Counted from the first letter of the stretch, positions 1 through 64,000 are shown. The stretch is DNA of 64,000 bases from Clostridia bacterium (GCA_900765095.1 CAAFRB010000098.1:7887-71886), one strand, 5' to 3'. Program-made: numbers and translations. The notes: generated from the sequence alone by a model not told the origin.

Positions 1-51
1 AGTTTCTAGTAGTTTTAAGACCGTCGACTAAAAAAGAAGGAGAAGAACGCA

Positions 52-729
52 ATGCGTAAGTTTAGAAGTATGTTCAACAGGTTTGGCTATTTCATGGGGT
101 CCGCAACCGAGAACTTTTCACAGTTCTTTTTGGTGTCGATTTTGATGTTCTTTTACGTTTTGGCTTTCAAGTCTGACTATTTGATAATGAGCAAGTACTT
201 TTGGTATACGGCATTTTCGTTTGCTATGGTTGTGGTTATTCTGCCCTCAGTTTCCTTGAAAATCTTACAATCGAAGAAAGTTTCTTCGAAGGTCAAGAAG
301 GTTGTTAAGAAGGTGTTTGTGGCAATTAACTTGATACTGGTTGGAGCATATATGTTCATGTATCCAGTAGTGGGGGTCATTGCAGTTCCTTTGGGGGTTG
401 CATTGTATATCTTTATGCTTTGCTTCTTTTACTGGTTTAGTGATCACCGTTATCCGGGGTTGTATGCTGGGAAACTAGAGAAGCTTTTTGAACGATTTGG
501 GCACCTGGTCGCATTGTTTATGTGGATCTTTTTCATTGGATCCATATTTACAATGTGGTACGTTTTTTTCGGTGTCGTGAGTACCTATTTCGTGATTTTG
601 GCGTCAGTATTGCTTATTGTTCTCTTCGTGATTTGCGGTGCTTACGCATATTATCCGAGAATTTTTTCTACCGAAGATGTTCTGTTCTTCAAAATTGAAG
701 AACCGGCGTTGCCTGTGTGTTTTTTCTAA
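52..729 (+). CDS. Hypothetical polytopic membrane protein; GC (~40%) clearly above neighbourhood
   Basis: 225-aa ORF with RBS aaggag upstream; several hydrophobic helices rich in F/W/Y; codon usage GC-richer than adjacent host genes. Confidence 0.5.
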   Translation: MRKFRSMFNRFGYFMGSATENFSQFFLVSILMFFYVLAFKSDYLIMSKYFWYTAFSFAMVVVILPSVSLKILQSKKVSSKVKKVVKKVFVAINLILVGAYMFMYPVVGVIAVPLGVALYIFMLCFFYWFSDHRYPGLYAGKLEKLFERFGHLVALFMWIFFIGSIFTMWYVFFGVVSTYFVILASVLLIVLFVICGAYAYYPRIFSTEDVLFFKIEEPALPVCFF

Positions 730-779
730 GCACGATATTTTGAACCTTCTAAATGCTGAAATAAGCATTTAGGGGGTTC

Positions 780-917
780 ATTTTTATACAATAGGAAAGA
801 AACAAATTTGCAACCTTTTATGTATCAATTTTCTTTCCTATTGTATAAAAAAACTTTAATTTATGCGGGAGATTTTTATCCTTTTAGGTCAAAAGAATGA
901 AAGAAAATTATGAAATG
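780..917 (+). repeat. Intergenic structured repeat element, copy A (module 1 intact, module 2 with internal deletion)
   Basis: 18-bp inverted repeat TTTTATACAATAGGAAAG...CTTTCCTATTGTATAAAA around a 35-nt spacer, then ttaatttatgcgggagattttt... matching copies at 18573, 35862(-), 60575 and 20155. Confidence 0.65.
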
Positions 918-931
918 AATATATTTTAATT

Positions 932-2102
932 TTGTTAATAGAATGGTATAGGGTGATGTTTGTGAAAATATTGAGGTATGGTTCTACAGGAATTGATGTA
1001 GAGTTATTGCAAAGCACATTAAAGAAAATAGGTTTTTACAATGGAAAGATTGATGGAATTTTCGGGAATCAGACACAAGACGCAGTGTACAATTTTCAAA
1101 GAGAGTTTGGGATAAAAGCTGACGGTGTTGTTGGAGAACAGACTTGGAATAAACTGAAGCCATATATAAATGGAACGGTTGGCAATATTGTTCCAACAGA
1201 TATGAGTTATCCTTACAGAATAATGATGATGAACATAAACTCTTTGAAAAATAAGTATCCGTTTATCGTTGTTGGAAACTATGGCGAAAGTGTTCTAGAA
1301 AGAAAAATTCCGTATATAAAGCTTGGTGTTGGGGAAAAGCAAGTGTTTTATAGTGCTTCTATGCACGCAAACGAATGGATAAACTCAGTTGTCATGATGA
1401 AATTTGTGGAAGAGTATGCAATTGCTTATGAGAATGATGGAAAGCTATTAGATAGAACCATAAGAGAGTTGTATAATGATGTGTCAATATACATAGCACC
1501 CATGGTAAATCCAGATGGCGTGGACTTAGTAACTGGGGATTTAGATATGAATCTTATAGCGTATAGAAACGCGAAAACAATAGGAAACAACTTCCCAAAC
1601 ATTCCATTTCCAAGTGGTTGGAAAGCTAATATACTTCGGGGTAGATATAAATTTACAATTCCCGGCAAATTGGATATTAGCACGAGAAAATAAATTTTCA
1701 CAAGGCTTTGTAAGACCTGCTCCGAGAGATTTTGTAGGATACGGTCCACTTACTGAACCAGAATCACTTGCAATATACAATTTCACATTAGCGAATGATT
1801 TCAAGCTTATACTTGCATATCACACACAAGGCGAAGTTATATTTTGGAGATATTTAAATTTGGAGCCAGATAATGCTCAAAGGATAGGAGAAGAATTTGC
1901 AAAGATAAGTGGATATACATTAGATGATGTAGTAGATACAGGAAGTTATGCTGGATATAGAGATTGGTTTATACAAGATTATAGAAGACCAGGATACACT
2001 ATAGAAACTGGAAGTGGCGTAAATCCGCTTCCTATAGAACAATTTGAAAAAATATATAATGATAATATAGGAATATTAATAACTGCACCATACAGTGTTT
2101 AA
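932..2102 (+). pseudogene. Peptidoglycan-binding domain / M14 zinc peptidase (gamma-D-glutamyl-L-diamino acid endopeptidase-like), disrupted by a +1 frameshift
   Basis: N-terminal PG_binding_1-like motif (GIFGNQTQDAVYNFQREFGIKADGVVG); HANEW zinc motif; GVDINLQFPANW (M14 signature) continues in the other frame from ~1584; two overlapping ORFs 932-1693 and 1614-2102. Confidence 0.65.
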
Positions 2103-2154
2103 TCTATAAAGTTTGTAGCAGAGCACTGTAAGGCGGTTTGACGTAATAAATTAT

Positions 2155-2183
2155 TTGACAGCTAAAGTTTATCCTTGTATAAT
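2155..2183 (+). promoter_or_regulatory. Consensus sigma-A promoter (TTGACA-17-TATAAT)
   Basis: TTGACA at 2155-2160, 17-nt spacer, TATAAT at 2178-2183. Confidence 0.5.
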
Positions 2184-2265
2184 TAGATGCGTGGTGATGT
2201 TTTTGCAGATTTTGTGGAAAGTAATGTGCAAAATGTTACAAATTCGTTACTTTATTTATTGTATA

Positions 2266-2297
2266 AAAAGGCGACCTTGTTATGGTCGCCTAATTTT
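2266..2297 (+). terminator. Hairpin GGCGACC-ttgttat-GGTCGCC followed by uaauuuu (terminator or attenuator-like)
   Basis: 7-bp perfect GC-rich stem, short U-rich tail; sits ~85 nt downstream of the consensus promoter and just before the start of the next CDS. Confidence 0.4.
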
Positions 2298-2317
2298 GAT
2301 ATATGGAGATATTGTTT

Positions 2318-3160
2318 ATGGATTATGAAACTTTAAGTGAAAAAATTAGTTTGATTCAAGAAAAGATTTGTAATGATGATTCAGACTTATTAAGAGCAAT
2401 GTATAGATACGCAAGTCAAAAATATAGTTTGGTATGTCCCCAAAAGGTTGTAAAATCATCAGATTGTGTGAGTGAGGGAAAAATATTTTTAAATGTTGAT
2501 AATATTTCTTTTATTGAAATATGGAACACAAATATGAGAAATAAAGTCAATGCAATATTAGAAGCGATATCAGAAGTGGAAGTAGAACGCCTAGATAAAA
2601 AGATGTTGCATGAAATTATGATGGAAAAAGCTAATGAAAAAAATAGTAAAATAAATGATTCTGATAAGATTAAATTAGATGATATTATCAAGGAATTTCT
2701 TGCTATGGAGCAGGTAAGGGCTAATGATGTTTTGTATGTATGCGATGAGCTATCTAATGATAAAATCTTTTTTATCAACGAGTTTGAAAAGTTTTTAAAA
2801 GCGTTGGAATTAGGAGATAGCAGGAATAAATACATATATGATATGGTTTGTGAAGAACTAGAAAACAATTTCTTAAAATTTAATTTTTGTAATTTTAAAA
2901 ATGATAAGTGTACATCACAACGTCATAAAAACTTTTTTTCGAATAATTATCCTTATTCAAGCACAGATGGTTGCTGTTTTAAAATAATTAATAAATGTCA
3001 GCACAACAATAAGGATGGAACGTGTAAAGTGAAGTGTATTTCCTGCAAGCTTTTCATTTGTCCTTACTTGAGTGCAAGGGGTATCCGGATACTATGCGTC
3101 AGAACTTTTGCTCCTAAGAGCATTTTTTACACCAAGGCAAAGAAGAATACTTGTAAATAG
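2318..3160 (+). CDS. Hypothetical protein with Cys-rich C-terminus
   Basis: ORF with GGAG RBS 9 nt upstream of ATG 2318; C-terminal 80 aa contain >12 Cys (CCFKIINKC...CKVKCISCKLFIC); no recognisable family. Confidence 0.45.
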   Translation: MDYETLSEKISLIQEKICNDDSDLLRAMYRYASQKYSLVCPQKVVKSSDCVSEGKIFLNVDNISFIEIWNTNMRNKVNAILEAISEVEVERLDKKMLHEIMMEKANEKNSKINDSDKIKLDDIIKEFLAMEQVRANDVLYVCDELSNDKIFFINEFEKFLKALELGDSRNKYIYDMVCEELENNFLKFNFCNFKNDKCTSQRHKNFFSNNYPYSSTDGCCFKIINKCQHNNKDGTCKVKCISCKLFICPYLSARGIRILCVRTFAPKSIFYTKAKKNTCK

Positions 3161-3370
3161 CTTTTTCGAGCCAGAAAGTTATATATTGAATAAGCTTGAA
3201 AAGTACTCTGTTAGAAAATAATGTAAAAAAAGTAGACATTTTTATCGAATTATGTAGACAAAAAGAGAAGATTATGGTAAAATAACAATGTCGTGAGGAA
3301 TAAAGTTCCTCGAATGAGAATAAAAATACATTAAGAAATTAAGAAAAATGCAAATGAGGGGGATAAGAAA

Positions 3371-4042
3371 GTGATAAATTATAGCGAAAATAATGTAATT
3401 ACACTTGTTGGTACAATAGCTTCGGAAAAAGTTTTTAGCCATGAGGTGTATGGTGAAGGGTTTTATAGCTTTAATGTGGAAGTGCCTAGGTTGAGTGATA
3501 ATAACGATATAATTCCTGTCACAGTATCTGAAAGAATACTAACAGATGAATTTACAGTTGGAAAGAAAGTTGTTATTGATGGTCAATTCAGATCATATAA
3601 TAACTACGAGAACGAAAAAAACAAATTGGTTTTAACAGTTTTTGTAAAGGATATAAGACTTCAAAGAGAAGATGAAGAAGTACAAAATCCAAATGAAATA
3701 TGCTTAACAGGTTTTATATGTAAAAAGCCTATATATAGAACAACACCATTTGGTAGAGAGATAGCTGATATTTTACTTGCAGTAAATAGAGCATATAACA
3801 AATCTGATTACATACCATGTATTGCATGGGGAAGAAATGCAAGATTTTGTCAGAATATTTCGATTGGTGAAAAAGTTACACTTTGGGGAAGAATTCAAAG
3901 TAGACAATATGAAAAGAAATTTGAAGATGGAACATCAGAGATTAGAAGAGCTTATGAAGTTTCTATATCAAAGATGGAAATTCAAAAAAATAGTGAAGAA
4001 GAAGTACAAGAAGATTGCAATATTGAGGGGCAAAACGCATAA
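3371..4042 (+). CDS. Tandem OB-fold, SSB-like nucleic-acid-binding protein (non-canonical; no DDDIPF-type acidic SSB C-terminal tail)
   Basis: GTG start after RBS gaggggga; two SSB-like OB-fold segments (VITLVGTI...KVVIDGQFRSY and ICLTGFI...VTLWGRIQSRQYE). Confidence 0.4.
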   Translation: MINYSENNVITLVGTIASEKVFSHEVYGEGFYSFNVEVPRLSDNNDIIPVTVSERILTDEFTVGKKVVIDGQFRSYNNYENEKNKLVLTVFVKDIRLQREDEEVQNPNEICLTGFICKKPIYRTTPFGREIADILLAVNRAYNKSDYIPCIAWGRNARFCQNISIGEKVTLWGRIQSRQYEKKFEDGTSEIRRAYEVSISKMEIQKNSEEEVQEDCNIEGQNA

Positions 4043-4070
4043 TATTCATAATAATCATCCTCTATTCAAC

Positions 4071-4112
4071 GTCAGGTAAGATGTAGTAAATAGTCTTACC
4101 TGGCGTTTTTGC
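4071..4112 (+). terminator. Rho-independent terminator
   Basis: caggtaaga...tcttacctg stem followed by gcgttttt. Confidence 0.5.
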
Positions 4113-4162
4113 TTGTTGCAATATTTTCGACAATGTGGTACCATTAAGCACGAGGTGAAAAT

Positions 4163-4786
4163 ATGAAAGAAGCAGAGATAGAGCGACTTATAAAACTTAG
4201 TGAATATGAAAAGAAATGTTATGAGAATGGATATAAATATATAGCAGGAATAGATGAAGCAGGGCGAGGTCCGCTTGCTGGCCCTGTAGTAGCAGCGGCA
4301 GTAATATTACCTAAAGACTGTCTTATAGAAGGGGTAAATGATTCTAAAAAAGTATCTGAAAAGAAAAGAGAAAAACTTTATGATGTAATTATCCAAAATG
4401 CTGTTGCTTGGGGTGTTGGAATAATGGACAACAATGTTATAGATGAAATAAACATATTAAACGCAACAAGAAAAGCTATGCATACAGCAATAGAAGAATT
4501 ACAAGTAAAACCAGATTATATACTTATAGATGCAGAGAAAAAGGTTGATACGAATGGAATACCATATCTGCCAATAATAAAAGGGGATGCATTAAGTATT
4601 TCGATTGCAGCGGCTTCAATAATAGCCAAAGTAACAAGGGATAGAATGATGCGAGAATATGACAAAATATTTCCAATGTATGGCTTTGAAAAACATAAAG
4701 GATATGGCACGAAGGCACACGTGGAAGCCATAAGAGAAAATGGTCTTTGCATGATACATAGAAAATCGTTTTGCACAAAAATATGA
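4163..4786 (+). CDS. rnhB: Ribonuclease HII
   Basis: [21 protein letters not shown] catalytic motif; length 207 aa. Confidence 0.9.
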
Positions 4787-4887
4787 CAAAAAGCTTGAGT
4801 TAAGGTTAAATTAATGTTACAATTTCGTTACAGATATTGACATAAATGGTAAATCTATTTAAAATAAAGAAGTGAAAGAGGAATCTT

Positions 4888-5436
4888 ATGCGTATTATTG
4901 CAGGAAAGAAAAAAGGACTTAATATAAAGACGATAGATGGTGATTCTACTAGGCCTACTAGGGACATGGTTAGAGAAGCCTTGTTTAGTATATTAACTAA
5001 CAAAATTTATGATTCTAGATTTCTTGATTTGTTCGCAGGTAGTGGTGCAATTGGCATTGAGGCTTTAAGCCGAGGCTCAATATTTGCAGTATTTACTGAT
5101 ATCAACTATAAATGTGTTCGTGTAATTGAAGAGAATATTACAAAAGCTGGTTTTAGTGAACAAGCGCAGGTTTATAATGCGGATTACAAACTTGCGTTAA
5201 AAAAACTTAAGGAAAATAAATTTGATATAATTTATATCGATCCACCATATAACAAGGGAATGGGAATAGATGCGATTGAGAAAATTTCAGAATATCAACT
5301 TCTATCAGAAGATGGTGTACTTATCCTTGAAACTGATACTAATGAAGAAGTGCCAAATGAAATTGGTATATATGAAAAGTATAATAACAAAAGATATGGA
5401 AGAAATATATTGAATTTGTTTAGGCGAAAGGGGTAA
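4888..5436 (+). CDS. rsmD: 16S rRNA (guanine966-N2)-methyltransferase RsmD
   Basis: TRPTxDxVREALF, FLDLFAGSGAIGIEALSRG SAM motif, IYIDPPY motif. Confidence 0.85.
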   Translation: MRIIAGKKKGLNIKTIDGDSTRPTRDMVREALFSILTNKIYDSRFLDLFAGSGAIGIEALSRGSIFAVFTDINYKCVRVIEENITKAGFSEQAQVYNADYKLALKKLKENKFDIIYIDPPYNKGMGIDAIEKISEYQLLSEDGVLILETDTNEEVPNEIGIYEKYNNKRYGRNILNLFRRKG

Positions 5437-5442
5437 CGCGTT

Positions 5443-5880
5443 ATGGAAGTACTAACGTTGTTAGAAACTATTGAAGAGATGCTTCAGAGAAGTGCGACTA
5501 TACCACTTACGAAGAAATCTCTCGTAGATAAAGATGAAATACTTGCAGTTATAAATGAGATAAGGACAAAGCTACCAGATGAACTAAAACAAGCAAAATG
5601 GGTAAAAGAAGAAAGACAAAAGATATTGGTAGATGCACAGAAAGAAGCTAATCAATTAATTAAAGAAGCTGAAAATAGAATAATAGCAATGATTGATGAA
5701 CATGAAATTACTAAAAAGGCTTATGAACAAAAGACAGAGATTATCGATAGTGCTAATGCTTTTTCAAAGGATTTGATAGAAGGCACAAAGAAATATGCTG
5801 ATGAAATCCTTGCAGAGTTGGAAGCAAACCTACAAGATAAAATAGAAGTGATTAAAGATAATAGAAAAGAACTTAGATAG
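5443..5880 (+). CDS. Hypothetical coiled-coil protein
   Basis: 145-aa charged, heptad-rich ORF directly after rsmD; no family recognised. Confidence 0.4.
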   Translation: MEVLTLLETIEEMLQRSATIPLTKKSLVDKDEILAVINEIRTKLPDELKQAKWVKEERQKILVDAQKEANQLIKEAENRIIAMIDEHEITKKAYEQKTEIIDSANAFSKDLIEGTKKYADEILAELEANLQDKIEVIKDNRKELR

Positions 5881-6125
5881 GTAATGCATAAAGTTTTATA
5901 GAAGCATTTGCTAGATTAATTTAAGTATATAATTGAATAATTTAAGGGCTGAACTTTAGAAAAACTTTGAGAGATTGGATAAATGATCGAAGCTTTTTTG
6001 CCTTTGATTGTACTAAGAATAAAATGACTACTCTTTTGACATGGGAGTAGCCTTTTTTTATATAGTAGAAAAGTAATGAATAATTCGGCAAATGGCTGTA
6101 AATACTTATTTTAATTGCAATTCCT

Positions 6126-6154
6126 ATTGACAAAGTATGAATTGAAAACTATAA
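6126..6154 (+). promoter_or_regulatory. Consensus sigma-A promoter of the suf operon (TTGACA-17-TATAAT)
   Basis: TTGACA 6126-6131, 17-nt spacer, TATAAT 6149-6154, 40 nt upstream of sufC. Confidence 0.5.
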
Positions 6155-6195
6155 TTACTACTGAAATACTATGAAATAAAAGGTAAGGAGATAAT

Positions 6196-6942
6196 ATGAA
6201 TAGTTTATTAGAGATAAAAGACTTGCATGCTGTTGCAGGTGAAAAAGAAATTTTGAATGGACTTAATTTGAATGTTAATAAAGGTGAAGTGCATGTTATA
6301 ATGGGCCCCAATGGTGCTGGCAAATCAACATTAGCTAATGTTATTTTAAATAATCCAGAGTACAGAAAAACTTGTGGAAGTGTGTTTTTTGACGGCGAAG
6401 ATATTAGCAATCTTTCAACAGATAAAATTGCTAAAAAAGGTGTTTTTATGTCGTTCCAGTCACCAGAAGAAATTCCTGGAATATCTACGTTTAACTTTTT
6501 AAAAGTGGCTAAGAACAAAATCGAAGAAAAGCCTATTAAAGTCTTTGAACTTAAAGATGCTGTGAAAAAGTACATGGAAGAATTGAATATGAATTCAAAA
6601 CTCATCGACAGAAATTTAAATGTTGGTTTTTCTGGTGGCGAGAAAAAGAAAAATGAGATTTTACAAATGCTTGTTTTAAATCCAAAGCTTGTAATACTAG
6701 ATGAAACTGACTCTGGACTTGATGTTGATGCGGTAAAGGCTGTTTCTAAAGGTATTGAAATGTATAAGTCAGCAGATAATGCAGTTGTCATTATCACGCA
6801 TAATATGAAAATTTTAGAGAGTTTAGATGTTGATTATGTGCATATTCTTGTTGATGGTAAGATTGTAGAAACTGGTACTGCCAAACTTGCAAGTGAAATA
6901 GAAGAAAATGGCTTCGGAAAATACAAAAAGGCAGGTATTTAG
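6196..6942 (+). CDS. sufC: Fe-S cluster assembly ATPase SufC
   Basis: Walker A GPNGAGKST, ABC signature FSGGEKK, SufC length. Confidence 0.9.
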   Translation: MNSLLEIKDLHAVAGEKEILNGLNLNVNKGEVHVIMGPNGAGKSTLANVILNNPEYRKTCGSVFFDGEDISNLSTDKIAKKGVFMSFQSPEEIPGISTFNFLKVAKNKIEEKPIKVFELKDAVKKYMEELNMNSKLIDRNLNVGFSGGEKKKNEILQMLVLNPKLVILDETDSGLDVDAVKAVSKGIEMYKSADNAVVIITHNMKILESLDVDYVHILVDGKIVETGTAKLASEIEENGFGKYKKAGI

Positions 6943-6944
6943 TT

Positions 6945-8342
6945 ATGAAAACGAATGTACAAGAAGTAAATAGAAATATTTATGATTTTAAGAATAAAGA
7001 TGAATATGAATTTAAGATGAAGAAGGGCTTAAACAAAGAGATTGTAGAAGAGATTTCAAAGCAAAAAAATGATCCAGACTGGATGCGAAGAATTCGTCTT
7101 GATGCTTTAGAAATGTATGAAAAACTTGAACTTCCAACTTGGGGACCTGACCTTTCTGAACTTAACATGGATGAAATTGCAACTTATGTTAAACCTAAGT
7201 CTAAGCTTAATTCTAGTTGGGATGATGTTCCTGAAGATATTAAAGATACTTTTGACAAGCTAGGAATACCAGATGCTGAAAAGAAGTCTTTAGGTGGCGT
7301 TGGTGCACAGTATGATTCAGAGGTTGTTTATCATAGCATGAAGGAAGATTTGCTTAAGCAAGGTGTAATATATACAGATATGGAAACGGCCGTTAAAGAG
7401 TATCCTGATATTGTTAAAGAATATTTCATGAAGTGCGTGCCTATAAGCGACCATAAATTTGTTGCATTACATGCTGCAGTTTGGTCTGGAGGATCTTTTG
7501 TATATGTACCAAAAGGAGTTAAATTGGATATTCCACTACAATCATACTTTAGGTTAAATTCTCCAGAATCTGGTCAATTTGAACATACTTTAATAATTGT
7601 AGATGAAGGTGCAAGTCTTCATTTTATAGAGGGCTGCTCGGCTCCTAAGTATAATAAGGTTAATCTACATGCAGGTTGCGTTGAATTATATGTTAAAGAT
7701 AATGCTTATTTAAGATATTCGACAATAGAAAATTGGTCAAAAAATATGATGAACCTAAATACCAAAAAAGCGATTGTTGGTAAAAATGCTCAAATTGATT
7801 GGGTTACGGGTTCATTTGGTTCTAAAGTTTCTATGTTATATCCTATGAGCATTTTAAATGGCGAAGGCGCAAAGACAGAATATACAGGAATCACATTTGC
7901 AGGAAAAGGTCAAAATTTAGACACAGGTTTTAAAGTTATCCATAATGCTCCTAATACATCATCAGTTGTTAATTCAAAATCTATATCTAAAAATGGTGGA
8001 GCGTGTACTTACAGAGCATTGGTAAGAATAAATGAAAATGCAGTTAATTCTAAATGTAGTGTAAGCTGTGAATCTTTGATGCTTGACGATTTTTCACGTT
8101 CTGATACTATTCCTGTAAATGACATTAGAACTGATGAAGTGGAATTTTCTCATGAAGCAAAAATCGGAAAGATTAGTGATAAAGAAATCTTTTATTTGAT
8201 GAGTAGGGGACTAACTGAAGAAGATGCGAAAGCTATGATAGTTAGAGGTTTTGCATATCCTGTTTCTAAAGAACTTCCTGTTGAATATGCTGTTGAAATG
8301 AATAACTTAATAAATCTTGAATTAGAAGGGAGTATAGGATAG
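6945..8342 (+). CDS. sufB: Fe-S cluster assembly protein SufB
   Basis: 465 aa, conserved SufB C-terminal region (EIFYLMSRGLTEEDAKAMIVRGF). Confidence 0.9.
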   Translation: MKTNVQEVNRNIYDFKNKDEYEFKMKKGLNKEIVEEISKQKNDPDWMRRIRLDALEMYEKLELPTWGPDLSELNMDEIATYVKPKSKLNSSWDDVPEDIKDTFDKLGIPDAEKKSLGGVGAQYDSEVVYHSMKEDLLKQGVIYTDMETAVKEYPDIVKEYFMKCVPISDHKFVALHAAVWSGGSFVYVPKGVKLDIPLQSYFRLNSPESGQFEHTLIIVDEGASLHFIEGCSAPKYNKVNLHAGCVELYVKDNAYLRYSTIENWSKNMMNLNTKKAIVGKNAQIDWVTGSFGSKVSMLYPMSILNGEGAKTEYTGITFAGKGQNLDTGFKVIHNAPNTSSVVNSKSISKNGGACTYRALVRINENAVNSKCSVSCESLMLDDFSRSDTIPVNDIRTDEVEFSHEAKIGKISDKEIFYLMSRGLTEEDAKAMIVRGFAYPVSKELPVEYAVEMNNLINLELEGSIG

Positions 8343-8344
8343 GT

Positions 8345-9355
8345 ATGGAATTAAATAATACACCAGTTAGAACATCTAAAAATTTTAATATAAATAATGT
8401 AAAACTAGATTTTGAAATTCTACAAAATATTAATACTTTTAATAATATAGAATTATCTTGTGAAAACTCTTCTATGAATGAAGATTTAGATTTTGTTTAT
8501 GGTGTTGGACTTGGTTTTAAAAGTTCAAATCATAAGGTTAATGTTAACTTAAAAGATGACGATAATGTAAAAATTATTTATACTTTTGATGATAATAATT
8601 TGAATTTAGTTAATGAACTTTTAGTGCAAGCAAGCGGTAATTCAACTCTTACTATTGTGTATAATTCTAAAACTATGAAACATTGCTTTCATAACGGTGG
8701 ACTAAAAATAATTGCTAATGATGATGTAAAGCTTAACGTTAATGTAATAAATTTTTTGAATGAGGAGTCTGATAATTTTGAAAGTATCGAAAATGTAATT
8801 GGTAAAAATTCAAAAGTTAATTATACTATTATTGACCTTGGTGGAAAAAACAGTATTACTAATTATTATGCAGATATTAAAGGTGAAAGTGCTGAAAATG
8901 ACTTAAAAACTATTTACTTAGGAACTGATAATCAATTAAAAGATATTAATTATATTGCAGAACTTAGAGGAAAGAAAACAAATGTAGATATTGATGTACA
9001 AGGTGCTTTAGCAGGAAGTGCTAAAAAGAATTTTAAAGGTACTATCGATTTTAAAAGTGGTTGCAAAAAATCGAAAGGTAATGAGAATGAATTTTGTATG
9101 TTGTTATCTGACAAAGCAAAATCTATTGCATTACCAATGCTTTTATGCAGTGAAGACGATGTAGAAGGAAATCATTCGACGGCTTCTGGTAAGGTTGATA
9201 ATAAGATTTTGTTTTATGTTATGAGCAGAGGATTAAGCTATAAAGAAGCAGTTAAATTACTTGTAAAGTCTAACTTTACAACAATTATAGATAGAATTTC
9301 TGACGAAAATTTAAAAGAAGAAGTAATCAGAAGGATTGATGAAAAATTAGATTAG
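8345..9355 (+). CDS. sufD: Fe-S cluster assembly protein SufD
   Basis: SufB/D-family C-terminus (ILFYVMSRGLSYKEAVKLLV); position between sufB and sufS. Confidence 0.75.
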   Translation: MELNNTPVRTSKNFNINNVKLDFEILQNINTFNNIELSCENSSMNEDLDFVYGVGLGFKSSNHKVNVNLKDDDNVKIIYTFDDNNLNLVNELLVQASGNSTLTIVYNSKTMKHCFHNGGLKIIANDDVKLNVNVINFLNEESDNFESIENVIGKNSKVNYTIIDLGGKNSITNYYADIKGESAENDLKTIYLGTDNQLKDINYIAELRGKKTNVDIDVQGALAGSAKKNFKGTIDFKSGCKKSKGNENEFCMLLSDKAKSIALPMLLCSEDDVEGNHSTASGKVDNKILFYVMSRGLSYKEAVKLLVKSNFTTIIDRISDENLKEEVIRRIDEKLD

Positions 9356-9367
9356 AAAGGCAATAAT

Positions 9368-10591
9368 ATGAACGTAGAAGAGATAAAAAAAGATTTTCCA
9401 ATTTTTAATAATAGAGATGTTGTTTATTTAGATAGTGGGGCTACAACTCAAAAACCACAATGTGTTATTGATGCTGTTAATAAGTTTTACGAGAATAGCA
9501 ACGCTAATCCACATAGAGGAGCATATTCTTTAAGTATTGAAGCCACAGAGGTATATGAGAATACCAGAAGGAAGATTGCAAAGTTTATAAATGCTAAATC
9601 ATCTGAAGAAATAATCTTTACGAAAAATGCAAGTGAAAGTTTAAATTTAGTAGCGTATTCTTATGGGTTAGATACCTTAAACGAGAATGATGAAGTAGTG
9701 TTGTCGATTATGGAACATCATTCTAATTTGGTTCCATGGCAGATGGTGACTAAGAAGACGAAGAGCAATTTGAAATACATGTATATAAACGATGAGTATG
9801 AACTTTCAAAGGATGAGGTTGAATCAAAGATAACAGATAAAACAAAGATTGTTGCAATAACGCATGTTTCAAATGTTTTGGGCACTATTAACAATGTTAA
9901 AGAAATAATCAAGTATGCACATAAAAAAGGTGCAAAAGTTTTACTTGATGCTTCTCAGAGCATACCTCATATGAAAGTGGACGTTCAAGATTTAGATGCT
10001 GATTTTGTTATTTTTTCTGGTCATAAGATGCTTGCACCACTTGGAATTGGAGTACTGTATGCCAAAAAAGAAATATTAAATAAAATGAATCCGTTTCTAA
10101 TGGGTGGAGATATGATAGAATACGTCTATGAGCAAGAAACAACTTTTGCTCCACTTCCAAACAAATTTGAAGCTGGTACACAAAATGTTGGTGGAGTGGT
10201 TGGATTAGGTGCAGCTATTGATTATATAGAAAAAATCGGATATGATGAAATTCGAAAATATGAAGATGAGGTTGTCGGATATGCTATTGACGAACTTTCA
10301 AAATTGGATTATTTAACTTTGTATATTACTCCGAATAAAACCAATCATTCATCTGTTATTTCTTTTAACATAAAAGGCGTGCATCCACATGATGTTGCCA
10401 GCATATTGGATTCTGAAAATGTGTGCGTTCGTTCTGGCAATCATTGTGCACAGCCACTTATGAGATTTTTAGGGATAGATTCTACTTGTAGAGCGAGCTT
10501 TTACTTTTACAACACAAAAGAAGATGTCGACAGACTTGTTAAAGCATTGAATAAAGCGTATAATATGTTTGAAAAATATATGAAAAAATAA
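9368..10591 (+). CDS. sufS: Cysteine desulfurase SufS
   Basis: PLP-dependent class V aminotransferase motifs (SGHKMLAPLGIGVLY; RSGNHCAQP). Confidence 0.9.
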   Translation: MNVEEIKKDFPIFNNRDVVYLDSGATTQKPQCVIDAVNKFYENSNANPHRGAYSLSIEATEVYENTRRKIAKFINAKSSEEIIFTKNASESLNLVAYSYGLDTLNENDEVVLSIMEHHSNLVPWQMVTKKTKSNLKYMYINDEYELSKDEVESKITDKTKIVAITHVSNVLGTINNVKEIIKYAHKKGAKVLLDASQSIPHMKVDVQDLDADFVIFSGHKMLAPLGIGVLYAKKEILNKMNPFLMGGDMIEYVYEQETTFAPLPNKFEAGTQNVGGVVGLGAAIDYIEKIGYDEIRKYEDEVVGYAIDELSKLDYLTLYITPNKTNHSSVISFNIKGVHPHDVASILDSENVCVRSGNHCAQPLMRFLGIDSTCRASFYFYNTKEDVDRLVKALNKAYNMFEKYMKK

Positions 10592-10607
10592 AAGAAAGGC
10601 AAAAAAT

Positions 10608-11060
10608 ATGGATGAACTTAATGATGTATACAATGATTTAATAATGGAACACAGCATGATTTCCTACAACAAGCACGAGCTTGAAGGCGCTACTTGTTGT
10701 ATGATGGGACATAATCCAAATTGTGGCGATGAAATAAAATTAGAAATTAAGATAAACGGTGACACAATTCAAGATTTATCTTTTACAGGACATGGGTGTG
10801 CAATTTCTCAAGCTTCTACATCTATAATGATTGACACGTTGCGAGGAAAGAAAATATCTGAAGCTAAGGACATAGTTAAAACATTTATTGAAATGATAAA
10901 GCGAGAAATAACAGACGAAAATGAGTTAAAAAAATTAGAGGACGCAATTGCTTTTAAAAATATATCTAACATGCCTGCAAGAGTCAAATGTGCGCTTTTA
11001 GCTTGGCATACGATTGAGGAAATGCTTCCCGGAAATGAGGAAAACACTGATGGAAAATAA
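10608..11060 (+). CDS. sufU: SufU/IscU-like zinc-dependent sulfur transfer protein
   Basis: CGDEIKL...TGHGCAISQAS motifs of NifU-like SufU. Confidence 0.85.
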   Translation: MDELNDVYNDLIMEHSMISYNKHELEGATCCMMGHNPNCGDEIKLEIKINGDTIQDLSFTGHGCAISQASTSIMIDTLRGKKISEAKDIVKTFIEMIKREITDENELKKLEDAIAFKNISNMPARVKCALLAWHTIEEMLPGNEENTDGK

Positions 11061-12102
11061 AAGAGTAATGATCGGAATGAGTGGAGGAGTTGATAGTTCT
11101 GTTGCGGCATTCTTACTAAAAAATGAAGGTTATGAAGTGATTGGAGCAACTTTGGAGTTATTTGCTGGAAGTAGCTGTTGCAATATTGATACATACATAG
11201 ATGCAAAAAACGTATGCAATCAACTTGGTATACCTCATTTTACTTTTAATTACAAAGACGAATTTAGAAAGCATGTAATTAATGATTTTATATCTTGCTA
11301 CGCAAATTGCAAAACTCCTAATCCTTGTATAGAATGTAACAAGTACATGAAGTTTGGCTTTATGTACGAGAAAGCAAAAGAATTAGGTTGCAATTATATT
11401 GCAACAGGTCATTATGCAAAAACTGAATATAGTGAAAAATATGGCAGATGGGTATTGAAAAAATCTAAATCGTTAAAAAAAGACCAGAGTTATGTTTTGT
11501 GGAATATACCAAAAGAATTGATTGAACATGTATTATTTCCGTTAGCTGATTACGAAGAAAAAGAAGAAATAAGAAAGATTGCTCGTGACAATAATTTAAA
11601 GGTGGCCAATAAACCAGATAGTGAAGATATTTGTTTTGTTCCTGATGGTAATTATAAAAAGTTTTTAGAAAACAACTCTGATATAAAACCAAAAGAAGGT
11701 AACATCGTAGATACAAAAGGAAAAATACTTGGAAAGCATACAGGGCTATATAATTACACAATTGGACAAAGAAAAGGACTTGGAATTTCAAATCCGGTTC
11801 CACTTTTTGTAGTTGGATTTAACAGTGGAAAAGATGAAGTTATAGTTGGAGAAGAAAAAGAATTATACAAGAGTGAAATTGAAGTTGATGAGATTAACTT
11901 GATTTTGGTTGATGAAATTAAAGACTGGATGGATGTTGAGGTTAAGACGAGATATTCATCAAAAGTTGCGAAAGCAAAAATAAAACAAGAAGATAATAAA
12001 ATAAAGGTTAAGTTTGAAGAACCACAAAGGGCGGTAACCCCAGGACAATCGGCAGTGTTTTACGTTGACGATATAGTGCTTGGTGGAGGAAAAATAATAT
12101 AA
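11050..12102 (+). CDS. mnmA: tRNA-specific 2-thiouridylase MnmA
   Basis: PP-loop IGMSGGVDSSVAAFLL; start ATG 11050 with GAGGA RBS, overlapping sufU stop by 11 nt. Confidence 0.9.
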   Translation: MENKRVMIGMSGGVDSSVAAFLLKNEGYEVIGATLELFAGSSCCNIDTYIDAKNVCNQLGIPHFTFNYKDEFRKHVINDFISCYANCKTPNPCIECNKYMKFGFMYEKAKELGCNYIATGHYAKTEYSEKYGRWVLKKSKSLKKDQSYVLWNIPKELIEHVLFPLADYEEKEEIRKIARDNNLKVANKPDSEDICFVPDGNYKKFLENNSDIKPKEGNIVDTKGKILGKHTGLYNYTIGQRKGLGISNPVPLFVVGFNSGKDEVIVGEEKELYKSEIEVDEINLILVDEIKDWMDVEVKTRYSSKVAKAKIKQEDNKIKVKFEEPQRAVTPGQSAVFYVDDIVLGGGKII

Positions 12103-12204
12103 ATTTTTTAAAAAGTGATGGCTATGAAATATGTGATTTCAATCGCTTGAAAGAATTTTCTGGAATTTTGTAAAAAAATTTCCAGGAGATTTTTGGAAAA
12201 AAGG

Positions 12205-12233
12205 TTGACAAAACTTAAATCACATTATAAAAT
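12205..12233 (+). promoter_or_regulatory. Sigma-A-like promoter of first island gene (TTGACA, ~16-17 nt, TATAAA/TAAAAT)
   Basis: TTGACA 12205-12210; AT-rich -10 region 12226-12233; followed by ~130-nt leader with 7-bp complementary segments ttgcatc/gatgcaa. Confidence 0.45.
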
Positions 12234-12363
12234 ACGACTTGCTGAAAGGATATTGCATCTATCCAATCAAATAATTTTGATAGGGGTGAGTTTTAATTTT
12301 CCAAGTTGATGCAAGTCGGTAGTAACTAAGAACGACGTACTAGAAGTGCAGGGAGGAAATGTT

Positions 12364-13125
12364 ATGAAGAAGTTTTTTGCTGTTGTTTTGGCGATGGTGA
12401 TGGCTCTGGCTGTTTGCTCGTATGCATTTGCGGACGGGTCTTCCGGTGACCAGGTTCACAACGGCGACCTGCCGTATACTTCCGAACAGGATGTCAAGAT
12501 TACCATTACCGGACTTCACAATGGTGGCGATGATGACGGGGCTCGGTTGCCTTCTGAATATCATGTCCGTGTGAAGTGGAACATCGTCAATGGCGTCTAC
12601 AACGCGACCGCTACTGATGGTGGCGATACTGGTTTCCAGAACTTCACCTGGGATTGCGTGAAACTGGAGTACAAGGTGAACAGTGTTATCGGCACGACTG
12701 GTGCTGATGTGCGTGAAGGCAACTGGGCTACTAAGCCTGCTGTGGCGTTTGAAGTCACCAATGCATCGACTCCAGATCTCGAGATTTATGTGACCGCCAC
12801 GCTTAAAGGAACCAACGCATGGGCGAGCCTGCTTAAGGCTGCTACTCTGGAAACCCAGAATGCTGGCATTATCAATCGAGTGGTCAATCCTGTTGAAATT
12901 CCTAACATGGGTACCGGTGTCGATTCCTATGACAAAGGTCATGTCAACTCGCAGAATGTTTTCGCTTATACCTATGTGCTCAACTGGGATTACGATGCTC
13001 TGAACGCGTCTGCACTGGCGGCGTATAAGGCGGGCACTGGTTCGCAGGAGCTCACGAACACTTTCGTTGTTACCGTTTCTGCTGGTACGGCATCTACTCC
13101 TGAACAGACGCCTACCATTGACTGA
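12364..13125 (+). CDS. Secreted protein (signal peptide) homologous to the C-terminal domain of the 1380-aa protein; GC-rich foreign island gene 1
   Basis: RBS gggagg then ATG 12364; MKKFFAVVLAMVMALAVCSYAFA signal peptide; motifs WDCVKLEY and LNWDYDALNA shared with WNCVKLQY / LKWDYDKLNA at 18.2-18.5 kb; GC ~50%. Confidence 0.7.
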   Translation: MKKFFAVVLAMVMALAVCSYAFADGSSGDQVHNGDLPYTSEQDVKITITGLHNGGDDDGARLPSEYHVRVKWNIVNGVYNATATDGGDTGFQNFTWDCVKLEYKVNSVIGTTGADVREGNWATKPAVAFEVTNASTPDLEIYVTATLKGTNAWASLLKAATLETQNAGIINRVVNPVEIPNMGTGVDSYDKGHVNSQNVFAYTYVLNWDYDALNASALAAYKAGTGSQELTNTFVVTVSAGTASTPEQTPTID

Positions 13126-13209
13126 TGGAAAATGTATGAATAAAAATAGCTGAGGTGCAGTAGTTACGGTTTTAGCGTAGCTGGAGAACTGTAATACTAG
13201 CTTTGGCGT

Positions 13210-13241
13210 GGGGTATCGATAAAAAATCGATACCCTTTTTG
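13210..13241 (+). terminator. Rho-independent terminator
   Basis: perfect hairpin GGGTATCGAT-aaaaaa-ATCGATACCC followed by TTTTT. Confidence 0.7.
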
Positions 13242-13297
13242 CTAATTTTTAAAAGTAGTTTCGATCAAGGTCTTTTTTACATAATTTGTAAAGAAGG

Positions 13298-13326
13298 TTG
13301 ACATATTGGCACAAACAATGTATAAT
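13298..13326 (+). promoter_or_regulatory. Perfect consensus sigma-A promoter (TTGACA-17-TATAAT)
   Basis: TTGACA 13298-13303, 17-nt spacer, TATAAT 13321-13326; ~130-nt leader to ATG 13459. Confidence 0.55.
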
Positions 13327-13458
13327 TCTTCTGCAATTGAATAATTTACATAATAATCGAAAGGAGAGTTTCTTTTGACTGAGAAAGGTGGTTGAAGATT
13401 GGCTCTAACATGGTTTCAATGGCAACATAACTTTAACGACTAGAAGGAGGAAAAGACC

Positions 13459-14379
13459 ATGAAAAGTAAGCTATGGATTGTTGCTCTTTTTCTTGCTCTG
13501 ATGATGCTCGGTTCTATTGCATTCGCAGTGGAAGTGCTTCCTATCAACGGAAGTCATGAAGCCAAGGAAGTACCGGAAGAGCCGATTGTCACGCTTGATT
13601 TTAGGGCAGTGCAAATCGGGGTTCGTGATAACCTGGTGGAAAATGATGAACTGGAAGATCACGGAACGGTCTGGGTTGAATGGAATGGTAAAGCGTATGC
13701 TTTGTACGGTTGTACGACAGCAGAGATTAACTATACCAATCCTACTAGATCCAATATCGGCGTAACGTTGTCGATGGCAATTTTTGATGCAGATTTGATG
13801 ACTTACTTTGGGACGACTTACAGGAGTGAGAGTGAGCAAGTTGAACTTGCAAAATCGGGTTTGGCTGCACTTAGAAATGGCATTAAGCTTTCTTATGCTT
13901 CTAAGCTGTTGGAAATCACAAACTACTTTGACGGTATGACTGATGAAGAAGTGAGTAATCTCACTGGTGATGAGCTTGTAAGCTTGCTTGCTAGCAAAGG
14001 ATTCCTTTGTCTGAGCGAAGAAGAGCTTCGCAAGCTTGAGGAAGATGATTTGATTCAGCTTACTGAGAAGCAACGCTTGGAACTTGCTGAACTAGGTGAT
14101 TACAATCCTAACGAGTACTATCGACTGATTGGCGAGGATGGACTGATTAATCCTGGATATGCGATTTATGAGATTGATCTCTATACGCTTCCTGGAAGAA
14201 AGGTGCTTCCTAAGGGTGAGTACAAGGCGGTTTTCGTTTTGAATGGGTATGCTGCGGATAAAAATGAGATGTCTGATTTCTTTATCCACCTTCCCATCGA
14301 ATTGATCATTCAGAAAGATTTGCCTGAAGACTTGCAAAAAGAATACTCTGTGAGCCTGGCGGTTCGTGTCGACCAGTGA
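13459..14379 (+). CDS. Secreted hypothetical protein, island gene 2
   Basis: RBS ggaggaaaag; signal peptide MKSKLWIVALFLALMMLGSIAFA; GC ~45%; no family recognised. Confidence 0.7.
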   Translation: MKSKLWIVALFLALMMLGSIAFAVEVLPINGSHEAKEVPEEPIVTLDFRAVQIGVRDNLVENDELEDHGTVWVEWNGKAYALYGCTTAEINYTNPTRSNIGVTLSMAIFDADLMTYFGTTYRSESEQVELAKSGLAALRNGIKLSYASKLLEITNYFDGMTDEEVSNLTGDELVSLLASKGFLCLSEEELRKLEEDDLIQLTEKQRLELAELGDYNPNEYYRLIGEDGLINPGYAIYEIDLYTLPGRKVLPKGEYKAVFVLNGYAADKNEMSDFFIHLPIELIIQKDLPEDLQKEYSVSLAVRVDQ

Positions 14380-14400
14380 TGATTAAAGGAGGGTAAGCCT

Positions 14401-17400
14401 GTGAAAAGGAACTCTTTCTTGTACAGAGGGTTCATCTTGTTGCTTGCCGTATGCGTCTTGATGGCTTTGATTCCTGAAAAGATGTACGCGGAGGAGTATA
14501 ACGGTCTTGCTACGATGACGGATTTACCTCCGGAAGATGTCGTAGTCAATGTTGTCGAAAACGAAAAGAACGACGATGACAATGCGTTTATTTCCAACGC
14601 AACGCCTGAAGTTACGGCAGCGCCTACTGCAGAAGCGACGCCTGAAGTTACGGTAGCACCTGCTATTGAGACTCCTACTGCGGAGGCAACGACTGAAGCG
14701 ACGGTAACGCCTGCTGCTGAAATGCCTACTGCAGAAGCGTCGGAAGTATTTGCTACCGAAGCACCTACTGTGGAGGCACCTGCAACTGCAACGCCCGAAG
14801 TTACTGCTGAACCTAGTGAAGAAGTAACAGTTGAATCTACGCTGACACCGGACATTGAACCTGTGACTGGGCCTGACAATTCCGATAATGAGGAGCAAGA
14901 AATCTACGATCAGATGCTAATGCTGGGAGCGTACAACGTTGCAACTAATGACGCAGGTCAGACGGTGTACGCTGTGGTATGCGATGGCAGCTTGCTTGGT
15001 AAGTACACGCCCGGTGAAATCGTGAAGCTGACTGTTCCTACCAAGGACGGTTATGATTTTATCGGCTGGAAGGTTGTGTGCTCTGAGCAGGTAAACATTA
15101 CTGGTAACCAGTTTGTAATGCCTAGTGCACCTGTCGGTATTGTTTCCCATTGGAAGGCGCAAACGAATCAGGTTGCGATTTACTACCTCACGACTAGCGG
15201 AACTAGCTTGTATGAAAGCAAGTTCGCGGATGTGAAGGCAGGTTCTTCTTTTACTCTGGATTCCAGTTATTCTCTTCCTAGCATTGATGGCTACATGGTG
15301 ACCAGTATTAAGCATAATGGCAGCACCTACACGAACATTTCTGATTACCGGAACATTATCCGTGTTGATAGTGTTTTGAAAGACGAAGTGTTTGAAGTGG
15401 TGTATGAGCCTATTGATACCTCTTACACTGTGAAGCATTACAAGCAGGATTTGAGTGGCAATTATCCAGAAAATCTGATGGAATCTGAAACGTTTGATGG
15501 TAAGTACGGACGGGTTATTAACATCAAGAATCACGTAAAGAACAACTACGTCGGTTTTAACTGGAGAGGTTTCGTTGATGACGAAGCAACGTATATTACG
15601 TTGTCTAGTAGTAACAACGAAATCAAGATTTACTACTCTCGTGCACAGTACAGACTTTTCTATGTTGATGGTACTTCTACTTCGTGGTATGACGTGAAGT
15701 ATGAGGAAACTGTTAATATCAGTGAGAAGTTTGGTACGCCTCCGCATCGTGTTGATGCCACGTTCGTCGAATGGACTACGAGTGATACGACCATTCAGAT
15801 TGAAAATGGTGCTTTCACGATGCCTACACATGACGTGGTTTTCAATTCCAAATGGGCTCCTAATGCTACTGCCGAGTATCACATCTACTATTATATCGAA
15901 ACTACTTCGTCTGCAAACAGTTGGACGGCAAGTAATCACAAAAACAAAAACGCTGATCTCAATCCTGTGAATGATTCGGATTTCCAGTTTCATGGAAGTG
16001 TGAAGCTTGTCGGTAATACCAATGCAGTTGTTGGTAACGATGTGGTTATCCAAAATGTTAGTGGTGTGGTTGATACTGCTCACTTCACGTATTCCAGAAT
16101 GGATGAGAATGTAACAATTAATCCTGATGGAACTACGGTTGTGAAGGCGTATTACAGAAGAAATGTTTACTACTACGAGTTCAGGTATCAGAATAACAGA
16201 AACAAGCTTTATACTTGGGATGGTCATAATGAAGGTAGACTCTATTACAAGTATGAAGCTGACCTGACTGATGCCGAGATTCCCAATTGTTGGCCGTACG
16301 ACGATGCTGGTGGTGCGATTCAGTGGGTTCAGGACAATAATGGTGCTGCTGGTGCTGCGATTTCTGCACCTACCAGTGCTAATCTTGGCTACAATTACAC
16401 TATTTACCACAATGGCAATGCGACTAACAAGATGGGTTTGAACTACCTAAAGCAAAACATTTTTGGTCAGTATGCTAGCGATTCTGAACGTGGACTTCTG
16501 GTACAGTTCTTTTACGGTTACGACCAAAAGCTGAGCGTTACGCTTCGTGCTTATCGTTGCCCGGAGGGATTTTCGTTTGACTATTACGTGACTGATGCGG
16601 GAAAGAGTGCTTCTATTCCGCCTGTTAGTCAGTGGCCCAGCAATAATGGTACACTTGGTTTCTTGATTGAGGACAGCAGATGCAATTGGGCAACTATTTA
16701 CTTCAAGAGGAATACGTATGTCATCTCATTCAGTAACGGTGCAAGAGTGGTCAGTATGAGTCCTGCGGTGTATTACCAGGCGAACCTTCCTAGTGAAGCT
16801 AATGTGCCTACTATTGAAGGATTGGAAATTCCTGATGCATTTAAGACAGGTCACGAATTTGCTGGCTTTGAAGATTCTAACACCAGTGCACTGTACGAAG
16901 GTAGCACTCCTGCAGAAGCCTACGAGAAGTTCATTCAAGTTAATCCTACGATGCCTGCTCGTGACATTCTTCTTACTGCCGAGTGGAAGCTAAAGACTTA
17001 CAAGGTGAACTTCTACTACGACGCTACTAAGGTTGGAACGAGTGAAGCGCTCATGTCTGAACAGATTGTCGAGTATGGCAGGCTGATTGCCAATTCTCCT
17101 GATGCACCTACCAAAATGAACTATGTTTTCGCTGGTTGGTACTACAGAGATGCTGCTGGAAATGAAAAGCCATGGATTTCTGATGCCACCAGAGTTACCG
17201 ACAACATGGATATCTACGCCAAGTGGACTGCCAGTGAACAGATTATCGTGGATATCACTGTTATTCATAATTACTATGAAAGCGGTGTAATTGCTGATGT
17301 CGTCACTGATACGAAGCAGGGTGTAGTAGGCTCTACTGTTACCATTGAAGCATTGAATAGGGCTGGTTACTTCCCTGATTTTGCAATGCAGAACTACGAA

Positions 17401-18543
17401 GTGAAAGAAATGGACAACACGGTTGTGTTTAACTATTACCCTGTCGAGGAAGTTGAATACACTGTGTACTATGTGGATGCTAACGGAAACAATCTTATTC
17501 CTCCTGTGGTTAAGCCCACCAAGAATCTGATTGTCACCGAAAACTACGTCTACATTCCGTTCTGCACTCCGCGAGTACTTGCACAAGAACTTCGTTTGAC
17601 TTCTGATGCTGAGAAGAATGTCATCACTTTCGTGTATGATGTTATTGGCACCACGAGCTACACGATTAAGTACTGGCAGGAACAACTGGATGGTAGCTAC
17701 CTCGAAGTTGAAGCCGATAGGCTTGAAATTAAAAACGTTAGTTACTACACGGAAGTGTCTGTGACTAATGAACAGATGAAGGACTATCCTGGGTTCACCT
17801 TCAATGGTGGAATTAGTAACACTAGTGCTTGGATTGTTCCGAACGAAGACGTTGTCTTGAACCTTTACTATGACCGTCTTGAGTATACCGTGAGCTACGT
17901 GTATAGCTCCACGATTGCAGGAGTTACTATGCCTACTTTGCCGGCTACCCAGACGTACAAGTTTGGTGCACCTGTGCAGGTTGCTAGTAACAACATTGTG
18001 ATTGCGGAAGCTCCGCAGTACGAATTCAAGGGTTGGTATCGACAGGGTGATGCAACCGAGGTTGAAATCACCAATTTCGACATGCCGAATCATAACATCG
18101 TGCTGTACGGTTACTTCGTAGTTTCCGATTACTACATTACGGTTGACTGGACTAAGGAAGATGGTTCGTATCATGGTGGAACTTACTCTTGGAATTGTGT
18201 GAAGCTCCAGTACGAACATGACACGACCTTGGCTGGTTGGAGTACTGTGCCTTACGTGAAGTGCGTGATTAAGAACTATGGTTCCAAGGCCGTTAATCTT
18301 GACTTTAGTGCGAAAACGGATAAATGGGCAAAGTACTTTGAAGCTGGTTCTAATCCGTTTGAGAACATTCCTACCGTTCGACTTGAACCGGGGGCAGAGT
18401 ATGTCTTTGAGTTCAGAAGCGACGTGGAACTCAAGTGGGATTATGATAAGCTAAATGCCGAGGCTACTAATGTTGCTATTGGTGCTACTGCACCGACAGA
18501 GGAAACCAACAAGTTTGAACTGAAAATTACCAAGGTTAATTAA
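14401..18543 (+). CDS. Giant secreted surface protein (1380 aa) with T/A/E/P-rich linker and multiple Listeria-Bacteroides (Flg_new-type) repeat and Ig-like domains; island gene 3
   Basis: GTG start after RBS aaggaggg; signal peptide; repeated GW...AKW-type segments (YEFKGWYRQGDATEVEITNFDMPNHNIVLYGYF; YVFAGWYYRDAAGNEKPWISDATRVTDNMDIYAKWT; YDFIGWKVV...SHWKA); no LPXTG; C-terminal ~150 aa homologous to the 12364-13125 product. Confidence 0.8.
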   Translation: MKRNSFLYRGFILLLAVCVLMALIPEKMYAEEYNGLATMTDLPPEDVVVNVVENEKNDDDNAFISNATPEVTAAPTAEATPEVTVAPAIETPTAEATTEATVTPAAEMPTAEASEVFATEAPTVEAPATATPEVTAEPSEEVTVESTLTPDIEPVTGPDNSDNEEQEIYDQMLMLGAYNVATNDAGQTVYAVVCDGSLLGKYTPGEIVKLTVPTKDGYDFIGWKVVCSEQVNITGNQFVMPSAPVGIVSHWKAQTNQVAIYYLTTSGTSLYESKFADVKAGSSFTLDSSYSLPSIDGYMVTSIKHNGSTYTNISDYRNIIRVDSVLKDEVFEVVYEPIDTSYTVKHYKQDLSGNYPENLMESETFDGKYGRVINIKNHVKNNYVGFNWRGFVDDEATYITLSSSNNEIKIYYSRAQYRLFYVDGTSTSWYDVKYEETVNISEKFGTPPHRVDATFVEWTTSDTTIQIENGAFTMPTHDVVFNSKWAPNATAEYHIYYYIETTSSANSWTASNHKNKNADLNPVNDSDFQFHGSVKLVGNTNAVVGNDVVIQNVSGVVDTAHFTYSRMDENVTINPDGTTVVKAYYRRNVYYYEFRYQNNRNKLYTWDGHNEGRLYYKYEADLTDAEIPNCWPYDDAGGAIQWVQDNNGAAGAAISAPTSANLGYNYTIYHNGNATNKMGLNYLKQNIFGQYASDSERGLLVQFFYGYDQKLSVTLRAYRCPEGFSFDYYVTDAGKSASIPPVSQWPSNNGTLGFLIEDSRCNWATIYFKRNTYVISFSNGARVVSMSPAVYYQANLPSEANVPTIEGLEIPDAFKTGHEFAGFEDSNTSALYEGSTPAEAYEKFIQVNPTMPARDILLTAEWKLKTYKVNFYYDATKVGTSEALMSEQIVEYGRLIANSPDAPTKMNYVFAGWYYRDAAGNEKPWISDATRVTDNMDIYAKWTASEQIIVDITVIHNYYESGVIADVVTDTKQGVVGSTVTIEALNRAGYFPDFAMQNYEVKEMDNTVVFNYYPVEEVEYTVYYVDANGNNLIPPVVKPTKNLIVTENYVYIPFCTPRVLAQELRLTSDAEKNVITFVYDVIGTTSYTIKYWQEQLDGSYLEVEADRLEIKNVSYYTEVSVTNEQMKDYPGFTFNGGISNTSAWIVPNEDVVLNLYYDRLEYTVSYVYSSTIAGVTMPTLPATQTYKFGAPVQVASNNIVIAEAPQYEFKGWYRQGDATEVEITNFDMPNHNIVLYGYFVVSDYYITVDWTKEDGSYHGGTYSWNCVKLQYEHDTTLAGWSTVPYVKCVIKNYGSKAVNLDFSAKTDKWAKYFEAGSNPFENIPTVRLEPGAEYVFEFRSDVELKWDYDKLNAEATNVAIGATAPTEETNKFELKITKVN
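14596..14850 (+). repeat. In-frame tandem low-complexity repeat (36-nt period, ATPEVT(A/V)APxxE) encoding a T/A/E/P linker
   Basis: acgcctgaagttacgg recurs at 36-nt spacing; protein ATPEVTAAPTAEATPEVTVAPAIETPTAEATTEATVTPAAEMPTAEA. Confidence 0.5.
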
Positions 18544-18548
18544 AAACA

Positions 18549-18578
18549 CGGGCTGCCCTTACTAGGGCAGCCTTTTTA
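18549..18578 (+). terminator. Rho-independent terminator of the island
   Basis: GGGCTGCCC-ttacta-GGGCAGCC then TTTTTA. Confidence 0.7.
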
Positions 18579-18730
18579 TACAATAGGAAAGTAACAGATT
18601 TGCAACCTTTTATGTAATTATATTCTTTCCTATTGTATAAAAAACTTTAATTTATGCGAGAGATTTTCTCTTTTCAGTCGAAAACTCTCGAGGGTCGAAA
18701 GAATGAAAATCGAAGATTTTCATCTTTCTT
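18573..18730 (+). repeat. Intergenic structured repeat element, copy B (full length, modules 1+2)
   Basis: TTTTATACAATAGGAAAG-35 nt-CTTTCCTATTGTATAAAA, then ttatgcgagagattttctcttttcagtcgaaaactctcgagggtcgaaagaatgaaaatcgaagattttcatctttc; ~93% identical to reverse-complement of 35862-36016. Confidence 0.7.
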
Positions 18731-18915
18731 GATGTGGAGAAGTGTGAAAGTTACATGTTTTTTTGAAAAATAGTATATTTATTTGTTGTGTTGCACTATA
18801 ATAATTAGAGTAGTGAGAGGGGAGGAAATCTTTGATTACCTGTCTTTCAATCATCGAGTGTTTTCATCTAACGGCAAGAAAATCTCGAATTTATAAAAAA
18901 CTAAGGAGGAAAATT

Positions 18916-20067
18916 ATGGTTACAAGATTCATTTTAAACGAAACATCTTATTTTGGAAAAGGTTCAAGAAGTGTTTTACCAGAAGAAATAAATAAAAGGG
19001 GATTTAAAAAAGTATTATTGGTAAGTGACAAGTCATTAGTTGAAGCTGGTGTTACTAAAAACGTTATGGACGTGCTAGATTCTGCAGATATAAAGTATAC
19101 ATTGTATGATGAAGTGAAGCCAAATCCAACAATCAAAAATGTTATGGATGGTGTGAAAGCATGTAAAAAATGCAAAGCGGATGTAATTGTAGCAGTTGGT
19201 GGTGGCTCTAGCATCGACACTGCAAAAGGAATCTCTATTGTGATGACAAATCCAGATAGAACTTTACAATCTTTGAATGGACTTTCAACTACAGTAAATA
19301 AAGGAATGCCTGTAATAGCAATGCCTACAACGCATGGAACTGCAGCAGAGGTAACGATAAATTACGTAATCACAGATGAAGAAAAAGAAATTAAAATGGT
19401 ATGTGTTGATCCAAATGACATTCCAATACTTGCAATTATCGATGCTGATTTGATGGCAACTATGCCAAAATCAATTGCGGCTGCTACAGGTATGGACGCT
19501 TTGACTCACGCTATTGAAGGATATATAACTAAAGCCCATAACACAATGTCGGATATGTTTCATCTTAGAGCAATCCAATTGATTTTTAAGTATTTACCAG
19601 CCGCTGTTAATGAGAAAAATGAAGAAGCAATTGAAATGATGGGACTTGCTCAATACATTGCCGGAATGGGATTCTCAAATGTTGGCTTAGGAATTGTTCA
19701 CTCGATGGCGCACCAATTAGGAGCTGTTTATGATACACCTCATGGACTTGCAAACGCTATATTATTGCCAACTGTAATGAGATTTAATGGTGAAGTGTGT
19801 GCGGATAGATTTAGAGAAATTTTGATAAATATTGGAAGACCAGATGCCGCAAATCTAAACGATCAGGATGTTATTAATACATTTGTTTGGATGATTTCTG
19901 AATTATCAAAGAGTGTGGGAATAACTCAGACTGTGAAAGATACAGGTTGCAAAGAGGAAGACTTGGGATTGCTTGCTGACAAGGCAATGCAAGATCCATG
20001 TAAACCAGGAAATCCAAGAGAAGTTTCTAAAGAAGATTTTATAAACTTATATCGTGCTGCAATGTAG
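18916..20067 (+). CDS. Iron-containing alcohol dehydrogenase (lactaldehyde/1,3-propanediol dehydrogenase family)
   Basis: Fe-ADH motifs (GGGSSIDTAKG; HGLANAILLP; HSMAHQLG); start ATG 18916 after aaggagg. Confidence 0.85.
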   Translation: MVTRFILNETSYFGKGSRSVLPEEINKRGFKKVLLVSDKSLVEAGVTKNVMDVLDSADIKYTLYDEVKPNPTIKNVMDGVKACKKCKADVIVAVGGGSSIDTAKGISIVMTNPDRTLQSLNGLSTTVNKGMPVIAMPTTHGTAAEVTINYVITDEEKEIKMVCVDPNDIPILAIIDADLMATMPKSIAAATGMDALTHAIEGYITKAHNTMSDMFHLRAIQLIFKYLPAAVNEKNEEAIEMMGLAQYIAGMGFSNVGLGIVHSMAHQLGAVYDTPHGLANAILLPTVMRFNGEVCADRFREILINIGRPDAANLNDQDVINTFVWMISELSKSVGITQTVKDTGCKEEDLGLLADKAMQDPCKPGNPREVSKEDFINLYRAAM

Positions 20068-20134
20068 TTAAGAAGAATTAAAAAATGATACATTGGCAAG
20101 AAAGATTGAAAGAAGATCTCTTGCATAAAAATTA

Positions 20135-20170
20135 TCCCTCGGTGGTGGTGCCGGGGGATTTTTTTCCTTA
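20135..20170 (+). terminator. GC-rich hairpin terminator after adh
   Basis: ccctcgg-tggtggtg-ccggggg followed by atttttttcc. Confidence 0.5.
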
Positions 20171-20228
20171 TTAGGCTAAAAATTTTTGATGGTCGAAAGC
20201 ATGAAAATCTGAAATTTTCAGTTTTCTT
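20155..20228 (+). repeat. Partial copy (module 2 only, diverged) of the intergenic repeat element, copy E
   Basis: gatttttttccttattagg...ggtcgaaagcatgaaaatctgaaattttcagttttc aligns to module 2 of copies A/B. Confidence 0.4.
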
Positions 20229-20742
20229 AATTAATGTTATACTTTTTATCGAGATATGTACTTGTTTCTTCAAGGTTCTTGAATGAATCTTGACGTAGTA
20301 ATTCGTAAACCACAATGGCTACAGAATTAGATAAGTTTAGAGAGCGAAGATCTTTCCTCATTGGAATTCTTACTGCATTTTTAAGGTTATCTAATAGTAG
20401 CGTTTCTGGTAGTCCTTTTGTTTCTTTTCCAAATAAAATGAAGACTTCATCAAAATTAGAATAATCTACATCAGAATAGCATTTCTGGCCTTTTGTAGTC
20501 AAAAAGTACATATTGTTTTGTGATGGTGGATATTTTTCTAAAAAATCAGCAAGTGAAGAATGTTCTTCAATATCAACTTTATCCCAATAATCAAGACCAG
20601 CACGTTTTACCTGTTTTTCAGATATATCGAAGCCAAGTGGATGAACGAGATGCAATTTACATCCAGTTGCTGCACATGTTCTTGCGATATTTCCTGTATT
20701 TTGCGGTATTTCTGGTTCAACTAAAACGACATTTATTTTCAT
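20227..20742 (-). CDS. trmL: tRNA (cytidine/uridine-2'-O)-methyltransferase TrmL (SpoU class)
   Basis: MKINVVLVEPEIPQNTGNIARTCAATG... SPOUT motifs; start chosen at Met22 of the ORF with RBS aaaggaa. Confidence 0.8.
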   Translation of the reverse strand: MKINVVLVEPEIPQNTGNIARTCAATGCKLHLVHPLGFDISEKQVKRAGLDYWDKVDIEEHSSLADFLEKYPPSQNNMYFLTTKGQKCYSDVDYSNFDEVFILFGKETKGLPETLLLDNLKNAVRIPMRKDLRSLNLSNSVAIVVYELLRQDSFKNLEETSTYLDKKYNIN

Positions 20743-20904
20743 ATTTTTCATTCCTTTCATGAAAGTCACTTCCAATAAGATAACATAAAATCGTGATGAA
20801 ATCAATTGTTGAAAAATATTATATTCTTTTTAACTGACTAAATATTGCCAAATACAAAAAAATGTGTTAAGATACTAGTTGTCGTATTAAGGGAGGAATT
20901 AATA

Positions 20905-21144
20905 ATGAAAACTTTAGAAAATATAGTGACTTTTATACAAGTTATAATTGGAATAATTGTTGTTGTCCTAGTTTTATTGCAACAAGGAAAAGATGATGGA
21001 AATATTATATCTGGTTCTAGTAACAGAGGCGGTTCTATGGGTTCAAGCAAAGAAACAAGACTTGCAAATTTAACTAAAATCATGGGTATTGCTTATATAC
21101 TATTCACAATAGCATCAGGTTCACTTATGCTAATTAATCGTTAA
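20905..21144 (+). CDS. secG: Preprotein translocase subunit SecG
   Basis: two TM helices with VLLQQGKDDG loop typical of SecG; RBS aagggagg. Confidence 0.6.
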   Translation: MKTLENIVTFIQVIIGIIVVVLVLLQQGKDDGNIISGSSNRGGSMGSSKETRLANLTKIMGIAYILFTIASGSLMLINR

Positions 21145-21220
21145 TTTTAATTCGACACGATTGATTAGTTGATTTATGAATGCTAGAAGTGTTGATTTAA
21201 TTGACTTATAAGTGCCAAAT

Positions 21221-21252
21221 ATCTGAAGGCAGAAAACGTTGTTTCCTGCCTT
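21221..21252. terminator. Bidirectional hairpin terminator
   Basis: aggcagaaaac-gttg-tttcctgcct followed by ttttg; also serves minus-strand ger operon. Confidence 0.5.
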
Positions 21253-21267
21253 TTTGTCGTTGTATTC

Positions 21268-21435
21268 TTATATAAAACTTTGGTAAATTCCTAAAAACAT
21301 GCTTAACGTCCCGAGCACGTATATTACAATTCCCGATAATATATTTTTATTCTTGAATTCCCAGTTCCCATAAGGAAGAGAATATAGTCCAGACAATACA
21401 CTTAGGAACGCTATTAATGTAGTATACGAAAACAT
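21268..21435 (-). CDS. Small integral membrane protein (55 aa), 4th gene of the ger operon (possible Ger(x)D-like)
   Basis: not in the ORF track (<60 aa); RBS aggaagtg 8 nt before ATG immediately after gerC stop; product MFSYTTLIAFLSVLSGLYSLPYGNWEFKNKNILSGIVIYVLGTLSMFLGIYQSFI has two TM segments. Confidence 0.45.
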   Translation of the reverse strand: MFSYTTLIAFLSVLSGLYSLPYGNWEFKNKNILSGIVIYVLGTLSMFLGIYQSFI

Positions 21436-21450
21436 ATTAACACACTTCCT

Positions 21451-22653
21451 TTAACTCTTATTTGGTAACTTATGAAAAATTATTCTGGAAATATCTAAGC
21501 TCACATGGACATTTACGTTAAATTCCGAATTTTTAAATATGTCTTGCCAACCCATATCTTCAAACTCTTTCCATGTTAGGCATTTTGCTTTTGCAAATTT
21601 ACCAAATCCCACAATATCACTATCTAGTTTTTTGATTTCATCTAGATATTCGTAAATGCTAGAAGTCAGTTTTTCTTTGATGGCTTGATTCAAGCCAGAT
21701 TTGTTTTTGGCATTAAGATAATCCGTTGTGCCATTACTTGCTTCCAGGTGTGCATTTACGAAGACATCCACATTTATTTTCGGGACATTATTTTCGACTG
21801 TTACGTCAATTTTAGTTGGTTTGTACTGTCTGATTGTGGCTGTTGCAATTGATTTTTTATCCTCTGGATCTAATACTGTTACATTTCCTTTTTTTAATGC
21901 GTTCGTTAAAAGCAAGTGTGCATCTGTTATTTTAGGAGCTATTTCACCAACCATAGTACCAGCTTTGAATACGGCTAGTCCTTTGAATACAGCGTTATCT
22001 TCTTCTTTTCCAGAATCAGAAGTCTGTTCTGCTGAAATTTCTCCAATTATTGTTGAGGCTTCTCTGTCCATAGATTGGGCATTAGCGTAAAAGCTAATTA
22101 ACTCAGAGCCTATTGTTTCGTCTGTGTAATTGTAAGAGCTTAAGCTTAGGCTATAGTACCTTGAAGGATTTGCTTCTAGGACTGGCGTTATTTTATCGAA
22201 AAATTCTGATGCTTTACCTCTACATATTACTACTGGTGTTTTGGGTCTTATATCAGTTTCACTTAATAAACCGTTTATATGACCACTTAAGCCTTTTTTA
22301 GCAATTTCTTCTGAATATAGAATTACGTTTATATGAGAAAGATTTATTTCCTTACTTGTCATCGTGTTTACGATTGAATTTCCCATAAATAGAGAAGAGG
22401 CTGAAACTGTGTATGTTGTGAATGTTTCTTTTCCAGATTCACTATTTTCACCAGCTATTTTTACTGGAATTACTATTTGGTAGGTTATATTTAAGTTTTC
22501 GCCTTCACTATCGTCATCTTCAACGTTAGTGTTTTCACCAATGTCAAGCCCTATTCCTATTACATAAGCAAAATTATCTAACTCTGCCTTATCGTAGCAA
22601 CCAGTTAGTAAAAAGCACAAGATTATAAGAAAGAATATTCTATACGTTTTCAT
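21451..22653 (-). CDS. Spore germination lipoprotein Ger(x)C
   Basis: lipoprotein signal FLLTGCYD and Ger(x)C family conservation; start at MKTYRIFF. Confidence 0.8.
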   Translation of the reverse strand: MKTYRIFFLIILCFLLTGCYDKAELDNFAYVIGIGLDIGENTNVEDDDSEGENLNITYQIVIPVKIAGENSESGKETFTTYTVSASSLFMGNSIVNTMTSKEINLSHINVILYSEEIAKKGLSGHINGLLSETDIRPKTPVVICRGKASEFFDKITPVLEANPSRYYSLSLSSYNYTDETIGSELISFYANAQSMDREASTIIGEISAEQTSDSGKEEDNAVFKGLAVFKAGTMVGEIAPKITDAHLLLTNALKKGNVTVLDPEDKKSIATATIRQYKPTKIDVTVENNVPKINVDVFVNAHLEASNGTTDYLNAKNKSGLNQAIKEKLTSSIYEYLDEIKKLDSDIVGFGKFAKAKCLTWKEFEDMGWQDIFKNSEFNVNVHVSLDISRIIFHKLPNKS

Positions 22654-23734
22654 TTTTCCTTCCTTTCTTTTCCTTAACATTTGCAACTATTAAAATTGCT
22701 AGAGGAAAAATGAATAGCAAGAATGGTGTTATATATATAAAAAGTATATTTCTCATATTTATTACTTGCATATATGACGAAAGCATTAGACTTATAGATA
22801 ATATTATTATAAGCACGGGAGATATAAGCCTTTTATAATATTCTATATTGAATACTTTTTTTAGTATATTTATTATGAATAATACTGCAATAGTGAGATA
22901 TATAAACGTTGCTACTAGCCATATTAGTACGAATATTGATTCTACACGTTGTATGAATCTGCCATAAGATATTAGTCTTGTTATTTCGTACAAAGGAAAG
23001 TAATTCTCTGTGACTGTAGGATAAGGTATTATCCCTAGTAGCAAAAAGAAAGATATGATTATAAAGAAAGATACTAGTCCAAATGCTTTGCCTATAGTTT
23101 TATTTAAGTTCTTTAAATTTGGTGCAATTAATGAAAATACAGCCAAACTTTCATATCTTCCAAAACGAGTAGCACCATTTAGAAATATTTTTTCTATTCC
23201 ATTGCCAAATACGGGTGTAAAGTTCATTATATCTATATTATCAAGTAGTGAAAGAAGCATTGCTACAAATCCTAATATTATAATCGGTGTAACAAGGGCA
23301 CTAACACGAAAAACACCCTTTATACCCGAAAGTGCACCTAAAAATACAGCAATAATGAATAATAAAGAAATATATGCTGGCGGTGCGTCGCTAAACAGTA
23401 TGTTTCTCATATTCTCGTTGAACTCGCTTAGAGTAAATATAGATACGCTAAAAAGATATCCGATTATTAGCAGTGCTACTACATATTTTAAAAAATTGCC
23501 ACCCACCATTTCGGATATATCAATGATGTCTTTATCTTTAAACTTAGAGTATAATTTAAAGTATAGTAGTAAAAATAACCCCATAATTATAGTCATATAT
23601 ACTACTTGAAGGAATGTACCAGTTCCAAATTCTTCACAGGCAAACGTTGGAAGAGTTAGAATAAGAGGTATAATAGAGACACAGCCAAGAGTTGATATAG
23701 CCTGCCAGCTACTTAATGTACCATTTACAATCAA
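22640..23734 (-). CDS. Spore germination protein Ger(x)B (APC-type permease)
   Basis: 364 aa, ~10 TM helices, GerAB/GerKB family. Confidence 0.8.
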   Translation of the reverse strand: MIVNGTLSSWQAISTLGCVSIIPLILTLPTFACEEFGTGTFLQVVYMTIIMGLFLLLYFKLYSKFKDKDIIDISEMVGGNFLKYVVALLIIGYLFSVSIFTLSEFNENMRNILFSDAPPAYISLLFIIAVFLGALSGIKGVFRVSALVTPIIILGFVAMLLSLLDNIDIMNFTPVFGNGIEKIFLNGATRFGRYESLAVFSLIAPNLKNLNKTIGKAFGLVSFFIIISFFLLLGIIPYPTVTENYFPLYEITRLISYGRFIQRVESIFVLIWLVATFIYLTIAVLFIINILKKVFNIEYYKRLISPVLIIILSISLMLSSYMQVINMRNILFIYITPFLLFIFPLAILIVANVKEKKGRKNENV

Positions 23735-23749
23735 AGCAAAAACTCCTTT

Positions 23750-25361
23750 CTAAATCCATTTTCTCGAAATTTTAGGTTCTGTGCGCTTTTTCTTTGGCTT
23801 TAAGAAAACGGGGCGATATTCTTTTTTCCATATTGGAGAGGAGAATAAATCGTCTTTCAATGCGCCTTTTCTTAGTGGTGAAATAGGGGTTAGATAAGAA
23901 ACACCAAATGAAGTCACACTGCATAAAGCACAAAGATGTACAAATACTCCCATTGCAATTCCAAAGAATCCTGCAAAACCTCCTAAAAAGATATAAACAA
24001 ATCGCATTATTCTAAAACCATAGCTTAAAGAAAAGTTTGCTATACTAAAAGTGCTTATTCCAGTTAAGGCAACTACGATTATTAATATAGGGCTAACAAC
24101 ATTAGCACTAACGATTGCTTGACCTAATATTAAGGTACCGACTATACCGAGTGTTGGTCCAACTGGAGCTGGTGTTCTAATGCTAGCTTCTCGTATTATT
24201 TCAAAAGCAATTTCCATAATCAAAAGTTCAATCATCATAGAAAAAGGAACTTTTTCTCTTGTGCCGTTCTATGGTAAATAGCAAGTCTGTTGGAATCATT
24301 TCTTGGTGAAAATTACAAATTGCTATATAAAGTCCAGGCAAAAAGATAGAGAAGAATATTGCGGGAAATCTAAATAGTCTTATTAAAAGTGAGTAAGGAA
24401 ATCTAATATATGAATCTTCAGATGAGTGTGTGAAATCTGAAAATACTGCAGGTACAACCAGTACATTGCTACTACCTTCAACAATAATAGCCACCCTGCC
24501 TTCCATTAGGTGTGATGCCACCTTGTCGGGGCGTTCTGTACTCAATATTAGGGGATCTATTAGATAAGTTTTATCTTCAATTAATTGCATCAGTTCGCCA
24601 CTATCTAGTAAATAATCTATATCTATAGAATTAATTCTGCGTTTTACTTCGTTTATAATAGATTCATTTGTGATTGTTGAAATATAGGCCACTGCGCATT
24701 TCGTTTTGCTTTGACTTCCGACTTCAAGTGTTTCGAAAATCAAATTTTCATCTTTCACAAATTTTCGTATTAATGCCGTGTTAGTTCTAAAACTTTCTAT
24801 AAAAGCCTCCGAGGGTCCATCTATATTCATTTCGTTTTCTGCTTTTGAAACACTTCTAGAAGGCGGTTTTTTTACATCACATATTATAGCAATATTAAGT
24901 GTGTCAACGAGCAAAGCAGCATCACCATGCAATACACTTGTCACTAAATCATCATACTTTTCTGCAAATGTAACTTGTGATTCAGATAACATTTCGCCAG
25001 ATATGATATCTTTTATATTCAGTACATTCTTTTGCTTTAAAACGCTATTTTGTTCGTTTGACGAATTGTATTTTTTCATGAGTTGTTTTATTAGATGACC
25101 ATTTATCAAGTTTGAATCAACCATGCCGTCGTAAAATATTAGTAGAGCATTATATTTGTTTTCATTTATATTGATATCAAAGTATCTAAATTGAATGTCG
25201 TTAGAAATAGGGTAATGAAATATCTTTTGCAGGAATTCAACATTTTCTTTGAGCGCACTATTTATATCTTTTTCTTTACTTAATGTGGGGGTGAAAGTAT
25301 CATCACTTATTCTAAAATCATTTTTTGGTTTAGAGGGCTTGAATTTAAAAAAGTTTTTCAT
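23750..25361 (-). pseudogene. Spore germination protein Ger(x)A with +1 frameshift near 24265
   Basis: N-terminal GerA domain ORF (to 24228) and C-terminal TM ORF (23750-24238) in different frames; junction ...LFTIE | GTREKVPFSMMIELLIMEIAFEII matches conserved GerAA region; start ATG 25361 with GGAG RBS. Confidence 0.7.
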
Positions 25362-25447
25362 AATCAATCTCCATTCTTTTAAAGTATTTTGTGTAAATTT
25401 ATAAAAAAAATACATATATAGTTTATTTTGCACATTATTCAAATTTC

Positions 25448-25476
25448 TTGACAATGGTGCATATTTGATAGATAAT
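25448..25476 (+). promoter_or_regulatory. Sigma-A promoter (TTGACA-17-GATAAT) for the ylbF-like gene, divergent from the ger operon
   Basis: TTGACA 25448-25453, 17-nt spacer, GATAAT 25471-25476. Confidence 0.45.
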
Positions 25477-25509
25477 CTACTATAGAGAAAAATTTTTAGG
25501 AGGTTTGTT

Positions 25510-25845
25510 ATGAATCCATACGATAAAGTACATGAATTAGTAGACGCTATAAAAGAAAGCAATGAAGTTAAGGAATACTTAGCTTTAAAGGAAGAGTTAT
25601 TTAAAGATGAAAATAATAAGAAAATGATAAAAGAGTTTAGAGATAAACAAGTGGAAGTTCAAAGCCTACTTATGCAAGGTAAAGAAGCCGAAAAAGAAAA
25701 AATCGAAAAACTTCAATCTTTGTATGCAATATTAGCATCTAACGTGAAAATAAAAGAATTCTTTGATAAAGAAGTGGCTTTTGATGTAATGCTTTCAGAT
25801 GTTTACAAAATTATTGGTGAAGCATTAAAAGACATTATAGAATAA
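25510..25845 (+). CDS. YlbF/YmcA-family regulatory protein
   Basis: 111-aa helical protein, YlbF-like (UPF0342) pattern. Confidence 0.6.
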   Translation: MNPYDKVHELVDAIKESNEVKEYLALKEELFKDENNKKMIKEFRDKQVEVQSLLMQGKEAEKEKIEKLQSLYAILASNVKIKEFFDKEVAFDVMLSDVYKIIGEALKDIIE

Positions 25846-25878
25846 GGTAGATGTGATGAAAAGTACGTAGGAGGAAAT

Positions 25879-27153
25879 ATGAAAATACTTGTAAAAAATG
25901 GACATGTTGTATCAATGGTATCAAATATAAAGAAGGCTGATATATTGATAGAAGATGATAGAATTAAGAGAATTGGTTTTATTGATTGCGAAGCAGATAA
26001 AGTAATAGATGCTACAAATAAAATTGTTATGCCTGGACTTATAAATGCGCATACACATGTTGGAATGTCACTTTTTAGAGGAGCAGCAGATGAAGAGGAA
26101 CTTATGACTTGGCTTTCAAAGAGTATATGGCCTGTGGAAGACAAAATGACTGCCGGAGATGTTTATTCAGCATCTTTACTTTCAGCAATAGAGATGATTA
26201 AGAGTGGAACTACGACCTTTAACGATCAATATTTCTTTGAAGATGAAACAGCAAAAGTAGCAGATATGCTTGGATTAAGAGCAATTCTTTCACGTTGCAT
26301 AATAGGAGATGGAGAAGTTGCATTAAAGAGAATTGCGGAGGCGGAAGAGTTTTACAATAATTGGCACAACAAAGCTGATGGTAGAATTAAAGTCTGTGTT
26401 GGTCTGCACGCTCCATATACATGTCCTCCTGATACAATTAGAAGAGGTATTGAACTTGCAGATAGATTAGGCACACCAATACATATACACTACTTAGAAA
26501 CAAAAGATGAAGTAAAGCAAATGAGGGATATGTATAACATGACTTCTACAGAATATTTAAAGAAGGCGGGAATGTTTAATTATCACGTGATGTTAGCACA
26601 CGGTGTGCATGTAGATAACGAATCACTTGAAGTTTTAAAAGGCATAAGCGGAGGAATAGTACATAACCCTATATCGAACCAAAAACTTGGCAGTGGAATT
26701 GCTGATGTGAAAAGACTTAGAGAGAACGGAATCAATGTAGCATTGGGAACAGATGGGCAAGGTAGCACAAATACATTGGATATGTTTGAAGAAATAAAGA
26801 GTGCAACATATTTACAAAAAGTTACGTATAATAGTGCAAAAGCATTATCAGGAGAAGACGTTATCAAAATGGCAACAATTGAAGGTGCTAGAGTACTTGG
26901 AATAGATAGTGAAGTTGGTTCATTAGAAGAGGGAAAGAAAGCAGATATAATAATAATTGACACCAACAAGCCACACTTATGTCCAATGCACAATATTTAT
27001 TCATTACTTGCATACTCTGCAAATGGCGCAGATGTTGAAACATCTATTATAAACGGAAAAATAGTAATGGAAAATAGGCAGGTGCTAAATGTTGATGAAA
27101 ATGAAGTCATGAGAGATTGCAGAAGAATTACGGAAAATTTGTTTAGAATGTAG
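25879..27153 (+). CDS. mtaD: Amidohydrolase, probable 5-methylthioadenosine/S-adenosylhomocysteine deaminase
   Basis: HTHVGMSLFRG metal-binding motif and chlorohydrolase/MtaD-family architecture. Confidence 0.65.
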   Translation: MKILVKNGHVVSMVSNIKKADILIEDDRIKRIGFIDCEADKVIDATNKIVMPGLINAHTHVGMSLFRGAADEEELMTWLSKSIWPVEDKMTAGDVYSASLLSAIEMIKSGTTTFNDQYFFEDETAKVADMLGLRAILSRCIIGDGEVALKRIAEAEEFYNNWHNKADGRIKVCVGLHAPYTCPPDTIRRGIELADRLGTPIHIHYLETKDEVKQMRDMYNMTSTEYLKKAGMFNYHVMLAHGVHVDNESLEVLKGISGGIVHNPISNQKLGSGIADVKRLRENGINVALGTDGQGSTNTLDMFEEIKSATYLQKVTYNSAKALSGEDVIKMATIEGARVLGIDSEVGSLEEGKKADIIIIDTNKPHLCPMHNIYSLLAYSANGADVETSIINGKIVMENRQVLNVDENEVMRDCRRITENLFRM

Positions 27154-27184
27154 GATATCATAAATGCTAAAGGGGGGAGTATAG

Positions 27185-28873
27185 ATGATAAAGAAATGGG
27201 AGTGTAATAAAATTGATGAGGAGAAAGTAAATGAATTCTCAAAGAAGAATAATGTGTCACGTTTGTTATCAAAGGTAATGCTTAGCCGTGGATTTACAGA
27301 TGATGCAGAGGTTCAAAAGTTTTTACACCCAAAACTTGATGAATTATATGATCCTTTCCTTATAAATGATATGGATATTGCAGTAAATAGGATAATGGAA
27401 GCTTGCGAGAGAAAAGAAAAAGTGACTATATACGGCGATTACGATGTTGATGGGATAACAAGTATAGCTGTTTTAAAAAGCTTTTTACTTGAGCAAGGAA
27501 TGAATGTTGATCACTATTTGCCAAGTAGGTTAGAAGAGGGATATGGACTAAATAATGATGCAATAAAGAAAATATATGAACAGGGGACAAAGCTATTAAT
27601 AACAGTCGATTGCGGAATATCTGCATTTAACGAAATTGAGTATGCAAATGAACTTGGAATTGAAGTTATAGTAACGGACCATCATGAATGTCCTGAAAAG
27701 TTGCCAAACGCACTAGCTGTGCTTGATCCAAAAAGAGAAGACAGTACATATCCATTCTCTTCACTTGCAGGAGTGGGAGTTTCGTTTAAACTTATACAAG
27801 CGATATCTTATAAATTAAATTTAGACAGAAAAAAATATTTAAAATATTTAGATATAGTTTGTTTAGGCACAGTGGCAGACATAGTTCCACTTCTTGATGA
27901 AAATAGAATAATAGTTAATTACGGATTGATTCTTATGAGGCAAACGAGAAAAGTCGGATTGCAAGAGCTAATAGTAGCTTCAGGATACAGCAAGATTGAT
28001 TCAACATCGATTTCTTTTGGATTAGCACCAAGACTTAACGCATGCGGAAGAATGGGAAAAGCTGATTTAGCTCTAGAACTGATTCTTACGACAGATAGGG
28101 AAGAAGCACGTAAAATAGCGTTGGAATTGAATGAAATAAACAAAGAACGACAAGAGGTTGAAAAAAGGATAATAAGCGAAGCTATTGAAACAATAGAGCG
28201 TGATAAGCTATATGAAAATGGAATAATCGTTGTAAATAACGAGAATTGGCATCATGGAGTAATTGGTATTGTTGCTTCAAAAATAACCGAAACTTATTAT
28301 AAGCCTAGCATATTGATATGTATGGAGAATGGCAAGGGAAAAGGCTCTGGTAGAAGCATAGAAGGCTTTGACTTACATGGTGCACTTTCAAAATGTGATG
28401 ACTTATTAGATAAATTCGGTGGACATGAGATGGCGATTGGACTTTCAATCGACGAGAGTAATTTAAACGATCTAAAAAAACGTTTGTTTGAGATTGCAAA
28501 GGAAAGCGATATAGAAGAGATGCAACCAGTTATAAAAATAGATGCAGAGGTTACCTCGGATGATGTTTCTTTTGAAACGATAAAAGAATTAGAAGCACTT
28601 GAGCCATTCGGCGAAGCAAACCCATCACCTGTTTTCATGTATCGCAATTTGAAAGTAGATAGTGTAAGAGCTTTATCGAACGCAAAACATTTGAGATTAG
28701 TTCTTAAAGACAATAATTTTAGATATGATGCGATTGCATTTAATATGGGAGAAAAAAGGCATAGTATTGATATTGGAAATAGGGTGGATATTGCACATTC
28801 ACTTGAAATAAATCATTTCAACAATATGGATAAAATTCAATTCAATCTGAAAGATATAAAAAAGAGTTTGTAG
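27185..28873 (+). CDS. recJ: Single-stranded-DNA-specific exonuclease RecJ
   Basis: DHH motifs (IYGDYDVDGITS; ITVDCGI; VVTDHH) and DHHA1 region. Confidence 0.85.
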   Translation: MIKKWECNKIDEEKVNEFSKKNNVSRLLSKVMLSRGFTDDAEVQKFLHPKLDELYDPFLINDMDIAVNRIMEACERKEKVTIYGDYDVDGITSIAVLKSFLLEQGMNVDHYLPSRLEEGYGLNNDAIKKIYEQGTKLLITVDCGISAFNEIEYANELGIEVIVTDHHECPEKLPNALAVLDPKREDSTYPFSSLAGVGVSFKLIQAISYKLNLDRKKYLKYLDIVCLGTVADIVPLLDENRIIVNYGLILMRQTRKVGLQELIVASGYSKIDSTSISFGLAPRLNACGRMGKADLALELILTTDREEARKIALELNEINKERQEVEKRIISEAIETIERDKLYENGIIVVNNENWHHGVIGIVASKITETYYKPSILICMENGKGKGSGRSIEGFDLHGALSKCDDLLDKFGGHEMAIGLSIDESNLNDLKKRLFEIAKESDIEEMQPVIKIDAEVTSDDVSFETIKELEALEPFGEANPSPVFMYRNLKVDSVRALSNAKHLRLVLKDNNFRYDAIAFNMGEKRHSIDIGNRVDIAHSLEINHFNNMDKIQFNLKDIKKSL

Positions 28874-28898
28874 ACTTTTAAGGAAAGGATGATGATAT

Positions 28899-31070
28899 AT
28901 GGCTACAATTCAAGATATAATATCAAAGGTAAAGAGTTATAATAGAAAATCTGATACTAAATTAATAATGAGAGCCTACGAATATGCTGATGCACTTCAT
29001 GCTGGACAAAAAAGAAAATCGGATGAGCCATATATAATACACCCACTTGAGGTAGCATACATAGTTTCAACACTAGAGCTTGACGACAATGCGATTTGTG
29101 CAGCTCTTTTGCATGATGTAGTTGAAGACACTAGTGCAACGCTCGACGATATAAAAAACGAATTTGGCGAAGAAATTGCAATGCTAGTTGATGGTGTAAC
29201 AAAACTTGGAAAAATTGCAAACTACATAGATAAAGAAGAAGAACAAGTTGAAAACTATAGAAAGTTCTTTATGGCAATGGCTAAAGATATAAGAGTGGTT
29301 ATGATAAAACTTGCAGATAGACTCCATAATATGCGAACATTGAAGCATTTAAGTGATGATAGAAAAGTGGCAATAGCAAAGGAAACAAGACAACTATACG
29401 CACCACTTGCTAACAGGCTTGGTATATATTCGATAAAGTGGGAGCTTGAAGACTTGAGCTTATTATATCTTGAACCAGACGTATATAAAGAACTGGTAGA
29501 AGGAATAAACTCAAAACGTGCTGAGAGAGAAGCTTTTATAAACGACATAATAATTGAAATTAGAAAAAAATTAAAAGAAGTAAAAATAGAAGCAGAAGTA
29601 TATGGTCGTCCAAAACATTTGTATAGCATATATAGGAAGATGCAAAAGGATAATAAAACATTAGACCAAATATATGACTTGTTTGCAATGAGAATAATCG
29701 TAAATTCAGTAAAGGATTGCTACGCTGCACTTGGACTTGTACATGAACTATATAAGCCTATGCCAGGTCGTTTCAAAGATTACATAGCAGTCCCAAAACC
29801 TAATATGTACCAATCACTTCACACAACATTGATTGGCAAAAACGGAACGCCATTTGAAATACAAATAAGAACATGGGACATGCACAGGGTTGCAGAATAT
29901 GGTATTGCCGCTCACTGGGCGTATAAAGAAGGAAAGAACATATCAGCATCAGATGAAAAACTATCATGGCTTAGAGAAACATTGGAATGGCAAAGAGAAA
30001 CAAACGATGATAGAGATTTCATGAATAAACTAAAATTCGATTTATTCGACGAAGATGTATTTGTATTTACTCCAAAGGGAGATATTAAAGCTTTACCTGC
30101 CGGCAGTATACCAATAGATCTAGCTTATTCTATACACGAACAAATAGGAAATAGAATGGTCGGTGCAAAAATAAACAATAAAATGGTGCCAATCACAACT
30201 CCATTAAGAAATGGAGATATAGTAGAAATAATAACATCAGACAATGCCAAAGGACCAAGTAGAGATTGGATAAAAATAGTAAAAACAACACAAGCTCGTA
30301 GTAAAATTCAAAACTGGTATAAGAAAGCGCAGAAGGTTGAAAATACTGCAAAAGGAAAAGAATTAGTTGAAAAAGAATTAAAAAGAATAGGAATGTCTTT
30401 TTCAGATTTATTCAAGACGGAATGGTTAGAAAAAGCCTTGCAGAGGTACAAATACAATACTTTAGACGATTGTTACGCTGCAATAGGATTTGGAGCTATA
30501 TCACCTGCGAAAATAATAACAAGACTTCTTGAAGAATATAAAAAAGAGCATAAAGAAGAAGAGATTGAGAAAAAGATAGACGAACTTCGCGAAACTAAAA
30601 AGATAGATAGAAGCAAAGTATCCAAAACAGGTGTCATAGTAAAAGGAATAGATAATTGTTTGGTAAAACTATCTCGTTGTTGCAATCCGCTTCCAGGTGA
30701 TGAAATAATAGGGTACATAACAAAAGGAAGAGGTGTTTCTGTACATAGAGCAGACTGCGTAAATTGCAAAGAACTGCTAACAGACGAACAAAGACTAATT
30801 GATGTTTCTTGGTACAAAGAAAATAACGCATCTTATGTTACAGAATTAGAAGTTTATGCAAATGACAGAGCAGGATTACTTGCAGATATAACAGTCGCTG
30901 TTGGAGAATTAAAAGCAAAGATAGTATCAATAAATGCTAAAACAGTACAAAATAATAGAGTTGCGATAATAAACATAGGTGTTGAAGTTGAAAACATCGA
31001 TATGCTTAACAAAGTAATAAAAACAGTAAGAAAGGTTGATAGTGTCTATGATGTACATAGACAAAAATAG
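28899..31070 (+). CDS. relA: Bifunctional (p)ppGpp synthetase/hydrolase RelA/SpoT
   Basis: HD domain (HPLEVA...LLHDVVEDT), synthetase motif RPKHLYSIYRKM, TGS and ACT regions; 723 aa. Confidence 0.9.
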   Translation: MATIQDIISKVKSYNRKSDTKLIMRAYEYADALHAGQKRKSDEPYIIHPLEVAYIVSTLELDDNAICAALLHDVVEDTSATLDDIKNEFGEEIAMLVDGVTKLGKIANYIDKEEEQVENYRKFFMAMAKDIRVVMIKLADRLHNMRTLKHLSDDRKVAIAKETRQLYAPLANRLGIYSIKWELEDLSLLYLEPDVYKELVEGINSKRAEREAFINDIIIEIRKKLKEVKIEAEVYGRPKHLYSIYRKMQKDNKTLDQIYDLFAMRIIVNSVKDCYAALGLVHELYKPMPGRFKDYIAVPKPNMYQSLHTTLIGKNGTPFEIQIRTWDMHRVAEYGIAAHWAYKEGKNISASDEKLSWLRETLEWQRETNDDRDFMNKLKFDLFDEDVFVFTPKGDIKALPAGSIPIDLAYSIHEQIGNRMVGAKINNKMVPITTPLRNGDIVEIITSDNAKGPSRDWIKIVKTTQARSKIQNWYKKAQKVENTAKGKELVEKELKRIGMSFSDLFKTEWLEKALQRYKYNTLDDCYAAIGFGAISPAKIITRLLEEYKKEHKEEEIEKKIDELRETKKIDRSKVSKTGVIVKGIDNCLVKLSRCCNPLPGDEIIGYITKGRGVSVHRADCVNCKELLTDEQRLIDVSWYKENNASYVTELEVYANDRAGLLADITVAVGELKAKIVSINAKTVQNNRVAIINIGVEVENIDMLNKVIKTVRKVDSVYDVHRQK

Positions 31071-31084
31071 GAGGCAGACTCAAT

Positions 31085-39865: not shown

Positions 39866-41512
39866 ATGATTAAAGTAAAATGTAACAATCAAGAATATGA
39901 AGTTCAAAAAGGTAAAAAAGTGATAGACTTCCTAAAGGAAGATATGAAGATAGATGTAAGTCAAATTCTTGCATGCAGGATAGATAATGAAGTAAAGTCG
40001 CTTGATTATGCTATGGATGATGATTCTAATATAGCACTTATTGATTATACTTTTTCTGATGGAAGCAGAATATATGTTAGGGGACTAACATTTATATTGA
40101 CAAAGGCTTTTGAAGATTTGTATCCTGAAATAAGGATAACTGTTAATTATTCATTAGGTCACTCGGTATATTGTGAAACTGTTGATGGAACTCAACTATC
40201 TATAGAAATTGTTGAAAATGTAAAAAACAAAATGGAAGAAATAATAAAAGAGGATATTCCATTTGTTAAGAGTGAGTTGCCTGTTGAGGATGCCAAAAAG
40301 CTATATATACGAAATAATAGATTGGATAAAATAGGAATTATTGAAAACAGGATGAAATCACATGTTTCTTTGTATTCGTGTGGAAAGACTGTAAATTATT
40401 TTTATGGTGTAATGCCACTTTCTACGGGATACATGAAATATTTTGATTTGTTGCCTTATGAGAAAGGCGTATTACTTGTTTATCCAAGACGTTCTAATCC
40501 AACTGTTGTAGAACAAATAAAGGAAACGAAAAAGTTGTATGCTACTTTTGATGAGTATGAAAGATTACATAAAATTTTAGGCGTGCAAAATGTTACAGAG
40601 CTTAACAATTGGATAAAGAGTGGAAAAATTTCTGAACTTGTTAAGGTTTCAGAAGCATTACATGAGAAGAAGATTGCACAAATTGCCGATATGATTGCGG
40701 CAGATAAGAGAAAGAAACTTGTTTTGATTGCTGGTCCTTCATCTTCTGGTAAAACTACATTTGCACAAAGATTAAGTATACAATTGAGAGTTAACGGAAT
40801 CACTTCTGTTGCGTTGTCTATGGATAATTATTTCGTTGATAGAGCTAATACACCACGAGATGAGAATGGCAATTATGATTTTGAATGTTTGGAAGCTATT
40901 GATTTAAAATTGTTTAATGACCAATTAACAGCTCTTTTAAACGGTGAAGAAGTTAGTTTGCCAACTTTTGATTTTACAACGGGTTCAAGAAGATATGATG
41001 GAAATATTGCAAAGCTTGGAGAAAATCAAGTGTTGATAGTTGAAGGAATTCATGGATTAAATGAAAAACTTACTGAGGCTATTCCTAGGGAAAATAAGTT
41101 TAAGATCTATATCAGTGCTTTGACTGCATTAAATATAGATGATTACAACAGAATATCAACTGCTGATTCAAGGCTTATAAGAAGAATATTGAGAGATAGC
41201 TCTTTTAGAGGACATTCTCCTGTTTCGACACTTAGAATGTGGCCTTCTGTTAGAGAAGGCGAGGAAAAATATATATTCCCATATCAAGAAGATGCAGATG
41301 TAATGTTTAATTCATCATTGGTTTATGAGCCTGCTGTTATAAAACCTTTCTTAGAGCCAGTGCTTGCATTGGTGAATAGAAACGAACCAGAATATTCTGA
41401 AGCTAAGAGATTGTATGAATTCTTGGGATACTTCCTTCCAATAAATATAGATGAAGTTCCTATAAATTCAATATTAAGAGAGTTCCTTGGCGGCGGATGT
41501 TTTTATAGATAG
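39866..41512 (+). CDS. TGS-domain / uridine-kinase-family P-loop nucleoside kinase-like protein
   Basis: N-terminal TGS-like region (MIKVKCNNQEYEVQKGKKVIDFL), Walker A LIAGPSSSGKTTFAQRL, PRK/UDK-like C-terminal half. Confidence 0.7.
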   Translation: MIKVKCNNQEYEVQKGKKVIDFLKEDMKIDVSQILACRIDNEVKSLDYAMDDDSNIALIDYTFSDGSRIYVRGLTFILTKAFEDLYPEIRITVNYSLGHSVYCETVDGTQLSIEIVENVKNKMEEIIKEDIPFVKSELPVEDAKKLYIRNNRLDKIGIIENRMKSHVSLYSCGKTVNYFYGVMPLSTGYMKYFDLLPYEKGVLLVYPRRSNPTVVEQIKETKKLYATFDEYERLHKILGVQNVTELNNWIKSGKISELVKVSEALHEKKIAQIADMIAADKRKKLVLIAGPSSSGKTTFAQRLSIQLRVNGITSVALSMDNYFVDRANTPRDENGNYDFECLEAIDLKLFNDQLTALLNGEEVSLPTFDFTTGSRRYDGNIAKLGENQVLIVEGIHGLNEKLTEAIPRENKFKIYISALTALNIDDYNRISTADSRLIRRILRDSSFRGHSPVSTLRMWPSVREGEEKYIFPYQEDADVMFNSSLVYEPAVIKPFLEPVLALVNRNEPEYSEAKRLYEFLGYFLPINIDEVPINSILREFLGGGCFYR

Positions 41513-41525
41513 TAAGGAGTTAGTC

Positions 41526-41834
41526 ATGGGTAATTTTACTGTAATAGACGAAGAATTTGTTTGTGAGCATTGTGGCAAGAAAGTTGAAAAACTAAATTAT
41601 ACATGCAGAGATCATTGCCCACATTGTTTGTATGCTAAACATGTCGATATAAATCCTGGTGACAGATTAGAAGAATGTCACGGATTGCTTGAACCTATTG
41701 GTATTGAAAATAATTCTAAAAAGGGATATGTTATCATTTATAGATGTCAAAAATGTGGTAAGATTCGTAAGAATATCGCTGCGAAAGATGATGATATGAA
41801 TCTTATAATAAATTTGTCAGCTAATCCTATGTAA
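41526..41834 (+). CDS. RNHCP-domain protein
   Basis: CEHCGKK...CRDHCPHCLYAKH...CHGLLEP...YRCQKCGK pattern typical of RNHCP domain. Confidence 0.6.
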   Translation: MGNFTVIDEEFVCEHCGKKVEKLNYTCRDHCPHCLYAKHVDINPGDRLEECHGLLEPIGIENNSKKGYVIIYRCQKCGKIRKNIAAKDDDMNLIINLSANPM

Positions 41835-41904
41835 GCTTTATTAATTTTAATAGAATATTATTAAACTCTTCCTAATACTTATGTATCAAAGGAGGAGTTT
41901 TTTT

Positions 41905-42741
41905 ATGAAATCAAAATTTGTTTTTATAGTAATTATCTTAATTGTTTTAATAGTTATTTTTAACAATATATCTAGCAAAGAAAATAAGACTGAGTTTAAG
42001 CCACTAGAACTTGAGGTTGGAGATGAATTTACTGAGATAGATTATGGTGATAAGATGTTTGTGGTAAATTATGAAATTGATGATGTTACTGGTGATGGCG
42101 TTAAAGACATGATAATAATCATTGGAAATAAAAATGACGTAGCTGATACTATGGCGAATAATATTGATGTTGTTACTTATGATTCTGAAAATAAATCTTT
42201 TATTAAAGGCAATTTAAAGAAGTGTTCTTTGAATACGCCTAAACTATTTTTGAAGGATATGAATGGTGATGGGATAAATGATATAGTATTGATTGGAGAT
42301 AATGAAGATATGACAAAGACAGTTAAGGTACTAACAATTAAAGATGGTGAAAGTAAGGAAGTATTTAAGAATAAAGATAATAAAGGTTTATCATTTACAG
42401 GTGCTTTTCTTGATGGATTTAAAGCCCATATAGTGGCAAGAAAGATAAATTTTGAGAGAAATATAGAAATAAATGATAAAAGAGAAAACTATATTACGAG
42501 TGGGTTTTATGATGAAAGTGGCAGAGTGACTGCAAGTAAAAATAATATTACGACATCTGGCTTTGTGAGTGTAGAGTTTGTTGAACTTAACGATGCTTAT
42601 GGATTGAAAACGACGCAGAGAATTAAAGGCTTTGATAATCTTGATATATTAGACCAGGTTGAAGTTATTTGGAAATATGAAAATGGCAGTTGGAATATAA
42701 AAGAGGCAAAAGGCGAAAAATTGGGTAATTTGCTTTATTAA
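41905..42741 (+). CDS. Membrane-anchored protein with FG-GAP/VCBS-like Asp-rich repeats
   Basis: N-terminal TM anchor; DVTGDGVKDMIII and DMNGDGINDIVLIGDN calcium-binding-like repeats. Confidence 0.5.
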   Translation: MKSKFVFIVIILIVLIVIFNNISSKENKTEFKPLELEVGDEFTEIDYGDKMFVVNYEIDDVTGDGVKDMIIIIGNKNDVADTMANNIDVVTYDSENKSFIKGNLKKCSLNTPKLFLKDMNGDGINDIVLIGDNEDMTKTVKVLTIKDGESKEVFKNKDNKGLSFTGAFLDGFKAHIVARKINFERNIEINDKRENYITSGFYDESGRVTASKNNITTSGFVSVEFVELNDAYGLKTTQRIKGFDNLDILDQVEVIWKYENGSWNIKEAKGEKLGNLLY

Positions 42742-42814
42742 TTTTCAGTAACACTATTGGGGCGTATTGCATAAAATAAAGTATCGAAGTTAAAGCAAAG
42801 GGAGGTATAAATTA

Positions 42815-42910
42815 ATGGGTGATTGCAATAATTCAATGGCAGAGAATAGTTGTTGCAGTAGCAGATTCTTATTTTTTGTTTTGATATTTTTAATAATACT
42901 TAGAGGCTAA
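42815..42910 (+). CDS. 31-aa Cys-rich small ORF with C-terminal hydrophobic segment (MGDCNNSMAENSCCSSRFLFFVLIFLIILRG)
   Basis: gggagg RBS 8 nt upstream; not in ORF track; followed by bidirectional terminator; convergent with HPK10 kinase. Confidence 0.35.
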   Translation: MGDCNNSMAENSCCSSRFLFFVLIFLIILRG

Positions 42911-42942
42911 ATTAAAAAAGTACAAATAGCTTGAAAAATTTA

Positions 42943-43043
42943 GTGAGAAATAAAAAGCACCACTTCAAAATCTGATTTGATATGTATAGTCTTTTAAGAA
43001 TACATGTCATCTTAAATTTTGAAGTGGTGTCTTTTATTTTTTC
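42943..43043. terminator. Bidirectional terminator: 14-bp perfect stem caccacttcaaaat...attttgaagtggtg with internal sub-hairpin, flanked by A-run and T-run
   Basis: perfect 14-bp inverted repeat 42958-42971 / 43016-43029; tcttttattttttc downstream, aaaaagc upstream. Confidence 0.5.
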
Positions 43044-43705
43044 TTCATCACAAGTGCTTGTGAAAAGTAATCTTCGTCCTTGCTTGTATGTATTTTTACA
43101 TTTGGATAGCGTTTGATTATTTGTTTTACTTCCCATAGCCCAAGTCCAGATTTTATTTTCTTGGTGGAAAATCCTTTTTTGAAAATAGATTTAATATCTA
43201 TTTCTTTATCTAGATAAGAATTTTGAATAGTTGCAATCTGATTTCCATTTTTAGCATTTCTAATTTCCACGAAAATATCTTTCTCTTCTGTTATTTTTGA
43301 TGCGTCTATCGCATTATCTAATAATATTCCTATTATTTTTGAGAATTCATATATATCCATATTTAGTTCCTGATAATTAATATTAGAGAAGAAATTAAAC
43401 TTCACACCATTATTAACAGCTAATCTGTATTTAGAAGAGATTAAGCCTAATACAGAAGGTTCGTTAATGGTGTTCATATTGATGCTTTGAAGTTGATTAA
43501 CATCATTTATTTCGCACATAATTGATTTGACAAACTTTTTTAGTCCGCTCATATCATCCAAGGCAACGTAGCCACTAATAGAAGCTATAATATTACAATA
43601 GTCGTGCTTGAATACTCTAAGTTTGTCTACTAATTCTTTTAAATTTTCATTTTCCTCTCTTAATTTGACCGTTTCAATATCATCTACTAAATTATGCATA
43701 TACAT
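43034..43705 (-). CDS. Soluble GHKL histidine-kinase domain protein of the HPK10 (AgrC/ComD-like) type, lacking a membrane sensor
   Basis: H-box FKHDYCNIIASI, N-box LLDNAIDAS, G-box GLGLWEVKQI; 223 aa, no TM segments; strong promoter TTGACA-17-TATTAT on minus strand at 43780-43752. Confidence 0.7.
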   Translation of the reverse strand: MYMHNLVDDIETVKLREENENLKELVDKLRVFKHDYCNIIASISGYVALDDMSGLKKFVKSIMCEINDVNQLQSINMNTINEPSVLGLISSKYRLAVNNGVKFNFFSNINYQELNMDIYEFSKIIGILLDNAIDASKITEEKDIFVEIRNAKNGNQIATIQNSYLDKEIDIKSIFKKGFSTKKIKSGLGLWEVKQIIKRYPNVKIHTSKDEDYFSQALVMKKK

Positions 43706-43751
43706 GAATCTCCTTCGAAAATATTCGGAATATTAAGAGCCTGACTCCGAT

Positions 43752-43780
43752 ATAATATATTGATTGGAAAAGAATGTCAA
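43752..43780 (-). promoter_or_regulatory. Sigma-A promoter (TTGACA-17-TATTAT) for the kinase gene
   Basis: minus-strand TTGACA = plus 43775-43780, 17-nt spacer, TATTAT = plus 43752-43757. Confidence 0.45.
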
Positions 43781-43868
43781 TGGATTTTGAATAAAATATG
43801 AATTTTTTGTTTATTGTTTATCTATAGATAATTAAATGATAGAATATGTGTGGAGGGAGGTTTTAAAT

Positions 43869-44846
43869 ATGGATAAAAAATTTTTAATGATAGGTGTGCT
43901 TATATTATTTGCTTTAGTTCTTTGTTCTTGTAAGGCTGATACTAATGGCTTGCTTGATGAAAATGGTGATAGTGGTAATAAGACTATTTTTGATATTAAA
44001 GAGGAAAATAATAAGCAAGATGAATGTGATGATTCTACGCAATCGGATGAAACTATTTCTAAAAGCGATAACTTGAAAACTAGTGGTGATAGTGAACTTG
44101 TTGAAAGTGGTGAGCTAGAAATCGACGTTGTTCCTGTGAATTCTAGTAGCTTGTCAAATACAACATGTGCGTGGGGATTTAGGAGAATGAAAGATGAGGT
44201 TCAGCCGGAATTTTCAGCTTCATATACAAAACCACTAGATGAATATGGTGGTATATATGTAGGAAATAAAGATTCGAGAGTTATATATTTGACTTTTGAT
44301 GAGGGGTATGAAAATGGCTATACATCTACGATTTTAGACACTCTTAAAGAAAAGGATGTTGAAGCGGTTTTCTTTGTTACCATGCCTTATGTAAAGCAGA
44401 ATCCTGATTTGGTTAGAAGAATGATTGATGAGGGCCATATTGTTGGAAATCATACTGTTAATCATCCTAGTATGCCTTCTGTATCTGATGATGAAAAATT
44501 AAAGAAAGAAGTAACTGTTTTACATGATTATGTTTTAGAAAATTTTGATTATGAAATGAAATACATAAGACCTCCGAAGGGCGAATATAGTGAGAGAACT
44601 GTTAAGTTATGTAAAGATATTGGATATACTCATGTTTTATGGAGTTTTGCTTATGATGATTGGGATGTTAAAAAACAAGATCGATTAGATTATGCACGAA
44701 AGATGATTTACAACAATCTGCATAATGGTTGTGTAATGCTACTGCATGCTGTTTCAAAAGATAATGATGCACTACTTGGTGAGTTTATAGATACTGCACG
44801 TGATAGAGGTTTTGAATTTTGTTCGTTGAATGATTTTGAATATTGA
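43869..44846 (+). CDS. Polysaccharide deacetylase (NodB-homology), PdaA-like lipoprotein
   Basis: lipobox LVLCSC; IYLTFDEGYENGYT...FFV..., HIVGNHTVNHP NodB motifs. Confidence 0.75.
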   Translation: MDKKFLMIGVLILFALVLCSCKADTNGLLDENGDSGNKTIFDIKEENNKQDECDDSTQSDETISKSDNLKTSGDSELVESGELEIDVVPVNSSSLSNTTCAWGFRRMKDEVQPEFSASYTKPLDEYGGIYVGNKDSRVIYLTFDEGYENGYTSTILDTLKEKDVEAVFFVTMPYVKQNPDLVRRMIDEGHIVGNHTVNHPSMPSVSDDEKLKKEVTVLHDYVLENFDYEMKYIRPPKGEYSERTVKLCKDIGYTHVLWSFAYDDWDVKKQDRLDYARKMIYNNLHNGCVMLLHAVSKDNDALLGEFIDTARDRGFEFCSLNDFEY

Positions 44847-44864
44847 TTTTGAAAGGTGAGTTTT

Positions 44865-45125
44865 ATGGGGAAAAATGGTTTTCGTGAAAAGTTGGAAAAG
44901 GCTTTGGAAATGCCAATTGAACTTTTGAATAACTATCCCAGAATAACAGTACTTGGAAAAGATAGCATTTTTATAGAAAATTATAAAGCAATAACAGAAT
45001 ATGAAGAAAATTTAATTAGAATAAGTAATAATGTATCAATATATGGCAAGAAATTAAACGTGGAAGAAATCACAGCAGATGATATGCTAATTTCTGGTGA
45101 GGTTAAGACAATTGAATTTGAATAG
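44865..45125 (+). CDS. yqfC: Sporulation protein YqfC (YabP/YqfC family)
   Basis: 86-aa YabP-family fold; directly upstream of yqfD. Confidence 0.75.
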   Translation: MGKNGFREKLEKALEMPIELLNNYPRITVLGKDSIFIENYKAITEYEENLIRISNNVSIYGKKLNVEEITADDMLISGEVKTIEFE

Positions 45126-45142
45126 GTTGGGAGGGACCACGT

Positions 45143-46321
45143 TTGTTTCTTCGAAGTACATATAATTACGCTATTGGATATGCGAATATACAGGTTGAAG
45201 GATATTTTGTAGAGAGATTTATAAATCTTTGTATGAATAGAAATATTGAAATTTGGGATATTAATAAGTTGTATGATGGAGTTATTACGTTAAAAATTAA
45301 AAATAGTGATTTGCCACGAGTTGACGAGCTTGCTGACATAACTAAGTCAAAAGTAACTGTAATTAAGGAGTCTGGTGTACCTTACATAGCTAAAAAGTAT
45401 ACTAAACGTAAGATTTTTATGTTGTTATTTTTAATGGCAGCCGTGTTTATATATTTGGCTAGTTTAAGAATTTGGAAAATAGATATAATAGGTGACTTTT
45501 CTATACCAATCGAACAAGTAGAGCAAATGTTGCTGGCTGAAAATGTTTATGTTGGAATGAAGAAAAAAGACCTTGATTTTGACAAGGTGAAAAATGAGAT
45601 ATATTTAAAAAGAGATGATATATTATGGATTGGCTTCACCATAAAAGGCACAAGAGCAACCGTTGAGATTTTGGAGAGAACAAAAAAAGATGATAATGCG
45701 TCTGATAATGTGCCATGTAATATAGTGGCGGATAAGGATGGCGTTGTGGAAAAGATTTCTGTTAGAGAAGGCACTAGAGTTGTTCAAAAGGGAGATGTTG
45801 TGTTTAAGGGAGACATTCTTGTAAGTGGTGTAGTTGAGAGCGAACATTCTGAAACTAAGTATGTACATTCGAATGCAGATATACTTTTAAAGACTTGGTA
45901 TATAGGCAAGCAGAGTTTGCCATTAGAAAAGACGATTGTCTCAAAAACGGGAAACGTTGAGAAAAAACACAAAATAAAATTAGGAAATTATACAATAAAT
46001 TTAACAAATACTAGTACAAATTTTGAAAAATATGATACAATAACAAATGTAAAAAAGCTTATCTTGTTTGATAGATTTGAGTTACCTATAGAGTCACAAA
46101 CAACGGTGTTTGAAGAATATACTACTGATGAAATTAAGTATACTAAGGAGCAAGCTTTAGAGATTGCAAAGTCTGAAGCAAAGGCGATAGCAGATAGTAA
46201 TGTTCCGAGTGATGCGGAGATAATAAATAGTGATTACAAGTTTTTTTACACAGAGAATGAAGTACAAGTAAGAGTTACAAATGAGTGTTTGGAGAGAGCA
46301 GGAACGAAAGAGAATTTATAA
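45143..46321 (+). CDS. yqfD: Sporulation protein YqfD (stage IV sporulation)
   Basis: 392 aa, central TM segment, YqfD-family; TTG start after ggttgggaggga. Confidence 0.75.
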   Translation: MFLRSTYNYAIGYANIQVEGYFVERFINLCMNRNIEIWDINKLYDGVITLKIKNSDLPRVDELADITKSKVTVIKESGVPYIAKKYTKRKIFMLLFLMAAVFIYLASLRIWKIDIIGDFSIPIEQVEQMLLAENVYVGMKKKDLDFDKVKNEIYLKRDDILWIGFTIKGTRATVEILERTKKDDNASDNVPCNIVADKDGVVEKISVREGTRVVQKGDVVFKGDILVSGVVESEHSETKYVHSNADILLKTWYIGKQSLPLEKTIVSKTGNVEKKHKIKLGNYTINLTNTSTNFEKYDTITNVKKLILFDRFELPIESQTTVFEEYTTDEIKYTKEQALEIAKSEAKAIADSNVPSDAEIINSDYKFFYTENEVQVRVTNECLERAGTKENL

Positions 46322-46339
46322 AAGCAATGGAGGGATAAT

Positions 46340-47548
46340 ATGCCAGAGTTACAATTAAAAGTTGTTAAAAATACAGGTGATGGAATTTGGGGTAAGGCCT
46401 TAAATAATCTTAATAAAGTATTGTATTCGTCTGGTGGCGGGCTATTTAATTTAGTAATTAGTTCAAAAAGAAATGCACTACTTAGAGCAAGTAGTAATTA
46501 TGAGGGATTAACTAGTATTGCTAAAGAATCAAAAAGAAATGCTGTTACAGAAAAATACGAAAAGGCTTATGATAATTATCTTAATGTTTTAGAAAGATAC
46601 ATAAAAGAAAATATATATACTCGTGCGCAAAAAAGGGTTAGCACGATAAAAGAAAATAAAATTTTGTCCGAATATTATGAAGTTAATGCTTTAAAGGGTA
46701 CAGAGTATTGCGAGTATAAGTACAGAAGGCAAATGATGTTGTTGGCAATGGATTTTGAAAACATATTGGCTACAAAATCTGGATATTTTCTAGAGAAATA
46801 CGAAAAGTTTTATGTTAGTGTTATAGAGCAATTGTACAAAGGCACAATGCGTCATTATTCTATTAAACTTACAAACAAAAATGAAGATAAAGATTCTGTT
46901 TTTGGCAAAATATATAATCTTATAGAAGGGTATATAAATTCAGTTTTACCTTATGTTGAGCAAACTGAAGATGTGAAGAGATACATTGATACATATAAAA
47001 ATTATGTGGCAACTATTGATTTATATGCTAAGAAGGAGATTAGCGCTTTAAAGAGAGAATTATATTTGCTTGAACTTGGAATAAACATATTCTCGTATTG
47101 CTTGCCTTTGCTTGCTGCTGAAGAATGCTATTTGAATATTATTTCAAAGGTTAGAAATGTTATACCAAACACATATATAACAGCTGACAAGTTTGAGGCC
47201 TATGAGTTGTTGTTAGATGCAATTGAAAGTTATTATTATAATGTTTTGGCGAAGAAGACGACATGGGATGATGGTGCTAAGAAGCAAGAATTCTTAGATG
47301 TTTGGGACAAGCTTATGGAATATAAAAAGCTTGAGAAAATGGATTTATATGAATATAAGCGTTTAAGAGAAGTGCTTTTCGTTACAAATGATATAAAATA
47401 TTTGAAAAAGGAAAATATACCAGCAAAAGAGTTACTTGCTTATTACAGAGAAAGGATGAAACAACAAGGCGGACTTAGAAAGTTTAAAAATTCTGTAAAG
47501 AAAGTAGAAGGCAAGTGGAGAACAAGGAGAAGATGCGAAGCGTCTTAA
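46340..47548 (+). CDS. Hypothetical Tyr/Lys/Glu-rich protein (402 aa) at the position phoH occupies in the yqfC-yqfD-phoH-yqfF-ybeY-dgkA-cdd-era-recO gene order of B. subtilis (phoH, yqfF and dgkA not detected in this window)
   Basis: good RBS ggaggg; no family recognised; basic C-terminus. Confidence 0.5.
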   Translation: MPELQLKVVKNTGDGIWGKALNNLNKVLYSSGGGLFNLVISSKRNALLRASSNYEGLTSIAKESKRNAVTEKYEKAYDNYLNVLERYIKENIYTRAQKRVSTIKENKILSEYYEVNALKGTEYCEYKYRRQMMLLAMDFENILATKSGYFLEKYEKFYVSVIEQLYKGTMRHYSIKLTNKNEDKDSVFGKIYNLIEGYINSVLPYVEQTEDVKRYIDTYKNYVATIDLYAKKEISALKRELYLLELGINIFSYCLPLLAAEECYLNIISKVRNVIPNTYITADKFEAYELLLDAIESYYYNVLAKKTTWDDGAKKQEFLDVWDKLMEYKKLEKMDLYEYKRLREVLFVTNDIKYLKKENIPAKELLAYYRERMKQQGGLRKFKNSVKKVEGKWRTRRRCEAS

Positions 47549-47562
47549 GGAGTGTTAATTAT

Positions 47563-48024
47563 ATGATAGAAGTTTTTTACGATGGGATTGATAATTTAAA
47601 AGAAGAAGAATTAATAAGAAAGGTAATTGAGTGCGTACTTAAAGAAGAAGGAATAAAGAAAAATCTTGATGTTTATGTTACTTTAACGAATAATGAAACG
47701 ATTAGAAAAGTTAATGCTGAGCAAAGGAACATAGATAGGGCGACGGATGTGCTTTCGTTTCCTATGTTTGATAGAAGTGAAATCCCTAATTTGAAAAAAG
47801 AGGACAAGACTGAAGATATTCTTGGAGATATTATTGTTTCAATTGAAAAGGTTAAAGAACAAGCAGAAGAATATGGTCATTCATTCGAAAGAGAGCTTGC
47901 ATATTTAGTTACTCATGGAATGTTACATTTGCTTGGATATGATCATATCATTGATGAAGAAAAAGCTGTTATGAGAAAGAGAGAGGAAGAAATCTTGGGG
48001 ATCTTAAATATTACAAGAGAGTAA
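47563..48024 (+). CDS. ybeY: rRNA maturation endoribonuclease YbeY
   Basis: HGMLHLLGYDH zinc-binding motif. Confidence 0.85.
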   Translation: MIEVFYDGIDNLKEEELIRKVIECVLKEEGIKKNLDVYVTLTNNETIRKVNAEQRNIDRATDVLSFPMFDRSEIPNLKKEDKTEDILGDIIVSIEKVKEQAEEYGHSFERELAYLVTHGMLHLLGYDHIIDEEKAVMRKREEEILGILNITRE

Positions 48025-48046
48025 TTTATGTATTGGAGGGAGTAAT

Positions 48047-49123
48047 TTGGATAAAAAAGCTTTGACTAGGGTTGCTGTTGTGTTTATTTTTGTTGTTGCA
48101 ATATGTTTGGGAGTTGTATTTGGCGTGATAAATGCCAAGAAAAATGCGATAACGAATGATGTAAAAATTGAAAGCGGCGATAAAAGTGGTGATTTGGTAA
48201 GCGGAGATAAGGTTGAGAGTGGAGAAAAAGAAGAAGAAGTTTATCTTGGACCAAATATTTTTTCCGGTGATTCAAGACCTATAGCTGTGATGATAGACAA
48301 TGAAAAACCAGCGTGGCAAAATCATGGCGGACTAAATAGTGCGTATATGCTTTATGAATTTATAATTGAGGGTGGAGAGTCTAGAATAATGGCATTTTTC
48401 AAGAATGTTTCTCCAAGTTATATTGGACCTGTTAGAAGTGCAAGACATTATTTTCTAGATTACGCTATGGAACATGATGCTATATTTGTTCATTTTGGTT
48501 GGAGTCCATTAGCACAATCTAATATTAAAACGCTAGGAATAAATAATATAAATGGAATATATGACACTTTCTTTTGGAGAGTTGCACCAAAAGGTTCGTA
48601 TCACAATGCTGTTACTAGTATGGAAAATATAAAGAAGTTTATTACAAGCAAGAAATATCGTGCTACATCAGACAAAGATTGTATAATAAAATACAATAGA
48701 TATGATACAGACATAAGTTCTGGAGATGTTGCTAATACTATTGATATAAAGTATTCAAATTTACAGAATATAACTTACAAATATGATAGTGGCGACAAAG
48801 TATATTATAGAAGCATGAGAGGACAAGCTCATAAAGATTCACAAACTGGTGAACAATTTTATGCAAAAAATATTGTTATGATATTTGTAAAAGATGAGCT
48901 ATTGAATGATCCAGAAAATAAAGGAAGAAGAAACTTGTATAATATAGGAACAGGCGATGGCTTCTACGTAACAGATGGAAAGATTGAAAAAATTACTTGG
49001 AGCAAATCAGCAAGAGATGCAAAAACGGTATATAAAGATGCCACTGGAAAAGAAGTTACATTTAATGATGGTATAACATGGGTACAAATCATTCCGATAA
49101 CTGGAAGTGTTAAATACGAATAA
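48047..49123 (+). CDS. Membrane-anchored/secreted hypothetical protein (possibly DUF3048-like)
   Basis: TTG start after ggaggga; N-terminal signal anchor; 358 aa. Confidence 0.4.
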   Translation: MDKKALTRVAVVFIFVVAICLGVVFGVINAKKNAITNDVKIESGDKSGDLVSGDKVESGEKEEEVYLGPNIFSGDSRPIAVMIDNEKPAWQNHGGLNSAYMLYEFIIEGGESRIMAFFKNVSPSYIGPVRSARHYFLDYAMEHDAIFVHFGWSPLAQSNIKTLGINNINGIYDTFFWRVAPKGSYHNAVTSMENIKKFITSKKYRATSDKDCIIKYNRYDTDISSGDVANTIDIKYSNLQNITYKYDSGDKVYYRSMRGQAHKDSQTGEQFYAKNIVMIFVKDELLNDPENKGRRNLYNIGTGDGFYVTDGKIEKITWSKSARDAKTVYKDATGKEVTFNDGITWVQIIPITGSVKYE

Positions 49124-49146
49124 ACATTTACTAGAAGGAGAATAGG

Positions 49147-49545
49147 ATGACAAATCAAGATTTGATAAATAAAGCTATAGAAGCTAAGAAAAACGCAATG
49201 TCGCCAACTGGTTATCATGTTGGTGCGGCGTTACTAACTTCAAATAATAAAGTGTATACGGGTTGTAACCTTGGAAGTGAAGATGGCATATTTAATATAT
49301 GTGCCGAAAGAGTTGCAATTTGTAAAATGCTTTCAGAAGGAGAAAAAAAGTTTAATAAAATAGCTGTTGTGGGGGGAGTTGGCGAAGAGTTGACTTTTAC
49401 TACACCATGTGGCGTTTGCAGACAGCTAATTTCGGAATTTGGAAGCGATATTGAAGTTATATTAGGATATAAAAATGATAAAGGAGAACTTGTAGAAAAA
49501 GTGCAAAAAATAAGCGAACTTTTACCAGGTAGTTTTTCTATGTAA
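49147..49545 (+). CDS. cdd: Cytidine deaminase
   Basis: CAERVAI and PCGVCRQ zinc motifs. Confidence 0.85.
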   Translation: MTNQDLINKAIEAKKNAMSPTGYHVGAALLTSNNKVYTGCNLGSEDGIFNICAERVAICKMLSEGEKKFNKIAVVGGVGEELTFTTPCGVCRQLISEFGSDIEVILGYKNDKGELVEKVQKISELLPGSFSM

Positions 49546-49576
49546 GTAAGGAACGAGTATAATAAGGAGGATAAAA

Positions 49577-50461
49577 ATGTTTAAATCAGGTTTTGTAGCA
49601 ATAGTGGGTAGACCAAATGTAGGAAAGTCAACTTTACTTAATACATTAGCAGGGCAAAAAATTGCAATAGTTTCAAATAAGCCACAAACGACAAGAACAG
49701 CAATAAGAGGTATAATAAATAGAGAAAATGCACAAGTTATATTTACAGATACCCCTGGTATTCATAAACCACAAAATAAGTTGGGCGAAAAAATGGCTGA
49801 AACTATTGACGATGCAGTTGAAGGTGTTGACTTGATTTTGTACTTAATTGAGGCTACAGATAAAGGAATTGGCTTAGCAAATGAATTTATACTTAATAAA
49901 GTAAAAGCACAGAAGGCTAGAGCAATACTTGTAATAAATAAAGTAGACAGTGTAAAAAAAGAAAACATATTAGAACTTATCAAGTTATATAGTGAGAAGC
50001 ATAACTTTGAGGCTATAATACCTATATCTGCATTGAAAAATGAAGGAATAGATGTGTTACTTGATAAGATAATAGAACTATTGCCAGAAGGACCTGCATA
50101 TTATGATACTGAGGAATGGACTGACCAAACAGAAAGACAGATAGTTGAAGAAACAATTAGAGAGAAAGCACTTAGATCTTTGGATGATGAAGTGCCTCAT
50201 GGAATAGCTGTTGAAGTAGTTTCAATGAAGAAAAGAGAAAACAAAGAATTGTATGATATAGAAGCTACAATATATTGTGAGAAGAGAACTCATAAAGGAA
50301 TAATAATAGGAAAAAACGGCGCAATGCTAAAGAAAATCGGAGAAAGAGCAAGGGAAGACATTGAAGAGATGCTACAATGTAAAGTTAATTTACAACTTTG
50401 GGTAAAGGTAAAAGAAGACTGGAGGGATAATGTAAGCAAAATGAATCAAGTATTTCATTAA
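49577..50461 (+). CDS. era: GTPase Era
   Basis: G1 GRPNVGKST, G3 DTPG, G4 NKVD, KH domain. Confidence 0.9.
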   Translation: MFKSGFVAIVGRPNVGKSTLLNTLAGQKIAIVSNKPQTTRTAIRGIINRENAQVIFTDTPGIHKPQNKLGEKMAETIDDAVEGVDLILYLIEATDKGIGLANEFILNKVKAQKARAILVINKVDSVKKENILELIKLYSEKHNFEAIIPISALKNEGIDVLLDKIIELLPEGPAYYDTEEWTDQTERQIVEETIREKALRSLDDEVPHGIAVEVVSMKKRENKELYDIEATIYCEKRTHKGIIIGKNGAMLKKIGERAREDIEEMLQCKVNLQLWVKVKEDWRDNVSKMNQVFH

Positions 50462-50496
50462 TGCTTAGGTTGACTTAAAGCAAAGGAGGAAGGCTA

Positions 50497-50601
50497 ATGA
50501 GTAAAGATTTTGCGTGGGAATTATTTAAGAATACAGGCAATTTAGATGCCTTTATGATTATGCGAAATATTGAAAATGGTACACAAATACGGACAAGATA
50601 A
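50497..50601 (+). CDS. yqzL: YqzL-family small protein (34 aa)
   Basis: aaggagg RBS; conserved era-yqzL-recO synteny; MSKDFAWELFKNTGNLDAFMIMRNIENG... Confidence 0.5.
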   Translation: MSKDFAWELFKNTGNLDAFMIMRNIENGTQIRTR

Positions 50602-50630
50602 TAAAGCAGATAATTTATTAGGTGATATAG

Positions 50631-51365
50631 ATGGGAATAATAAAAACTAAGGGTATAGTTATAAAAATTGCAAATTCGTCTGACAACGATAAGGTACTTA
50701 CTGTGTTAACGGCCGAAAAAGGAAAGATAAGAGTGTTTTGTAAAGGCGCCAAAAAAGCAAAGGGCGCCTTTTTGGCTTGCACAGAGTTTTTATGCTATAG
50801 TGATATGATACTATACGAAGGAAATGGCGATTTGTATAACTTAACATCAGCAGAACCTATAAATGTCTTCTATAATTTGCGAATGGATATAGACAAATTA
50901 ATGTACGCTACCACGATTGCTAAAATGATAAACGATGTATGTCAGGAAGAAGAACTCTCTTATCAAAGGCTTCAACTGGTTTTGAATACACTTTATGTAT
51001 TGTCTGAAACAGATAAAAATGCAGATTTCGTTTTTTCAATTTTTCGATTTCGCTTATTAGCTATTTTAGGGTATGTTCCAAGGCTTAATGCGTGTGCGAG
51101 TTGTGGCAAGAAAGCAACTGAAATAGATGATATATATTTTAGTATTAAAGACAACGGAATAAAATGTGGCGAATGTAAGGTGCATGATAAAGGAGCAATA
51201 AAAATTTCATATACTACATATACAAGTATAGTTTATATGCTATCTTCTGAACCGAAAAAAATCTTTTCGTTCGATGTACCACAAGAAACAATAGATGAGC
51301 TTAACTTAATTGCAAAGATATATACTTTTGAAAAATTGGAGAAAGAATATACGATTGGATTTTAG
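50631..51365 (+). CDS. recO: DNA repair protein RecO
   Basis: OB-fold N-terminus and CxxC...CxxC zinc finger (CASCGKK...CGECK); synteny. Confidence 0.8.
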   Translation: MGIIKTKGIVIKIANSSDNDKVLTVLTAEKGKIRVFCKGAKKAKGAFLACTEFLCYSDMILYEGNGDLYNLTSAEPINVFYNLRMDIDKLMYATTIAKMINDVCQEEELSYQRLQLVLNTLYVLSETDKNADFVFSIFRFRLLAILGYVPRLNACASCGKKATEIDDIYFSIKDNGIKCGECKVHDKGAIKISYTTYTSIVYMLSSEPKKIFSFDVPQETIDELNLIAKIYTFEKLEKEYTIGF

Positions 51366-51436
51366 AATGGGCAGATAATCAATTTTAACGATAACTCAAA
51401 TTTTTGAAGACAGGAAAGTAACCAAATATTAAAACT

Positions 51437-51465
51437 ATCCTATTACTTGAAAATATGTTGCAATT
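51437..51465 (+). promoter_or_regulatory. Sigma-A-like promoter (TTGAAA-17-TATATT) upstream of glyQS
   Basis: hexamers at 51437-51442 and 51460-51465. Confidence 0.4.
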
Positions 51466-51596
51466 ATGATATATTATCTCAAGATTTACGAATATGTATA
51501 TCTTTGCTTAATGTATTTTGAGTTTTTTCTTTAATTTAAAGAAAAAGCTTATCGAGTGATATATGATTACCTAAAAAGAATGAGGAGGAATTTTTT

Positions 51597-52985
51597 ATGG
51601 TAGAAAAAACAATGGACAAAATAGTTAACTTATGTAAAAATAGAGGATTTGTATATCCAGGCTCTGAAATATATGGCGGACTCGCAAATTCTTGGGATTT
51701 TGGTCCATTAGGTGCTGAACTAAAAAGAAATATAAGAGAAGCTTGGTGGCAAAAGTTTGTTAAAGAAAGCAAATATAATGTTGGTATTGATGCTTCAATT
51801 ATAATGAATCCACAAGTATGGGTAACAACTGGACATGTTGGCGGATTTAGTGATCCTTTGATAGATTGTAGATCATGCAAAACAAGACACAGAGCAGATA
51901 AATTAATTGAAGAATGGTCTTTTAAACAAGGCAATCAAGTAACTGGTTTAGACGGGTGGTCAAATGAGCAATTAGTTGCATATATTAAAGAACACAATAT
52001 TCCTTGCCCTAATTGTGGAAAGTCAGACTTTACGGATATTAGAAAGTTTAATTTGATGTTTAAGACTTTCATGGGTGTTACTGAAGATGCAAAATCTGAG
52101 GTATATTTAAGACCTGAAACAGCGCAATCAATGTTTGTTAATTTTAAAAATATTCAAAGAACAACAAGAAGCAAGATGCCAATGGGTGTTTGCCAAATTG
52201 GTCGTTCTTTTAGAAATGAGATTACACCAGGTAACTTTATTTTTAGAATAAGAGAATTTGAACAAATGGAACTTGAGTTTTTCTGTAAGCCTGGTACTGA
52301 TTTAGATTGGTATGCATACTGGAAAGATTACTGCAAGAATTTCCTTATGAGTATAGGTATAAAAGAAGAAAATTTGAGAATGAGAGAACATTCAAAAGAA
52401 GAACTTTCTTTTTATAGTAAGGGTACAACAGATATTGAATACTTATTCCCATTTGGATGGGGCGAACTTTGGGGTATTGCAGATAGAACTGATTATGATT
52501 TGTCTAGACACATGGAAGCTTCAAAAGCAGATTTAACATATTTAGACCCTGAAACAAATGAAAAGTATGTTCCATATTGCGTTGAGCCTTCTGTTGGTGT
52601 TGAGAGAATTTTCTTAACAGCTATTTGTGATGCTTATGATGAAGAAGAAGTTGGAGAAGGCGATATAAGAACCGTTTTAAGACTTCATCCAGTACTTGCA
52701 CCTGTTAAGGTCGCAATCCTTCCATTATCTAAAAAGTTAGCAGAGCCAGCAACTGCTTTGTATGAAAAGCTTTCTAAGAGATTTAATTGTGAATATGATG
52801 AAGCTGGCAGTATCGGAAAAAGATATAGAAGAGAAGACGAAATTGGTACGCCTTTTTGCGTAACTGTTGACTTTGAAACTCTTAATGACAATTGCGTAAC
52901 AGTTAGGGATAGGGATACTATGGAACAAATTAGAATAAATATTGATGAATTAGAAAAGTTTGTTGAAGACAAGCTGAAGTTTTAA
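51597..52985 (+). CDS. glyQS: Glycine--tRNA ligase (class II, homodimeric GlyQS type)
   Basis: N-terminus [39 protein letters not shown] highly conserved; 462 aa. Confidence 0.9.
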
Positions 52986-53017
52986 GTTGAACTTAAGCTC
53001 TTCATTTTCAATATTAT

Positions 53018-53054
53018 ACACCTCATCGTGGCGTTTTGTACTATGATGAGGTGT
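53018..53054 (+). other. 10-bp perfect hairpin (acacctcatc...gatgaggtgt) without U-tract
   Basis: stem 53018-53027 / 53045-53054 in glyQS 3' region, overlapping the RBS-proximal leader of next gene. Confidence 0.4.
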
Positions 53055-53089
53055 TGTGCGATTATACCATAAGAGAAAGAAGGAGAAGT

Positions 53090-54100
53090 ATGCCTAGTTT
53101 AAATTATTTGATAAAAAGACTGTGCACGATGAATTACAAATCAATGTTTGAGAGAATAGATGTTGTTAAGGAGAAGTGTACTAAATCTAAGTTTGCTATA
53201 TTTTGCGATATGGTATGGTGTGGAATCAGGTACGGAGCTGGGTATGTTGACTATGATGTAATTGGATTTTACAAGTTGACTACAAAGCAGAGAAAAACAA
53301 TGCTAACAAGAGGAATAAATAATAAGTTTGTTAAAAAACTTAATGAGAAAGAGTATTGGCACTTATTTAATAATAAGAATGAATTTAATGATATGTTTAA
53401 AGAATTCTTAAAAAGAGATTACATATATCCAGTAAGTTCTCGCAAAACTGAAACTATTGAATTTATGGGTAAACACGGTGTGTTTTTTGCTAAGCCAAAT
53501 GACGGACAATGTGGGAAAAATATTGAAAAGATTGATGTTCAAGAATGGAATAATGATTATGAAAAGGTGTATAATCATTTGCTAGAAAATAAATTAGAAC
53601 TTCTTGAAGAACCAGTTGTACAATGCGAAGAAATGAGTAGGCTAAATTCAAGCTCTGTAAACACAACAAGAATGGTATCTGTTATGAATGAAAGAGGAGG
53701 AGTAACGATACTTGCAACGTTTGTTAGGATTGGAAACGGAAAAGTTGTAGATAATTTTAATAGTGGTGGTATGACGGCAAAAGTAGACACAGAAACAGGA
53801 ATAATAGTTGAAGAAGCAGTGAATAAAAAAGGAGAGCTATTTGAAAAGCATCCATTAACAGGAACTACGATAAAAGGCTTTCAAATTCCATATTGGAATG
53901 AAGCGAAAAAACTTGTGGAAACTGCTGCGAAAATGAGTACGCATGTAAGATACGTTGGCTGGGATGTTGCCATGAGTGTGAACGGTCCAGTTCTTATAGA
54001 GGGCAATCAATTTCCAGGACATGATATATATCAAGTAGCTGAAAAAATAGGACCAGAAGATATAGGAATACTTCCTACATTTGAAGAAGCATTAAAATAA
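53090..54100 (+). CDS. ATP-grasp domain protein (sugar-transfer-associated ATP-grasp-like)
   Basis: FAKPNDGQCGKNIEKI and ATP-grasp C-terminal region; start at ATG 53090 with aaggag RBS. Confidence 0.55.
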   Translation: MPSLNYLIKRLCTMNYKSMFERIDVVKEKCTKSKFAIFCDMVWCGIRYGAGYVDYDVIGFYKLTTKQRKTMLTRGINNKFVKKLNEKEYWHLFNNKNEFNDMFKEFLKRDYIYPVSSRKTETIEFMGKHGVFFAKPNDGQCGKNIEKIDVQEWNNDYEKVYNHLLENKLELLEEPVVQCEEMSRLNSSSVNTTRMVSVMNERGGVTILATFVRIGNGKVVDNFNSGGMTAKVDTETGIIVEEAVNKKGELFEKHPLTGTTIKGFQIPYWNEAKKLVETAAKMSTHVRYVGWDVAMSVNGPVLIEGNQFPGHDIYQVAEKIGPEDIGILPTFEEALK

Positions 54101-54184
54101 TTATGATTCTACAATTTTAGTTTGGTAGTAAACTCGAACTATTGACAAAGAGTTATAATTATAATAGTTGTGATATAACGCAAG

Positions 54185-54215
54185 AGGCAGAAAATTTCAA
54201 ATTTTCTGCCTCTTT
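54185..54215. terminator. Bidirectional Rho-independent terminator
   Basis: aggcagaaaat-ttcaa-attttctgcct flanked by ctctttt / caaga. Confidence 0.6.
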
Positions 54216-54236
54216 GGGTACTAGGTTAAGTTATAA

Positions 54237-54404
54237 CTAGTACCTTGGTCTGTAATTCCTTCTGTTACTACGAGAACGGTAGTAACTGTTCAACTCGCAC
54301 AAGTAGTGTGAGTCAAAATAGTGCCGCGGATTTTGGAAGTTTCCTAAGTTCCTGAGAAGCTCCCAAAAATAGTAGTCATGTACTAAGATGCTAAACCACG
54401 ACAT
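54237..54404 (-). CDS. Unannotated 55-aa basic Tyr/Arg-rich small protein (MSWFSILVHDYYFWELLRNLGNFQNPRHYFDSHYLCELNSYYRSRSNRRNYRPRY)
   Basis: minus-strand ORF with perfect AGGAGG RBS 6 nt upstream, sigma-A-like promoter (TTGACT-17-TACTAT at plus 54485-54457) and terminator 54215-54185; local GC ~41%. Confidence 0.45.
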   Translation of the reverse strand: MSWFSILVHDYYFWELLRNLGNFQNPRHYFDSHYLCELNSYYRSRSNRRNYRPRY

Positions 54405-54456
54405 TGTCTTTCCTCCTTTAATTAAAAGATCGAGAGTAATGGTGTCACGTACATTT

Positions 54457-54485
54457 ATAGTATCATATTTTTACTGCAGAGTCAA
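54457..54485 (-). promoter_or_regulatory. Sigma-A-like promoter for the minus-strand small ORF
   Basis: TTGACT (plus 54485-54480 rc), 17-nt spacer, TACTAT (plus 54462-54457 rc). Confidence 0.35.
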
Positions 54486-54619
54486 CATAATTTTTAGCTT
54501 TATTTGAAGCTTTAATCGACTAAAAAACAGTTGATTTTTTGGACAAACTGGTATATATTAATCTAGTGTTATAGACAAAATTTACATTACAATAACTAAT
54601 TTAACAAGGAGGAAATGAA

Positions 54620-57250
54620 ATGAGTAAAAAGTATATTTATCTTTTTAGTGAAGGCGATGCTTCAATGAGAGAACTTCTTGGAGGAAAAGGAGCTAACTTA
54701 GCAGAAATGACAAAGCTTGGTTTACCAGTTCCACAAGGTTTCACAATTTCTACAGAAGCTTGTACTCAATACTATGAAGATGGAAGAAAAATCAATGATG
54801 AAATTCAAGCTCAAATTTTTGAATACATCAAAAAGATGGAAGAGATTACAGGTAAAAAGTTCGGAGATGTTGAAAATCCACTTTTAGTTTCTGTACGTAG
54901 TGGTGCTAGAGCATCAATGCCAGGAATGATGGATACTATCCTTAACCTAGGTCTAAATGAGCAAGTTGTTGAATCAATTGCAGCAAAATCAGGTAACCCA
55001 CGTTGGGCTTGGGACTGCTACAGAAGATTTATTCAAATGTACTCAGACGTAGTTATGGAAGTTGGTAAGAAATATTTCGAACAACTTATAGATAAAATGA
55101 AAGCAGATAGAGGAGTTACTCAAGACGTTGAACTTACAGCTGATGATTTGAAAAAATTAGCTGAACAATTCAAAGCTGAGTACAAAGAAAAGATCGGTTC
55201 TGATTTCCCAACAGATCCAACAGAACAATTAATGGGAGCTATCAAAGCTGTATTTAGATCTTGGGATAATCCTAGAGCAAACGTATACAGAAGAGATAAT
55301 GATATTCCTTATTCTTGGGGAACAGCTGTTAACGTTCAAATGATGGCATTTGGTAACATGGGAGATGACTGTGGTACTGGTGTTGCATTTACTCGTGACC
55401 CAGCTACTGGTGAAAAAGGATTATATGGTGAATTCTTAACAAATGCACAAGGCGAAGATGTTGTTGCTGGTGTTCGTACACCAATGAAGATTACAGAAAT
55501 GGCTGACAAATTCCCAGAAGCATTTGAACAATTTAAAGATGTTTGCCACAAACTTGAATCTCACTACAGAGATATGCAAGATATGGAATTTACTGTAGAA
55601 CATGGTAAATTATACATGTTACAAACTCGTAACGGTAAGAGAACAGCTCAAGCATCATTAAAGATTGCTTGTGACTTAGTTGATGAAGGAATGAGAACAG
55701 AGGAAGAAGCAGTTGCTATGATTGATCCTCGTAACCTAGATACATTACTTCACCCACAATTTGATCCAAAAGCATTAAAAGAAGCTGCTCCAATCGGTAA
55801 AGCTTTAGGTGCTTCTCCAGGAGCTGCTTGTGGTAAAATCGTATTCACAGCTGAAGATGCTAAAGTAAGAGGAGCTAAAGAAAAAGTTGTTTTGGTTCGT
55901 CTTGAAACATCTCCAGAAGATATCGAAGGTATGAAAGCTGCTCAAGGTATCTTAACAGTTCGTGGTGGTAGAACATCTCACGCAGCCGTTGTTGCTCGTG
56001 GTATGGGTAAATGCTGCGTATCTGGATGTGGCGATATCGTTATGGATGAAGAAAATAAGAAATTTACTCTTGGTGGTAAGACATATCATGAAGGAGATGA
56101 AATCTCACTTGATGGTTCTACAGGTAATATCTATGCTGGTATCATTCCAACAGTTGATGCTACAATAGGCGGAGATTTCGAAAGAATAATGAACTGGGCA
56201 GATAAATACAGAGTTCTAGAAGTTAGAACAAATGCTGATACTCCAAGAGATGCTGCTAAAGCAAAAGAATTAGGAGCACAAGGTATTGGTCTTTGCCGTA
56301 CAGAGCATATGTTCTTTGAAGGCGACAGAATAGCTGCAATCAGAGAAATGATTTGTTCTGATACAGTTGAACAAAGAAAAGCAGCTCTTGCTAAATTAGA
56401 GCCAATGCAACAAGGTGACTTCGAGAAATTATTCGAAACAATGGATGGATATGAAGTAACAATCAGATTCCTAGATCCTCCTCTACATGAGTTCGTTCCA
56501 ACAGAGGAAAAAGATATTGAATTACTTGCTAAAACACAAGGCAAGACAGTTGAAGAAATTAAAGCAATCATTGCTAGTCTTCACGAATTCAACCCAATGA
56601 TGGGACACAGAGGATGTCGTCTAGCTGTTACATTCCCAGAAATCGCTGAGATGCAAACAGAAGCTGTTATCAAAGCAGCTATCAATGCTTCTAAGAAGAT
56701 TGGTAAGATGATTACACCTGAAATAATGATTCCATTAGTTGGTGAAGTTAAAGAATTAAAATACGTTAAAGACGTAGTATGTGCAACAGCTGATAAAATA
56801 ATTGCTGAAGCTGGTGTTGATATGAAGTATAAAGTTGGTACAATGATAGAGATACCAAGAGCTGCATTAACAGCTGATGAAATCGCTAAAGAAGCTGAAT
56901 TCTTCTCATTCGGAACAAATGACTTAACACAAATGACATTTGGTTTCTCAAGAGATGATGCTGGTAAATTCTTAGGTGCTTACTATGATAAGAAGATATA
57001 TGAAAACGACCCATTTGCTAAACTAGACCAAGTTGGTGTTGGTAAATTAGTTGAAATGGCTGTTGAACTTGGTAAAAAGACAAGACCTGATATTAAATTA
57101 GGTATTTGTGGAGAACACGGTGGAGATCCTTCTTCTGTTGAGTTCTGTCACAGAGCTGGTTTAACTTATGTATCTTGCTCACCATTTAGAGTTCCAGTAG
57201 CTAGACTTGCAGCTGCTCAAGCTCAAATTAAATATCCAAGACAAAAATAA
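54620..57250 (+). CDS. ppdK: Pyruvate, phosphate dikinase
   Basis: 876 aa; PEP-utilizer motifs (GGRTSHAAVVARGMGKCCVSG; GICGEHGGDP). Confidence 0.95.
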   Translation: MSKKYIYLFSEGDASMRELLGGKGANLAEMTKLGLPVPQGFTISTEACTQYYEDGRKINDEIQAQIFEYIKKMEEITGKKFGDVENPLLVSVRSGARASMPGMMDTILNLGLNEQVVESIAAKSGNPRWAWDCYRRFIQMYSDVVMEVGKKYFEQLIDKMKADRGVTQDVELTADDLKKLAEQFKAEYKEKIGSDFPTDPTEQLMGAIKAVFRSWDNPRANVYRRDNDIPYSWGTAVNVQMMAFGNMGDDCGTGVAFTRDPATGEKGLYGEFLTNAQGEDVVAGVRTPMKITEMADKFPEAFEQFKDVCHKLESHYRDMQDMEFTVEHGKLYMLQTRNGKRTAQASLKIACDLVDEGMRTEEEAVAMIDPRNLDTLLHPQFDPKALKEAAPIGKALGASPGAACGKIVFTAEDAKVRGAKEKVVLVRLETSPEDIEGMKAAQGILTVRGGRTSHAAVVARGMGKCCVSGCGDIVMDEENKKFTLGGKTYHEGDEISLDGSTGNIYAGIIPTVDATIGGDFERIMNWADKYRVLEVRTNADTPRDAAKAKELGAQGIGLCRTEHMFFEGDRIAAIREMICSDTVEQRKAALAKLEPMQQGDFEKLFETMDGYEVTIRFLDPPLHEFVPTEEKDIELLAKTQGKTVEEIKAIIASLHEFNPMMGHRGCRLAVTFPEIAEMQTEAVIKAAINASKKIGKMITPEIMIPLVGEVKELKYVKDVVCATADKIIAEAGVDMKYKVGTMIEIPRAALTADEIAKEAEFFSFGTNDLTQMTFGFSRDDAGKFLGAYYDKKIYENDPFAKLDQVGVGKLVEMAVELGKKTRPDIKLGICGEHGGDPSSVEFCHRAGLTYVSCSPFRVPVARLAAAQAQIKYPRQK

Positions 57251-57278
57251 ATAACATAGAGAATATTTGTCTAATTAA

Positions 57279-57326
57279 AATAGTGGACCGGCAGGACATT
57301 TAAATCTTGTTGGTTCACTATTTATT
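57279..57326 (+). terminator. Putative terminator after ppdK
   Basis: atagtggacc...ggttcactat stem (one G-U), weak U-tract. Confidence 0.4.
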
Positions 57327-57392
57327 GTATAACAAGAAATATATTTAATTTAATACAGCCTGGGTTTTGATAATAGGAGTATGAAAAAAATG

Positions 57393-57421
57393 TTGACAAT
57401 ATTTAATATTCATGATATATT
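57393..57421 (+). promoter_or_regulatory. Sigma-A promoter (TTGACA-17-TATATT)
   Basis: hexamers at 57393-57398 and 57416-57421. Confidence 0.45.
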
Positions 57422-57541
57422 CCTGCGCATAGAATTACTTTTGAAGCAAAACATCAAAAGTAACAGTTGAAGGTAGTAATATAAAATCTTGCAATGATAA
57501 GAGTTATTTTATCTATAGTAAGTATTGGGAGGAAGTTTAGA

Positions 57542-57739
57542 ATGAAAGATATAATTATTGAATTATTATCAAATATTGTAGTTAGCGAATATGTTTTAAC
57601 TAGGGTTTCTTTCACTCTTTTTGCCTTCATTTTCTCTCTATATATTGCAAAAATATTGACTTTTTTAAGGATGTTTTCACACAATTATGCAAGTGTGAAG
57701 GCATCCTATTTTATTAATAAAAATCTTAAAAGTTATTAG
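57542..57739 (+). CDS. Small hydrophobic protein (65 aa)
   Basis: ggagg RBS before ATG 57542; MKDIIIELLSNIVVSEYVLTRVSFTLFAFIFSLYIAKILTF. Confidence 0.35.
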   Translation: MKDIIIELLSNIVVSEYVLTRVSFTLFAFIFSLYIAKILTFLRMFSHNYASVKASYFINKNLKSY

Positions 57740-57753
57740 AAAGGAGAACTTGT

Positions 57754-58110
57754 ATGGATAATCAAAAAAGTTTATTCTCACAATTAAGCGATAGAACAAC
57801 TTTACCAGAGTTACAAAAGTATATTAAAAATGTTATTGAACTTAGAGGTTTTTCAAACAAAAGTATACAAGATGAAATGTTACTTATATTGGAGGAAACG
57901 GGTGAATTAGCAAAAGCTATTCGAAAAAAATTACCGGGTGGCACTATCGATAAAGATAAAATTAGCCATTATACAGAAATTGAAGAGGAAGTTGCAGATG
58001 TTTTTATTGTGCTTACAGAATTGTGCAATGTATTAAATATTGATTTGTATTCTGCAGTGTTAAGCAAAGAGAAAGAAAATATTGAAAGAAAATGGAGCAA
58101 AAGTAACTAA
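57754..58110 (+). CDS. MazG-like nucleotide pyrophosphohydrolase
   Basis: EExGELxxA...EExADVxxxL MazG motifs. Confidence 0.65.
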   Translation: MDNQKSLFSQLSDRTTLPELQKYIKNVIELRGFSNKSIQDEMLLILEETGELAKAIRKKLPGGTIDKDKISHYTEIEEEVADVFIVLTELCNVLNIDLYSAVLSKEKENIERKWSKSN

Positions 58111-58205
58111 TAATGGATTTATGCAGTAGATTTTTATCCTTCTGCTTGTGTGGAATAATTTTACTTTTTTAGGGCACAATATCACTAAAAAGGAGGAATA
58201 TAAAT

Positions 58206-58640
58206 ATGTTAGTAAAAGATTTGATGTCTAAAGATTTAGTTTTGGCTGATACTAATGATACAGTATTTGACGTAGCAAAATTGATGCGACATCACAATAT
58301 TGGTGCTGTACCGGTAGTAGCACATGGTGACCAAGTTTTGGGGATGATTACTGATAGAGATATTGTGCTTAATATGGCTAAGGAAAAATTCGATCCTTAC
58401 GAAACTTTTGCAAGCAGTATTATGTCTGATAAGGTATATAGTGTTAAACCGGATGCAGAAGTTCATTTTGCGTTGGATTTGATGAAAAAGCAACAGATAA
58501 GACGATTACCAGTTATAGAAAACGAAAAATTAGTTGGTATGCTTTCAATAGGAGATATTGCAACAAGCGATAAGTTTAATATGGAGGTAAGCGAAACTTT
58601 AACGGAAATATCATTACCTTCAGAGCCAGAGAATATATGA
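58206..58640 (+). CDS. CBS-pair domain protein
   Basis: two CBS motifs (GAVPVV; RRLPVIENEKLVGMLSIGDI). Confidence 0.8.
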   Translation: MLVKDLMSKDLVLADTNDTVFDVAKLMRHHNIGAVPVVAHGDQVLGMITDRDIVLNMAKEKFDPYETFASSIMSDKVYSVKPDAEVHFALDLMKKQQIRRLPVIENEKLVGMLSIGDIATSDKFNMEVSETLTEISLPSEPENI

Positions 58641-58892
58641 TAAAAAATTACTGCTTCTGAATGGCAAAAGCTTAATTTTAATATAAGTTTTCTTGTTTAT
58701 TTAGAATAACGAGAAATAAAAGGCGGAAAATGAAAAGCTGAGTTGCGGAAAGAGTGACTAGATTGAAAGTTTTCTGCCTTTCTTATTAACATGGTATTAA
58801 CATTTTAATGCCATAATTCAGACTTATCTCTTGATTTTGACATAAATATATGCAAGAATAGTAGTTAGATATTTAATTTACAGAGGTGTATT

Positions 58893-59999
58893 ATGGAAGA
58901 AAATATGAGTAAAAACAAAAGATCAAGGATTATTGGTAGAGTTGGTATATTTATTGGAACGTTATTGTTGCTGTTCTTATTGTGCAAGTTTGCGTTTTTC
59001 TTTATGCCTTTCTTAGTTGCTGCAATAATTGCAATAGCAATCGAGCCAGTAATTAAATTTTGTATGAACAAATTAAAAATGAGTAGAAGAGTTAGTAGTT
59101 TTATAATTATCACACTTACTATTGTAATCTTGGGCTTTGTTGTTGTATGTGGAACTACAGAGCTTATTTCTGAATTATTGAAACTTACTAGTAATATTGC
59201 ACCAGCAATAACTAAAGCTACAGATTTTGTAAATGTATTGACAGACAAGATAACTACAGAGTATGCAGATATTTCACCACAAGTTATAAATGCTATTGAA
59301 AAGTCTGTTATTGACTTTATCGGAAATCTAGGAACTTATGTTGGAGAAGTTGCTTCACAAGCTTTGAAGATGTTATTATCTATTCCAACAATTGTGATAA
59401 ATATAATAATAACAATTCTTGCACTTATCTTTTTCACAAAAGACAGAATTTATGTGATTGATTTATTAGAGCATCATTTCCCTAAAGCATGGATTAAAAA
59501 TACAGCAAAAGTTTTAAACGAGATTTTCGCTTCAATAGGTGGATATATAAAAGTTTACTTGAAAATAATTGTAATAACTTTTTCAGAGTTATTCTTGGCA
59601 TTTAATATATTTAACTTAATTGGATTTGATGTGCCATATCCATTTGGACTCGCACTTATGATTGCACTTGTTGATATTTTACCAGTGCTTGGAGTTGGAA
59701 CTGTTTTAAATCCATGGGCAATATTGATGCTTATACAAGGAAATTATGGCTTTGCCGCTGCAATATTTATAACGTATGTAATAATTTTCTGTGTAAGGCA
59801 GTTTATAGAGCCAAAACTTGTAAGTAATCAGTTTGGAATACATCCTATCATTACTCTTATGGCAATGTATGCGGGCTATAAACTAATTGGTGGCGTATTT
59901 GGTTTAATTGTGGGTCCGATTGCTTTGATGGCCTTGAGATGTATATTTGCAAAACAAATTGAAAGAGGACTATTTAAAGATTTGTTTGATGAAAAATAA
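58893..59999 (+). CDS. AI-2E family transporter / sporulation integral membrane protein YtvI-like
   Basis: 368 aa, 8 TM, UPF0118 pattern. Confidence 0.7.
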   Translation: MEENMSKNKRSRIIGRVGIFIGTLLLLFLLCKFAFFFMPFLVAAIIAIAIEPVIKFCMNKLKMSRRVSSFIIITLTIVILGFVVVCGTTELISELLKLTSNIAPAITKATDFVNVLTDKITTEYADISPQVINAIEKSVIDFIGNLGTYVGEVASQALKMLLSIPTIVINIIITILALIFFTKDRIYVIDLLEHHFPKAWIKNTAKVLNEIFASIGGYIKVYLKIIVITFSELFLAFNIFNLIGFDVPYPFGLALMIALVDILPVLGVGTVLNPWAILMLIQGNYGFAAAIFITYVIIFCVRQFIEPKLVSNQFGIHPIITLMAMYAGYKLIGGVFGLIVGPIALMALRCIFAKQIERGLFKDLFDEK

Positions 60000-60019
60000 T
60001 AAATATAGGGGGAGCATTT

Positions 60020-64000: not shown

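Follow-up and report, generated by a model that had tools for sequence, protein, structure and literature searches.

Secreted-protein gene clusters of the Csc/WxL cell-surface-complex type are known from Lactobacillus and Enterococcus, and donor-strand fibres, in which the adhesin carries a subunit-like domain, are represented by chaperone-usher pili (FimH/FimA) and by Bacillus TasA/TapA. A precedent of another kind is given by codon-biased regulons, such as bldA/TTA control in Streptomyces and those stress regulons whose translation requires tRNA modification and certain synonymous codons. The locus analysed here, a three-gene cassette at 12205-18578 of the window (the whole 64-kb stretch of DNA under analysis, from a Clostridia bacterium), shares traits with each of these. 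Like the Csc/WxL clusters, it encodes secreted proteins without sortase motifs, places the same C-terminal domain on two proteins, one small and one very large, and co-encodes a ~300-aa partner with an N-terminal hydrophobic segment, but it has no WxL, DUF916 or DUF3324 match (no CscA/WxLIP partner) and no small LPXTG protein (CscD). To our knowledge, Csc clusters have no shared N-terminal strand motif, no consensus promoters with long leaders and no codon anomaly. Like donor-strand fibres, the cassette combines a small beta-sandwich protein with an N-terminal extension, which we take as the abundant subunit and whose gene is served by separate, stronger expression signals, with a large putative adhesin bearing a domain homologous to that subunit, and one related cassette (L112) has two small-protein paralogues in tandem. 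Unlike them, it has no usher, chaperone family, sortase or SipW-type peptidase, and by sequence its proteins belong to none of the pilin, TasA or Peptidase_M73 families. The largest product, p1380, is a long repeat-built extracellular stalk like the Listeria-Bacteroides/InlB B-repeat proteins (PF09479 Flg_new, PF18998 Flg_new_2, TIGR02543), but no more than 4-5 repeats can be recognised in its 1380 aa, and it has a new terminal domain and a fixed three-gene context. As in codon-biased regulons, a coherent gene set keeps a synonymous-codon profile apart from that of the genome, implying that codon choice is linked to when or how the genes are translated, but here the whole A-ending class is avoided, in an AT-rich genome, in three long genes and across species.

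On balance, we think it probable, if not strongly so, that the cassette is a long-resident three-gene set for non-covalent surface assembly, specific to a clade of uncultured ~30%-GC gut Clostridia and marked by a conserved avoidance of A-ending codons.

Genes, expression signals and encoded proteins

The features of the cassette and its right edge are as follows.

12205-12233, + strand: promoter P1 of p253, TTGACA-17 nt-TAAAAT, 11 of 12 consensus positions
12240-12363, + strand: p253 leader, ~124 nt
12364-13125, + strand: p253 coding sequence, 253 aa, small secreted protein, signal peptide at residues 1-23
12646-12672, + strand: left crossover zone of a 5.5-kb deletion, codons for FTW-DCVKLEY
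13210-13236, + strand: intrinsic terminator of the p253 unit, 11-bp stem followed by a T run
13298-13326, + strand: promoter P2 of the p306-p1380 operon, TTGACA-17 nt-TATAAT, 12 of 12 consensus positions
13333-13458, + strand: p306 leader, ~126 nt, with the motif GAAAG-n-AGTTTCTTTTG (invariant alignment columns)
13459-14379, + strand: p306 coding sequence, 306 aa, predicted to be exported, N-terminal signal or anchor helix
14401-18543, + strand: p1380 coding sequence, 1380 aa, GTG start, AGGAGG Shine-Dalgarno, giant protein predicted to be exported
18109-18540, + strand: p1380 C-terminal domain, residues 1237-1380, homologous to p253 59-239
18179-18205, + strand: right crossover zone of the 5.5-kb deletion, codons for YSW-NCVKLQY
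18550-18573, + strand: intrinsic terminator (hairpin) of the p306-p1380 operon
18577-18731, no strand assigned: MITE-like repeat, 155 bp, outside the cassette

The genes form two transcription units, p253 alone and a p306-p1380 operon in which the 21-nt gap between the genes holds no promoter. The first-pass annotation had given each transcription unit a promoter, a ~130-nt leader and a terminator; these signals were found, with the match to consensus and the lengths listed above, but the units they serve number two. Expression of the cassette genes is probably driven by two sigma-A-type promoters of consensus sequence, each followed by a conserved leader of ~125 nt. At P1, the -35 hexamer and an upstream AAAAAGG stretch are conserved in orthologous cassettes, and at P2 both hexamers are invariant in all nine of the cassettes aligned. 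The first ~70 nt of the p253 leader are nearly invariant among cassettes with 60-100% identical proteins, and the leader contains a Shine-Dalgarno-like GGGGTG/GGAGGTG ~80 nt upstream of the true Shine-Dalgarno as well as complementary TTGCATC and GATGCAA segments. RNAalifold gave 13 pairs for this leader, two of them compensatory; its single-sequence fold is unexceptional (z = -0.43) and it has no Rfam match. The operon terminator hairpin is preserved in other cassettes via compensatory changes, and homology between cassettes extends from a point shortly before the -35 hexamer to the terminator.

All three products had been described as secreted proteins with signal peptides, which is supported by inspection and by the N-terminal helices of the AF2 models. 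The N-terminal extension of p253 carries the conserved motif DLP..(D)VKITI, and residues ~59-240 form a predicted beta-sandwich homologous to the p1380 C-terminus; residues 24-60 are modelled at low confidence in the AF2 monomer (pLDDT 51-77). p306 is a predicted beta-sandwich broken by a helical insert at ~110-210, with an invariant Cys85 (YGC). From its N-terminus, p1380 consists of a signal peptide (1-30), the motif EEYNGL..TDLP..VVVNV, a T/A/E/P linker (~60-160), a stalk with Listeria-Bacteroides/InlB B-repeats, and the C-terminal shared domain. The tandem-repeat nature of the linker, noted earlier, was confirmed as a 51-bp repeat of 2.3 copies at 14621-14738. The stalk repeats are also present and pass the curated thresholds for Flg_new (59.5 bits, threshold 27), TIGR02543 (53.6, threshold 20.95) and Flg_new_2 (35.4, threshold 23.6), but to call them many was an overstatement, as Pfam finds three Flg_new stretches and one Flg_new_2; a custom HMM adds residues 1162-1219 as a further repeat.

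The proposed homology between the C-terminus of the giant and the 253-aa protein holds (BLASTP E = 1e-9, 25% identity, p253 59-239 against p1380 1237-1377), and it recurs in every orthologous cassette examined with both genes (L097, L099, L101, L102, L104, L106 and L107). The small protein and the giant have two modules in common, a short strand motif at the N-terminus (DLP..V-x-I/V-x-I/V) and a novel, ~140-180-aa beta-sandwich, which in the giant are parted by the T/A/E/P linker and a stalk of ~1050 aa. The shared domain and p306 have no Pfam, PDB or named relatives, and their predicted folds are generic beta-sandwiches. No Pfam or NCBIfam match, including SLH, CWB2, WxL, LysM, GW and SH3b, was obtained for p253, p306 or the p1380 C-terminus, and no anchor family appeared when 42 family members were searched against Pfam at E <= 10. 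A regular-expression search agreed with the earlier statement that an LPXTG anchor is lacking: the C-terminal motif is absent from all three proteins, the sole match being the N-terminal LPYTS at residue 36 of p253. The suggestion that the shared module is no known anchor therefore stands for SLH, CWB, WxL and LPXTG, which are ruled out by these searches; as judged from sequence, the domain is previously undescribed and p306 belongs to a family without a name.

Composition and codon usage of the cassette

GC is 0.40-0.51 over 12250-18500, the sole stretch of raised GC in the window (0.24-0.35 upstream, 0.29-0.37 downstream), and the compositional step is sharp at both ends of the interval. GC3 is 0.53 in p253, 0.42 in p306 and 0.46 in p1380, while the 52 other ORFs have a mean of 0.24 (sd 0.05). 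The atypical GC and codon usage reported for the three coding sequences is thus real (40-51% GC against ~30% around them, with GC3 and codon counts in agreement), and in this respect the cassette is atypical for its host, as genomic islands are. The reported enrichment of CTG, GCG, ACG and CCG was also found, but it is an incomplete description, the main trait being the near absence of codons ending in A.

Across seven cassettes, third-position frequencies are A 0.13-0.18, C 0.15-0.24, G 0.21-0.25 and T 0.40-0.47, compared with A 0.30-0.45, C 0.07-0.09, G 0.09-0.18 and T 0.36-0.46 in the host flanks; T3 equals that of the host and the drop is mainly in A3. In the cassette of the window, the values are 0.00 for ATA, 0.01 for TTA, 0.01 for TCA, 0.04 for CCA and 0.05 for ACA. 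The loss varies by codon family, with GAA and GCA spared and ATA and TTA abolished, and two-fold boxes are shifted from T to C. A3 differs from gene to gene in an order that is the same across cassettes, from 0.04-0.10 in the small protein (p250) through 0.13-0.16 in the giant to 0.18-0.22 in p306, and p253, at 0.08, has the most extreme codon bias of the three window genes. The cassette values are the lowest of 1415 ORFs of at least 150 aa, and the 1340 ORFs outside cassettes included nothing real with comparable A3.

Outside the coding sequences, intergenic spacers within cassettes have GC of 0.26-0.34 and A of 0.34-0.39 (pooled host spacers, GC 0.30), and the transcribed leaders and internal spacers of the window, at A 0.33-0.36 and GC 0.34-0.38, show no A depletion. 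No frame-independent depletion of UA, CA or ACA was found in the cassette. Within species, A/G synonymous SNPs are depleted in the cassette (36 A/G against 108 C/T, compared with 73 against 65 in the flanks; Fisher P = 1.7e-6); a control exposed the polarised substitution counts as an artefact. The cassette pattern is opposite to the codon usage of GAPDH in the related species L008 (ACA 24/27, CCA 12/14, AAA 17/19), a thin proxy consisting of a single host glycolytic gene from one related species.

The atypical composition reflects a conserved avoidance of A-ending codons restricted to coding sequence, which is the best-supported claim of this work, and the cassette looks foreign because its coding sequences shun these codons in every species that has it. 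The avoidance is most simply explained by selection at decoding, at the level of the tRNA or the ribosomal A site, although cytosine deamination of the non-template strand, coupled to transcription, would be another possible source of the C/T surplus over A/G among the SNPs. Cytoplasmic accessory genes beside some cassettes (L099 8493-9167; L101 16685-17011) carry the same codon signature, and a larger mobile unit would account for this sharing equally well.

A more specific version, which we offer as speculative and rather unlikely, is that selection leaves the cassette with hardly any A-ending codons, either to uncouple its translation from the dominant U34 tRNAs of the host or to protect its mRNAs from an A-site nuclease resembling HigB or YafQ, frame-dependent and specific for adenosine. 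Both HigB (adenosine-rich codons, AAA) and YafQ (AAA) are ribosome-dependent mRNA interferases whose cleavage needs frame and A-site adenosines (PMC4931118). The A3 depletion resembles such targeting in being frame-specific, with no frame-independent motif avoidance, and may serve as a lead only; unlike such targeting, it leaves GAA and GCA in place. If this version were true, the surface structure would be made in a particular state (stress, a shift in tRNA modification, toxin activation) in which most AT-rich host mRNAs translate poorly, and a gut anaerobe would possess a codon-class-wide regulatory device tied to an undescribed surface-fibre or adhesin family.

Distribution and origin of the cassette

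The ordered triad is also present in related AT-rich gut Clostridia (L097, L099, L101/102/106/107/113, L104 and L112), at a minimum of five chromosomal sites and with the same composition anomaly, at protein identities to the window from 84% down to 30%. The L097 triad lies at the same mnmA-adh site and the others lie elsewhere, including that of L104, which resembles the window cassette no less closely than the L097 cassette does. The flanks of all cassettes examined have 0.27-0.33 GC, and no GC-rich context was found among family members down to 43% identity. The family is tiny: a search of 1.84 billion representative proteins gives 12 clusters at E < 1e-10; no cassette homologues were found in viral contigs, plasmids or PHROGs, the three proteins have no PADLOC match, and a BFVD fold search returned nothing with E <= 0.001. 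PDB entry 9i1y (WxLIP) turned up in search output.

Between the window and L097, whose flanks are 87% identical in nucleotides to those of the window, divergence at four-fold sites is 0.24-0.45 in the flanks and 0.39-0.48 in the cassette; between L101 and L113 the values are 0.19-0.25 and 0.38-0.43. With synonymous divergence ranging from about the value of the flanks to roughly double it, the cassette is consistent with long co-residence, but strict co-divergence does not fit the L101-L113 pair, where allele exchange or a faster rate may account for the twofold value. The two nearest relatives by mnmA (L006, 97% nt; L007, 91% nt) have no cassette at this site, and this, together with the differing sites and the L101-L113 divergence, indicates that some lateral movement or rearrangement occurred. 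Synteny breaks recurrently on the 3' side of mnmA, so that adh lies no nearer than 10 kb to this gene in any of 80 related species, and neither these species nor metagenome contigs contain an empty mnmA-adh junction, only the cassette or a deletion remnant.

The first-pass annotation had read the interval as a compositionally foreign island, which in its recent form would be donor DNA of ~45-50% GC placed between mnmA and adh and not yet ameliorated. The sharp steps at both ends, the lack of a cassette at this site in L006 and L007, and the polymorphic MITE-like element at the right edge would all be expected of such an island, but the remaining evidence makes it very improbable indeed and the claim is not borne out. 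The orthologous cassette of L097, at the same site and with divergence similar to its flanks, indicates that acquisition was not recent on the time scale of host speciation; at other sites, cassettes down to 30-50% protein identity show the same anomaly, and no family member sampled has a GC-rich context. Internal spacers are host-like, the bias is aimed at A3 and stepped by gene in a conserved order while T3 is as in the host, and non-coding DNA of donor composition with an empty site in relatives was not found, no empty mnmA-adh junction having been seen. The absence of an integrase, transposase or tRNA, already noted at first pass, was confirmed (12100-18900 contains no integrase or transposase ORF, and the window has no tRNA), and no flanking direct repeats were found.

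We consider it unlikely, but clearly less so, that the cassette is cargo of a module in repeated transfer between AT-rich gut Clostridia, perhaps with an unsampled reservoir as its source, and that its codon usage derives from this reservoir and is kept by frequent re-import or allele replacement and not by host selection. This would be consistent with the number of sites, with the close L104 cassette at another site, with the neighbouring lineage-specific cytoplasmic genes of the same codon signature, with the L101-L113 divergence and with the occurrence of the same MITE directly after the terminator in the window and in L104. It fits poorly with the lack of any reservoir among the 1.84 billion representative proteins or the contexts sampled over the identity range of the family, with the absence from viral contigs and plasmids, and with host-like spacers and T3, a conserved gene-by-gene A3 gradient and the depletion of A/G SNPs within species. 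Very improbable, in turn, is a mutational by-product without codon selection, arising from strand-asymmetric deamination at very high transcription or from GC-biased gene conversion at a recombination hot spot. Consensus promoters do suggest high transcription, C/T SNPs outnumber A/G three to one in the cassette, and the locus recombines (natural deletion, allele differences), but A is not depleted in the transcribed leaders or the internal spacers, C3 is up and not down, contrary to coding-strand cytosine deamination, the effect is limited to codon position 3 and differs by codon family, and the gradient tracks gene identity and not transcript position.

Possible surface assembly and a natural deletion

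For a long-resident surface-assembly set, all three proteins would be exported by Sec and would assemble non-covalently on the cell surface via the shared module, with the abundant small protein forming an array or fibre, the giant joining as its adhesive component, and p306 acting as an assembly or anchoring partner. The donor-strand or fibre element of this proposal is suggested by the resemblance of motifs. A different role, which we regard as doubtful though worth keeping in view, is that the shared domain is a non-covalent cell-wall anchor comparable to WxL in Csc clusters, with p250 and the giant binding peptidoglycan independently and p306 as a membrane-side partner like WxLIP/CscA. The cluster logic is the same, with small and large secreted proteins of common C-terminal domain beside a ~300-aa exported partner, and the missing LPXTG motif would suit such an anchor, but the 42 members gave no WxL, DUF916 or DUF3324 match in Pfam even at E <= 10, and the flexible linker of the giant is N-terminal, adjoining the conserved N-terminal motif. 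If the linker spans the wall, this position would make the C-terminal domain distal.

The two homologous domains are also joined in a natural variant. P0062, found in three samples, is an in-frame p253/giant chimera of 212 aa that arose from the 5.5-kb deletion between these domains, with the crossover zones listed above. To the right of the cassette, the repeat element reported directly after the operon terminator was found as described (18577-18731, 155 bp, with other copies in the window), and this MITE-like repeat is present in some strains and absent from others.

Composition and transcription units of the cassette

A sliding GC profile placed the cassette on a plateau of 0.40-0.51 GC between about 12250 and 18500, flanked by 0.24-0.35 GC upstream and 0.29-0.37 downstream; elsewhere in the 64-kb window, GC stayed within about 0.27-0.38 with no other departure. 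Third-position GC (GC3) was 0.53 for p253, 0.42 for p306, and 0.46 for p1380, compared to 0.24 +/- 0.05 for 52 other ORFs of the window, and the composition anomaly reported in the first-pass annotation was confirmed by this and by the codon analysis below. The cassette is bordered by a suf-nifU-mnmA block on one side and an Fe-ADH gene on the other, and its features, with a MITE-like element adjoining it, are as follows.

12205-12233, p253 promoter, TTGACA-17-TAAAAT (promoter scan)
12364-13125, + strand, p253, ORF of 253 aa
13210-13236, terminator (terminator scan)
13298-13326, P2 promoter of the p306-p1380 operon, perfect TTGACA-17-TATAAT (promoter scan)
13459-14379, + strand, p306, ORF of 306 aa
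14401-18543, + strand, p1380 (the giant), ORF of 1380 aa, GTG start
14621-14738, tandem repeat of the T/A/E/P linker of the giant
18550-18573, terminator (terminator scan)
18577-18731, MITE-like element, 155 bp, internal inverted repeat
781-876, 35858-36015 (- strand), and 60574-60656, other copies of the MITE-like element

These sequence features are real, and the first-pass description of them was accurate apart from its count of repeats in the giant and its assignment of a promoter to each gene. Only 21 nt separate the p306 stop from the p1380 start, which has AGGAGG ahead of it, and there are two promoters and two terminators; the cassette therefore comprises two transcription units. No cassette protein has an LPXTG anchor, no tRNA was found in the window, and no integrase, transposase or other mobility gene was found among the ORFs of the interval, as had been stated.

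The P2 hexamers are unchanged in all nine aligned cassettes, and the p306 leader carries a motif, GAAAG-n-AGTTTCTTTTG, that is conserved across them; in the window, it reads GAAAG..TTTCTTTTG at 13370-13390. In the leader of the small-protein gene (the p250 family, of which p253 is the window member), the first ~70 nt (window 12240-12310) are near-invariant among cassettes whose synonymous sites are saturated; the leaders are far better conserved than coding synonymous sites. A Shine-Dalgarno-like GGAGGTG lies in this stretch, some 80-95 nt ahead of the start and well before the real Shine-Dalgarno sequence, and the stretch resembles Gram-positive 5' mRNA stabilisers. The leaders could be mRNA-stabilising or regulatory elements. 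A riboswitch or other known RNA was rejected, as the leaders gave no Rfam match and the leader fold was not unusually stable (z = -0.43). The terminal hairpin of the cassette is preserved through compensatory changes.

Distribution and history of the cassette

Exact-protein look-ups found the locus, context included, on nine or more contigs from human-gut metagenomes. For p253 and p306, sequence searches returned 82 and 49 clusters, all of them lacking a Pfam domain and a source name, and a HMMER profile search of 1.84 billion representatives gave only 12 clusters at E < 1e-10, followed by a weak tail of small secreted proteins with YxIxVxW, W(D/N)xxxLxY, and VTNxS motifs. No cassette homologues were found on viral contigs or plasmids or in PHROGs, PADLOC, or BFVD, and a literature search returned nothing specific on the cassette or on a similar codon phenomenon. 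Genomic contexts were fetched across the whole identity range of the family, and these showed the order of a ~250-aa gene, a ~307-aa gene, and a gene for a 1200-1550-aa Flg_new protein, with the C-terminus of the giant matching the small protein in every cassette examined for both genes. Uncultured Clostridia of the human and animal gut widely carry this surface cassette.

Related cassettes: contig, site, and identity to the window proteins (p250/p306/giant)
L097: shared mnmA-adh site; 80/84/79%
L104: after pgsA-ligA; 72/83/82%
L099: between a NUDIX gene and ftsH; 60/57/70%
L112: other site; p250 paralogues P0022 and P0029, 63% and 60%
L101, L102, L106, L107, L113: after tyrS-HMA; about 52/51/30%
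L114: small gene and ~320-aa gene, then radC; p250 43%

In L112, the tandem small-protein paralogues P0029 and P0022 (5652-6371 and 6788-7510) are followed by a p309 gene and the giant gene. The most divergent member (43%), at L114 438-3270, pairs the small gene with a p306-like gene of 323 aa, and radC follows directly; the contig is short and shows no adjoining giant gene. Perhaps the two small genes form the conserved core.

The cassette had been described as a compositionally foreign island. In all instances it has 0.40-0.52 GC within flanks of 0.27-0.33 GC, and no sampled family member has a GC-rich context that could mark a donor. Spacers within the cassettes are host-like (GC 0.26-0.34 and A 0.34-0.39, compared to 0.30 and 0.36 in pooled host spacers). 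The window and L097 have the cassette at a common site; their four-fold-site divergence is 0.39-0.48 in the cassette and 0.24-0.45 in seven flanking genes, and this likeness indicates that the cassette was probably present before the two hosts split. Between L101 and L113, the cassette (0.38-0.43) has diverged more than its flanks (0.19-0.25), which an exchange of cassette alleles could also explain; in both site-sharing pairs, the cassette evolves at the flank rate or faster. With the anomaly repeated across species and sites, these data do not describe the recent import of a 45-50%-GC segment.

Synteny with the nearest relatives, L006 (97% nucleotide identity) and L007 (91%), stops exactly at the mnmA stop (window ~12096-12103), past which L006 (from 3659) and L007 (from 6763) carry other genes, namely a 220-aa ORF, a PP2C gene, O-methyltransferase, peptidase U32, ychF, spoIID, ROK, and murB. 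The DNA downstream of mnmA is almost never alike across 80 related species, and the cassette therefore sits at a recurrent breakpoint. Its presence in the window and L097 and its absence from this site in L006 and L007 need loss, relocation, or recombination. The MITE-like element is absent from the same-species strains L086, L090, and L091, where the gap before adh is 219 bp compared to 372 bp, and L007 has an insertion of it when compared with L006. L104 belongs to another species and has its cassette at another site; there the element occupies the identical position just past the cassette terminator, which suggests that the element prefers terminator hairpins. Elsewhere in the window, a GerA-family germination gene (23750-25562, - strand) is called as two overlapping ORFs (155-162 aa and 377-395 aa) in all strains, with boundaries that vary among strains, and may be a frameshift or a split gene.

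Codon usage at synonymous sites

The cassette is not uniformly shifted in GC. A-ending codons are lost, with GAA and GCA spared, T-ending codons are as common as in the host, and a secondary move from T to C is seen in two-fold boxes (TAC 0.59 vs 0.24).

Usage of A-ending codons (cassette, host)
ATA: 0.00, 0.49
TTA: 0.01, 0.36
TCA: 0.01, 0.26
CCA: 0.04, 0.63
ACA: 0.05, 0.52
CAA: 0.24, 0.89
AAA: 0.23, 0.67

Across seven cassettes, third-position bases were A 0.13-0.18, C 0.15-0.24, G 0.21-0.25, and T 0.40-0.47, compared to A 0.30-0.45, C 0.07-0.09, G 0.09-0.18, and T 0.36-0.46 in their flanks. Third-position A (A3) averaged 0.454 (sd 0.115) over 1415 ORFs of 150 aa or more from the window and 116 loci of the clade. 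The lowest A3 values all belonged to cassette genes and in a fixed order, with the small protein at 0.04-0.10, the giant at 0.13-0.16, and p306 at 0.18-0.22, and no genuine gene outside the cassettes came near them. One low-A3 ORF of the window (52-729) was judged spurious antisense, being T-rich, hydrophobic, and without a Pfam match in a region of AT skew -0.2. The depletion of A is limited to codon position 3, and the anomaly ends at start and stop codons.

Several explanations were weighed against these patterns. Frame-independent avoidance of an RNA motif, such as MazF ACA or labile UpA and CpA, was rejected, since ACA over all frames is at 1.04 of expectation and the 3-1 codon junction shows no depletion of UA or CA when set against the host. 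Translational selection for high expression was rejected because GAPDH of the relative L008, the one glycolytic gene available, prefers exactly the codons that the cassette avoids (ACA 24/27, CCA 12/14, AAA 17/19, CAA 8/8), and gBGC or transcription-linked mutation because leaders and internal spacers are host-like. A general selective pressure towards U and C, the cheaper bases, has been proposed for synonymous sites in transcribed regions (PMC4844684); it would not raise G. Within species, synonymous third-position SNPs were 36 A/G vs 108 C/T in cassettes and 73 vs 65 in flanks (Fisher P = 1.7e-6), the A/G fraction in cassettes being below the 0.38-0.46 expected from site availability (P <= 7e-4). 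This fits an ongoing removal of G-to-A changes; taken by itself, the SNP test can alternatively be read as a transcription-linked excess of C-to-T changes on the coding strand. Polarised substitution counts showed an AT-to-GC excess in the cassette and a larger one still in the flanks (57 vs 8), an artefact that arises because the counts are conditioned on hypermutable G/C sites that have not changed, and therefore no conclusion is drawn from them on the direction of GC change in the cassette.

From the codon, frame, GAPDH, and SNP results together, we infer selection at the level of decoding, put forward as a hypothetical reason for the bias. HigB and YafQ are frame-dependent toxins that cut adenosine-rich A-site codons (PMC4931118), and by analogy a toxin of this type could be a lead, and only that, to the cassette bias. 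Since the anomaly is conserved across species and sites, ends at start and stop codons, and hits one codon class, it looks like selection on synonymous sites and not foreign origin, and the "foreign island" reading should give way to that of a conserved cassette whose anti-host codon usage is selected. Horizontal transfer is the routine reading of atypical GC and codon usage, to which the cassette looks like a counter-case; if confirmed, it would provide a clean natural setting in which to ask why a cell keeps a gene set off its own preferred codons.

Lineage-specific genes without a signal peptide lie beside the cassette in L099 (8493-9167, A3 = 0.09, GC3 = 0.60) and L101 (16685-17011, GC3 = 0.55), and such adjacent genes are also present in L100, L102, L106, and L107. 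Their common codon signature hints at a larger co-regulated or co-transferred unit.

Anatomy of the cassette proteins

Searches of Pfam and NCBIfam found nothing in p253 or p306 and only Listeria-Bacteroides/InlB B-repeats in p1380. The presence of these repeats agrees with the first-pass annotation, but its "many" was not borne out; iterative HMM analysis clearly recovered only residues 867-941 and 1162-1219. The proposed homology between p253 and the C-terminus of p1380 holds, with p253 residues 59-239 aligning with p1380 residues 1237-1377 (E = 1e-9). AF2 models built from family alignments gave, for p253 (mean pLDDT 83), a confident beta-sandwich at ~60-240 that follows an N-terminal segment of low confidence and, for p306 (pLDDT 86), a sandwich broken by a helical insert at ~110-210. 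A lone cysteine is conserved in each sandwich (WDC or WNC), and the YGC of p306 is invariant. The mature small protein and giant also open with a related motif (DLPYTSEQDVKITITGL in p250 and TDLPPEDVVVNVVEN in the giant), followed in both by acidic or low-complexity sequence and kept in all aligned cassettes.

A word-indexed search with the isolated C-terminal 156 aa returned only two proteins, and the same search yielded P0062, a 212-aa in-frame fusion of p253 residues 1-96 with p1380 residues 1264-1380. Three contigs, each from a different sample and 92.6-97% identical to the window, carry P0062 between mnmA and adh; it corresponds to window 12364-~12650 plus ~18190-18543.

L109, 2905-3543, P0062
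L110, 443-1081, P0062
L111, 419-1057, P0062

The junction falls within the W(D/N)CVKL codons common to both genes, which match there only in short, imperfect stretches (their longest common exact word, 12 nt, lies elsewhere), and an assembly artefact is therefore unlikely. P0062 is the product of a 5.5-kb deletion that arose when the two homologous domains recombined. The p253/p1380 homology is thereby shown to be real at the DNA level, and the locus to be one that recombines; natural strains with the giant deleted exist, and in some gut populations p306 and the stalk are dispensable.

The giant resembles a small-protein subunit in which the T/A/E/P linker and a B-repeat stalk lie between the N-terminal strand and the C-terminal sandwich. 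This anatomy, with its shared motif, sandwich, linker, and stalk, points to a non-covalent surface assembly of the three proteins, in which the p253-type small protein, presumably expressed separately and strongly, would be the bulk subunit, the giant would be incorporated via the shared module, and p306 would be a third partner. A serious rival is that the shared domain is a WxL-like wall anchor. Within the proposed assembly, the giant is plausibly a host- or glycan-binding adhesin. Two unnamed protein families and a new beta-sandwich module are defined here; the functions suggested for the cassette proteins are hypotheses.

P0139-P0146 and about 50 weaker matches are sparse secreted metagenome proteins of 180-260 aa that belong to no Pfam family and have the motif skeleton YxIxVxW ... 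W(D/N)xxxLxY ... VTNxS. The beta-sandwich may define a broader uncharacterised superfamily.
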